This document shows positions 1-64,000 of a stretch of DNA of 64,000 nucleotides, piece by piece (the stretch's first letter is position 1; every line of letters starts with the position of its first letter). The DNA lies in assembly GCF_006345805.1 (NCBI RefSeq), contig NC_042997.1:126294001-126358000 (forward strand), written 5' to 3'. Source of the stretch: Octopus sinensis. Taxonomy: Eukaryota. Made by a program: the position numbers and the translations under genes. The notes beneath the pieces were generated by a model. The model worked only from the letters and a program-made list of their open reading frames with translations. It did no database searches and was not told the DNA's origin.

Positions 1-75
1 TGGTAACTAACCAGTATTTTCATTGGATTTATGATCCCTTAAGGAGGTTTATTACCTTTACTTGATATATATATA

Positions 76-224
76 TATAAGGCAAAATAGGAAAATGGAG
101 AGGATATAAAATTGATAAACATCAGCCAGTAAATATTTCATCATATCTATTTATTAAATGATAACAAACATGTGTTAAGTGGTACAAGTAAAGGAATATG
201 AGATTAGCCAATAAATACGTAAAC

Positions 225-286
<62 letters not shown>

Positions 287-667
287 TATATATGAATGAA
301 TTTCCCACATGTTAGTTTCCTACCATTTGTACTCTCTAAAGAAGCCTTGAGGCTCAACCATTACCCAATCTCTGTCCAATGTTTGTTCATCCCTGTACAT
401 CACTGATGTGATGTGGATGACTTGGAAGATTCTGAGGCCTCATGGTAGAAACAGCTGTAAGTGATTTGTTTCTGTACACTCATCTATTACTATTTCCTCA
501 TTTCTCTCTATATATCTGTTTATGTATTTATTGGCTGATCTCATATTCCTTTACTTGTACCACTTAAACACATGTTTGTTATCATTTAATAAATAGATAT
601 GATGTAATGTTTACCAGCTGATGTTCGTCGATTTTATATCCTCTCCATTTTCTTATTTGCCTTATAA
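76..667. repeat. Inverted repeat (arms ~76-235 and ~507-667) around a (TA)n tract and a degenerate hammerhead-like motif
   Basis: TAAGGCAAAATAGGAAAATGGAGAGGATATAAAAT...AAACAGATATATA is the reverse complement of TATATATCTGTTT...ATTTTATATCCTCTCCATTTTCTTATTTGCCTTA. Confidence 0.8.
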
Positions 668-861
668 ATCTTGGGTAAATTTACAATTTACCCCCACCCA
701 TACCTAGTATTCAATTGTAATATTGCCATGCAATAGTAAGCAATTTGTTAAAAATATGTAGGTACACATCCAGTAGTATATTGGATATTTAATATCCCTT
801 AGATGGTTTATTACCTCTAACAACTCATACAGACATATATATATATATGTGTGTGTGTGTG

Positions 862-924
<63 letters not shown>

Positions 925-942
925 ATATATATATATATATAT

Positions 943-1117
943 GGAGTGGACAAGTGGAGGAGGAGATTGGGAGGGTTGGCTTGAGAAGGGAGGATGCTCA
1001 AAAAAGGGCAAGATGGCAAGATGGTGTGAAGGCGGCTGCTATGGCATTGAGGTAGATCTGGCCACCTCCGTTAACAGGAACAAACCCGGATTTAAAATAC
1101 TGGATATTGATGATGAT
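943..1117 (+). mobile_element. RTE-type LINE 3' terminus
   Basis: Encodes QVEEEIGRVGLRREDAQKRARWQDGVK (RTE C-terminal W..V..D...A.DR..W pattern), then a short UTR and (GAT)n tail. Confidence 0.65.
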
Positions 1118-1172
1118 ACATAGATAGTCAATAAAAGATATAGCATAAAAGGAGCACACTCTAAAGAAAAGA

Positions 1173-1314
1173 CAGTTAATATGGTGCAATGATCCAGTGG
1201 TGTTATCACTGTGGTTATCACTACTGGTCATATGGTTGGTGATGTAGCTACTGGTGTTAGTGCGGGCGTGGCCAGTGGTGACATTAGGTGCAGGGCTGGT
1301 CATCCCATCAGTGT
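1173..1314 (-). mobile_element. Partial duplicate of the Penelope-like fragment at ~2040-2180
   Basis: AATATGGTGCAATGATCCAGTGGTGTTATC...GACATTAGGTGCAGG is near-identical at 1178 and 2045. Confidence 0.65.
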
Positions 1315-1599
1315 TTAAGAAATATGTTTTAAAACATGTTTCATATCTTTAGTTGCCTTATTGACCATATGTGTGTGCATGTGCATGTGTGTATATGTAT
1401 CTGTGCCTGGGCAAGCATTTATGTTGGTATTATTATTAAAACAAAAATTTAAATTTTGGACATAGAGTTACCAAAGGTTTCATATCCACAAAGCCAAAGC
1501 CTTGTGGATAGCTTGTCAGACTCAATACAAAGTCAAAATGTTTAAACTTTCTACATTGCGAACATGAGGAAATACTCAGAAATTTAAATTTAAAACTTA

Positions 1600-2230
1600 A
1601 CATATAAAAGCGTTAATGAGGATGGGATGTCTCCCCTGAACCAAAGGATAAAGCAACCATTATAGACCCGAAAAAGCTTAACTAGCAAACGGAGAGATCC
1701 AATTTTCCAGTTGGTAGTGCTTGAAGTGGACACATTTAGAAAAAAACTTCTTTACGACTATTTAATGCGTCAGGTTTGGTAAAATCCTTAAGAATTTTGG
1801 CTCTCTCTGCATGAGGCCCCTTGATCTTTGAGGTGCCACATAATGGCAGGCCAGGGACATGACAAACTATCTTTCTGGGACTCTGAAGGATGACTGGTGG
1901 TTGTGGAAGTGACGTTTGAAAGATGTACTGGCAGATCTGATAAATTTACAAACTTGGGATGTGGCTATATTTACACTCCTGGTATATCTCCGATAGGCTC
2001 TGGACCTGGGGATGCTGTTGATAACACCATTAGTGACACAGTCAATATGGTGCAATGATCCAGTGGTGTTATCGCTATAGTTATCACTACTGGTCATATG
2101 GTTGGTAAAGTAGCTACTGGTGTTAGTGCGGGTGTGGCCAGTGGTGACATTAGGTGCAGGACTGGTTATCCGATCAGTGTCGATGATAATTGTTTGGTCA
2201 TCATCTAAGGGTACATTACAGTGTGTGCTG
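1600..2230 (-). mobile_element. Decayed Penelope-like GIY-YIG endonuclease fragment
   Basis: Minus strand gives SASTSFKRHFHNHQSSFRVPER ... MWHLKD, matching the PLE endonuclease pattern FK.R..nH..SF / L..hiW.LK; stops and frameshifts present. Confidence 0.7.
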
Positions 2231-2675
2231 GATACTTTTAACATGGTACTGATATGAGTGCTTTTACATGGTGCCAGCAGGAGTACTTTTTACATGGCAC
2301 CAGTGCAGGACACTTACAGGCTAATCCTCTTCACCAGGGGGAACAGCTTTAACACTCCTTCTTTAACAAGTCTTTTTGAGTACAGCAAGGCACCAGGTAT
2401 CTCAGTTCTTTGTCATCTCATCTGAAAGGCTCAGCATCATGAGGTCATCCTTCAATACTTCGTCCTATGTCTTGGGTTTCCCTCTTCCATGAGTTTCATT
2501 CATTTTGAGAAATTGGTAGTTCTTTATGGAGCTGTTGGCATCCCTCCGTATTACACAACCAAACCAATACAGTCTTTTCTCTTGCACACCTCATCTAATT
2601 CTTCTTATGCCTAACTTCCTTCTCAATACATTAGCACTCTGTTGAACATGTACATTAACATTACAACATTACACC

Positions 2676-3088
2676 GGCGCAGGAATGACTGTGTGGTAAG
2701 TAGCTTGCTTACCAACCACATGGTTCTGGGTTCAGTCCTACTGCATGGCACCTTGGGCAGGTGTCTTCTACTATAGCCTCGGGCCGACCAAGGCCTTGTG
2801 AGTGGATTAGGCAGACGGAAACTGAAAGAAGCCAGTCGTATATGTATATATATGTATATGTATGAGTGTGTATATGTTTGTGTGTCTGTGTTTGTCCCCC
2901 AACATTGCTTGGCAACTGATGCTGGTGTGTTTACGTCCCCATAACTTAGCGGTTTGGCAAAAAGACACTGATGTAATAAGTACTAGGCTTACAAAGAATA
3001 AGTCCTGGAGTCGATTTGCTCAACTAAAGGCGGTGCTCCAGCATGGTCACAGTCAAATGACTGAAACAAGTAAAAGAGTAAAAGAATA
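2676..3088 (+). mobile_element. tRNA-derived SINE family A, full length, inserted in the RTE LINE
   Basis: A/B-box-like head (TGGTAAGTAGC...GGTTCAGTCC), internal (TA)/(TG) tract, tail GAAACAAGTAAAAGAGTAAAAG; >15 copies in the window. Confidence 0.9.
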
Positions 3089-3556
3089 TCCACTGGAGCA
3101 TACTAGCCTCATTCCTCTCTAGTCTTCGCATGTCTTCTGCATTCAGTACCCACATCTCACTGCCATGTAGAATTGTTGTCCTCATACATGCATCAATTTT
3201 CCTTGCCAACACAGGTAAAAGCTCTCTGAATTTTCTCCATCCTATTCTAATTCTAGCTATTACACTCTGTGTACATCCTCCCCTACTACTAATTTGGTTC
3301 CCTAGGTGGCAAAAATTATCCAACAGGACATTTAAGAAAATCAATTTCCCGAGTGACTGTAGATTTTATGGATCCTGTGCATCTTCCACATATGAACACT
3401 ATTTCTCTGTTAAACTTCCTATTATTCCACTGCAAATTTTGTGAGTGCATGGCTTAGATTGGGTACACCATATGGAATTCCTGCCAACATCTTTCCTACA
3501 AATCAGACAGGGCCACTTACCTGAAGTTGGTGGGGTCTGTCTGTTTTCTTGCTTGA

Positions 3557-3875
3557 CCTGAAAAACCATAACCAGCAAACGGGGAGATCCAATTTTCCAG
3601 CAGGTAGGCTTGAAGTGGACACATTTAGAAAAAAATTAATGTGCCAGGTTTAGTAAAGTCCTTAAGAATTTTGGCTCTCTCCATAATGCAGATTTTGCAA
3701 TGACCAGTCACATTAAATATATGGACCTGGATGATCTATTATTTTCTGATATCCCATGCAGCCCCTTAATCTTTGAGTTGCCACATAATGGCAGGTCAGG
3801 GACATGACAAACTATCTTTCTGGGACTCTGAAGGATGACTGGTGGTTGTGGATGTGACGTTTGAAAGATGTACTT
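3557..3875 (-). mobile_element. Penelope-like GIY-YIG C-terminal fragment nested in the RTE LINE
   Basis: STSFKRHIHNHQSSFRVPER, MWQLKD, CKICIMERAKIL, FFSKCVH on the minus strand; closely similar to 1684-1932. Confidence 0.75.
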
Positions 3876-4321
3876 GCTAAGTTAACAATAAGGTCCTTAA
3901 ATTCCAGGTTTTGCTTCCACATCTGTAATTTCTTTTCTAACTCTGATATATAATCTGTTATGAGAGCAAAATCATCAGCATATAGTAGTTCTCAGGGTCT
4001 GCCAGTTTTTAATTCCTCTGTTATGGCTTAGAGGACAATGATGAAAAGAAGGGTGCTGAGGACTGAGTCTTGATGAATGTTTGGCTGCACACCAAATTCT
4101 TCACTGTACTCGTGGTTAAATCTCACCTTACTGACAGTGTCTCTGTACATGGACTGTACCACTTTCATAAGCCACTTGCCCTCCATTTCACACAACAGGA
4201 TACTCTATCATAGGCTTTCTCTAGATCAATGATTGCCAGGTATAATGGTTTATTCTTAGCTAAGCACTTCTCTTGCAGTTGCCTTACTATGAAAATGGCA
4301 TTAGTACTGCTTCTCCCTGGG

Positions 4322-4708
4322 CAGCACTGATGGTGTGTGCTGGGTTGTAGTGACTAGGTTCTGCATCAGGTATAACCTCGGACTTAGCTCAACAGAAGTG
4401 TAGTGTATTGAGAAGTCGCCATTCGCTGGTAAAGTGGGGCTCACAATCTGGTATTGATTGTCTCCAGTTTTGTCACCGTAAACCCCAAACCCCTTCATGT
4501 AAGCAGTCTGGCAAGCATCTTTTCAGGCACTCTCTGTATTTAGTTCCTTTGCAGAATTACTGTTTGGTTTGATTTCAGAAATAGGGAAAATGTATTGGAC
4601 TAAAATATTAGCTCGTGAACGTTTCTCTTTCACCAGTTTTTCTAGATTGTTCTTTAATATCACATTTTGTTCTTTAATCTTGTTCTTAATGTTACTACAG
4701 AGCTTCAT
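4322..4708 (-). pseudogene. ATG14: Fragment of an ATG14 (Barkor)-like coding sequence; one stop and one frameshift
   Basis: Reads KNNLEKLVKEKRSRANILVQYIFPISEIKP...SA*KDACQTAYMKGFGVYGDKTGDNQYQIVSPTLPANGDFSIHYTSVE, then shifts frame to PDAEPSHYNPAHTISA; collinear with recalled ATG14 motifs IFPI.E.K, T.Y..G.W...D..GD, LP.NGD.S, NPA.TISA. Confidence 0.8.
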
Positions 4709-5154
4709 GCCAAACTGCATTTCATTTAGCCTAATTCTGTTCCTAATTAATTGGGTTATATCTCTCTGTAATTTTCATCCCCTGGTCCAAGAGTTTGATG
4801 CCTCTCTAACTGCTTCTATCTAAGTCATCTCAACTTACCCTTGTAGCAGCAAACAATAATGCTACTACACTAGTCACTGGGTATTATGCCACCATGAAGA
4901 ACCTGATTAGCTGTGTGGGTAACTAACCCATATCCTACCTTACAAGGTATTTTGAGTATCCCAGCAGAGACTCCAGATGGACCAGAGGCTCTCCCGGTTT
5001 TCATATCTTTAGTTGCCTTATTGACCATATTGCTGTCACCTAGGATGGCTGGTCCCTCTGTTGGGTTCATGTGAGGGAGATTCCCCTTATCCTATTCATT
5101 CTCCCTTGCATAATAACTTTTCCATGTCTCTTTCTTGTCTGAATCACTAAGTGC

Positions 5155-5560
5155 AGGTATATGTCCAAATCACTGGGCTTCTTTCAGTTTCTGTCTAACA
5201 AATCTATTCCAAAAGTTTTGATCAACCTGATGGTATAGTAGAAGATTATTGTCCAAGGTGCCAAGCAGTGGAACTGAACCAAGAACCGTCTGATTGAGAA
5301 ACAAACCTTTTATTTCTTTATTGCCCACAAGGGGCTAAATATAGAGGGGACAAACAAGGACGGACAAAGGGATTAAGTCGATTACATTGACCCCAGTGCA
5401 TAACAGGTACTTAATTTATCGACACCGAAAGGAGGAAAGGCAAAGTCGACCTCGGCAGAATTTGAACTCAGAACATAGCAGCAGACGAAATACCGCTAAG
5501 CATTTCGCCCAGCATGCTAATGTTTTTGCCAGCTCGCCACCTCTTACCACACAACCACAT
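5155..5560 (-). mobile_element. SINE family A head with a full SINE family B copy (5312-5541) nested in it
   Basis: Minus strand: GTGGTTGTGTGGTAAG, then family B (GGTGGCGAGCTGGC...AAAGAAATA), then the rest of the A head. Confidence 0.8.
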
Positions 5561-6065
5561 CTGCTATGTTGATTTGTATACTGGAAACTACAATACATCT
5601 TGCAGTTTAAATGGGGGTGTTTAATAGCAAAATCAGGCCCCAGTGGGACTGTTGCTTACTTCTCTCTATAGTTTCTCTCATCAAACATCAGTAATTTGTG
5701 TCATCCTAATGTTATCCTAGATTAATGCACAATATTTTTTGTAGAAGTATTATTGTCAAAAGAAAAAAAGTGTTAATTAGTCTGAGAAAGCACTTCTTCA
5801 GAACAGTTGAATATGGCATCAGTAAAACATAATGGTTTAAATCTCAGGTGTCACCTAGTTTCTGGAACATTCCAGCTGGAAATATAATAGAATAAAAACA
5901 TTTAAGAAATATGTTAAAAAAGATGTTTCTATGAGTGTGTGTGTGTGTGTGTATGTATGTGTGCCTGTGCAAGCATTTATGTCGGTATGTGGTTGTGTGT
6001 ATGAGCATGTGTGTATATGTCTGCATGTGTGCTTGTGTATGCATGTGTATGTGTGCATACATATG

Positions 6066-6096
<31 letters not shown>

Positions 6097-6697
6097 ATCT
6101 AGTAGTTATCAGTTATCTCTCAACAGAACATTACATCTGCTCACGCTGAGTCATCAAATACTTTATGGTATTGTAACATGTGCTCACCGACGCTATTTGA
6201 TTTACTTTAACAACTTAATTCCGAGACATATCCAATGATGATATATGAGGGAATATTTCTTCATCTTTATTTTTATAATATTTTCAAGTCATTTCTTTTC
6301 TTCATTATTCTCTCTGACTCTATCTTTTATATGCGTGTGGGGCTGAGGTGGGCCAGAAGTACAGGATCAGTGAAGTCACACAAATACCTGAAAGAGGTAT
6401 GTGAGCAGAAGGTTGACTCGCATGGGGCTCTTTTGCTTTGTGGCTGTCACTCAGAACAGATGTAGTGGCCACATGAGTTGAAGGAATTTACTGTTAGGTT
6501 CTGGTCTGAAGTTAGCCAAGTGAATCTCCTACGGATATTTCCCAGCTAGAAAAGATCAACGTTACAAGGGGACCTTCGAGGTTAGTGAATTACACTGTTT
6601 TCCCCCCATGCAACAGAGTGTTATCAAATAACTACTTGCGGAAGTATACAGAGTACAGGATATAATTCTATTTAAGCTGTTCCAATTAAAGCAGAGC

Positions 6698-6918
6698 TTT
6701 TACTCTTTTACTTGTTTCAGTCATTTGACTGTGGTCATGCTGGAGCACAGCCTTTAGTCGAACAAATCGACCCCAGGACTTATTCTTTGTAAGCCTAGTA
6801 CTTATTCTATCAGTCTCTTTTGTCGAACCGCTAAGGTATGGGGGACGTAAACACACCAGCATCGGTTGTCAAGAGATGTTGGGGGGACGAGCACAGACAC
6901 ACAAACATATATACACAC

Positions 6919-6949
<31 letters not shown>

Positions 6950-7115
6950 CATATATGCAACAGGCTTCTTTCAGTTTCCATCTACCAAATCCACTCACAA
7001 GGCTTTGGTTGGCCTGAGGCTATAGTAGAAGACACTTACCCAAGGTGCCACACAGTAGGACTGAACCCAGAACCATGTGGTTCATAAGCAAGCTACTTAC
7101 CATGCAGCCACTCCT
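6698..7115 (-). mobile_element. SINE family A, full length
   Basis: Reverse complement of the family A consensus with internal microsatellite. Confidence 0.9.
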
Positions 7116-7171
7116 ATGCTTTTCATGACTATAAGTAGGTTTGCCAAAGATTTTCTGTAATATAAGTGGAG

Positions 7172-7354
7172 TCACTAGTGCAGCCTGGTGAGAGGTGGGG
7201 GGCTTGGGCAGTAGGGGCTTCCACCCTGGGTGGCACTTATAAAGGGGTAGCACTTTTGGTTCTGCTGTAGGCAATATGCGATTTTTTGTGGGGTCCAGGG
7301 GCAGCAAATGGAAGGGCCACCCTGGGTGACACATACTCTCGTTATGCTAGTGAG
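7172..7354. mobile_element. Possible GC-rich MITE
   Basis: GC-rich island in AT-rich context with short inverted ends TCACTAG / CTAGTGA. Confidence 0.3.
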
Positions 7355-7774
7355 TGGTATATGCAAAGTTTGTGAGCTCTTTGTTCATAATTCAGTGTCT
7401 AATGTAGGTAATCTCTTAGCGGGGTCTAGATGGATAGTGAGAAGTCTCCCTAGTCTATACTGAGCAAGACAAGAGTAAGTATTCTTTTCTAAGGGTCATA
7501 GAGAGGAATAGAACAAGTTAATTAATGAAAGAAAAGGAGAAGAAAACAGTTGCTGAAAAGAAGAAAGCCAACAGAATGGAAAGATCCACCAAGGCAAAAG
7601 TGATTTTTATACTATCATGGATAAAATTTGCTCTCTGTTGTACAGCACAGAGAAAGTGTTCTTCATATTTCACCAGGGGAACATAATTGAAACACATAAA
7701 AAGAAAGAATATGAAGGAGGAAAGAAGATGATTTGAAAATATTCTAAAAATTAATATCATCACCCCCCCCCCCA

Positions 7775-8000
7775 TCATCATCATCAATATTCATCATAAT
7801 TTAATGTCTGTTTTCCATGCTGGCATGGGTTAGTGATGGTATGATAAAAACTGTTGAGGCCAGGAGCCACAACTAGTTTCCGTAGTCTGTTCGGCATGGT
7901 TTCTACAGCTAGATGCTCTTCCTAATGCCAACCACTATACTGTTGCTTTTTAGGTGCTTTTACAGGTGCCTTTTTTTAGGTGCTTTTTATAGGTGCTTCC
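7775..8000 (-). mobile_element. Degenerate repeat family C (RTE-type tail with (GAT)n end)
   Basis: TTTCCATGCTGGCATGGGTT ... GATGCTCTTCCTAATGCCAACCA hallmarks. Confidence 0.7.
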
Positions 8001-8172
8001 TTTAGGTTCTTTTTATAGGTGCACCACTGTTTTTTTTTAGGAAGCACCAGCACTGGTGCTTTTTACATGACAGCAGCACTGATGAAATATTTTGTCATAT
8101 CATCAAATATTTATATTTCGTTTTTGGATTTGGTTTACAAGATTCTTTATATGAGTTTGTGTGTTGAAGCAT

Positions 8173-8427
8173 ATTCTGTTGTGTATGGGGAGAGTCATTT
8201 TCTTTTTGTGCCTTATAATGTAACACTCTCACAGGTAAAATTTCCACTTATTTCTTATTTTTATTTTCCTAAAATTTTCGTTGCGTCTTGCAACCTTTTC
8301 AAGAGTCAAGACTATTGACTCTTGAAAATTTTAGGAAAATAAAAATAAGAAATAAGTGGAAATTTTACCGGTGAGTGTGTTACATTATAAGGCACAAAAA
8401 GAAAATGACTCTCCCCAGACACAACAT
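8173..8427. repeat. Fold-back inverted repeat with 5-nt loop
   Basis: Arms 8173-8309 and 8315-8427 are reverse complements around loop GACTA; the right arm lacks a 21-nt internal segment. Confidence 0.9.
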
Positions 8428-9406
8428 CAAATATTTAGGAATAGAGTAATTAGAGTTCAGTGTGAACAACTGATTTAATAATAAAATTAATGTTTATTTA
8501 TACTTATCAAGAGTATGGTACTATTGTAAAATTAAAAATCAGTGATATTTGTCCAATTTCTATATCACTCTACACCATAAAAAAATCTGGAAATGTCACC
8601 TATGGTTCCACAGCTCTATCCTTTGTCTGTTTGAAAAGTATGTTGCTTTAACTGTTTAAAGAATATGCTGCTAAATTAATCGTATGGTTTTGTAAAACTT
8701 GCTTTAAGGCTTGCACTGACTGTATGTGAAATTATGGTTCTGATGCTGTAGTTATCTGAAGGAGGTTAGGGTCAGCAGTAAAGGTAGTAGTGAGAGGGTT
8801 ACCCAGAATAGACTTAGTAAGAAAGGAGTTTTACAGGCTTTGTCTGGAGAAATATTCTTTACTAAGGTTATGGATTGGAATAGGCTGAGTTTGTTAACAA
8901 AGAAAAGAAAACGGAAACAAAAGAGGGAAAAGAAAAGCAATAAAAAGTAAAGACACACACACACACACATACATATAGACACACACACACATACACCCAA
9001 ACAGTGAGAATGCCATTGTAAATGAAAGAATAGTGATATGACATTTGTCAGAATAGAAGTTGAATGAATGACAGGATGAAAGAATGACAGAATGAAAGAT
9101 AAAGAGAGGGATGAAGAAAGAGTATGAGGGAAAGAGACCAGGTAGCAAGAAGTCTGTATAAACTGCCATGAGGTTTGTATAAACTTATCAATAACTGATT
9201 TTTCAACGGATACAGTCATATTGTGTCTGTAATCAGGTTGTAGAAATGGAACAAAACTTTTTTGACAATTCATAAAACAAGAGAAGACATGCATACATCA
9301 TGAGTGAATATGCAAAATGAAGATCGTAATTTTGCTCCTAGACTGCAACTTAGTGGCCCTGGTTTGTTTGATTTATTATTATTTTACAGAGATAAGATGT
9401 TTACCC

Positions 9407-9639
9407 TTTTACTCTTTTACTGGTTTCAGTCATTTGACTGTGGCCATGCTGGAGCACCACCTTTTAGTTGAGCAAATCGACCCCAGGACTTATTCCTTGT
9501 AAGCCTAGTACTTATTCTATCAGTCTCTTTTGCCGAACCGCTAAGTTACGGGGGACATAAATACACCAGCATCGGTTGTCAAGTGATGTTGGGAGGACAA
9601 ACATAGACACACAAACATATACACACACACACACATACA

Positions 9640-9682
<43 letters not shown>

Positions 9683-9819
9683 GACGGACTTCTTTCAGTT
9701 TCCATCTACCAAATCCACTCACAAGGCTTTGGTCGGCCCGAGGCAATAGTAGAAGACACTGAACACGGAACCATTTGGTTGGTAAGCAAGCTACTTACCA
9801 CACAGCCACTCCCATGCCT
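9407..9819 (-). mobile_element. SINE family A, full length
   Basis: Family A consensus, reverse strand. Confidence 0.9.
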
Positions 9820-9982
9820 GTTTATTTAACATTTTCACTCATGTTTTATGAATTCTTCCACTTGTAAATTGATTTGCTGTTTATAAGTTCTGTCAATCTT
9901 GTCAAATAAGTGTGAATATATATATATATATATATAAATATAATAGAAATACGTTACAAAAAGAAAATAGAAACTACACGTG

Positions 9983-10413
9983 GAAACTCCAACGTCTGGC
10001 AGCTGACTTGGCAAACACCCATGAAATTATTAACCATCTTTCAAACAATAACTCTGAGCACCTTTTCAAACTCCACCTGTCTAACACCCATGGACATGTT
10101 TACAAAGTCAGAAAACAGCACAGCTTCCATGACTTTTGGAAACATTTTTTCATGCTAAGAGTTGCTGAAGTATGGAACAAACTGCCGGCATCAGTTGTTA
10201 GTTGTCGGAGCACTGCATCCTTCAAAACTTCCATGCTTCCTGAGATTCACCAACACTACACCTGATTTTTCTCCTCTCCATACACACGCAAGCATGTACC
10301 TGACTCATACACTGTTCATTTCCCAGACATTTGTACATTACTGCATATGCTTTATACGCACTTTTGACAAGTTGTGGTGCACCTGAGCACTGTTTCCAAT
10401 AATTTCATTATTA

Positions 10414-10449
<36 letters not shown>

Positions 10450-10470
10450 TATTATTATTATTATTATTAT
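9983..10470 (+). mobile_element. CR1-like LINE 3' end with (TTA)n tail
   Basis: RLAADLA..HEII...NTHGHVYKVRKQHS..DFWKHFFMLRVAEVWNKLP; near-identical to 23537-23966. Confidence 0.85.
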
Positions 10471-11792
10471 AAAGCAAGAAGAAAAATAAATGAATATGCA
10501 CATTGGAAGTAAAAAAAGTAAAGGCTTTTTCTGAAAAGTAACAATAGATATATATAATTATATGAACTGAGGTAGGAATAAAAGTAATAAAAGTCGTTAT
10601 TGTGAATTGTTAAAGAGATTTAAAAGCATACCGGTATCGTAAAATTATTAATCATTGCTTTGAATGCACACCGATTACTGAATGGTGTACACTATTAAAC
10701 ACAAGAGAAACTGCCTTCAACAAACAGTTTTACATGCTAGAAGTAGTCAAAACGACCAAAACCACATTTAAGAGCAATTTTCAAAAGGAATGAATAATAA
10801 AAACTTTTACCTTGTTATTTTATTCCAGTCAGACCTAGGTTTAAACATCTTTTTAGCAAATAAAATAATTTGCTAGGCGAATTCCTCATCAGTGACCATG
10901 CCATAACACTAACATATAATTAAGAGATGAATAACACGTGTCTCATTATTATACATTATAATTTTTCAACTTCACTGCACAAGTGCAGTTTCAGTTGGAA
11001 GTAAATGAATATATGCCGAACAAAGATATAGAATTTAATTATGAAAACTTAGTAACTTCTAAGCTGGAGTGAGACAGCATATTCTTTGTCTATCTCCTTC
11101 ACTTCTTGGAAATTTTAGGTATGATTATACTAATGTGTCCATCTGTTCTAATTTAATTAAATTCTATGTCTTTGTGCAGCTGAAGATTGCTCTGCATTTT
11201 GAATTGCTGTAATGATTGCATTGTTCAATTAAATGGAGTTGCATGAAATGATCGTGCTGCATTACCTCTGGATATTCTTGTTGCTTATTTTGATTTTAGA
11301 TATAGATATAGATAGATAGAAAGCAATACTAAAACAAAATGATTAAAAGCAAAGGACAATAATTAGATGTGGGATACCTCTCATCAGGCAGAAGATCTAG
11401 AGTCAGCACAATTTTAGTGAGTCTAAAGTCTGCAGTCTTAACACCATGGCACTACTTATCTGGATGCACTAGTGATTGTAAACATCATTGAGTGAACATT
11501 ACAAAAAAGGGATTTTAGAACATGGAGGAGAACAATATATATGTGAGATGGAAAATTAAGGATAAACTGGCACATGTGATATAATTCAATATAAAAGAAG
11601 AGTTGTCTTTCAACAGGAAAGAGAAAACACAAGCAAATAAACAAAGAATTCTGTCATAAAAGAAGGTATAAAGATATCACCTTTGTTAGAATAGAAGTTC
11701 AATGGAAAAAAAGCATGAAAGCAGGACAGAAAAGTATGTGTGTGTGTGCATGTGTAATTGTATGTGTGCGTGGATGTATGTAAGTTCTCTCT

Positions 11793-12019
11793 TTACTCTC
11801 TTTGCTCTCTTTTACTTGTTTCAGTCATTTGACTGCGGCCATGCTGGAGCACTGCCGTTAGTCAAGCAAATCGACCCTGGGACTTATTCTTTGTAAGCCT
11901 AGTACTTATTCTATCGGTCTCTTTTGCCGAACCACTAAGTTATGGGGGCAAAAATACACCAGCATCAGTTGTCAAGCAATGTTGGGGAGACAAACACAGA
12001 CATACAAACATATACACAC

Positions 12020-12088
<69 letters not shown>

Positions 12089-12297
12089 ATATATATATGA
12101 AAGAAGCCCGTATATATATATATATATATATATATATACGGGCTTCTTTCAGTTTCCATCTACCAAATCCACTCACAAGGCTTTGGTCGGCCCGAGGCTA
12201 TAGTAGAAGACATTTCCCCAAAGTGCTATGCAGTGGGAATGAACCCAGAACCATGTGGTTGGTAAGCAAGCAACTTACCATACAGCCACTCCAGCGC
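11793..12297 (-). mobile_element. SINE family A, full length, expanded internal (TA)n
   Basis: Family A consensus; GAAAGAAGCCCG duplicated at the edge of the TA tract. Confidence 0.9.
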
Positions 12298-12794
12298 TTA
12301 TGTTTGTGTCTCCTTGTCTTGACATCAAGTAATAGTTGTAAATGAGTGTCCCTGTCATACAAGCAGTGTCATTCATTTCCAGTGTTATGCTTAAACATGT
12401 CTGGCCATGGGGAAAACATTACTTTGCTTGGAAACAGGTGAGGGTAGATGACAGGAAAAGCATCCAGCTGTAGAAAATATGTCTCAATAAACTTTGTCTG
12501 ATCCATGCCAGCGTGGAAAAGTGGAAGATAAAGATGAAGAAAATGATGATGATTACCTTTGGATTTACAAACAAGTTAAAAATACATGTAACATATGTAC
12601 ATGCCAGCATGGAAGGCGGATGTTAAATGACGAAGATAGCAATGGCAATGAAGAGATGTAGTAGAGTTTATTTAATTATTCAAGCCTTAGTTTTCTCTTC
12701 ATTGCTACACTGACGTTTATTTTTTTCATTTTGTTAGTATCAAAAACTAAAACTGGAAATTCATAGAAGTGATAGGGGAAAATTCAGCTTTAAA

Positions 12795-13060
12795 TAAATC
12801 ATCATCATCGTCATCATCATCATGTTTGTCATCATCATCATTGTCAAAGTTGTTGTCACTAACATAATTACCATCATCATCATCATCATCATCATTGTCA
12901 TTATCATTGTTGTTGTTGTCCTTGTCCTCCTCTTTTCCCCTCCCTCCTCTCCCCTTCCTCCTCCCCCTGATCTCCCCAATCCCCTCCTCCCTCTCCTCCC
13001 ACACCCTCTCCTTTCCCACCCCATCATCATCATTATCCTCACCACCACCACCACCAAATT
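12795..13060. repeat. (CAT)n / (CCT)n / (CAC)n low-complexity tract
   Basis: Triplet repeats directly visible; source of the poly-Asp and poly-Met ORFs. Confidence 0.9.
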
Positions 13061-13687
13061 TTTATTTCCATTTTCCATGCTGGCATGAGTTGGGCAGCTT
13101 GTCAGGAGACCACCCCCACCATCATCTCGCCCATACATTCCAATGTTTGGCATAGTTCCTGTAGCTTGATGCCTTCCCTAACACCAATTACTGTACCGAG
13201 AGGTTGTCATGTCCTGGACAAGGCTGAAGGACCCTTTTAAGTTTGCAATGACTTTCTTCAAATCAGTGTGGACAAAAGGTAGTGAAGAAGAAAGTGAAGC
13301 AGAAGCAGAGGGTGTGAGTGCAAGGGGTAAAGGTAAGAGGTGAGAGAAAGGAGCTTTTAGTGAAAGTGGTTGAGGAAGGAATAATGGAAGAATAGCAATG
13401 ACAGTGCTGGGATGGAGTAATGGAAGAGAGGCAGTAATGGTAGGTACATACTAGTGTGTGTATGTGTATGCATATAGTGTGTGTGTGTGTGTGTGTATGA
13501 GAGAGAGAATGATGGATAGTAATAGAGATGGTTGATAACAAGAAAGTATTTTGAATTTAAACAGCAAATGGCCTGAGGAGAGGCAGTGATGGTTTGGTTG
13601 GCAGCACAGTACTGGGAGAGAGTAATGGAAGAGAGACAGTAATATACTGGTGAGTGAATGAGGGGTAGAAGGAGACAGACGGGGAGG

Positions 13688-13723
<36 letters not shown>

Positions 13724-14214
13724 TTGAATAATGGATGGTAATGGAGATGGGCAGTGGTGGGAGACAATGATGGTTGTTGACAACAAATAGCTAGGAGGAG
13801 AGGGAGTGATGGCTGGCAGTTCAGAAAGGGTGATGGCAAAATATATTGGCTGCAAAAAAAGATTTACTACTGTCCCTGACACATACACACACACACACAC
13901 GCGCGCGCGCGTGTGTGTGTGTGTGTGTGATGCATGTGTTTGAATGTCTGTGCACTTTATCTGAAGCAAAATGTTCTCTTTTGAATTTTGAGTTTACAAC
14001 ATTTTTGTGTAAATTAAATCAGTTTTGTTTTTATGTTAACTATTTAATATTTATTAAATACCTCTGTTAAGTGTTACTAAATTAACAAATCTAATTAATT
14101 ACATCCTTGTCTGTAAGTAATTTACACAAGATAAATTAGTTGTGTTACCATTCCTCTTTAATGCCTACAATTAAAGAAGTGCTGTAATTTCCCAGCCTCT
14201 GGAGAAAAGAAGAG

Positions 14215-14216
<2 letters not shown>

Positions 14217-14296
<80 letters not shown>

Positions 14297-14333
14297 ATAG
14301 TAGTAGTAGTAGTAGTAGTATTAGTATTATTAT
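14217..14333. repeat. Compound (TTA)n(TAG)n microsatellite
   Basis: Direct observation. Confidence 0.95.
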
Positions 14334-15261
14334 TTCACAGCAGCATAGTATTGTTCTTAAAATGTTCTCACTCTTAGGAAATAAAAAAAAATCAGAAAGA
14401 AAAAATAAACATATTTAATGAACAACTGAAAACCAAATGAATAAATAAATGCAAAAAAAAAAAAAAAATACTATAAAATTAAAATGGTGCTCGGAAGTAA
14501 ATACTTTATTAATTGTGATTGGACAACATTTTTCAGGTGTTTTGTGTAGTTTTGATCTTTTCACAGGAATTGTACCATAACAAATTACAGAGAATGACAT
14601 TGGTTGCAACAAGCTTTTGTTTTCAGTATAACGCATAATTATAGCTCCAAGTTTTCTAGTGTCAGTGAAATGTAGTCTTTTGACAAGCTGTATACAATCT
14701 GAGCTATTGTCAGACAAAATAAGTTTATTGTGAGCTGTAACCGTAGTTCTATATTCATGAGCCCAAGCCATATTGGAACCGGTGTTATGGTTTTGTGGTT
14801 GGCAAAGAACAGGAAACCATTAACAATAATTGTTGATGGATGACTCTAACAATGTTTTGAAAACCACAAATAATTTTTCCTTCTATTATTCTCCGTTAAT
14901 TGATTCAGAAGTATGTCTGTGATTATACTGAAGTGTTTTGATGGTAACTTCTCAGCCTATATTCTTGGTTTGGACAACCAGGTTTTGACCTGTAGTCATT
15001 GAACCTGTCAATATTTTTGTGTAAACAATTATAGGTTTGTTGTCTCTTTTTGGAATGAGCTCTTTAGAGGAAGATGTAGATCACTGGTGCATTGAGTCAG
15101 AGAACAAATTTCAAAACATGTTTTGAATAGCTAAGTTGAATAGCTAAGTTGCATGTAATTTTCAATTCTTAGAGAGTTGGAAACAAGTTGCTTGTGCAAG
15201 TGCTGCAAATTGAAAGCTTTACATACCAGATACCAGGTGGTTTCAGGTGTCACCAGGAGAC

Positions 15262-15675
15262 ATCATCATCATCATCGTCGTTTAACGTCCACTTTCCATG
15301 CTAGCATGGGTTGGACGTTTTGACTGAGGACTGGCGAACCAGATGGCTGCACCAGGCTCCAATCTTGATTTGGCAGAGTTTCTACAGCTTGATGCCCTTC
15401 CTAACGCCAACCACTCCGAGAGTGTAGTGGGTGGTTTTACGTGCCACCGGCATGAGGGCCAGTCAGGTGGTACTAGCAATGGTCACGGAAAATCGTGTTT
15501 TTTTTTACGTGTCACCTGCACACTGGCACAAGTGCCAGTAAGGCGACGCTGGTAATGATCACGCTCGAGTGGAGCTTTTTACATGCCAGTCAGCTGCTCT
15601 GGTAGCAATCACATTCGGATGGTGCTCTTAGTGCTCCACTAGCACGGATGCCAGTCATCGAATTTGATTTTGATT
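15262..15675 (-). mobile_element. Repeat family C
   Basis: CATCATC GTTTAACGTCCACTTTCCATGCTAGCATGGGTTGGACG ... GATGCCCTTCCTAACGCCAACCA. Confidence 0.85.
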
Positions 15676-16097
15676 CTGAAATGTACATCATTTTAGGGCC
15701 TTTCTCTTGATGGCTTTCCAGAACATTGGCAACCACCACCAACTGGATTGTCTGCCTAACATTTGATCTTAAGTCTGATGGTTCTGCTGGTCCTAAGACA
15801 AAGGACTTAAGATAATCAGAATCAGTCAAATTGTGGAGGTCTAACTTGTCATTTTAGAAAACAAGTAACAGTCTCACACCTAAACAACACTTCTCTAACT
15901 GGGTTTTATCATGTCTTTTCAGCCATTTCCAATGGCTGGCTTTCTCATCTGTTGACTGGATTTCTTTCAAGATTATGTTAGCCTGATGATCATTCTCAAC
16001 AACTTATAACAACCATTCTCTAAGACTGGTTTCAATAAATGTTGTATGTAATTCTCAATTCTTACTCCTTATTCAAACATCTCTCTCTTCAGGCCCA

Positions 16098-16174
16098 CGG
16101 GCATATGGCATAGTGGTTAAGAGCACGGGCTACTAACCCCAAGATTGTGAGTTTGATTCCAGGCACTGACCTTA

Positions 16175-16271
<97 letters not shown>

Positions 16272-16431
16272 TGATAATAATAACATCGAAAAATACCTTA
16301 GGAATGAGAACCCAGGTTCGAAATTTCCCCAAGACACCTGATGAAGGCTGGAGGGTATATCAGTTGAAACATGTTAACGACAACAAAATGAGGACAAATA
16401 TCCATCAAATCTAAATAATGTAAATAATGTA
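16098..16431 (+). mobile_element. tRNA-headed SINE-like element with internal (AAT)n and a 3' hammerhead-like motif
   Basis: A box TGGCATAGTGG (16106), B box GAGTTTGATTCC (~16149), (AAT)n, then ACAC-CTGATGA-AGGCTG...CAGTT-GAAAC, then TAAATAATG tandem tail. Confidence 0.7.
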
Positions 16432-16465
<34 letters not shown>

Positions 16466-16671
16466 TCTGACACTCCATCGGCTACAATGATGACTATTGC
16501 AGTTGATCCAACCAGCTGAACAGCCTGTTCATGAAATTAACATCCAAGTGGCTGAGCACTCCACAGACACACATACCCTTAGCATAGTTCTCAGAAAGAT
16601 TCAGCATAATACAGAATGTGACAAGGTTGGCCTTTTGAATTACAGGTATTACAGGAATTTTTACCGTGAAA

Positions 16672-17000
16672 GCTCATAGTTTGGTGGTTAGAGCGTTGGG
16701 CTCACAATCATGAGGTAGTGAGTTCGATTCCTGAAACGGGCTGTGTGTTGTGTTCTTGAGCAAGACACTTTATTTCATGTTACTCCAATTTACTTAGCTA
16801 TAGAAATGAGTTGCAACGTCATTGGTGCCAAGATGTATCAACCTTTACCTTTCCCTTGGATAACATTGGTGGCATGGAAAGGCCGGTATGCATGGGTGAC
16901 TACCGGTCTTGCATAAACAACCTTGCCCAGACTTGTACCTCAGAGAACTTTCTAGGTGCAATCCCATGGCCATTTATGACTGAAGTGGGGTCTTTATTCT
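16672..17000 (+). mobile_element. tRNA-derived SINE family D
   Basis: TGGTTAGAGCG...GAGTTCGATTCC head, GTGTTCTTGAGCAAGACACTT core; related copies at 27995-28160 (-), 45763-46100 and 57702-57905. Confidence 0.85.
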
Positions 17001-17035
17001 TTACTCCTTTTTGCCAGCTGAGTGCACTGGAGCAA

Positions 17036-17290
17036 TCATCATCATCGTTTAATATCCGTTTTCCATGCTAGCATGGGTTGGACGGTTCGACCGGGGTCTG
17101 AGAAGCCAGGAGGCTGCACCAGGCTCCAGTCTGATCTGGCAGTGTTTCTACAGATGGATGCCCTTCCTAATGCCAACCACTCTGTGAGTGTAGTGGGAGG
17201 TTTTTACGTGCTATCGGCACAGGGGCCAGAGGAGACTGGCAACAGCCACGATTGGTTGGTGCTTTTTACGTGCCACCGGCACAGGCCAAT
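17036..17290 (-). mobile_element. Repeat family C
   Basis: Family C hallmarks. Confidence 0.85.
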
Positions 17291-17749
17291 GTGAAGTAAA
17301 ATGTCTTGCTCAAAGTCACAATGTGCTGCAAAGAATCAAACACATGGCCTTATGATCATGAGCTGAAAATCCTAACCTCAAAGCCATGTACCCTCAGTAT
17401 CCATAAATATAATACCCCTTGATGGATACAAATGATCAGAAAATATATAGCTGAAGCAGCTGACTGCATCACATTTAGCGAATGGGACAGAACAAATGAT
17501 TATAGTTATATATTTTTTTCCACTTCATCATTAGTAAAATTGGTTGGGGAAAAATTATCATTTTAAAGACAAACTAGAAAAAATACACACAAAATATGTT
17601 AATTTTTCTTTCAGTTCATCATAAAATAGACAGAATAAACTTAAAAATTGTTTCTCACATCAGATAATTTTGATTCTGTTTCTAATAAGTCGTTTCAGTT
17701 TTATACGTACATAAAATAATTCACTCTCCTTCAATGCTCTCTCCCTCTC

Positions 17750-17977
17750 TTTATATATGTACATATATATAGACCTATATACATGTACATATATACCTAT
17801 ATATATGTATATATATATAGATAGATATATATGTATATATACATATATAAATATACATATATATACATACACACACATACATATAGAACTATATATATGT
17901 TTATGTGTATATACATATATATATATATAAATATATAAATATATATACATATATACATACATTTATAGACCTATATA

Positions 17978-18009
<32 letters not shown>

Positions 18010-18149
18010 CACACACATAAATAGACCTACACACACACACACACACACTCATATGTTTATTTGCATGTATATGTATGTATGTCTGCATATATACATATGC
18101 ATAGAGAAACACAGATATATATATTCACATGTATAAGTGTTTGTGTGTG

Positions 18150-18193
<44 letters not shown>

Positions 18194-18230
18194 CATGTGT
18201 GTGAGTGTGTGTGTGCATGTACTTGTGTAT
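17750..18230. repeat. Compound (TA)n/(CA)n/(TG)n microsatellite field
   Basis: Direct observation. Confidence 0.9.
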
Positions 18231-18426
18231 ATAGCCTACCAATCTATGTATATTGATTTTGAAATATGTGTTAGAGGTGGCAACATACTGAGGTGGTGAC
18301 TGTGAAATGCGTTCTGGACAATTTAGTCCTCAATATATACAAAAAGGTAGGGTGGTCTTGGCTGGAATGCCTTTGAACACAGATCTGCTCAATTGGAGCT
18401 GACCTGCAGCTAAACATCAAGAACAA

Positions 18427-18492
18427 CACACCACCACCACCACCACCACCACCACTGCCACTGTTACCATCACCACCACTTCCACTTCCACT

Positions 18493-18525
<33 letters not shown>

Positions 18526-18581
18526 ACACCACCACCACCACTGCCACTGTTACCATCACCACCACTTCCACTTCCACTGCT

Positions 18582-18614
<33 letters not shown>

Positions 18615-18724
18615 ACCACCACCACCACCACCACCATCACCACCACCACTACTACCACCACCACTACCACCACCGCCACCACCACCACCACACCACCATC
18701 ACCACCACCACCACCACCACCACA
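18427..18724. repeat. (CCA)n/(GCC)n tract with an ~86-bp tandem duplication
   Basis: ACTGCCACTGTTACCATCACCACCACTTCCACTTCC occurs at 18454 and 18540. Confidence 0.9.
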
Positions 18725-19010
18725 ACTAGAAACAGAAAAGGCAGCAGTAACTCTAATAATCTTACAGTTAAAGGTTGATTAATGTCTGTATTAAAACGGT
18801 AAAAATTCCGTTTATTAAATCGTTCACTTAATCTTCCATTGCAGTGTTATTGATGCCAAACTGTTTGTCTGTCATGCTGTAGTCAAAGAGGGACATTAAT
18901 GTTGTTTTCAAAGACAACTTTCAAATATGTTAATAATATGTAATGATCTTTTCAACAGACTGAGCCTTCCGTTGTGTTCGTTATATATTGTGATTGGTAT
19001 GATTATGTGA

Positions 19011-19409
19011 CTTACTCTACTCTTTTACTCTTTTACTTGTTTCGGTCATTTGACTGCGGCCATGCTGGAGCACCGCCTTTAGTCGAGAAAATCGACCCCA
19101 GAACTTATTCTTTGTAAGCCTAGTACTTATTCTATCGGTCTCTTTACCGAACCGTTAAGTTACGGGGACGCAAACACACCAGTATCGGTTGTCAAGTGAT
19201 GTTGGGGAGACAAACACAGACACACAAACACACACACACACACACACGCACATATATACAACAGGCTTCTTTCAGTTTCCGTCTACCAAATCTACTCACA
19301 CGGCTTTGGTCGGCCTGAGGCTATAGTAGAAGACACTTGCCCAAGGTGCCATGTGAACCCGGAACCATGTGGTTGGTAAGCAAGCTACTTACCACACAGC
19401 CACTCCTGT
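19011..19409 (-). mobile_element. SINE family A, full length
   Basis: Family A consensus, reverse strand. Confidence 0.9.
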
Positions 19410-19459
19410 GACTTGATGAATAGTTTGATTGAAACACTAATGTGTCTGGAACAGTTTTG

Positions 19460-19755
19460 TGATTTACACAGTATTATGATTGAAATGGTATTGTAACGAG
19501 AAGGAAACTGTGGTTGGCACAGTATTGTGAGTGGAACAATATTGTAACTGGAAAAGTATTGTGACTGGAAAAGTATTGTGACTGGAAAAGTATTGTGACT
19601 GGAACAGTATGGTAACTGGGAAATATTGTGACTGGAGCAGTATTGTGATAGGAGCAATATTGTGACAGACATAATATATTTGTTTAAACAATAATGTGAC
19701 CGGAACGAAAGTTGTCACTGGAGAAATGCTGTAACTTGGTCAATGTTGTGACAAC
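19460..19755. repeat. Minisatellite with ~17-bp unit (AAAAGTATTGTGACTGG)
   Basis: Three near-perfect central units with degenerate flanking units and no spacers. Confidence 0.85.
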
Positions 19756-20659
19756 CCAATAGTTTAGCATTGGAAATCAACCAATGCTAAAAGCTATAGA
19801 AAATTCCATAAAATAGGAAGAATCCCAAACTAAAATTCCTTAAAGAGAATATTCTATAAACTGGAGCTTCAGCATTTTTCATGAGTGAAATGGCATATTA
19901 AAATCAATGTTATATCAAAGAAGCAACTGTAACAAAAACAGTTTTGCGACTGCTGCGGCTGTTGCTGCTGCTGCTGCCAATATGACTGAGGAAATGGTCA
20001 GAGATACTATATCAGCAATAAAACTAAATAAAGCCATGATATTTCTCTGCATCACTTGACCACAGAGAACGATGATATGTTTCCCTAAAGAATTCTAATA
20101 GCAAGGCGCCATAAAAATGGCTTGATCTGGTTATCCAAGTAATTCTTGCCATATGATTCCTTCCCCACCACACCTGCTGCTATTTGGACATAAACAGCGC
20201 TGTCATCATCGATTATCAGGCATTTTCTTTTGACAAATTCATTGGAACAACTACAAGGCTTCCCTCTCACTGTCTTTTATAACCATTTCTGGCTTGGCAC
20301 TCGGCTGAAAGTTGGCAGGTTCCAAACTGTTGGCATATCTTGTTGGTTGAGTTAATTTCATAATTAACGGAGGCAGTTGGTGGCTTGAGATAGAACTTCT
20401 TTACTGTTCTTCCTTCCCCAGTAGAAAACGGTATTCTTTCTTCCATCTCTTATTCAAAATATTAAACTTCCATCCATGTTGTTGTGTGATGGTGGAGTAT
20501 AATAACGATGTGGCTGATAGTATAGGGTGGTATTGGTAGTGTAGTGGTGCTGTTCATGTTGTAGTGTGGTTGAAGTAGTTGTACAATGTCTTAGTGGTTG
20601 TATAGTGTGATAGTGTTGTGTTACATGGATGTTGTAATAGACTGGTATTAGTGGTGCTA

Positions 20660-20894
20660 CAAGGTGGCGAGCTGGCAGAAACGTTAGCACGCTGGGCGAA
20701 ATACTTATCGGTATTTCATCTGCCGCTACGTTCTGAGTTCAAATTCCGCCAAGGTTGACTTTGTCTTTCATCCTTTCGGGGTCGATTAAATAAGTACCAG
20801 TTACGCACTGGGGGTCGGTATAACCGACTTAATCCGTATGTCTGTCCTTGTTTGTCCTCTCTGTGTTTAGCCCCTTGTGGGTACTAAAGAAATA
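20660..20894 (+). mobile_element. tRNA-derived SINE family B with 16-bp target-site duplication
   Basis: GGTATTAGTGGTGCTA at 20644-20659 and 20895-20910. Confidence 0.92.
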
Positions 20895-21327
20895 GGTATT
20901 AGTGGTGCTAATGTGGTGTTTGTAGCACAGTATGGTGACAGAGGTGAAGTATGGTGGTGGAGATGTACAGGCATGGTGGTGTAGTATGATCAGCCTCAAT
21001 CAAGCAGACATGCAATTGAAAGCTTTCCAACTATGACCACCCTGTCTTTTCTAAGATTCATGGAAATGCTTACTAATGCATCCTTTTCTCAAATGGCTGG
21101 GAGTGATTTGAAGGAGATTTGACTGATATTTCTAGGAGGTCAAGCAACTATGTAGAGCTTTTCCCATCAGCTAGGGTGTTGTGGTGATGTTGTGGCAGGA
21201 GTATACTATGTGTTGTAGTAGCATAGTGTAGTCACAGTCTTCTAGTATAGTGTTACAGGTGTAAGCATGGTCTGGTAGTTGGTTTGTAGTTTATGTTAGC
21301 ATTGACTATGATGTTATGGTATGACAG

Positions 21328-21545
21328 TAAAGGCGGCGAGCTGACTGAGTCATTAGCATGTTGGACAAAATGCTTAGCTGTATTTTGTCCGTCTTCATAA
21401 TCTGAGTTCGAATTCTGCTAAGATCAGCTTTACCTTTTCATCCTTTTGGGGTCAATGAAATAAGTAGCAGTTGAATACTGGAGTTGATGTAATTGACTAT
21501 CCCCATCCCCACCAAATTTCAGGCCTTGTAACTATAGTAGAAAGG
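21328..21545 (+). mobile_element. SINE family B variant
   Basis: AAGGCGGCGAGCTG...CTGAGTTCGAATTC head. Confidence 0.8.
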
Positions 21546-21999
21546 ATATGGTGTGATAAGTGTTATTGCTTATGGGGCCTCCTCCTCCTCCTCCTCCTTC
21601 CAATCAGGACTCACCCCATTAGCCACATGAATAATCTCTAATTCGAGCCTACTAAGAAAATGTGGCAACTTGAAGATCCACCCACCACACACGATAGACT
21701 GGCGGTTGCACGGGCACGAAAGCTACGTTGTTATCCTCATTCCGTAAACGGTGGCTTTTTTAATGGGTGGAGAGCTGAACTATCCTGGGGTACAGAGGAT
21801 CTGCAATCTAGACTGGGGCTACTGTTGTTTCTTCTAGGTTAGTCCCGATTGACCCCCACCTATGAGAAAAGATGTTCCAGGCACAAACATCTAATCTTAC
21901 TTATTTAGAACTGCGCTATCAAATGTGTCCTTCCTTGTTTGGTATGTTACTACATAATTTGATGGAGACTTGGCATCTATTTCAAGCAGGTGTGTAGAA

Positions 22000-22247
22000 T
22001 AGTGGTTCTCAATCATATTTTGTCTATGGACTCCTGTGATTCTTATTTTACTCGGGTAGACCCCTGCCCCATAGCCATCCAATGTTTAAAAAATATTTTT
22101 ATAATTAAATATTATCATGAATTGAATAAAAAATTGCTAAAATATTTTGGGTATTGTAAAAAGTACAATTAGTTTATTGAACATAATTTTTAACAAAATC
22201 TAAAATGGATCTACAAGAGCCACATAAACCCCAACCAAGAACCACTG
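22000..22247. mobile_element. hAT/Charlie-type MITE
   Basis: Ends TAGTGGTTCTCAA / AAGAACCACTG; flanks GTGTAGAA and ATATAGAG resemble an NTNTAGAN 8-bp TSD. Confidence 0.7.
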
Positions 22248-22326
22248 ATATAGAGGTACACTCTCAGTGGCTTGTGTAGTGGTGCTGAAGTCATGTTGTT
22301 ATGACAGTGGTGTTATAGTGAGGTAG

Positions 22327-22655
22327 TGATCATCATCATCATTTAACATCCACTTTTCATGCTAGCATGGGTTGGACGATTTGACTGAGGACTGGCGAAT
22401 CAGATGGCTGCACCAGGCTCCAATCTTGACCTGGCAGAGTTTTTACAGCTGGATGCCCTTCCTAACTCTGAGATTGTAGTGGGTACTTTTATGTTCCACT
22501 GGCACAAGAGCCAGTCAGGCAGTACTGGCAAAAGCCACGTTCAAATGGTGTTTTTTACGTGCCATCTGCGCAGGAGCCAGTCCAGCAGCACTGGCTACGA
22601 CCTCGCTCGAATGTTTTTCATGTGCCAGTAAAGCGATGCTGGTAACGATCACGCA
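22327..22655 (-). mobile_element. Repeat family C
   Basis: Family C hallmarks. Confidence 0.8.
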
Positions 22656-23039
22656 CGAATGATGTTGTAGCATAATCATTATAGTGGTGGGATCATCCTG
22701 TCCTTCATTCACGACCATATTACCCAACGTGTTTTTCTCTTTTAAGACAGCAAGTTGTAAGTTGGTTATATTTCTAGCAGACTGAGACATCCTTTGATGG
22801 TTCATGGTACTCTTGTGGTTTAATTGCACTGTAATGGTGATATTTTAACGTTGATGCTGATGATATTTTTGTAGTTGTCAGCTGGTTAGAACAGTGGTTA
22901 CTAAGCAGCATTCCACTACAAACTGGTGTGGTGCATGATATAGGTTAGTACACTGGCGACAATAGTGGATGATTATCTTCTGCTAGTGATATAAACACGA
23001 GTGCTTATATGCACCATAAGTCCATATGAGAAGTTCTCC

Positions 23040-23966
23040 CATGGTAAATCCCATGGTAGATCTTTATTGCAATCAGACCTGGACACAATGCAGCAGTGGA
23101 TCATGGACTGGCAACTCATGCTGGCTGTGGAGAAATGTACCACTATGCATTTTGGGAGGAAAAACCCAGTGTCTACTTACTCCCTCCACAACACTAATCT
23201 CAAAAAGTCTTCTTGTGAATGTGACCTGGGCATTATTGTCGACAGCGATTTGTGTTGGACAAAACACATTGCTAAAATTGCCAAGAAGGCTGAGGGTGTC
23301 TTGGCATCACTTACCAAGTCCTTTGTGAGCCGCTCTCTGGCTATCTATCTGAAGCTTTATATAGCTATGGTGCTACCTCACCTGGAATTTGCATCACCGG
23401 TCTGGAACCCCTATCTTGCCTAGGATATTAATCATTTGGAAACCATTCAGTGATGTGCAACCAAGAGAATACCCTCCATCAGGCATTTGCCATATTCTGA
23501 ATGCCTTACTTCCCTGGGCATGGATACATTGAAACTCTGACGTCTGGCAGCTGACTTGGCAGACACCCATAAAATTATTTACCATCTTACTAACAATAAC
23601 TCTGAGCACCTTTTCAAACTCCACCTGTCTAACACCCGTGGACATGTTTACAAAGTCAGAAAACAGCACAGCTCCCATGACTTTTGGGAACATTTTTTCA
23701 TGCTAAGAGTTGCTGAAGTATGGAACAAACTGCCGGCATCAGTTGTTAGTTGTCGGAGCACTGCATCCTTCAAAACTTCCATGCTTCCTGAGATTCGCCA
23801 ACACTACACCTGATTTTCTCCCCTCCATACACATGCAAACATATATCTGTCTCATACACTGTTCACTTTCCAGACATTTGTACTTTACTGCATATGCTTT
23901 ATATGCACTTTTGACAAGTTGTGGTGCACCTAACCACTGTACACAATAATTTCATTATTATTATCA
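23040..23966 (+). mobile_element. 5'-truncated CR1-like LINE (post-RT C-terminus and 3' UTR)
   Basis: LQSDLDTMQQW..DWQL....EKC..MHFGRKN, DLGIIVDSDL, PHLEFASPVWNPY, ATKRIP, NTRGH, FF.LRV..VWNKLP; premature stops; (TTA)n tail. Confidence 0.9.
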
Positions 23967-24613
23967 TTTTATTTAAATAATGCAGTATTTTGTGTTCTAG
24001 CTATTAAGTGAGAATAAAATTATATTTAAAAGATATGAAAAATACAAACTGAAGTCCTAAATATAGCCTTGATAAGTATATTACATTTATTTGAACTTGG
24101 AAATACTTAATCATTTCTGTTTAAATTTTTTAAAAGCTTAAAATATATGCAATACCATTTTTGATAAATTTTTGGACTCTATGTATTAAGTGTGACAACA
24201 ATGAGTAAATATTTCTGTCTTTCTTCAAATAAACATAACACAATTATCAAGACTATATTTAGAACTTCAGTGTGTAGTTTCCATATTTCTAAATATAATT
24301 TTATTATTTTTGCTGTGCATCACTTTATATCTTACAGCACACAAGTGTGTTATAGAGAACTCTTTGGTAACCAGAATTCTAACTATCTCATCTATTCAAT
24401 CTCGCTATCTGACCACTTTTAAACACCTCCCTACTGGTTATTATTTATGTTACATGATACGACTAATGACTTTAATTAGTTTTCGTATATAAACATCTTC
24501 CTCCTTGTATCACTAAACTGATAATCAACCCCTAGTGACTTCCTCGTCAATCCCTCACCATTGTGATCATACTGGGCAGTTCTCAGCAGGCAGTATATGT
24601 ATATATATATTAT

Positions 24614-24700
<87 letters not shown>

Positions 24701-24709
24701 TATATAGGT

Positions 24710-25046
24710 AGTGGGGGCTCCAAAAGGGGTCTCAGTGAGTTGCGTCCCTACCTTCCTGAGCTAGTTTTCCACCATATTTTTTAAAAATTGTGGTAGAGGC
24801 CTTAGTCTCAGGACCACTCATGTCTAGAAACTGAGGTTGGGGGTAAACAAGGGTATGCTCCCTGTAGAAAATCCAGCTCCAAAAGAGCCTCATGATAGCA
24901 AAGGAGAATGGGCACCAACCAACCCAAAAGTTGGGGTGGGCTGCACCAGCTTATCTCGGTTGCTATGGTATTGAGGTAGATCTAGACACTCCTGTTAATG
25001 GGGACAAAACTCAGATTTAAAACACTGGATGAGGATGATGATGATA
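24710..25046 (+). mobile_element. Non-autonomous element ending in the RTE 3' tail also seen at 1037-1117
   Basis: Shared GCTATGG.ATTGAGGTAGATCT...GTTAA...GATTTAAAA.ACTGGAT...(GAT)n; upstream body is unrelated and non-coding. Confidence 0.6.
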
Positions 25047-25775
25047 CATGTAAAGTGCATCACTTAAACCTATTGCTGCCAGACTGGGAGTGAGGATGAT
25101 GATGGGGTCTATGCTGGTTTGAAACCATAATAGTTCACTTACTAATTATATGGGTATGGCTTAGGTCATTCCTAAGCCTATTGAATGTGTTGTCATTTGA
25201 CCCTCTTGATGTTGCCAAACCATCATCTCCACGTAGGTTTTAAAGGTAAAGTTTTCTCATCCCACCTATATGGAGGAAGGTATGTACTTGAATGCTGGCA
25301 GACTGTACTGTGTGTGTTCATTAGACGCAGGTAATGATCATGCTCGAATGGTGTTTTTTACGTGCCATCGGCACGGAGGCCAGCTTGTTGCTCTGGTAAC
25401 GATCTTGCTCATATGGTACTCTTAGTGGTCCACTAGCACGGATGCCAGTCATTGAATTTGATTTCGATATATATATATATATACACACATACATTTTAAT
25501 TTTCTGTAATGAGATAAAAAACTAAGGCTGTGTAGATTTTAGAACATTTATAAACAGGTCTTATGTTCTAAAATCTACACTGTATTGGTTTTTTTATCTC
25601 ATTACGGAAAAAAAAAAATTATAAACACACACTGATATATGACCTATGTTGGACCCCTTCCTCGCATAATCACTGAACCTGGATCTCAACTATGGTCTAT
25701 CCATAGCACTTATTCAGTATTATCTGAAACCTTTGGTCGTCACTGACACCATTACCTCTCATAACCTATATATAT

Positions 25776-26290
25776 ATATCATCATCATCATCGTTTAGCG
25801 TCCGTTTTCCATGCTAGCATGGGTTGGACGGTTCAACTGGGGTCTGTGAAGCCGGAAGGCTTCATCAGGCCTAGTCAGATCTGGCAGTGTTTCTACGGCT
25901 GGATGCCCTTCCTAACGCCAACCACTCCGTGAGTGTAGTGGGTGCTTTTTACGTGCCACCTGCACAGGTGCCAGACAGAGCTGGCAAGCGGCCACGAACG
26001 GATGGTGCTTTTTATGTGCCACCGGCACGGGGGCCAGGCGAGGCTGGCAACAGACATGAACGGATGGTGCTTTTTACGTGCCACCGGCACAAGGCCAGTC
26101 GGGGCGGCGCTGGCAACGGTCATGAACGGATGGTTCTCTTACATTCCACCAGCACTGGTAACACATCTGCAATTTCCATTGATTGATTTCGATTCTGATC
26201 CTCACTTGCCTCAACAGGTCTTCACAAGTAGAGTTTTGTGTCCCAAGAAGGGAAGGTATGCATACGTAGGCTGGCTCCATCCGATGTAGA
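25776..26290 (-). mobile_element. Repeat family C, long copy with internal tandem subrepeats
   Basis: Family C hallmarks plus a repeated GAACGGATGGTGCTTTTTACGTGCCACCGGCAC unit. Confidence 0.85.
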
Positions 26291-26727
26291 AGGCCATATA
26301 TATATATATATATGTATGTATATACATATATATGCATATATATACATTTATATATATATGTGTGTGTGTGTGTGTGTATATATACACATACATATATGTG
26401 CATGCATGTATACATATATTAATATATATATGTATGTATATTTATACATATATAAATATGGGCATGGCTGTGTGGTTAGGGAGCTTGCTTTCTAGCTACA
26501 TGGTTTCGGGTTCAGTCCCACTACGTGGCACTTTGGGTAGGTGTCTTCCACTATAGCCCCGAGCTGACCGGAGCTTTGTGATTGAATTCGGTAGGTGGAA
26601 GTTACTGCCGTGTGTGCATATGTGCGTGTAGGTGCTTGTGCCTCTCCCAAAGAGAGAGAGGGAAAAAAAAAATGATCTACATATATTTTATTTGAGAAAT
26701 ATTTGTATATATATGTATATACATACA

Positions 26728-26785
<58 letters not shown>

Positions 26786-26896
26786 AGAGGCACACATGCA
26801 CATATATGTAGGGTGTTCCTATTCATTTGCACAAGGAAAAAATTTCAAATGAAATATGAAATAACTCTGTGCTCTGATGTCGGTAGGTATGTACGA

Positions 26897-27041
26897 TTTT
26901 TATTTAATTATGCTGACAATTGAACAAATTGTTTCATTACTCAAGGGAACTTTTTCAAAGTAAGCTTTGCTAGCATTAGTTGAGAAAGGACCTTTGAGGA
27001 ATGAAACAATTTGTACAGTTGTCAGCATCATTAAATAAAAA
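26897..27041. repeat. Imperfect palindrome (MITE-like)
   Basis: TTTTATTTAATTATGCTGACAATTGAACAAATTGTTTCATT vs AATGAAACAATTTGTACAGTTGTCAGCATCATTAAATAAAA. Confidence 0.8.
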
Positions 27042-27529
27042 TTATATCATCAACATCATCATCATCATTGTTTTAATGTCCACTTTTCCATTTTTTTATG
27101 GTTCAGATAGAATTTGTTGAGACAGATGTTCTATGACCTGATGCCCTTTCTATTGCCATCTCTCACATCTCACAAGTTAACGAGTAAGGTAATATCTCCC
27201 CTTGGCCAGACATGTTTTCATGATAGAGTGGAAATGAAGGATACTGCATGTATGATGGTGTTGCTTGTTTACAACTGTCATACAAGACCAAAACAAGGAA
27301 ATGCACACTTGCACGCACGGGTACACACACACATGCACACACACACCATTCTCTCACACAGCAGGCTTCTATCAAATCCACTTACGAGCTTTGTTTGGCC
27401 TTGGGCTATAGGAGAAAACATTTGTCCAAGGAGAATAAACAAAAGTAGCATGGTTGAAAACTTCTTACCCATGTGGCCATGTCTACATATATATATATAT
27501 ATATATATATTAATATACATACATAAGTG

Positions 27530-27945
27530 CAGGCGTGGCAGTGTCATAAGAAGCTTGCTTCCCAATCACATGGTTATGGGTTCAGTCCTACTGTATGGAA
27601 CTTTGGGCAAGTGCCTGCCTTCTCCTATAACCTCAGGCCACTGACCAAAGCCTTGTGAGTGGATCTAGTGGAAACTGAAAGAAGTCTGTTGTATGTATAT
27701 ATATATGTATATATCAATGCGCATGTGTGTGTCTTTGTGTTTGTGTTTATTCCCCATCATTGCTTGACAAACAGTGTTGGTGTGTTTTTGTTCCTGTAAC
27801 TTAGTGGTTTGGCAAAAGAGACCGATAGAATAAGTACTAGGGCTGAAAAAATAAGGTGGGTGATTGATTTCTTTGACTAAAGACCCTTCAAGGCGGTGCT
27901 CCAGCATGGCCACAGTCAAATAACTGAAACAAGTAAAAGAATAAA
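27530..27945 (+). mobile_element. SINE family A variant
   Basis: Family A head and tail recognisable. Confidence 0.85.
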
Positions 27946-28176
27946 AGAATACACATGCACACATCTATCTATCAATCTCTATACATATACATATATATAT
28001 TCTGAGACCCCCTTCGGTCACGACACAGACCATGGGATTGCACCTGGAAAGTTGCCCTGCCAGGCACAAGTCTGGGCAAGGTTGTTTATGGAAGACCAGC
28101 AGTCGCCCATGCATACCAGCCTCCCCTATCAACACCACCAGTGTTATCCAAGGAAAAGGCAACGGCCGATATATAT

Positions 28177-28464
28177 AACAATTGCAGCATGGAAGGTGTT
28201 TATAAGCCATTTAAAAACACACAAAAACTGTTAGATTCACTTCAACATTTAAATTTAATTTGCCAAAATATTTTCGTTGCTTTGAGACCACGACCTGTTC
28301 ACTGACGAAATCCCATGCTGCAGCACGGAATTTTGTCAGTGAACAGGTTGTGGTCTCAAAGCAACGAAAATATTTTGGCTAATTAAATTTAAATGTTGAA
28401 GTGAATCTAACGGTTTTGTGTGTTTCTTAAATGGCTTATAAACACCTTCCATGCTGCAATTGTT
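28177..28464. repeat. Near-perfect 288-bp palindrome with no spacer
   Basis: Symmetry axis between 28320 and 28321 (TGCTG|CAGCA); arms pair out to AACAATTGCAGC / GCTGCAATTGTT. Confidence 0.95.
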
Positions 28465-28498
<34 letters not shown>

Positions 28499-29071
28499 AT
28501 ATATATATAGTTTAGATGTCTAAGCAGTGGACATCTACACATTAATTCTATAAGACAATGCTAACAGTGTATCTAATTATAATTTACACTCAGTTATGAA
28601 TGCATACATACATACATACATACACATATATACATATATGCATACATATGTATATATATGTATATACATGTATATATATTTATATAGATATGCACACACA
28701 CACACATATATATATATATCTATATACATACACACACATATATTTATGTATATATATATATTTATATATGTATATATTTATACATGTGTATATATATTTT
28801 ATTTAGAGATAGTCCCTTTCATCCCACCATATAAAAGAATTTTAATTTAATTTAATACTTACTACTCATTTCTCAGCTACGCGTGTTTCTTGAGGTTCTT
28901 TTACAGTTCCTTAAGTACGCAGTGTTTTACAGAGGCTTTTCTTAAAATGTAACCCCAATCATCAGGCCTCTAAATAACTTTATCATAGTTCCATACCAAA
29001 TACTATATTTTAATTTTGAAACTGGAAAACCAGGCCCATGAGCCTGGCTAGGCTTTAAAAAAGGGCGCATT

Positions 29072-29147
<76 letters not shown>

Positions 29148-29704
29148 GTCTTCATATATATATTTATATATGTATGTTTTCACACACACACAGACACATA
29201 TTTAGCAATACTAAATCTCTGAGAGAGATGTAAACAGTAGTAGCATGACGTTGTGAAGTATATTTGCCACCAAAATGTGGCTGACTCATATGGGACGATG
29301 CTACTGTAGTTTATAGCTCCAGGAAGACATCTCCTCCAGCTGGCTAATGACACACTGTCAGTGCCCGATCAGTATTTGCAAAGGGAAATCATCATTCCTA
29401 TCTCTAGCCTCACATGATACACATGGACCCAGGTTTCTGAGTAATAACCCATCATCAGTATATGACAATCACCAACTAGGGATGAGAAGTGATTTTGAAT
29501 GCAAATAAATATGCTTTTTCCAGGGACAAAAAGTCGCTGATCCCAAAAAAGGAAAAACAAGCAATAATAAATCTTTGAGCGAGTTGTGTGTGTGTGTGTA
29601 TATATACATATATACATATATATATCAGTGAGTTGGACAGTGTGCTATGACCAGTGGTGTCAAATGGATGCCTGATGGACTGGTTGGTCAAGGTGATCAA
29701 GGTG

Positions 29705-29743
<39 letters not shown>

Positions 29744-29794
29744 AATTGTTGACGATTTTCTTCCTCTGTCTTCCCTTCTAATGGACTTTACTCT

Positions 29795-29830
29795 GTTTCT
29801 GAAGAGGAGCATCTGCTCGAAATGTTAAAC
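29795..29830 (+). ncRNA. Minimal type I hammerhead ribozyme motif
   Basis: GTTT-CTGAAGA-G-GAGC atct GCTC-GAAA-TG-T-T-AAAC: stem I GTTT/AAAC, stem II GAGC/GCTC. Confidence 0.6.
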
Positions 29831-29921
29831 CATCTTTCTTTCCTTCCCTGAGTGTCTGCTAATACTTTGCATGTACCATGTCTTTGCATTGTTATTTTTT
29901 GTGTTTGTTCTTTTTGGGATT

Positions 29922-29976
<55 letters not shown>

Positions 29977-30215
29977 TCTTTTAGCTCTTATTTTAACCTT
30001 TTACTTGTTTCAATCATTAGACTGAAGAGTTTTAGTTGAATGAATTGACCCCAGCACTTGCATTTTTACTAATTTTAGTACTTATTCTATCAATCTCTTT
30101 AGCTAAACCACTAAGCTATGGGAATATAAACAAACCAACACTGGTTGTCAAGTGGTGACAAACACTGACACAAAGATACACACACGTAGACATTTATATA
30201 TATAAAATGTATATA

Positions 30216-30420
30216 TCATCATCATCGTTTAATGTCCGTTTTCCATGCTAGCATGGGCTGGACGGTTCGACCAGGGTCTTGGAAGCCAGGAGGCTGCACC
30301 AGGCTCCAGTCTGATCTGGCAGTGTTTCTACAGCTGGATGCCCTTCCTAATGCCAACCACTCCATGAGTGTCATGGGTGCTTTTTTACGTGCCACCGGCA
30401 CAGGGGCCAGAGGAGGCTGG
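30216..30420 (-). mobile_element. Repeat family C
   Basis: Family C hallmarks. Confidence 0.85.
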
Positions 30421-30890
30421 CATTATATATATCAATGACAGACTTCCAAAAGTTTCCATTTGCCAAGTTCAGTCACAAGGCATTGACCAACCCAGGGCTA
30501 TCATAGAAAACATATGTATATATATATATGTATGTGTGTGTGTGTTTGTGTGTGGAGGGGTGTAGGTGTGGGTATGAATATATATATATTTGTGTATGCA
30601 ATCAACATTAACATACTGTGTCTGTCCAGTCCAACATCTACACAATGTATCTATGCAGCCAATATCAGCAGAGTCTTTATGACTACATACTATGTCTATC
30701 CAATCAATAGATGCAGATTGTGATTAACCGACCTACAAATTACATTGTGTTCCAAAACAATTGTTTTATTCACTCTTAAATAACTGAAATGAATGAATCA
30801 AAGGAAAAATAGAACAAAAATTAAACATAAAAAAAAAAAAAACTACATTAATTTTTATTTTATCTTTTGTTTTTATAAAATTTCTTTCAG

Positions 30891-30998
30891 AATGAAAAAG
30901 TCTACTGCAAACTTTTGAACAGCCTAATACATCCTCTGGGGGCTTCTGATACAATCTTTGGTCTGCGACCTGGTGACTTGACAGATTATCTACGTACA
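30891..30998 (+). CDS. Putative internal coding exon of an unidentified host gene (NEKVYCKLLNSLIHPLGASDTIFGLRPGDLTDYLRT)
   Basis: Pyrimidine-rich acceptor TTTCTTTCAG, 108 nt open in phase 0, donor GTATGT, higher GC and complexity than the flanks. Confidence 0.55.
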
Positions 30999-31899
30999 GT
31001 ATGTTATCATCTTTTATATTAACATTTTGGTCTTGTAATTTCCCATATGGCGCCAGTATTTGTATATATTAAATCAGGACAAACAATAAACAGTAATATA
31101 AACAGGCAATAAAGAGAAATATGAAGTTGGTGCTGGTAAGGATTCAAATATCTTTCTCTATTTAATGCTTAGGCATTTACTAAACATATTTTCATATAGA
31201 AAGACAATGCAGGGTTATTTCTGTTAGATTGTATAAGAAAACTAAAGTTCAGAAGTAAAACAAAGTTAATATTAAACTTTATAATGTCACACATGCTTTC
31301 CAATTTGCTTCTCATTCCCAGTTGGTGTGATCTTTACCAAACCCTCTTGCATTAAAATCTCCCAAGATGAACAACTTGTCAAGTTTCATGACAGATTTAA
31401 GAAGCAACTCAAAAATCTCCATCGCAGTTGAATTTAATATTTTCCATGTACAAAATAACTTACATTTTCATCAAAAGTGATTGTCAAGGAAAGAAAAGAA
31501 CTGAATTTCGATGTTTTTCAGTTGGGTTCTTCACCATAATAAGTCTGACACTTGGTTATTTTGGTTCTTCTTCCAGCTTTTTTACTGTATTATTTATACA
31601 TTCCTTCTCTGCCTTACAATGTCTGGATCAATAAAATAATTAATTGCCCTTTTTTTCTGTGAAACTAATTTCTGCAATGCTCCTACGTCAGTCTTGTTCA
31701 TTGAAAGCACTATCCAACCAGCATCATTCTTTCAAGTCTTAGCAATTTTTTATTCCATTCCATGTTTACTGTTTTAGCCAAAATATTAGCATCTGGTCCA
31801 AGTTAGGAAGAAGCAAACTAGGTTTAGGGCAGAGATTTTAGTCCTTTAACTCATTGTTGGAAATGATTAAAGTTTCTAAGCACCATCTGCACGTGGTTG

Positions 31900-32170
31900 A
31901 TACCAGTTTTCCCTGACTGGCTCCCTTACTGGTGGCACGTAAAAAGCACTCACTACACTTTTGAAGTGGTTGGCATTAGGAAAGGTAACCAGCTGTAGAA
32001 ACCTTGTCAGATCAGACTGGGGCCTGGTGCAGCCTACTGGCTTGCCAGTCCTCAGTCAAGCCATCCAACCCATGCTAGCATGGAAAGCAGACGTTAAACG
32101 ACGACGGCGACGGCGACGACAACGACGACGAGGACGGCGACGACGACGATGACGACGACGACGACGACGA
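31900..32170 (+). mobile_element. Repeat family C with (GAC)n tail
   Basis: TGGTTGGCATTAGGAAAGG...GCATGGAAAGCAGACGTTAAACGACGAC. Confidence 0.85.
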
Positions 32171-32343
32171 GAGTTGGCAAGTCACTTAGCTGCTAAATTC
32201 TGGGATGACAACACAACCATTGACTGCCAAAATGGGACAACTGGCCATAGCTGTTTTGATGCTGGCAATTTGACACAGCTGAGTGGATGTTGTTCCTGTT
32301 TGAGCAACAGTATTTTTTGGCACTGGAGGTAAATACACACATG

Positions 32344-32410
<67 letters not shown>

Positions 32411-32549
32411 GCAGACATGATGGTTAGAGGTTCAGATAGGTGCAGTGACATGGACGATAGACAAATGATTGATGAGAGGGCCAAGCAATAGAGTGGCAAA
32501 ATGTGAATCTCATATAGCAGGGAACTTGTAGTTAAGAGCATAGAAACTC

Positions 32550-32624
32550 ATCATCATCATCATCATCATCATCATCAACACCATCAACACCACCATCAAC
32601 ACCATCAACACCACCCACCATCAC

Positions 32625-32656
<32 letters not shown>

Positions 32657-32737
32657 CCCCCCACCATCATCATCATCATCATCATCATCATCACCACCAC
32701 CATCACCACCACCACCACCATCATCACCACCACCACC

Positions 32738-32769
<32 letters not shown>

Positions 32770-32830
32770 TACCACAACAACCACCACCACCATCACCACC
32801 ACGATCATCACGATCATCACAATCATCACG

Positions 32831-32860
<30 letters not shown>
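32550..32860. repeat. (CAT)n/(CAC)n microsatellite
   Basis: Direct observation. Confidence 0.95.
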
Positions 32861-32861
<1 letters not shown>

Positions 32862-33269
32862 CTGTCACACAGCATCCATTTTCTGTACTAGCAATGGGTC
32901 GGATGGTTTGACAGGAGCCGGTCAGCCAGAGGAGTGCATTAAACTATGCGTCTGCTTCAGCCTGGTTTTGCTGGCTTGTTGCCCTTCCAAATGCCAACGT
33001 CAACAAAGAGACAGAGAAAAAGTAGGCTTATTGAAGGTGGAGTGAAAGAGTGATAAAAAGAAAAGCTGTGAGATCAAGAGTGAGAAGATGTAAGGAAAGT
33101 GAGGAAGAAAGAGACTGATGAGAGATAAGTTTAGAAAGAAAGAGAGGAGGAAAAAGAAAAAAGAGAAAGAAGGCAATAGAGAAAAGACGAAGATTTGAAA
33201 TAATCAGATTAGGCTAGAAATATAAATCTTAGTTTGAGGTAAATAGAGAGGAAATGGTAGTTCAACTTG

Positions 33270-34230
<961 letters not shown>

Positions 34231-34497
34231 AAGTAAAGGTTTATATTTTACATTTATATTTCTCACTTGAACATTTTTAATTGCGCTTTTACAATAAAAG
34301 TAATTACACTTTTCCACATACTAAATAAAGTTTTCTTGAGGTGTGGGCATGGATATATTGTAACAAATATTGCTGCCTAACCACATGATTTTGTGCACCA
34401 TTTTGTATCAGGACAATTTGAGTATTTTCTTTCATTGCTCTCAGCTGATAAATGTAATATGAGTGAAATTCTCAAGTAGAAACTGTATGGATACCCA

Positions 34498-34528
<31 letters not shown>

Positions 34529-35036
34529 GATGGACACACACATGCACACACACATACGTATTTATATATGTGTGTGTGTGTATATATATTTTATTGGGAG
34601 CTACATGTATGGACCAAAACAGTTTGATTCAAATTCGTTGGTACTCCAAGTTTCAAGCCATTTTGAATTTGGATCAAACTGTTTTGACCTTCCCTCCATA
34701 TATATATATATGTAGGTATTTGGAGGGGCAATGGCCCAGTGGTTAGGGTAGTGGAGTTGCGGTCGTAGGATCGCGGTTTTGATTCCCAGACTGGGCGTTG
34801 TGAGTGTTTATAAAGCTCAACGAGGCTCTGGCAGGGGGTGGTGGTGATCCCTGCTGTACTCTTTTGCCACAACTCTCTCTCACTCTTTCTTCTGTTGGCC
34901 TGCTCGCTTAGCCAGCGAGGTGGCGTCATCTGAAGGCGAAAACAATGTGAAGCTCATTGTGACCAGCGATGTGTAGCAACATCTGATAGCCTGGTCGGTC
35001 ACAGTGATCACGGTAATATATATATATATGTGAGTG

Positions 35037-35074
<38 letters not shown>

Positions 35075-35371
35075 GTGTGTGTGTATGTGCACCACACATA
35101 TATATATATTATATATATATGTGTATTTATGTATGTATGCATATGTTGAATGAAGAAAAACAAGAGAAAGCACAAGAGGGATATGTTTCTTGAAAGTGTT
35201 ATTAGTTTAACACTTGAAAAGAAAAAGAGAAGGGTGATGGAGAAAGGAGAAGAGAAGAAAAAAGTTAGGGGCCAAGTGGGAATGCAGTTCTGTGAGGAGG
35301 AGTGAAGAGAGGAAGAAAGGGGAAGTTGTATGCATATAAAGGAGAATATCTATGCAAGGAGCTGAGCATAT

Positions 35372-35406
<35 letters not shown>

Positions 35407-36652
35407 CAATGTGGGGTGCAGGTGGTTGACTGGGGATGAGTGGTGATGAGATGGATGAGGTTAAGTTGTGAGGGAGGTATGGAAGCAGAAAAAAATGTGG
35501 GAAACTGGAGTAAATGGTATAATTGGTGAGCCAAAAAAATTAAGGCATACATAAATAGAAGAATTGTTTCAAAGATAAAGGTGGAAAATAATAAGTGGTA
35601 AAAAATATGTCAATATTCAAAAGAAAGAGAACAGTTGAGCATGAAAGAGCATGTAAAAAGACAAGGGAATATATATAATATAAGGAATATATATAAATCA
35701 TGTGATTATTGAAAAAAAGGAGAGTTGCCAAAGATAGAGATGCTTATTGAAAGGGTATAGAAAACAGACAGTAAAGAAAAATGTTATTTCACAGCAAAAA
35801 AGGTACACATGCAGAGAAAAGGAGTTGCAAAATCAATAAAGTGGAACAGGAAGAATTATGGTGAAAGGCAGAGAAGATTGGAAGAGAAGGATTAAAAAAT
35901 TATATGTACAACATGTGGAAATTATGGCTGAGAATTTGGTATTGGAAATGGGAGAAGTTGTAACAGGAAGAGAAAATTGTACAGAGGATATAAAATGAAA
36001 TGTTATTAAAAGAGGATGTGAATAAAAACTGTAGGGTGGAAAATTGATTTACACAGGTTGAGAGAATGGGAACAGAAGGGTTAAAAAAATATACATGTAC
36101 CATGTGGAGGAGAAGTTTGGAAGGATATTAAAAAGGATGTAAAAAAAGGGTGTGTAAAAAAAAAAGAGTTAGTTTGTATGGATTGAGAGAAAGTGTTGAA
36201 GTCCAATAGAGATGGTAAAGTTTCCAGGAAGTAAAGGTAATCCAGTGTTGTAAGAGATAAAGGAATGATTTAATGGTCAGTTCGAGGCAAAAATACATGT
36301 GGTGTGGTGGATATTTTATGGAGCTAGAGATAGTAATGGAGTGGGAGGGCGAAACCAGAGAAGATAAAAGACAGGGTCTCAGTGCGTTAAATGTATGTGC
36401 AAGGTGGTGGTGGTGATGGTGGTGGTAGTAGTATGTGTGCATGAATGGTCAGTAGTCAGGCATGCAGCGAGTGGCAGGTGGAAGTGAGGGTTAGTATGGG
36501 TATAGACAAAAAGGGTAACATCAGAAGTAGTAACAACAGGAAGAAAACTAATTATATATCACCCTATCCATGCACACACACACACACACACACGTGTTTA
36601 TACATGTGTTTGTGAGTATGTATATATATATATATGTGTATGTATATGTATG

Positions 36653-36683
<31 letters not shown>

Positions 36684-37027
36684 GTATATATATATATATT
36701 ACCAATTGATTTCACACTAGGGGTTCAATGGCTTGTTATATGACAGCCCAGTTATGTAACCTTGTACTCTTCAGAGATGGCAATTATGGAATGAAATAAA
36801 GTGACAACTATCTATTGTTAAGGGTCAGACTCAGATAGCTATCTGACTAGTTGCCTATACAGCTAAGCACCTTATAGTTGTGAAACCAACTGTCACTCTC
36901 TGACCAGCCATAACAAAACAACCTTCTAAGCATTACTACTATGTTTTAGAGTATCCTTTTTTTCTAGGATATATGAACTACCAACTGATAGACACTCACA
37001 CACACACACACACATACATCGTCGTTG

Positions 37028-37059
<32 letters not shown>

Positions 37060-37319
37060 TTCTTCATCATCATCATGTTCATCTATTTTTCATGTTGGCT
37101 TGTGTTGGTTGGTTTGACAGAGAACTGTCTAGACGCCAATTGTCTGTTTTGGCAAGGTTTCTACAGCTGGCTGCCCTTCCTAACATCAACCACTTTGAGA
37201 GTGTAGTGGATGCTTTTTATGTGCCACCGGTATCGGAGCCAGTCAAGCGGCACTGACATTGGCCACACTCAGATGGTGCTTTTTATGTGCCAGTCAAGCA
37301 GCACTGTATATGTGGTGTG

Positions 37320-37720
37320 TGCGTGTGTGTGTGTGTGCAGGTGTTGTGTGGTAAGAAGTTTGTTTCCCAACCATATGGTTCTAGGTTCAGTTCCACTGCG
37401 TAATACCTTGGGCAAGTGTCTTTCACTCTAGCCTCAGTTTGAGCAAAGCCTTGTGAGTGGATTTGGTAGATGGAAACTGAAAAAAGCTTGTCATATATAT
37501 ATGTGTGTGTGTGTTTTGTGTCTGTATTTGTTCCCTACTGCCAATTGACAACTGGCGTTGTAGTGTTTTTGTCCTCTGTAACTTAGTGGTTCAGCAAAAG
37601 AGACCAATAGAATAAGACCCAGGTTTAAAAAAAAACAGTGCCGGGGTTGATACATTTGACTAAAAATTCATCAAGGTGGTGCTCCAGCATGACCACAGTC
37701 CAGCAACTAAAACAAGTATA
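37320..37720 (+). mobile_element. SINE family A variant
   Basis: Family A head and tail recognisable. Confidence 0.8.
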
Positions 37721-37809
37721 CACATAAATGAGTAAATGAATATGCCCCAGCATGGCCACAGCTCATGAGATGAAACTAGAATCAATCAATCAATCATATA
37801 TATATATAT

Positions 37810-38147
37810 ATTGTTACCTGCGTCGCCTTACTGGTACTTGTGCTGGTGGCACGTGAAAAAACATTTGAGCGAGGTTGTTGCCAGTGCTCCTGTGCAGGTG
37901 GCACATAAAAAGCTCCATTTGAGCGTGGTCATTGCCAGTACCGCCTGACAGGCCCTCGTGCTGGTGGCACATAAAAGCACCTGCTACACTCTTGGAGTGG
38001 TTGGCGTTAGGAAGGGCATCTGGCTGTAGAAACTCTGCCAGATCAGATTGGAGTCTGGTGCAGCCATCTGGTTCGCCAGACCTCAGTCAAATCGTCCAAC
38101 CCATGCTAGCATGGAAAGCAGACGTTAAACAATGATGATGATGATGA
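37810..38147 (+). mobile_element. Repeat family C with (GAT)n tail
   Basis: Family C hallmarks. Confidence 0.85.
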
Positions 38148-38636
38148 TATATTATATATATATATATACATATATAAAACACAAAAAGGAATGAAGAATT
38201 ATGCATTTTTAATTCATAATTTATAATCCATTAGCAAAATCATGATGGCTGTTGGATTATGTATTATAAATTATGAATTAAAAGTAAAACAATCTCCATT
38301 CTTCTTTGTTTTAAACTGTAGATTGAATTCTTCAGAAATGAACTTTAGATTTACAAATATAATTGAAACACAAATTAATTGTATCAGCTACATGGTTTCC
38401 AACGATTCTCACTGGGCTTGATCTATTGTAACTTGACTAAGAGTCAAGTTATAATACAACAGTGCTGAAAAGTGCTTAAAAAGTATTTGTATGGATTTTG
38501 CTATCCCTATTCTTTTGTGTGGGTGTGTGTATGGGTGTGTTTGACTGTATGAATGTGTGTGTGTGTGCGTGCATGTCTGTATGTGTGTATATATATATTT
38601 AAAGATAGATATATAGATATACATAAATATGCATAT

Positions 38637-38685
<49 letters not shown>

Positions 38686-39266
38686 ATATATATATATATA
38701 TATATATATAATAATTATTTGAGGGAATAATATTCCTAACTTACAGGAATAATATATATATATATATACACATTTTAAACATGTATATAGGTATACATAT
38801 ATGCATGTATCTATCTATTTATCTATCTGTCTATATATATATATGTATATATACACACACACACACACACGCAAAACATGTTTATTGCAATGAATATCAA
38901 CAATAAGAAGTGAAACTGGTTTGTTATTATGTACTTTAGAATATTTAATTATGTATTTTCATAATTATGTGCCTTGGAGTGTTAATAAAGTATTTTGAAA
39001 TGATCTGATTATTGGAATGTATTTTATGTATGATAAGATATTTTGGAATATGTAATAACATATTTTGAAATAATTTGATTGTGATAATCTGTTTTTGAAT
39101 TGAAATTGTATTTTGAAATGACTTGATTGTAATAATGTACTTTTGAATTCACTGCAATATAAAAGGAACAGAACAGTTTCTTCTTTTTATTATTATTTTT
39201 CTAAATCTGATTGCTTGTGTGATATATATATATATACATATATATCTATATCTATATCTATATATA

Positions 39267-40551
39267 CTGGGTCATCCAATAAGTAATACAGTTTTTGCAA
39301 TTGCATGAACTAAAAGTTGGAGGGAGATGGAATAAACTATCTGCATCAGTTTGCTATAAAAGCAGGTAGTAATTTTATCTTTTCCTTGTTCTTAGTACAA
39401 GTTTTGAAGAGTGCAGTTCGACTTTAACAATTATTTTTTCAAAGCTATAATGGAAGTGACAAAGGAGCATATTCGGCATATTTTGTTTTCTGAGTTCAAT
39501 AAAAGCAACAATACAATAGAAAGTATGAGGAATATTAATACAGTATATGGGGATTGGACAATAAGCATAAGCTCGAGTCAATGGTGGTTCCAGAAATTCT
39601 GAGCCAGAAACTACAGCCTAGAAGATGAGCCTTGTCCTAGAAGAACTGCAGAGCACAATGATGATGTCCAGCAAACTTTGCGGGAAAAAATCCTATTGTA
39701 ACTATTGAGGAATTAGCAGAGAAGCTTGGATTTAGTCAGTCAACCATTCATTGACACCTGTGTGCCATTGGAAAAGTCAGCAAATTGGGTCAGTAGGTTC
39801 CTCACAAACTTTCTGAGTCTAATTGCATGCAAAAAGTGAATGCTTGCTCTTCTTTGCTGTCACATCTCACGAATGAACCTGTTTTAGACCAAATAGTGAC
39901 TAGTGATGAGAAATAGGTTCTCTATAAAAATGTCAAGTGCTGAAGACAGTGGGTATGGAAAAGAGAAACACTGGCACCCCAGGCTAAAGAAGGTCTTCTC
40001 TCAAGTAAGGTGTTGTTATCTGTTTGGTGGGATATGAAAGGTTTAGCCCACTTTGAACTTTTAAACCCAAACCAAACAATAACAAAGGAGATCCACTATG
40101 AGCAGCTTGAGTGGCTTAAGTCAGTGCTAGAAGAAAAATGACCATCTTTGGTTTCAAGACGAAAGGTGTTCTTCTATCAAGATAATACTCAGCCACATAC
40201 ACTAAGGATGACATTCCAAAAGTTAGAGCAGTTTGAATGGTAAACAATGCCTCACCCACCATATTCGCCAGACATTGCCCCATCTGATTATCATTTATTC
40301 TGGAGTCTTCAGAATCATTTGAACAGAAAAAATATGAATTCTGTAGACAAGGTCAGAACAGTATTGGAGGAGTAATTTTTGTCACAGACAAGTGAATTTT
40401 GGAAGAGGGGCTTTGCAAGTCTACCAGATAGATGAAAGAGCATCATAAAAAATGAAGGAGAGTATATTTTAGATTAAAAATGAACTTTGTTTATCTTAAA
40501 TTTGAAAAATTAAGAAGTATACAAAACTGCATTTTTTATGGGATGACCCAA
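39267..40551 (+). mobile_element. Full-length decayed mariner (D,D34D) DNA transposon
   Basis: TIRs CTGGGTCATCCAATAAG / TTATGGGATGACCCAA with TA flanks; transposase from 39389 (MEVTKEHIRHIL) with VPHKL, IVTSDEK, QDN, HPPYSPDIAPSDYHLF; multiple stops. Confidence 0.95.
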
Positions 40552-40572
40552 TATATATATATATGGGATGAC

Positions 40573-40614
<42 letters not shown>

Positions 40615-40619
<5 letters not shown>

Positions 40620-41210
40620 CTTAGCGGTTTTTTGTCTACCGTTATGTTCTGAGTTCAAATTCTGCCAAGGTCGAATTTGCCTTTCAACCTTTCGGGGTCG
40701 ATAAATCAAGTACCAGTTGCTCACTGGGGGTCGATGTAATCGACTTAATCCCTTTGTCTGTCCTTGTTTGTCTCCTCTATGTTTAGCCCCTTGTGGGTAA
40801 TAAAGAAATAAGAAGCTTGCTTACCAGCCGCAAGGTTCCGGGTTCAGTCCCACTGCGTGGCACCTTGGGCAACTGTTTTCTACTATAACCTCGGGCTGAC
40901 TAAAGCCCTGTGAGTGGATCTGGTAGACGGAAATTGAAAGAAGCCTGTCATGTATATGTATATATATATATATTTATATATACATGTATGTGTGTGTATA
41001 TGTTTGTGTGTCTGTGTTTGTCCCCCCAACATCGCTTGATAACCGATGCTGGTGTGTTTACATCCCTGTAACTTAGCAGTTCGGTAAAAGAGACCGATAG
41101 AATAAGTACTAAGCTTACAAAGAATAAGTCCTGGGGGTCGATTTGCTTGACTAAAATGCGGTGCTCCAGCATGGGCACAGTCAAATGACTGAAACAAGTA
41201 AAAGAGTAAC
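40615..41210 (+). mobile_element. 5'-truncated SINE B fused directly to a SINE A lacking its first ~25 nt
   Basis: B tail AATAAAGAAATA joins AGAAGCTTGCTTACC at ~40812. Confidence 0.85.
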
Positions 41211-41859
41211 AATAAGGTGGACCATATACAGCCAGCTAGTTTAGAACAAGTTGCATTCTAGTATTCTACTATCACTGTTAGATGAAAGGGAAAGAACAGT
41301 GTTTGTTATGATAGGAAGCACTTTGAGATCAGGGATAGTAATGCAATATTTTGTATGAGTTAGTGTCTGTACATTGTCTGCATTGATGTATGATGTTTGT
41401 AATACTGAAGTGCAAAGTTACAGACTGAATGGTCATGAGTTCAAATCTTATATATATTAATCATATTGTGTCCTAGGAATAGGTAAATAATTCTGTCATC
41501 CTCAGTATACATGACTGAAGAAAAACTATATTTCTATTTCACAGTTGGCTGGTTTGCAGTATGAAAGACATCCAAGTGTAAAAATAATTGCTCTTTCAAT
41601 ATGTAAATGTGTAAATCAGCAGAAAGCATTGTACCTATATTGCCATCAAAAATTGTATGTGATATAGCAATTATAAATAAAATAAAAGTAAAGTACACAC
41701 ACACACACATACACTCACACACACATTTATCAGAATATGTATGAGTTTGTTTCAATTTTACATACAAGGAAAAAGAACTCAATACATGAACTAGAGAATA
41801 TATAATCTTTTATTAACTGTGAAACAGTACTGGAATCACTTAATGGCTGAGGATTTTTG

Positions 41860-43060
41860 GCTAAGACACTTATCAAACTGGTGATTAAGAAATAGATAAT
41901 AAAAGATAATGAGCTTGTCAGTACCTTGCTATGTTACGTGACAAAGGAATTTGTATAAGGGCCAAAATCAAGGTTTGTGATAATTGGGTGATAAGAATCA
42001 TGAAGCTTTAACGAAGGCAGGATATAAGGATGGGATTAGATTCTACAGTAACAATATAAATAGTAACAATTATATAAAAGATAATAACGTTAAAGACCCT
42101 GATAATACTTATATAGATAAAAATAGAAATGAAAATGAAATTAAAATAAAAATAAAAACAAAATTAATAATAATTATAATAACTCTAATAGAGAAAAATA
42201 TCGGGATTTTATCAAATACAGGGAGTATACAAAAAACACAAAAATATAAATGATATAAAGAATAAAAACAAAAATAGAAATATAAAGAAATATATAAGAC
42301 TAAATGGTAGGTATAACTCAGATCCACTTATAAATAATAATGATAATAAATATATGAGAACTAGTAACATAAACATAAATAAAAATAGTAAAAAATCTGG
42401 TTGATCATTCCTTATGGTATCCAGGTTAAAAGTAATATTATAAAAGAAATCACTAAAATAATAGAATTATTTATTATCGAAAATACAAAATACAGTAATA
42501 TTTTTTCTAAAAATAATATAGGAGTAGGATATTCAACTACTAGTAATGTAGGTGATATTATCTCATCATTAAATGAATATAAGCTGAATAAATTTTATCT
42601 CAATAAACTAAATAATATCCCAATAATAATGGTAATAACTCAGCAAATTAGTAATTGTAGGGATAAAAATAATTTTAAACTTAATAATAAATGTAACTTA
42701 AATGAGGTAGTATATAAATGTGTGGTGTCTTTAAACGAAGATAGGAATGGTCAAAGGGAAAGTAATAATAATAATAATGCCAAAAATTCATATACGACAT
42801 ACATTGGATCTACATCGAATAAAATTAAACAAAGGATAGTGCAGAATTTGTACTCTTTTAAAAATAAAATAAATTGATGAACTCGACAGGCTTAAGTAAA
42901 TATATTTGGGTCTAAAATCTAAAGAAATTAAATACAAACTAAAGTGTGAGATGTGTAAAACTAAATCATATGGAATAGGGAATAAATTCTGTCTGTTGTG
43001 TACTAGGATGAAAGAAAAATTAAATGCAAGCATAAGCTGAATTGTTTAATTAAGATGAGA
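41860..43060 (+). mobile_element. Very AT-rich decayed Penelope-like element (thumb/linker and GIY-YIG)
   Basis: EALTKAGY; PY..QVKSNI.K; IFSKNNIGVGYS; KCNLNEVVYKC...YIGSTSNKIKQR; LSKYIW; FCLLC. Confidence 0.85.
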
Positions 43061-43814
43061 TAAGATTTGATTCTTTAGTAAATAAACAAAACCTAATTTT
43101 AAAGGATTAAAATTCAGTCATATTTTTAAGATAAAAGTTATAAGTATATACCATTATTTAATATAATTAAAATGTAGTAGTCATACAAAAATATAAGATA
43201 TTATTTGGTTAATTTCAGATATTTTAGATATTTTATGAAATTTTTAGTCGTACGTTACACTATTTTAGTTGAAATTTTTAAACTTAAATTTAGAAACTTA
43301 ATCTAAATGTAATGTCTAATTTTTAAGAATGATAGTATAAGTGATAGATATTAGATAATATAGAATTTATATAAACATATAAAAAAAGTAAATTTTTATG
43401 TATCTCAAAATATTTGAATTGGGGGTATAAAGAAGGAACTTACTGTTTGAGTGTTGGGAGGCATGGTTGATTGTTGGTGGTAGCAGGTGGGTCAAGTGGA
43501 ATAGCTAATGAGGGGATTGGCCTGTTCCCATGATACATTTCTTTCCGGTTCCCCTGACTGTATTATGTTAATTATGGGGTGGATTATCTTGTAACATTCA
43601 TACATGGTAAATGTATAAAGTAATAAATACATTCTAAGAACTCTCTAATATTAATTAGAATTACCTCTCTTACATTGGAATTATAAAGAGTGGATTGTAC
43701 ATTATTTGCAAGATGTAGCCATGTTTTAATTTTCGCAGGGAGAGAACCACAAATAGATAAGTTAACATTCGTTTTGTTCATTATTTTAATTTTTATTTCG
43801 TATTTTTTTTCATA

Positions 43815-43881
43815 TTTTGTGAGTGGATTTGGTAGACAGAAACTGAAAGAAGCCTGTCGTATATATATATATGTGTATATA

Positions 43882-43928
<47 letters not shown>

Positions 43929-44154
43929 CTATATGTGTTTGTGTGTCTGTGTTTGTCCCCCAACATTGCTTGACAACTGATGTGGGTGTGTTTACGTCCC
44001 TGTAACTTAGCGGTTCGTCAAAAGAGATGGATAGAATAAGTACTAGGCTTACAAAGAATAAGTCCTGGGGTTGATATGCTCGACTAAAGGTGGTGCTCCA
44101 GCATGGCCGCAGTCAAATGACTGAAACAAGTAAAAGAGTAAAAGAGTAAAAGAG

Positions 44155-44156
<2 letters not shown>
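43815..44156 (+). mobile_element. SINE family A, 5'-truncated
   Basis: Family A body and AAAAGAGT tail. Confidence 0.85.
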
Positions 44157-44215
<59 letters not shown>

Positions 44216-44590
44216 GTAAATATATATATAATTATGATTTAGAATATCTAAGAGATACCACCAGGCTGGAAATAGTTGCCAAAACTTGACTCTAAAATCA
44301 TGCCTTTATACTCTCAGAGTGGTTGGTGTTAGGAAGGGCATCCAGCCATCGAAAACCATGCCAAATCAGACTGGAGTCTCATGCAGTCTTCCAAGTTTTG
44401 GCTGCTATTTCCAGCGTGCTGGTATCTCTTAGATACCCTAAATTATAATTTTAATAATAATTATTACCTTTGAAGATTTTTATTCTCAAGCTGGTCACCT
44501 GATAAGATCGGTATTTAAATAACCATCTTATCCTTATTTATATTTATTTATATATATATGCACACACACACATATACATGCACACACACA

Positions 44591-44641
<51 letters not shown>

Positions 44642-45533
44642 TCTCTGTATATACTTATATTTATATACTTATATATACATATGTATACCTTAAAGGGATT
44701 GCTCAGTACTTTGAAATACTCTGTTACTTCTGCTAAATATTAATAAAAATATATGTATGTATACTTCAGTTTTGCCATAGAGGACAAATAACTCCCTCCC
44801 TAACTCACAGATTAAACTCTATTCTGAAATAAATCCAAAGAGCTGTCATTTTGCGTGTAAAACTAACGGAAACTAACAAGAGACATTGGATAGTCATAAA
44901 AGGCTGTTATGTTTATGCAATTTCACTGAAAAAGAAGGACCTGATTGAAAGGTTCTGATTGGCCACTCACTCTACTGCTAACTAATCACCATGAAATTTC
45001 ATTTAAAGCCTCTATTAGATGCCTTATTAAACCAGGCACGTCGATTTAAATGTTTAATGCCAGTTTTGACAGTTGGTTCAATTAAATAAATTATTGATGT
45101 GTTGGTGGATTTTGTTTTTCATATCAAGGTTTACTCTGAAGGTTAAATTCATAGATTTTTAACTGTTGCTGTATGTGTGAACTAATTAAAATTAATTACA
45201 TACATTTGGACAGCCGTAAACAGTTGGTGTGTTGATACAATTTCATCATGGTCAGTAGTTTACATACACACAGCGACCAAAATCTGTGGATTTATGCCAT
45301 AGCAAAATTTAGTATGGAAATATAACTTGCTAACAACTCAGTAATATAATGTATTATGCAAGAAATTACACACACACACACACACACACATACACACACA
45401 CATACACACACACATACACACACACATACACACACATACACACACATACACACACATACACACACACATGCACACATACACATACACACACACATACACA
45501 CACACATACACACATACACGCACACATACACAT

Positions 45534-45577
<44 letters not shown>

Positions 45578-45762
45578 CGCTATTCAGTTTCATAAGTTAC
45601 GTTACATTCCATAACAAATGCCCGGAAAGAAAATTCATGTTATTACGCTGATAACCCAATATTACTGGTGTGTAGACTATAACAGTCTTAGTCTCTGGAT
45701 AAATAACATATGATAAGTGACTAAAATGTGAAATGATTTACTTTTTGAGTATCTTTACCATG

Positions 45763-46100
45763 AAGGCGCATGGCTCAGTGGTTAGAGTGTCAGGCTCACA
45801 ACTATGAGGTAGTGAGTTCAATTCCCAGACTGGGCTGTGTGTTGTGCTCTTGAACAAGACACTTCATTTCACGCTATTTCAGTTCATTCAGTTGCAGGAA
45901 TGAGTTGCGAGGTCACTGGTGCCAAGCTGTAGCAACCTTTATCTTTCCCTTGGATAACATCGGTGGTATAGAGAAGGGTGGCTGGTATGCACGGGCAACT
46001 TCTGGTCTTCCATAAACAACCTTACCTGGACTTCTACCTGAGGGGAGAACTTTCTAGGTGCAATCCCATGGTCAGTCATGACCAAAGGGGGTCTTAACCC
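45763..46100 (+). mobile_element. SINE family D, full length
   Basis: GGCGCATGGCTCAGTGGTTAGAG...GAGTTCAATTCC head. Confidence 0.85.
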
Positions 46101-46310
46101 TTTATATTTACACGTGTGTCAGTGATGTCTACATAATGGTTACATTAAATAAATTTCATGCAATTTTTTGTGTAAAAATGTAATTAGTAAATAAATCATT
46201 CTACACTTTATTCTCCTGTTTTGTATATATGTGTGTTTTTGCATATGTATCATGCATATATGTATTATGTATGTGTGTATTGTGTATGTGTGTGTGTGTG
46301 TATATATATC

Positions 46311-46530
46311 TCTTTTACTTGTTTCAGTCATTTGACTGTGGCCATGGTGGAGCACCACCTTTAGTCGAGCAAATCGACCCCAGGACTTATTCTTTGGAAG
46401 CCTAGTACTTATTCTATCTGTCTCTTTTGCCGAACCGATAAGTTACAGGGACATAAACACACCAGCATCAGTTGTCAAGCGATGTTGGGGGACAAACACA
46501 GACACACAAACATATACACATACATACATA

Positions 46531-46615
<85 letters not shown>

Positions 46616-46783
46616 TATATACGATGGGCTTCTTTCAGTTTCCGTCAACCAAATCCACTCACAAGGCTTTGGTCAACCTGAGGATATAGTATAAGACACT
46701 TGCCCAAGGTGCCACGCAGTGGGACTGAGCCTGGAACAATGTGGTTGGTAAGCAAGCTACTTACCACAAAGCCACTCTTGCGC
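46311..46783 (-). mobile_element. SINE family A, full length
   Basis: Family A consensus, reverse strand. Confidence 0.9.
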
Positions 46784-46799
46784 CTATATATATATATAT

Positions 46800-47130
46800 A
46801 TCATCATCATCATCATCATTTAACATCCGTTGACCATGCTGGCATGGTTTGGATGGTTTGACCCAGGCTGGTAAGCTGGAAGGCTGCACGAGACTCCAGT
46901 CTGATTAGGCATGGTTTTCTATAGCTGGATGTCCTTCCTAATGCCAACCACTAAGAGTGTAATGGGTGCTTTTACATGCAACTGGTACAGGTGCCATTTG
47001 TGTGACACCAGTATCTGCCATGACTGTGATTTTGCTTGGCTTGATGAGTCATCTTCCTTCTCAAGCACAACATAATGCCAAAGGTCTTGGTCATTGCCTC
47101 TGTGCAGCCCAACACTCGAAAGGAACTCAG
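46800..47130 (-). mobile_element. Repeat family C
   Basis: Family C hallmarks. Confidence 0.75.
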
Positions 47131-47131
47131 T

Positions 47132-47230
<99 letters not shown>

Positions 47231-47430
47231 GGTGATATCACAAGGCTCCTAGACTAGTTATGTTTAATAAATGATAACTTATTTACCTAAGTTTCAAATT
47301 GATCTAATGTTTTCATTGCGAGATTAAATGGAGCTGCTCGAAACAGCTGTAATGCACTGGTACCTGGACATCTTTGTTACTTATTTGCTTTTCCTCTGTC
47401 TTCCCTTCTCTGGATCTTTCCTTCTCTTAT

Positions 47431-47465
47431 GTTTCTGACGAAGAGCTCCGCTCGAAACGTTAAAC
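47431..47465 (+). ncRNA. Minimal type I hammerhead ribozyme motif with intact core
   Basis: GTTT-CTGACGA-A-GAGC tcc GCTC-GAAA-CG-T-T-AAAC; palindromic ACGT stem III; GUU cleavage triplet. Confidence 0.72.
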
Positions 47466-47736
47466 CCTCCCCCTTTCCTGAGCGTCTAATAATACTATAT
47501 TTGTTCCACATCCTCGCGTTGTGTTTTTTGTGCTTTCATGTTTGGATTAACTTTATATATATACATACATATATATGATGGGCTTCCTTCAGTTTCCATC
47601 TACCAAATCCACTCACAAGGATTTGGTCGGCCCGAGACTATAGTAAAAGACACTTGCCCAAGGTGCCATGCAGTGGCACTGAATCCAGAACCACGAGGTT
47701 AGTAATCAAGCTACTTGCTACACAACCATTCCTGCA

Positions 47737-47778
<42 letters not shown>

Positions 47779-47984
47779 TATATGTGTGTGTGCATGCATC
47801 GTATATAAGTATACTCTCTACCTATACATATTTCATCTCAACGATTTTTGAATTTATGTTTTGTATACATGTTGTGTTATTAACATTATATCTTTAAAAC
47901 TTTCAACTCATATACTACATAATGCTTTACAAGCAGACCTGGTTGGTAGTTGCCTTACAAGCTTACAGGTGTTGATGCTGTGTA

Positions 47985-48243
47985 AAAAGTACCCGTGCAG
48001 GTGCCACATAAAACCACCCATGCCTGTGCCATGTACAAAGGACTTGTACCAATGCCACGTAAAAAGCACCCTGTATACTCAGTAAAGTGTTCGACATTAG
48101 AAAGGGCATATAGCCCAAGAAGTTACGTGAAAACAGACAATTGGAGCCTGGTACAGCTCTCTGGTTGGCCAGCTCCTGTTAATCCGTCCAACATGGAAAA
48201 TGCCAGCATGGAAAATGGCTGTTAAGTGATGATGATGATGATA

Positions 48244-48285
<42 letters not shown>

Positions 48286-48290
48286 GTGAT
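47985..48290 (+). mobile_element. Repeat family C variant followed by (GAT)n(GGT)n(ATT)n
   Basis: Family C hallmarks. Confidence 0.75.
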
Positions 48291-48385
48291 GGTGGTGGTG
48301 GTGATGGTGGTAGTGGTGGTGGTGATGGTGGTGGTGGCGGCGGCGGCGGCGGCGACGACGTCGACGGTTGTTGTTGTTCTTGTTG

Positions 48386-48453
<68 letters not shown>

Positions 48454-48532
48454 GCACCAATTGGATTAAAATCTTGGATTTAAACACTAGGATTTCATGT
48501 AATTTTTGTTGTATTTTGTGCTGATTAAAAAA

Positions 48533-48629
<97 letters not shown>

Positions 48630-49224
48630 ACTATCTATCTATCTATCTATCTATCTATATATCCATCTGTCTATCAATATAATATATGTATATTATGCGC
48701 GTGTGTATATATATATGTGTGTGTGTGTCTGTGCATGTGTGTGGGTGTAGAGATATGTTTATATAAAGATATATATTTAAAAAGCTCACTTTATATAGTA
48801 GCATGGAAAAAACATAAAATAGAGATTTTTAGTTTAGCATCTTACAGCAGTCGTTGGTTAAGGCATTATTTTGAGTGGCTGTTCCAAATTCATGATTTTT
48901 AAAGAATTTGAATAGCGACTAAGTGTATTATAGTTATGGTGAATGTGAAATGCTGAATGGCTGTTTTGTTTTAGTCACATGAGGCTTTAAAATTTGTCTT
49001 TAGTCATAGGTGGATGTATAATTATGAATAGTTGTTTAAGGCATTTGAATAATGATTAAATGCCTGAAATCATTGGGGAATGTACTTTTTTTTTAATATG
49101 GTATCATAGTTTGTTATACTTTGTTGCATTTTTAAATAAATCGTCATCGTTTAATGTCTGCTTTCCATGCTAGCAGAAAATCTTGTACCTGTGTTCTTTG
49201 CTTGTGAGGAACCTAGCAGAATTT

Positions 49225-49360
49225 CCTCCCTTCTTGGATGCAGCACATATCAACATATCTCTGTTCAAGCTTCTCAACAATCTCACCAGACCTACCTTTC
49301 AGTGTGCCAACATTGAGAGTGCCAACCCTGAGGGTGTGGGAGGTATGGGGACCTGATACC
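49225..49360 (-). mobile_element. RTE LINE AP-endonuclease N-terminus (49360-50250 may be its 5' UTR)
   Basis: Minus strand TLRVGTLNVGTLKGRSGEIVEKLEQRYVDMCCIQE matches the APE motif (T.NV..L ... D...IQE). Confidence 0.75.
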
Positions 49361-50254
49361 CTGGGACGAGGGGACAGTAGCATCATCTACCTGAAAGGAG
49401 AGCTTGCATTTGGCAGAATTCCTAAACAAACAATAGCCATTACTTCAACCTGCGTACACTACACTATCATATTTTTGCACTATCTGATCACTACCTTATA
49501 TAGTAGGGTGGGGATGGCGTAAGCCTTTACGAGTGTTCATGGGAGACAACCAAAGGTTGGCAAAACATATAGGGACTTCCGGTACAGGTGGAGGGGGTGG
49601 AAGTCGGGTGTACCGCCAACTAGCAATTTTGATGAGAATGAAAGCATCTCCTGGACACGTATTCTTTTGGCGGAGGTGTTAAGAATCGAGTAAGGGAGTC
49701 AGCGTATGTGCACTAGTTTATATAGGGTGGTGGTGGTGGAAGTAGGAAGTCTTGGTGAGGCGACTGATCATCGAAAGAGAGAGAGAGAGAGAGAGAGGGG
49801 GGGGGAGGGGGCAGGACATGATGGATAAAAGATATTCTTTCGGGATTTGTGTGGCATAGTTAATTTAACGAGACGGCAAATGTTGATAATAGTAAATAAA
49901 ATTGAAGAATCTGTGAGCTAGTCTAAGACAAAGTTAGAGGAGAATGTCTGTGTAATAAACTTTAATAGATGAATGAATGAATATGTTTCGGTTAAGGAAA
50001 TGCGTGAACTAATGTTATCTTAGGCAACAACAAGGAAGACGAAACTATAGAACTATATTTACATGATGACATGGTGCTGAAATAGACAGAATAATGAAAA
50101 GGAGCTAATAAGGGGTTTATAATCTGCACAAAAATAGAAGAGTAGACGACGGGGTTGAAAAAAGCAGACTTATCTGGGCATTTTCTGGGATTCGTATTTT
50201 CAGCTGAGATATTGAAATCGAGCGAGTCACCATGAGGGTGGTGGTGGTGGAAGC

Positions 50255-52720
50255 ATTTTTAAATAAATAGATCTTCTTTAACTAGGTTTGGTTGGTAGTT
50301 TTGTCAGAACACAGGTATAATAGGAAGAATTGGTATTTTGGGAATTTATTGCACATTAGCCCAAATGCTCATGTACAAGTATTTGTCTGCTCATGAGATC
50401 CTGTATTTGTTGATGATGAACTGTGAATATATTTCTCATAAGGGAAATGACTTTTTATGATAAAATTTTTTCCTAATTTTTCCTAAATTAAACTCTTACT
50501 ATATACCTTAAGGTTAATGCAGACTCTGCATTTGGGATGACCGTTCTTTTTTGTGGTTAGGATTGCATGTTTAATGAGTGTGGTAAATAACTGTTTTCAA
50601 GAATTTTGGTTGACTTTTGCTTTTGATTGACTAGCATCAAACTCTTTCCATTTTGAGTTCAAACCCTGCTGAGGCCAAGAGTGATAAAATAAACGACCAG
50701 TCAAAAATTGGGGTTGATGTGATTGATTAACTCTTCTTCTAAATATTGCTCATCCTTGTGCCCAAATCAGAAACCATTATTTTGTGTGTTTGAGTTCTGT
50801 TTTGATTTTTGGATTCTAACTTAATGACAGAATATCCTGGAGGATGATGTTGCATGTTTCTGTATTTCATGGCTTGTATGTTTATATATCATCATCATTT
50901 AACGTTTGATTTCCATGCTAGCATGGGTTGGACGATTTGACTGAGAACTGGCAAACCAGATGGCTGCACCAGGCTCCAATCTGATCTGACAGAGTTTCTA
51001 CTGCTGGATGCCCTTCCTAACGCCAACCACTCCAAGAGTGTAGTGGATGCTTTTACATGCCACCGGCACAAGGGCCAGTCTGGCGGTACTGGCAACGGCC
51101 AACTAAAGTATCAGAAGCATCTTTTGTCCTCATCATTTCTGAATGCCCATTGTTTTGACATTACTGTGTACAGTCTTTCAAGTAGCATTCTCTTGAACTC
51201 TTGAAATTTTTTATTCCAAGCCTAAAATTTAGAAACTATTTCACAGGATTTTCTTGCCAGATTAAATGGTATATTTGTTTTTGAAAGTTTTTGGATGACA
51301 TGGATTAACTATTAAGTATTGCTTTTAAATCTGTTGCTTTGAAGTGGATGTCATTTTTGAAGTTTATATTTATTGCAATGATTAAATGACAAGAAAGAGA
51401 AGCTGTTTTTGAATTCATTCTATTCTGAACTTAATATTATCTGGACAATTAAATCTGAGTTTTGAATTTACTGAGTTGGTTGAAATTGTGTATGCGCGTA
51501 TCCACAGAATAAAACAATCATCCAAAGTCCATTTACAATTGTTAAATAAATATTTATGGAAATTGATGCTGGACCTTATTATAGATTGTTTGTATATTGG
51601 ATTTATAAGTATGTCATGACTAGATTAGCATAAGTTGGGCCAAATGTTCCTATTGCAGTACCAAATACATGCAAGCAAATATTGGTACTGAATAATTATT
51701 TAGTAGAATGAATTTTATTCCTTTAACAATTAATTTTTCCCTTTTCAAGAATTCCATAAGGAAAGTTTTCAAGCTCATTCATATAGAATTGTAATATAGA
51801 AGCTTCCCACATCAAATTATCTCTTTGTTTAACTTCTTTCAGAAGTTGGATTAACAGCTCTAAGTCATTTCTTATGAAACTTGGCATATGTTGTAGAATA
51901 AGTTTCAATAGAACATTTAGAAAGTTACTGAGTCTGTGTCTTTCACAGAGTGGCTCACTACAGCTGGCCCAAATTTTAGGTGATAGCATGTAGTGTGTTA
52001 ATGCATTCTTAAGGTGATTTCTTTTATAGGCATCATTCTTGTGGATTCTGGAAAATCTGTAGAAGTTACTGGTTTTGCATTCAAAGTTCATTATATAGTC
52101 ACATTCCTTGTTTGGTAAACTTTGTCAGAGTCAGTGAATTAAGGGGTTGAATTTCATGAATTTTGATGATTGGAAATTGTTTATCGTTTCATAAAAGATG
52201 ATATCTTGTAAGAGAGATAATATGGTATTTTTGTAGAGTCCAATAACCATAATGATTACAGAACTTCTCTTATCTGCTTTTTCAATCACAGTATCATTGT
52301 TTTTGAGTATACACAAAATTTCCTGTTCCTTTTGACTGGTGTTTGATTAAAATGTTGGATGTGATAGTTTATCAGACAGAAAAGTTGTTGCAGAATCACA
52401 ACAGAATCACATTTTGTAATGCTTTGTTTAAACCTCTTGTTGGTGAGTAATTACTTCTTTCATTACATAGGATTTATCATTCTCTTCTTAGTCGAATAGT
52501 TCTGCAGGACATAATTTTCTACAAATATTCTTCCTTTTCTTTCTTTTAAATTAGTGCTTTGTGATGTTGGAGTGAAAACTTGTTCTTTTGAGAGAGATTG
52601 AATTCGGTTTTTTGAAAGAATTATGATTAATAGATTGATTATCTTTGGTATCTCATGATTAGTCTGCACTATTGAGTATCACAAAATCTGTTAGTTAGGT
52701 CTAAAATTGATCTTTTAAGT
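50255..52720 (-). mobile_element. Near full-length, heavily decayed Penelope-like element, interrupted by a family C copy at 50888-51100
   Basis: IEKADKRSSV, FYRFSRIHK, LSNFL..LLK, GTAIGTFGPTYANLVM, LDDCFILW, IPFNLARK, HPKCRVC on the minus strand in PLE order. Confidence 0.8.
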
Positions 52721-53239
52721 GCAACATTGTATTGGTTTTCTGTGATTATCTATTTTTCCTGTGCTTTTATCTACTTTTACCACAATTATCCTGTTTGGTT
52801 CTTGCGTACAGAAAATGGTACACTTGTCTGAAATTGTTTTTTTGGATTATAATTTCTGTCCTTCCAGAAGGTTGGTAACCCCAATTCTGGGAGGGAAATC
52901 GGTTATGTTGAAAAGGAATTCTGGATTCTTCTAGCGGACTTGTTTCATTGACTAAAGATTTTGGAATCAACATTATTGTTTTACAATAAAAACCTACAAA
53001 CACTGTACACAACTGGCAAAACAAAGTACCAAAAAGAACAAACTTATAATCACCAAGGATACAAAAGCAATATGTGCATTTTCAACTTTATTATATACAC
53101 ATCCATCCACACATATATATATATATATATGGTTTTTTTTTATAAGCTTAAAGCTTATAGTGATCATTGTGTGAATGACTAAGGAAAATAGTCTAATAAT
53201 GAGACAGAAAAAAAGTAGGCTTTCCTGTATGCATGAGAC

Positions 53240-54112
53240 TTGAACCCACACTTCTCCTTCCATTGCTCTGCATTAGTGATGGTCTCTTCCCATGGCACTG
53301 TCAGCTCTAGCAAAATCCCAGTTCTCTATTCTGTGTTCCATAGGATTAAGTTCGGTCTTTTTGTCATTTTTATGATGGAAATATTAACAGTCTTTCCAAA
53401 TCCATGGCCAGCTCCCAGTATTCCTTACATCTTTCGTTTGTCTCGTATATTTTATTTGAAGGCCTGGCCTTATGTCCTTTTCCATCCTTCTGGAAATATA
53501 TTTTTCTGTGCTTTTCCACTTTTGGGGTACTCTCCCCTATTATATCCCTTGATCTTCTCCTTGAGTGATGCACTTATGACGCCGAGGACTTGATTGTGAT
53601 GCCATGTATATTTGTCTAGAGCTAACCAGCTGTTTGACAGAACATGTCTCACTGTCGTTTTCTCTCTGCATCTATATTCATCAGTTGTTTGTATGTTCCA
53701 CCAGACTAAATTTGCCAGTGCAGGTAAAACATCGAAGGTAGACTCGATCAGGAAGGATGTCCTTGCTTGTTCCCAAGCCCTAAGTTCCTTCCATGAGATT
53801 CTGCGACTGACTAGATATTCCTCCCATCACAGGCACTGTCCCTGTTGACTACATTACACCAAATGTACATTTCGCCTGTCTTCTTCCTCCTTTCTCACTT
53901 CCTGTACCACAGCCTCTTTCATCTCTTTTAAACTGCTCTTGCAAAATGGCCTGAAATTGTGCAACCCTAGATTGGCTCTTGCTTCTAGTGTCGCTCTGAC
54001 TATATCGGTGTGCCTTAGCTTTCTGATCGCCATGTTTACTGCCTCTTCAGCTTTCCATTTCCTCCCTGTACGTACCTTTGGAGGGAAGTCTGTTATGGAG
54101 ACATTGAACATG
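53240..54112 (-). mobile_element. HERO-like (restriction-like endonuclease) non-LTR retrotransposon C-terminal fragment
   Basis: TGRKWKAEEAV, SFLIESTFDVLP..ANL..W, HVLSNS..ALDKYTWHHNQVL, RPNLILWN, LLELTVPWEE. Confidence 0.8.
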
Positions 54113-54169
54113 CTTTAGAAAGCTTACAGCAATGAGGCAATGGGTTGTATGCAATGTATCAAGGGGCAA

Positions 54170-54570
54170 AAGGCGGCGAGCTGGCAGAAACATTAGCACA
54201 CCGGGCGAAATGCTTAGCGGTATTTCGTCTGCCGGTACGTTCTGAGTTCAAATTCCGACTTTGCCTTTCATCCTTTCGGGGTTGATTAAATAAGTATCAG
54301 TTATGCACTGGGGTCGATATAATCGATTTAATCCATTTGTCTGTCCTTGTTTGTCCTCTCTGTGTTTAGCCCCTTGTGGGTAATAAAGAAATAGGTATTT
54401 TTGTCTGTTTTTTTTGTGTTTCCATTCTGAGTTCAAATTCCGCCAAGGTTGGTTTTGCCTTTCATCCTTTCGGGGTCGATAAATTAAGTACCAGTTGCAT
54501 ACTGGGGTCGCTCTAATTGACTAGCTCCCTCCCCACAAATTTCGGGCCTTGTGCCTTGAGTAGAAAAGAA
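54170..54570 (+). mobile_element. Two adjacent SINE family B copies (second one truncated)
   Basis: AAGGCGGCGAGCTGGCAGAAAC head; TTCTGAGTTCAAATTCCG repeated at ~54427. Confidence 0.85.
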
Positions 54571-54697
54571 TGTATCAAGTGGCATGGGGACACTGTTAAT
54601 CAAGAGTTCTACTGACAATGTTTTGGAGCATTTGAGGGAGAATGTTTGGCAAAAGCGACCTGATCTTTGGAGCATGAAGAATTGGATTCTTCAAGAC

Positions 54698-54854
54698 AGG
54701 CGTCGGAGTGGCTGTGTGGTAAGTAGCTTACTTACGAACCACATGGTTCCGGGTTCAGTCCCACTGTGTGGTACCTTGGGCAAGTGTCTTCTACTATAGC
54801 CTTCGGCTGACCAAAGCCTTGTGAGTGGATTTGTAGATGGAAACTGAAAGAAGC

Positions 54855-54953
<99 letters not shown>

Positions 54954-55185
54954 TGTGTGTGTGTGTATACATTTGTGTGTCTGTGTTTGTCCCCCCAACA
55001 TTGCTTGACAACTGATGCTGGTGTGTTTACATCCCTGGAACTTAGTGGTTTGGCAAAAAAGACCGTTAGAATAAGTACTAGGCTTACAAAGAATAAGTCC
55101 TGGGGTCGATTTGCTTGACTAAAAGGCGGTGCTCCAGCATGGCCACAGTCAAATGACTGAAACAAGTAAAAGAGTAAAAGAGTAA
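54698..55185 (+). mobile_element. SINE family A, full length
   Basis: Family A consensus. Confidence 0.9.
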
Positions 55186-55194
55186 TACAATGCA

Positions 55195-55558
55195 CCCTGT
55201 CACTGAGCTCTCCTCACTTGTGAATTTCTCATCAAAAACAACATAGTATTGCTTCTGCACCTGCCATATTCACCAGATTTAGCACCTGCAGACTTCCATA
55301 TCTTGCCAAAGATGAAAATGCAGCTCAAAGGTTGCTGTTTTAACACTGTTGTCAAGATCAAGAATGTATTGCAGAAGGTCCTTGACTCACTTACAGAAAA
55401 CAACATCTAGTCCAGATCCCAAAAGTGGCAGGAGTACTAGGGCCGGTATAGTGCTGCACAAGATAACTATTTTGAAGGAGATCATGTTTAAATCTAGGTA
55501 TATAAACTATTTTTTATTAAACATAACTAACCTGGGAACTTTTTGATACCCCCTCATA
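55195..55558 (+). mobile_element. Mariner transposase C-terminal fragment with 3' TIR
   Basis: HLPYSPDLAPADFHILPKMKMQLKG; ends TTTTGATACCCCCTCATA. Confidence 0.85.
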
Positions 55559-56685
55559 TGCATGTCTAAATAAATAAAATACTTTTTATAATGTTCCTAT
55601 TATCTAAAAAAAGATTCTTTCGTTGATGGGTGAAATTATATATTGTTTGTTATGTATAGATTTCATTAAAATGTTCTCATCACGAACCAGATTGTCATGT
55701 AACTTTAAATGCATGTGACAGTCTTTACTATTTTTTGCCTGCTTCTCTTATATTCTTTAAGAATTCCAGTAAATTCTACCCCCAAATATTTAATATCACA
55801 AATTATGGTATAACTATTTCCTTCTCTATGAATTGATCAATATAAATTCTTTCTTGACATTTGGTCACTACGGTTCCTTATTACATAATCTGTTTGTCAT
55901 TCTTTCCATATAATCTGATATTACTGTTACGATTATTTGATCAACTTTCATGATCCAATACCAACCTCCACCTGACCTGACAGTTTCCCACCCTGCTTCC
56001 AGCCATTTTCATCGCTCTTGCTCCACACGCGATGTATAGTTGATTGCTTCGTTTTGGACAATGTCAGCTTGTTTGCTCACTCATGCATTGGTTTATTGTC
56101 TCGTTATTGATAATCTTTCACAATTTATTGCAATTCCTAGTGTGGCATGTTTACTTGTTAATATTTGGTCATAGTGTTATGGAACGGAGATTGGAACGAC
56201 AGGAGTAATGTAACAAGAGAGTGAAGACGGCAGAAAAGTTCATTACTTCACCAAATTCCAGTGTAATAGCTAAACACTGGCAGCAACAGTAGGAACGAAA
56301 CTAACAGGAACAACAACAACAAAAAGAAAGGTGCTTAATATTGCGCTCAGATAACTTTAAACTCATATTATCAGTTGGTGTAACTAGGGACACTCACACA
56401 CACATACACATACACACACAAACACACACACACAGATGCCCATACATACAGGATGGGCAAAAGTGGGTATAGTGTTGTTCAATATGAGTGGTTCATAATA
56501 AAGTCCCCAGAAATCAAAAAAAGTGGGCTTCCAGTGAACTAGGTACTCCAGCAGACCCCTTAGTCAACTAATGAACAGCCTAGGTTTACAAACAGAAATA
56601 GAGAAATGCAAAGAACATGCCACTTATATTAAGCAAATATATATCTACTTTTGCCCACCCCCTGTGTGTGTGTGTGCATGTGTGT

Positions 56686-57060
56686 TTGCTGTGTGGCAAG
56701 TAGCTTGCTTACCAGCCACATGGCTCTGGATTCAGTCCCACTGCATGGTACCTTGGGCAAGTGTCTTCTACTATAGCCTCAGGCCAGCCAAAGCCTTGTA
56801 AGTGGATTTGGTAGACGGAAACTGAAAGAAGACCGTCGCATATGTGTGTGTTTGTCCCCCAACATTGCTTGACAACTGATGTTGGTGTGTTTACATCCCT
56901 GTAACTTAGCAGTTCGGTAAAAGAAACTGATAAAATAAGTACTAGGCTTACAAAGAATAAGTCCTGGAGTCGATTTGCTTGACTAAAGGTGGTGCTCCAG
57001 CATGGCCACAGTCAAATGACTGAAGCAAGTAAAAGAGTAAAGGAATAAAAGAATAAAAGA
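56686..57060 (+). mobile_element. SINE family A
   Basis: Family A consensus with short internal tract. Confidence 0.88.
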
Positions 57061-57554
57061 ATACAATTCTTTTGTCTCTTTTCTCTGGAACTTGTTTTTC
57101 AATCATTGAAGAATTTTAATTGAATCAGGTGACTCAGTACTTATTTGTTTAAGTCTAGTATTTATTGTATTGGTCTCTTTAGCTGAACCACTAAGTTACA
57201 AGGATGTACACATCTAAATACAGCAGTTACACCAGTTGTTAAATGATGGTAGTGGTAGTGGGCAAATACAAACTCCCACCATCCCCACCACTCCACACAC
57301 ACTAGCACTGACTACTTCCCAGTACCTATGCCATCATCCACACACACATTACAGATGCACACACTTACACATGCACACATCCACATGTCAAAGTCACTAG
57401 TCCTTATCCACATGCACACACTTGCACACTCTCACATACACACACGAATGCACACCTTCATTTTGGGATCATCAGTACTTTATAATCTCCCCTTCTTCCT
57501 AGATCTCCTGTCCACAAGCTTTTTTTAATTCTCTCTGTTTATTTCCTCGTGTTC

Positions 57555-57590
57555 CTTTCTGTTGAAGAGTGTAGGCTCAAAACGTAAAAG
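57555..57590 (+). ncRNA. Degenerate minimal hammerhead motif (probably inactive)
   Basis: CTTT-CTGTTGA-A-GAG tgtagg CTC-AAAA-CG-T-A-AAAG; core substitutions at A6 and G12. Confidence 0.4.
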
Positions 57591-57910
57591 ACTTTCTCAC
57601 CTTCCCAAGCATCAAACTAATACACCTGCTTGTTGTTTATACACCTATCTTCATCTTTTGTTTTTCTGTAAATTTCAACTATATATATATATATATATAT
57701 AGCTGTAGAAATCAGTTGCAACGTCACAGGTGCCAAGCTGTATTGGCCCTTGCCTTTCCCTTGGATAACATCGGTGACGTGGAGAGGGGAGGCCGGTATG
57801 CATGGGCGACTGCTGGTCTTCCATAAAACAACCTTGCCCAGACTTGTGCCTCAGAGGGTAACTCTCTAGGTGCAAACCCATGGTCAGTGTCTGACCGAAG
57901 GGGGTCACCA

Positions 57911-57948
<38 letters not shown>

Positions 57949-57980
57949 TTTATTTTAAGCAGCAGAAAATTCAACAAAAT

Positions 57981-58018
57981 CTGTTACTCTGAGTTTCTCG
58001 TTGCCGTTCATCAGACAG
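57981..58018 (-). ncRNA. Hammerhead motif in the left arm of the Penelope element
   Basis: Reverse complement of the motif at 61510-61547. Confidence 0.6.
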
Positions 58019-59187
58019 TTTTTGCTAGAATGGAACCGATATATCAATTCAATCTAGACTCTTACAAACGCTACACCGTTAAAAAGAAATGGACTTGTTT
58101 GATTGGCCCTTTAGAAAAAAACGGTCAATCTCCGAGCGATAAACAAAAAGGTCAAAAAATATATGTATATATATATAAAAAATCTTATAAAAAAATTATA
58201 AAATCCGAGGAAAAAACCTTACATTGAATAAAATACATATTGACGTTAATGAAGAAAGTATAAATTAATTCATAGAAATTAAACCTGTTATAAATATTAC
58301 ACTGCAATACATATTTTTATTAAAATGTGCATATATATATCAACATACACAAAAGGATGCGCGCAAACGCCATACATATACAGACGTATGAATATAAATC
58401 TAAATATACACATAAATGCATGTGTACATATATTTACGCAAACCATCTCGCACGCAAGTTAAAAATGATCTATGTAGCGATTCTCATATACTGAGTAAGG
58501 AGGGGGGGAACGAAAGAAAAGAAGAGAGAGAAAAAGGAACGAAGGAGGGGTGGGGAAAAAAACGAAATAAGAAAAAATTATGTATACAAGCTGTGTAATG
58601 GCATTATTGGCATATATGGAGACAAGTATAAACACAAGTTCGAATGGATACATACACATACAGTCGTGTATATGTGTGCTTAAGCACAAACATACTCTCA
58701 CTTACACATACACAGATACGCATGCTTACAAATACATACCCTCGGCTATACACATACTTACATCAACATTCTAATTTTGACAACATTGCTTTTTTTAAAA
58801 AAACATTGCTTTTTTTTAAAAGAATGGGTGCATTAATAAAAATATATACGAAAGACATATAAAATAAAATATAACACCCTATTTTGGATCATTTATAAAT
58901 AATCAAGGTAATATAAATAATCAAGGTAATCCTATACAATACAATAACATGAAAACAAAGTTGAAGGTTTTTTGATGTATATGTAGAAACATAAGACTTT
59001 GCTATACGGATTAAGATCCGCATAGCTTGGAAACAAAATCCATCGTAGCGCTCATCGTTCAAGAGTCAAAATCAAAATTTCAAAAATCAAAAATACAAAA
59101 TATATACTCTATCCATATGGTATATTTATATTCGAAATTTTAAATTTAGCCGCGTGCCTACATAAGTTCATTAGCTCACTTCTTTGA

Positions 59188-60401
59188 TTCGATGTACCGA
59201 TGGGGGCATACGACGGGGCTGAGTTATGTATGCTCATAGGAGCCTTTATTCTCCATAATCTAAAAATAGAATTCCCTTTTATAGATGCAGGTTTATATAG
59301 GGATGACGGCCTTATAGCCACGCATAATCTAAACGGCCATGAATCAGATAGACTTAGGAAGGACCTCATAGCTTTCTTTCAAAGGATGGGCTTATGGGTT
59401 ACGATAGATGCTAACCTGAATAGTGTAGATTTTTTAGACGTAAATTTTAATGTAAGATCGGATAGATTTAAACCTTTCCGTAAGCCCAATGAAAAGCTAT
59501 CGTATATTAGCAAAGATTCGAACCATCCACCAGTTATCCGTAGGAACTTAGTCAGCAATGTAGGTAGAAGAAATCTTCAATTTCTTCGGACGAGGCAGCA
59601 TTCCATAATGCTGCACCTTATTACGATAGTGCATTAAAGAATAGTGGATTCTCTGAGGAGATCCAGTTCAACCAGCTTAATGCTGATAATAATGCTGCAC
59701 GAAGAACTAGGACCAGGAAAGTTTTGTGGTTCAACCCGGCTTTCAATTTGGCCGTAAAGACTAATATAGGTAAGGAATTTTTGAGATTAGTCTCTAAGCA
59801 TTTTAAGCAGGGTCATAAATTCTATAGGATATTTAATAGAAGAACCCTGAAGGTTAGCTATTCTTGTTGCAGAAATTTCGCCTCTTACATTAGCCAACAT
59901 AATAGGAAGCTAATTGAGATTAGACATGGTGCCGAGCCCATTAAGAAATGCAATTTCAAAAACGAAAGCTCCTGTCCGTTAGAAGGGAAATGTCTAGTGA
60001 AAGGAGTAGTTTATAGAGCCAAGGTGCAAGTGGAAGACTCATCAGAATACAAGACATACACAGGGGCTTCAGAAAATTCATTTAAAACAAGATTTTATTC
60101 TCATAAAAATTCATTTAAATACCCAGAGAATAGGAAGAGGACCAGCCTAGCAAAATATGTCTGGGAACTAAAAGAAAAGGAAGCCCCACCTTTCAACGTG
60201 ACATGGAGCATTCTGGACAGGGCGGCACCATACAGGCATGGAGCATACAAAAATAATTTCAAGTGCAAACTTTGTCTATTAGAAAAAATGTACATCTTAT
60301 TCAAAGACAATAATTCTTTGAATCAAAGAAGTGAGCTAATGAACTTATGTAGGCACGCAGCTAAATTTAAAATGTCGAATATAAATATACCATATGGATA
60401 G
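59188..60401 (+). pseudogene. Penelope RT (C-terminal half) plus GIY-YIG endonuclease; one frameshift near 59570
   Basis: FDVPMGAYDGAELC, LYRDDGL, VDFLDV, SNHPP, WFNP.F...VKTNIGK.FL, VVYRA...YTGAS..FKTRF..H..SF, CKLCLLEK, LNQRSEL..LCRH. Confidence 0.95.
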
Positions 60402-61509
60402 AGTATATATTTTGCATTTTTGATTTTTGAAATTTTGATTTTGACTCTTGAACGATGAGCGCAACTATGGATTTTGTTTCCAAGCTATGCGGATCTTAAT
60501 CCATATAGCAAAGTCTTATGTTTCTACATATACATCAGGAAAAACCTTCAACTTTGTTTTCATGTTATTGTATTGTATAGGATTACCTTGATTATTTATA
60601 TTACCTTGATTATTTATATTACCTTGATTATTTATAAATGATCCAAAATAGGGTGTTATATTTTATTTTATATGTCTTTCGTATATATTTTTATTAATGC
60701 ACCCATTCTTTTAAAAAAAGCAATGTTTTTTTAAAAAAAGCAATGTTGTCAAAATTAGAATGTTGATGTAAGTATGTGTATAGCCGAGGATATGTATTTG
60801 TAAGCATGCGTATCTGTGTATGTGTAAGTGAGAGTATGTTTGTGCTTAAGCACACATATACACGACTGTATGTGTATGTATCCATTCGAACTTGTGTTTA
60901 TACTTGTCTCCATATATGCCAATAATGCCGTTACACAGCTTGTATACATAATTTTTTCTTATTTCGTTTTTTTCCCCACCCCTCCTTCGTTCCTTTTTCT
61001 CTCTCTTCCTTTCTTTCGTTCCCCCCCTCATTACTCAGTATATGAGAATCGCTACATAGATCATTTTTAACTTGCGTGCGAGATGGTTTGCGTGAATATA
61101 TGTACACATGCATTTATGTGTATATTTAGATTTATATTCATACGTCTGTATATGTATGGCGTTTGCGTGCATCCTTTTGTGTATGTTGATATATATATGC
61201 ACATTTTAATAAAAATATGTATTGCAGTGTAATATTTATAACAGGTTTAATTTCTATGAATTAATTTATACTTTCTTCATTAACGTCATATGTATTTTAT
61301 TCAATGTAAGGTTTTTTCCTCGGATTTTATAATTTTTTTATAAGATTTTTTATATATATATACATATATTTTTTGACCTTTTTGTTTATCGCTCGGAGAT
61401 TGACCGTTTTTTTCTAAAGGGCCAATCAAACAAGTCCATTTCTTTTTAACGGTGTAGCGTTTGTAAGAGTCTAGATTGAATTGATATATCGGTTCCATTC
61501 TAGCAAAAA

Positions 61510-61547
61510 CTGTCTGATGAACGGCAACGAGAAACTCAGAGTAACAG
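61510..61547 (+). ncRNA. Hammerhead motif at the 3' end of the Penelope element
   Basis: CTGT-CTGATGA-A CG gcaa CG A-GAAA-CTC a GAG-T-A-ACAG: stem I CTGT/ACAG, intact CUGAUGA and GAAA, GUA triplet. Confidence 0.65.
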
Positions 61548-61663
61548 ATTTTGTTGAATTTTCTGCTGCTTAAAATAAAGCATATTACTCTACCACTGGT
61601 ATTTGAGTACTCTTTTTTCCACCTTGTTTCACATTTATGTGTTTACTCCGGTATATATATATA

Positions 61664-61904
61664 CAGGGCTGGGCAAAAAATCACCCGACAGTAAATCGAA
61701 ATTCCATAAATATTAAATATTCAATTTTATTTATTCATTCCAATTATGAATGTTTAATAATTGAATGCTGTAAGTTGAAATCACTAATCCTTTATTCAAT
61801 ATTTGTCTATTTATTAGTGAAGTCTCATATAAAATAACTTTTTATTTTTATTTTAGAATTAAATGGATTTTGATTTACTGTGAGGTGATTTTTGACCAAC
61901 CCTG
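61664..61904. mobile_element. Tc1/mariner-type MITE
   Basis: TIRs CAGGGCTGGGCAAAAAATCACC..ACAGTAAATC / GATTTACTGT..GGTGATTTTTGACCAACCCTG with TA on both sides. Confidence 0.9.
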
Positions 61905-61937
<33 letters not shown>

Positions 61938-61939
<2 letters not shown>

Positions 61940-62354
61940 TCTTTTACTCTTTTATTTATCTCAGTCATTTGACTGTGGCCATGTTGGAGCACCGCATTTA
62001 GTTGAGCTAATTGACCCCAGGACTTATTCTTTGTAAGCCTAGTACTTATTCTGTCGTTCTCTTTTGCTGAACCGCTAAGTTATGGGGACGTAAACACACC
62101 AGCATCGGTTGTCAAGCAATGTTGGGGGGGGGGGACAAACACAGACACACAAACATATACACACATGCACACATACATATATACATATATACGACAGGCT
62201 TCTTTCAGTTTCTGTCTACCAAATCCACTCACAAGGCTTTGGTCGGCCCAAGGCTATAGTAGAAGCCACTTGCCCAAGGTGTCACACAGTGGGACTGAAC
62301 CCAGAACCATGTGGTTGGTAAGCAAGCTACTTACCACACAGCCACTCCTACACC

Positions 62355-62408
<54 letters not shown>

Positions 62409-62565
62409 TATATTTATATAACAGACTCCTTTCAGTTTCCCTCTACCAAATCTGCTCACAAGGCTTTGGTCATCCCAAGGCTACAGCAGAAAACTTTTGC
62501 CCAAAGTGCCACACCATGGGATTGAACCTGGAACCATGTGGTTGGGGAGTAAATTTTTTACCACA
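61938..62565 (-). mobile_element. SINE family A (61938-62350) plus a second head fragment (62420-62565)
   Basis: Family A consensus, reverse strand. Confidence 0.85.
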
Positions 62566-62569
62566 CATA

Positions 62570-63780
62570 TATAATTCAAATTATTGGTAGCTGCTTTTTA
62601 TACCTCTAGGCTGGCCTTCATTATGTAGGTAATTGATTCGCATATAACTTGACCCGCCTTAACTGCCCAGTTACAATACAAGACAGCACAACCTTCTTCT
62701 TTTACGTCAATGAAATGGACAAACCTCATTTTCAACATCAAATCATTTGTGGTGATACTTGTCCTGATTGCTTCTTCTGTTCCACTAACAAAATCCCTAT
62801 CTAATCTATTGATCTCTGTCACTACTTCATTAATTCACTCAATTGATTCCTCTGTAATGGCCCTCATCAGTGAGACTGCCCTTTTGATGATTGCTTTCAT
62901 CAACTCCTGCTTAACTAGTTTGCTGTTAGTCTCGCTGAAGGCCTTCACATCATAGCTTCACTGTCAATCTGGGGTGGGATACATACTCTTTTGCTGAAAG
63001 GTAAGTCTGTTGGGTAGATCCTCGTCATGTCATAAGATTTGTTGTTAGGGTTATAGAAGACAGAGTGTAGGGTGTTATTATCGTTGTGGATGTTGTCCAG
63101 CATTAATTTGTCCAAGTGTTTGAGTGTGATGGCAAATCAGAAACTGGACTTTAATTTCTATGTCAACAACCTGTGGTATCTCTCATCTGTCCAAATTGAC
63201 TCTGGTTTGCTTATCAATCCCTCAAATGCTGCTTTCATATATCATTGGATACCAGTCAGATATCTCAGCCAGAAGTTATGGACATTGCTTATCCTAGAAA
63301 CTTTCTTGTTGCTTGCAGTTCTGTTGGTGAGTTCTTTGATGGCTACAGTGGACCATACTTGTACTGCTATTAGATTTTCATATTTCTGCTTCCTTTCTGC
63401 TCCATTATATATATTTTTTATCATGTTTAGTGGTATTGTTCTATATTCCATCTCAGAAAGCTTAAGTTACAGTTGATATTGGTTATGTTCCTTTTTTTTT
63501 TTAATGTGTCTATGAAATCTTTTGACATAGTTTAAAATACCTTGTATTCCCGGAAGTAGAATTCACACTTTTCAGAAGTATTTTATATTGTATGCTTTTG
63601 CTGACATGATTTTTATTTATTGATGGTGTATTTGAATCTTTCTCGCATTAAATCTCTTCTTTTACATTTTGCTTAGTAATGATTGGTCTTTCTATGCATT
63701 CTTTCAGTTTTATGTGGTATATTTTTAGTACTTTTTGGGAGTGGGATTTATCAGAGAGTGTAAATCTATTAAAAAATCAA
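62570..63780 (-). other. Decayed coding-like segment, possibly a retroelement N-terminal region
   Basis: Chain of collinear minus-strand ORF pieces (62598-62822, 63242-63451) in repeat-poor, A-rich sequence; no diagnostic motif recognised. Confidence 0.3.
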
Positions 63781-64000
63781 AAGAGAAGATCCCCAAGATG
63801 TTAGTGTTCTTCAACACCAAATGTCTGAAAACTGCTTAATGGGGCATTTGGTTACACTCAAACACAATTTGAGAAATGGTTGCGTGATGAGGCCATGGAC
63901 TGCTCTAACACAAACTAGCTTGAGAAGTTTCCTTGTTTTATTCCTTTTTATTTCATAAATTTATTTCTGTGAGCATATGTGTATATATGTGAATGTGCAT

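What the first reader, a model, noticed from the sequence alone, without database searches (positions are those of the whole stretch)
4322..4708. ATG14-like mRNA fragment captured inside a LINE reverse-transcriptase ORF
Seen: the RTE frame reads ...IRLNEMQFG, then 387 nt of non-TE coding sequence, then resumes at PGRS..AIFIVRQLQEK with almost nothing lost. The upstream junction is in frame. Recognition from memory: the insert matches the coiled-coil end and BARA-proximal region of the autophagy PI3K subunit ATG14 (IFPI.E.K; T.Y..G; D..GD; LP.NGD.S; NPA.TISA). It shows no intron, consistent with a spliced mRNA template. A host-gene piece this short and disguised is easily missed by annotation.
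Basis: partly seen in the sequence, partly recalled or inferred. Interest (0 to 1): 0.8.

Follow-up and report, generated by a model that had tools for sequence, protein, structure and literature searches.

The report
Spliced ATG14 fragment inside dead LINE
A 388-base, intron-free and already broken piece of the autophagy gene ATG14 sits inside the reverse-transcriptase gene of a decayed jumping element in an octopus-type genome; it is a real but non-functional relic of host mRNA copied back into DNA, a known kind of event.

Summary
On the minus strand, a decayed non-LTR (LINE) reverse-transcriptase frame reads ...IRLNEMQFG up to 4709. It resumes at 4320 with PGRSSTNAIFIVRQLQEK. Relatives read MQFGF[M/V]xGR without a break, so only two codons are missing.

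The 388 nt in between (4708-4321) match ATG14/Barkor residues 175-306 (E=4e-13 against solved structures). In a relative's genomic ATG14 locus (L002) they align colinearly to three separate exons. The alignment runs from mid-exon to mid-exon and crosses two junctions seamlessly, where L002 has introns of 4.9 kb and 0.3 kb. The ultimate template was therefore spliced mRNA.

- There is no poly(A) tail and no target-site duplication.
- The piece carries one stop codon and one frameshift.
- The downstream junction is out of frame.
- No other ATG14 sequence lies in the 64 kb window, and none of 21 related LINE proteins has the insert.

Best reading (about 0.5): a cDNA patch captured during repair of a DNA break in an already integrated LINE copy. 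Main rival (about 0.35): a double template switch by the LINE reverse transcriptase.

It is a new member of a known kind and of modest interest. The "RTE" label and the species' own ATG14 gene could not be checked.

The parts
4709..5165 (-). 5'-truncated LINE reverse-transcriptase coding remnant upstream of the insert. It ends with ...IRLNEMQFG (G codon 4711-4709) and carries several stops and two frameshifts.
   Evidence: Translation. Pfam RVT_1 E=1e-14. 69% nt identity to an Octopus sinensis LINE copy over window 5161-4710. Protein alignment with relatives.
4321..4708 (-). ATG14 (Barkor) cDNA-derived insert of 388 nt. It has the same orientation as the LINE and corresponds to human ATG14 residues about 175-306. 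There is no poly(A) and no target-site duplication.
   Evidence: PDB phmmer E=4e-13. tblastn with spliced L002 exons E=6.7e-44, the only ATG14 match in the window. 72.9% nt identity to L002 exons. Junction sequences read directly.
4560..4708 (-). Part of the insert equivalent to the 3' 60% of ATG14 'exon X' (end of the coiled coil, ...IFPISEIKPN). It starts mid-exon.
   Evidence: Aligns to L002 4547-4695. L002 exon X is 4461-4695 with ag|...|gt borders.
4393..4559 (-). Part equivalent to the whole of ATG14 'exon A' (SNSA...LPANGDFSIHYTS). It is joined seamlessly to exon X at 4560/4559 and contains the TGA stop at 4525-4523.
   Evidence: Aligns to L002 9561-9721 and L001 351-511. The 4.9-kb intron of L002 is absent.
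4321..4392 (-). Part equivalent to the first half of ATG14 'exon B' (VE.KSEVIPDAEPSHYNPAHTISAA). It is joined seamlessly to exon A at 4393/4392, has a 1-nt deletion after 4389, and ends mid-exon.
   Evidence: Aligns to L002 10032-10105. The 310-nt intron of L002 (402 nt in L001) is absent.
3878..4320 (-). The LINE RT continues (PGRSSTNAIFIVRQLQEK ... YADDFALI ... LIVNLA), with stops and one frameshift.
   Evidence: Translation. Pfam RVT_1. Alignment with relatives.
3555..3877 (-). Unrelated repeat of about 320 nt inserted in the LINE between ...VNLA and the Cys-rich region. A second copy lies at 1932-1665.
   Evidence: Self-BLAST and pairwise alignment. Relatives are uninterrupted here.
3085..3554 (-). 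LINE Cys-rich (PHD-like in relatives) segment and C-terminal RT-associated region (SGKWPCLICRKDVGRNS ... RRLERNEASMLQW).
   Evidence: Translation. Relatives carry PF00628 PHD at the matching place. The window segment itself got no Pfam hit.
2681..3084 (.). SINE-like interspersed repeat of about 420 nt inserted into the LINE. It has many copies in the window.
   Evidence: Self-BLAST: 6697-7115 matches 3084-2681 at 87%, plus more than 10 other copies.
2370..2680 (-). Probable last part of the LINE ORF (QEKRLYWFGCVIRRD...GRGKPKT...).
   Evidence: Reading of the translation only. Inferred, not tested by search.

Best explanation
A short internal stretch of mature, spliced ATG14 mRNA was copied into DNA by a cellular retroelement reverse transcriptase. 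The stretch runs from the middle of one exon, through the whole next exon, to the middle of a third. The resulting cDNA piece was used as a 'patch' when a chromosomal double-strand break inside an already integrated LINE copy was rejoined by end joining. About 6 bp of the LINE (two codons, F-V/M) were lost at the break, and 388 bp were gained.

The result is a dead sequence. The ATG14 piece lacks the N-terminal Cys repeats, most of the coiled coil and the whole C-terminal half. It has since picked up a stop codon and a frameshift. It also breaks the LINE's RT frame at its downstream end.

Shown: the ATG14 identity, the lack of introns at two exon junctions, the lack of poly(A) and of a target-site duplication, the minimal loss of LINE sequence, and the pseudogene state.

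Inferred: that the LINE copy was already in the chromosome when the patch arrived, and that end joining was the route.
For: - Identity.
- Three exons joined exactly, with both ends mid-exon. One of the two intron positions (right after IFPIxExxxx) also appears to be used in vertebrates, judging from where exon read-through ORFs P0003-P0005 begin. It is therefore probably ancient.
- No A-run at the mRNA-sense 3' end of the insert, and no duplicated flank...CAGTTTGGC|ATGAAGCTC... and ...AGTGCTGC|CCAGGGAGA....
- Only two codons of LINE are missing, judged against 9 aligned relatives and an O. sinensis copy that reads cagtttggttttgtacaaaaaagg through the site.
- None of the 21 related LINE proteins retrieved (9 of them aligned) carries the insert, and no RT-ATG14 chimera appears among the 95 library hits. 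The insert is therefore not a feature of the LINE family.
- This anatomy matches published class 2 templated sequence insertions and RT-product-mediated break repair. Examples are the 310-bp Inadl and 797-bp Pcnt internal spliced mRNA pieces, which have no poly(A), short microhomology and microdeletions (PMC5110952; PMC4516963).
Against: - The insert has the same orientation as the LINE. A template switch requires this; break repair gives it only half the time.
- A patch lands inside LINE sequence by chance only in proportion to the LINE share of the genome.
- Disabling lesions are about as dense in the insert (2 in 388 nt) as in the LINE flanks (about 11 in about 1,450 nt). Nothing shows the LINE copy is older than the insert.
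- Microhomology or filler bases at the junctions could not be assessed without the species' own ATG14 and the LINE subfamily consensus.
- No empty-site allele or ortholog was available.
Confidence: 0.5

Rival explanations
1. Double template switch during the LINE's own target-primed reverse transcription. The RT copied the LINE RNA from its 3' end up to the PGRS codons. It then jumped to an ATG14 mRNA (or an mRNA fragment) and copied 388 nt. It then jumped back to the LINE RNA almost exactly where it had left, and continued towards the 5' end. On this reading the chimera was born as one dead-on-arrival insertion.
For: - The sense-sense orientation of the insert and the LINE is what template switching requires (orientation rule stated in bioRxiv 10.1101/2025.02.02.635956).
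- The event lies inside a LINE.
- Both ends of the ATG14 piece are mid-exon, as expected for RNA-level jumps.
- Double template jumps by LINE RTs are documented (PMC2104539).
- The insert and the LINE flanks look equally decayed.
Against: - Documented LINE chimeras put the foreign RNA at the 5' end of the LINE part. The examples read here do not return to the LINE.
- A return within 6 nt of the departure point needs a special explanation, such as a nicked LINE RNA whose two halves stayed in the particle.
- No paralogous chimeric copy was seen in any accessible data.
Confidence: 0.35
2. DNA-level capture. The piece was copied or moved from an intronless DNA source, either an existing ATG14 processed pseudogene elsewhere in the genome or an ATG14 gene that has lost these introns in octopods. 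No RNA or cDNA was the direct donor.
For: Intron absence only proves the ultimate origin. The exon structure was read from a distant relative, L002, which shares no interspersed repeats with the window, not from the same species.
Against: - Two intron losses would be needed in the parent gene.
- One of the two intron positions seems conserved as far as vertebrates.
- No other ATG14-like sequence lies in the 64 kb window.
Confidence: 0.07
3. The ATG14 module is part of a propagating LINE subfamily, or of a locus kept for a function, for example as a source of small RNAs matching ATG14.
For: Same-strand, in-frame upstream junction. The neighbourhood is dense in transposable elements.
Against: - The downstream junction breaks the RT frame, so the chimera could not encode its own RT.
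- The fragment carries a stop codon and a frameshift.
- The 21 related LINE proteins and two octopus copies lack it.
- No second copy lies in the window.
Confidence: 0.04
4. Assembly or library artefact: a chimeric read joining cDNA or other DNA into a LINE.
For: No read-level data could be examined.
Against: - The fragment is a decayed pseudogene (TTA->TGA stop, 1-nt deletion, a 6-nt insertion relative to relatives), not a clean cDNA.
- It replaces just 6 nt within one continuous LINE copy.
Confidence: 0.03

Closest known systems
Class 2 templated sequence insertions (TSI/TSIP) and RT-product-mediated double-strand-break repair (RMDR) (PMC5110952; PMC4516963)
   Same: A short internal piece of spliced mRNA (hundreds of bp). 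No poly(A) and no target-site duplication. A microdeletion of a few bp at the target. The inserted piece has no function.
   Different: Those cases were seen as human polymorphisms or at engineered breaks in human cells and mouse zygotes. This one is an old, fixed-looking, decayed example in a cephalopod. Its target is the RT gene of a LINE, in the same orientation. Junction microhomology could not be scored.
LINE template-switch chimeric retrogenes, bipartite and tripartite, such as U6/L1, mRNA/L1 and WEIRD/Mg-SINE/MGL (PMC2104539; bioRxiv 10.1101/2025.02.02.635956)
   Same: Host RNA copy and LINE copy fused head-to-tail in the same orientation. Junctions are not at splice sites. Double jumps are documented.
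   Different: In the known chimeras described in the papers read, the foreign RNA forms the 5' end and the RT does not return to the LINE. Here LINE sequence continues on both sides with only 6 nt missing. Target-site duplications for the whole unit were not assessed.
Classical processed pseudogene (LINE-mediated retrocopy; class 1 TSIP)
   Same: Intron-free copy of a host mRNA, decaying neutrally.
   Different: No 3' end of the mRNA, no poly(A) tail and no target-site duplication. Only 388 nt from the middle of the coding region are present.
ATG14 / Barkor (PF10186), subunit of the autophagy PI3K complex I
   Same: Clear sequence homology to residues about 175-306 (end of the coiled coil and the following region).
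   Different: It is only about a quarter of the protein, it is interrupted by a stop and a frameshift, and it has no start, promoter or C-terminal membrane-targeting region. It is not a gene.

Membership tests
ATG14 (PF10186; Beclin 1-associated autophagy-related key regulator) | Significant sequence similarity to ATG14 rather than to other proteins | tested here: met
   The only solved-structure hits at E<=1 are ATG14 chains (E=4e-13). The best full-length library hits, P0039 and P0041, are PF10186. Spliced L002 exons hit the window at E=6.7e-44. Pfam itself did not score the short decayed fragment.
ATG14 (PF10186; Beclin 1-associated autophagy-related key regulator) | Complete, open coding sequence (N-terminal Cys repeats, full coiled coil, C-terminal region) | tested here: not met
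   Only the equivalent of residues about 175-306 is present. There is a TGA at 4525-4523 and a 1-nt deletion after 4389. No other ATG14 piece lies in the window.
Retro-derived (mRNA-templated) sequence | Colinear with joined exons, with no intron sequence at exon-exon junctions | tested here: met
   Two junctions (4560/4559 and 4393/4392) are seamless where L002 has introns of 4.9 kb and 310 nt and L001 has one of 402 nt. This was tested against a relative, not the same species.
Classical processed pseudogene / class 1 TSIP (TPRT-mediated) | Poly(A) tail at the 3' end of the copy | tested here: not met
   The insert ends ...ATCAGTGCTGC and is directly followed by LINE CCAGGGAGA.
Classical processed pseudogene / class 1 TSIP (TPRT-mediated) | Target-site duplication of at least 5 bp flanking the insert | tested here: not met
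   The flanks ...GCAGTTTGGC and CCAGGGAGAAG... share no repeat. Instead, 6 nt of target are missing.
Class 2 templated sequence insertion / RMDR | Internal RNA-derived fragment with no TSD and no poly(A), and a small deletion at the target | tested here: met
   Features as defined in PMC5110952 and PMC4516963.
Class 2 templated sequence insertion / RMDR | Microhomology or non-templated bases at the junctions | tested here: inconclusive
   Only proxies were available (L002 for ATG14, L003 for the LINE). At most 1-3 nt of possible overlap (ATG / CC) can be seen.
Class 2 templated sequence insertion / RMDR | The target existed before the insert (empty site in an allele or ortholog) | not testable with these tools
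   No same-species or sister-species genome could be searched by DNA. Exact-ORF look-ups found nothing.
LINE template-switch chimera | Parts in the same transcriptional orientation, with junctions not at splice sites | tested here: met
   Both parts are on the minus strand, and both insert ends are mid-exon.
LINE template-switch chimera | Foreign RNA forms the 5' part, and the whole unit is flanked by one TSD | tested here: not met
   LINE sequence continues 5' of the insert for about 450 nt (4709-5165). The TSD of the whole LINE was not examined.
Non-LTR (LINE) reverse transcriptase | RT domain with conserved motifs, and relatives that are LINE ORFs | tested here: met
   RVT_1 E=1e-14. 21 relatives at 45-62% identity, including proteins of O. 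bimaculoides and O. sinensis.
   No reference clade sequences were available. Relatives carry a PHD-type finger after the RT, which I cannot assign to a clade from these data.

The most novel reading that the evidence does not exclude
The chimera was made by the LINE's own reverse transcriptase. It jumped from LINE RNA to ATG14 mRNA and back to the very point it had left, for instance across a cleaved LINE RNA. Copies of this LINE-ATG14-LINE mosaic exist elsewhere in the genome. This would show a route by which cephalopod LINEs take host coding modules into their ORF, and a possible source of small RNAs matching an autophagy gene.
Probability: 0.05. Interest if true: 0.65.

Novelty: new member of a known kind. 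Interest (0 to 1): 0.3.

Why it matters
The practical point is annotation. A 388-nt ATG14-like stretch hidden in a LINE can seed false exon or gene models. An Octopus sinensis RefSeq model (LOC118765482) is already built on a decayed copy of this LINE family.

Biologically, it is a clean natural example in a cephalopod of host mRNA being reverse-transcribed and written back into the germline other than as a classical retrocopy. That is of some interest because octopus LINEs are reported as active (PMC9115989; title and abstract only).

If the template-switch route were shown, it would illustrate how a LINE ORF can pick up foreign coding sequence. As it stands, the piece is a non-functional relic.

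Tried and rejected
Searches that gave nothing useful:
- A Pfam scan of the insert found no family. Identity had to come from the PDB sequence search and the library searches.
- The first homology search returned a single 74-aa exon ORF. A second search with an alignment was needed.
- No full-length cephalopod ATG14 protein surfaced, so the same-species test could not be run.
- Exact-sequence look-ups of the junction ORF and of a 225-aa window ORF found nothing on record.
- A paper search for ERR3431203 and ERZ21867824 and the cluster-member names did not identify the organism behind L001 and L002.
- tRNA and Rfam scans of the window found nothing.
- Pfam found nothing on four other window ORFs or on the LINE Cys-rich segment.

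Readings rejected:
- Classical processed pseudogene: no poly(A), no TSD, and an internal fragment only.
- Splicing-made chimera (cis or trans splicing of ATG14 exons to the LINE): both ends of the fragment are mid-exon, not at exon borders.
- Two unrelated LINE pieces flanking the fragment by chance: the flanks abut on adjacent alignment columns of the same family.
- Real ATG14 exon(s) of a resident gene: three exons are fused, there is a stop and a frameshift, and no other exon lies within 64 kb.
- The bacterial repeat proteins among the library hits (for example P0040, 21 stretches) are spurious low-complexity-type matches.

An attempt to rank the age of the insert against the LINE by density of disabling mutations was uninformative.

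Full report
**What is there**

I read window 3000-6500 on the minus strand and translated it in three frames. A decayed reverse-transcriptase frame runs from about 5165 downwards. It reads ...GIKLLDQGMKITER / ITQLIRNRIRLNEMQFG and ends with the G codon at 4711-4709.

The same frame then continues without a shift into MKLCSNIKNKIKEQNVILKNNLEKLVKEKRSRANILVQYIFPISEIKPNSNSAKELNTESA, followed by a TGA stop at 4525-4523. After the stop it reads KDACQTAYMKGFGVYGDKTGDNQYQIVSPTLPANGDFSIHYTSVEL. After a 1-nt deletion it reads KSEVIPDAEPSHYNPAHTISAA.

At 4320 the RT resumes in a different frame with PGRSSTNAIFIVRQLQEKCLAKNKPLYLAIIDLEKAYDRV... and goes on through YADDFALI.

The two RT flanks joined together hit Pfam RVT_1 at E=1e-14.

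**The LINE is one continuous copy**

A homology search with the joined flanks returned 21 LINE proteins at E<=1e-10, at 45-62% identity in the nine I aligned. Two are named by their sources: Octopus bimaculoides XP_014789569.1 and Octopus sinensis LOC118765482.

In the alignment every relative reads MQFGF[M/V]xGR(G/S)..AIFIVRQLQEK without a break. The window copy lacks exactly the two residues after QFG.

I fetched the O. sinensis locus (L003, CM016869.1). It holds a LINE copy that is 69% identical to window 5161-4710. At the DNA level it reads cagtttggttttgtacaaaaaagg straight through the site.

The foreign piece is therefore 4708..4321, which is 388 nt, and it replaces about 6 nt.

**The insert is ATG14**

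A sequence search of all solved structures with the conceptual translation (X at the stop, frameshift bridged) found only ATG14/Barkor chains. The match covers residues 175-306 at E=3.7e-13 and 5.1e-13.

The exhaustive search of 1.84 billion representative proteins gave 95 hits. The best full-length ones are about 470 aa and match at positions about 160-290. P0039 and P0041 are PF10186 ATG14 at E=2e-27 and 5e-33.

A few long repetitive proteins in that list, such as P0040, are spurious bacterial repeat proteins. Pfam itself did not score the short decayed fragment.

tblastn of ATG14 proteins against the whole window finds only 4708-4320. The window therefore holds no resident ATG14 gene.

**It comes from spliced mRNA**

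The homology searches surfaced two genomic contigs from unidentified relatives that carry ATG14 exons. L001 is a Logan contig of run ERR3431203. L002 is 20 kb of an ENA contig of 163 kb.

In L002 the insert maps to three separate exons, each with canonical ag|...|gt borders:
- exon X, 4461-4695
- exon A, 9561-9721
- exon B, 10032-10182

The introns between them are 4.9 kb and 310 nt. The second intron is 402 nt in L001.

The window sequence aligns colinearly to the joined exons, from the middle of exon X to the middle of exon B. It passes both junctions without any extra base:
- ...AAACCAAACAG|TAATTCTGC... at 4560/4559
- ...CACTTCTG|TTGAGC... at 4393/4392

Nucleotide identity is 69%, 75% and 75% for the three parts, and 72.9% overall. 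The spliced L002 protein hits the window at E=6.7e-44.

The first intron position, ten residues after IFPI, appears to be shared with vertebrates. I infer this from where the exon read-through ORFs P0003-P0005 begin. The inference is weak, but it suggests the intron is old.

Two caveats apply:
- L002 shares no interspersed repeats with the window, whereas the 12.7-kb O. sinensis locus shares 58 repeat matches. The window is from an octopod, and the comparison gene is from a distant relative.
- Intron absence shows the ultimate source, not the immediate donor.

**What it is not**

It is not a classical retrocopy. The mRNA-sense 3' end of the piece (...ATCAGTGCTGC) abuts LINE sequence directly with no A-run. 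The flanks share no duplication, and only the middle of the coding region is present.

It was not made by splicing, because both ends are mid-exon.

It is not a feature of the LINE family. It is not repeated in the window.

It is not functional:
- There is a stop codon and a frameshift.
- Only about a quarter of the protein is present.
- The downstream junction is out of frame with the RT (frame 1 before the insert, frame 2 after it).
- The in-frame upstream junction is a one-in-three coincidence.

**How it most likely arose**

Two known routes fit the anatomy.

(a) Break repair with a cDNA patch. Published class 2 templated insertions and RT-product-mediated repair events have the same features. 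They are internal pieces of spliced mRNA of a few hundred bp, with no poly(A), no TSD, microdeletion and short microhomology (PMC5110952; PMC4516963, with Inadl at 310 bp and Pcnt at 797 bp). This route explains most simply why almost nothing of the LINE is lost.

(b) A double template switch by the LINE RT during its own insertion. Double jumps are documented (PMC2104539), and template switching demands the same-strand arrangement seen here. It would also explain why the event lies in a LINE. However, the described chimeras put the foreign RNA at the 5' end. A return to within 6 nt of the departure point needs an extra assumption.

The density of disabling lesions is similar in the insert and in the LINE flanks, so relative age does not decide between them. 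Junction microhomology cannot be scored without the parent sequences.

I put (a) at about 0.5 and (b) at about 0.35. The remainder is split between capture from an intronless DNA source, a propagated or functional chimera, and an artefact. The decisive test is an orthologous or allelic copy of this LINE without the insert, and I could not run it.

**Surroundings**

The same LINE copy is 5'-truncated at about 5165. It is further interrupted by a repeat of about 320 nt (3877-3555; second copy at 1932-1665) and by a SINE-like element of about 420 nt (3084-2681, many copies). It probably ends near 2370 (from reading only). No tRNA or Rfam family was found in the window.

**Verdict**

The 'RTE' label and the mechanism remain open. 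This is a new example of a known kind of event, a templated, RNA-derived patch or a LINE chimera, and it is a dead relic. Its interest is modest.

Noticed in passing
window 3555-3877 and 1665-1932: A repeat of about 320 nt interrupts the LINE between ...VNLA and the Cys-rich region. It has a second same-strand copy 1.9 kb away, roughly 93-95% identical apart from a run of deletions totalling about 70 nt and a 15-nt insertion. The shared stretch seems to run a few tens of nt into what looks like LINE sequence, so this may be a local duplication rather than two independent insertions.
   Followed up: partly
window ~2085-2175 and ~1200-1300 (minus strand): The peptide-like string TSPAPNVTTGH(T/A)RTNTSSY(F/I)TNHMTSSDN occurs twice about 900 nt apart, downstream of the LINE. 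Together with the 3877/1932 pair, this hints at a larger repeated structure at the LINE's 3' side.
   Followed up: no
window 2681-3084, 6697-7116, 9406-9817, 19022-19410, 40809-41209, 61941-62350 and others: An abundant SINE-like repeat of about 420 nt with an internal microsatellite. There are more than 12 copies in 64 kb at 70-89% identity, and one copy is inserted in the LINE. Part of it also matches the O. sinensis locus L003 (6863-7204).
   Followed up: partly
L003 6001-6738 (Octopus sinensis CM016869.1, about 73.10 Mb): The RefSeq model LOC118765482 ('uncharacterized protein', P0035) is built on a decayed, truncated copy of this LINE family plus non-coding flank. It is probably an annotation artefact rather than a host gene.
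   Followed up: partly
L002 9722-10031 compared with vertebrate ORFs P0003-P0007: The intron before the NPAHTISAAL exon sits about 11 codons further upstream in L002/L001 than in the vertebrate ATG14 contigs. The preceding intron (after IFPIxExxxx) appears to be at the same place. This could be intron sliding or independent gain, judged only from ORF read-through.
   Followed up: no
one search hit list (P0040, P0059, P0068, P0110, P0115, P0117): Long repetitive proteins match query residues about 81-126 in 5-21 stretches. P0040 is a 1,425-aa tandem-repeat protein of bacterial surface-protein type. These are spurious for ATG14 and would mislead an automated best-hit call.
   Followed up: partly
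window 23001-23423, 59200-59637, 59724-60401 (plus strand): These are further long ORFs that read like transposable-element remnants (an RT C-terminal-like piece, then two adjacent ORFs with a Cys/His-rich tail). None got a Pfam hit at E<=0.01.
   Followed up: partly
window 5400-5560 and 5176-5304 (minus strand), 5930-6110: Immediately 5' of the truncated LINE lie two more short interspersed repeats and a long (CA)n-rich microsatellite. The LINE's true 5' junction is therefore buried in other repeats.
   Followed up: no
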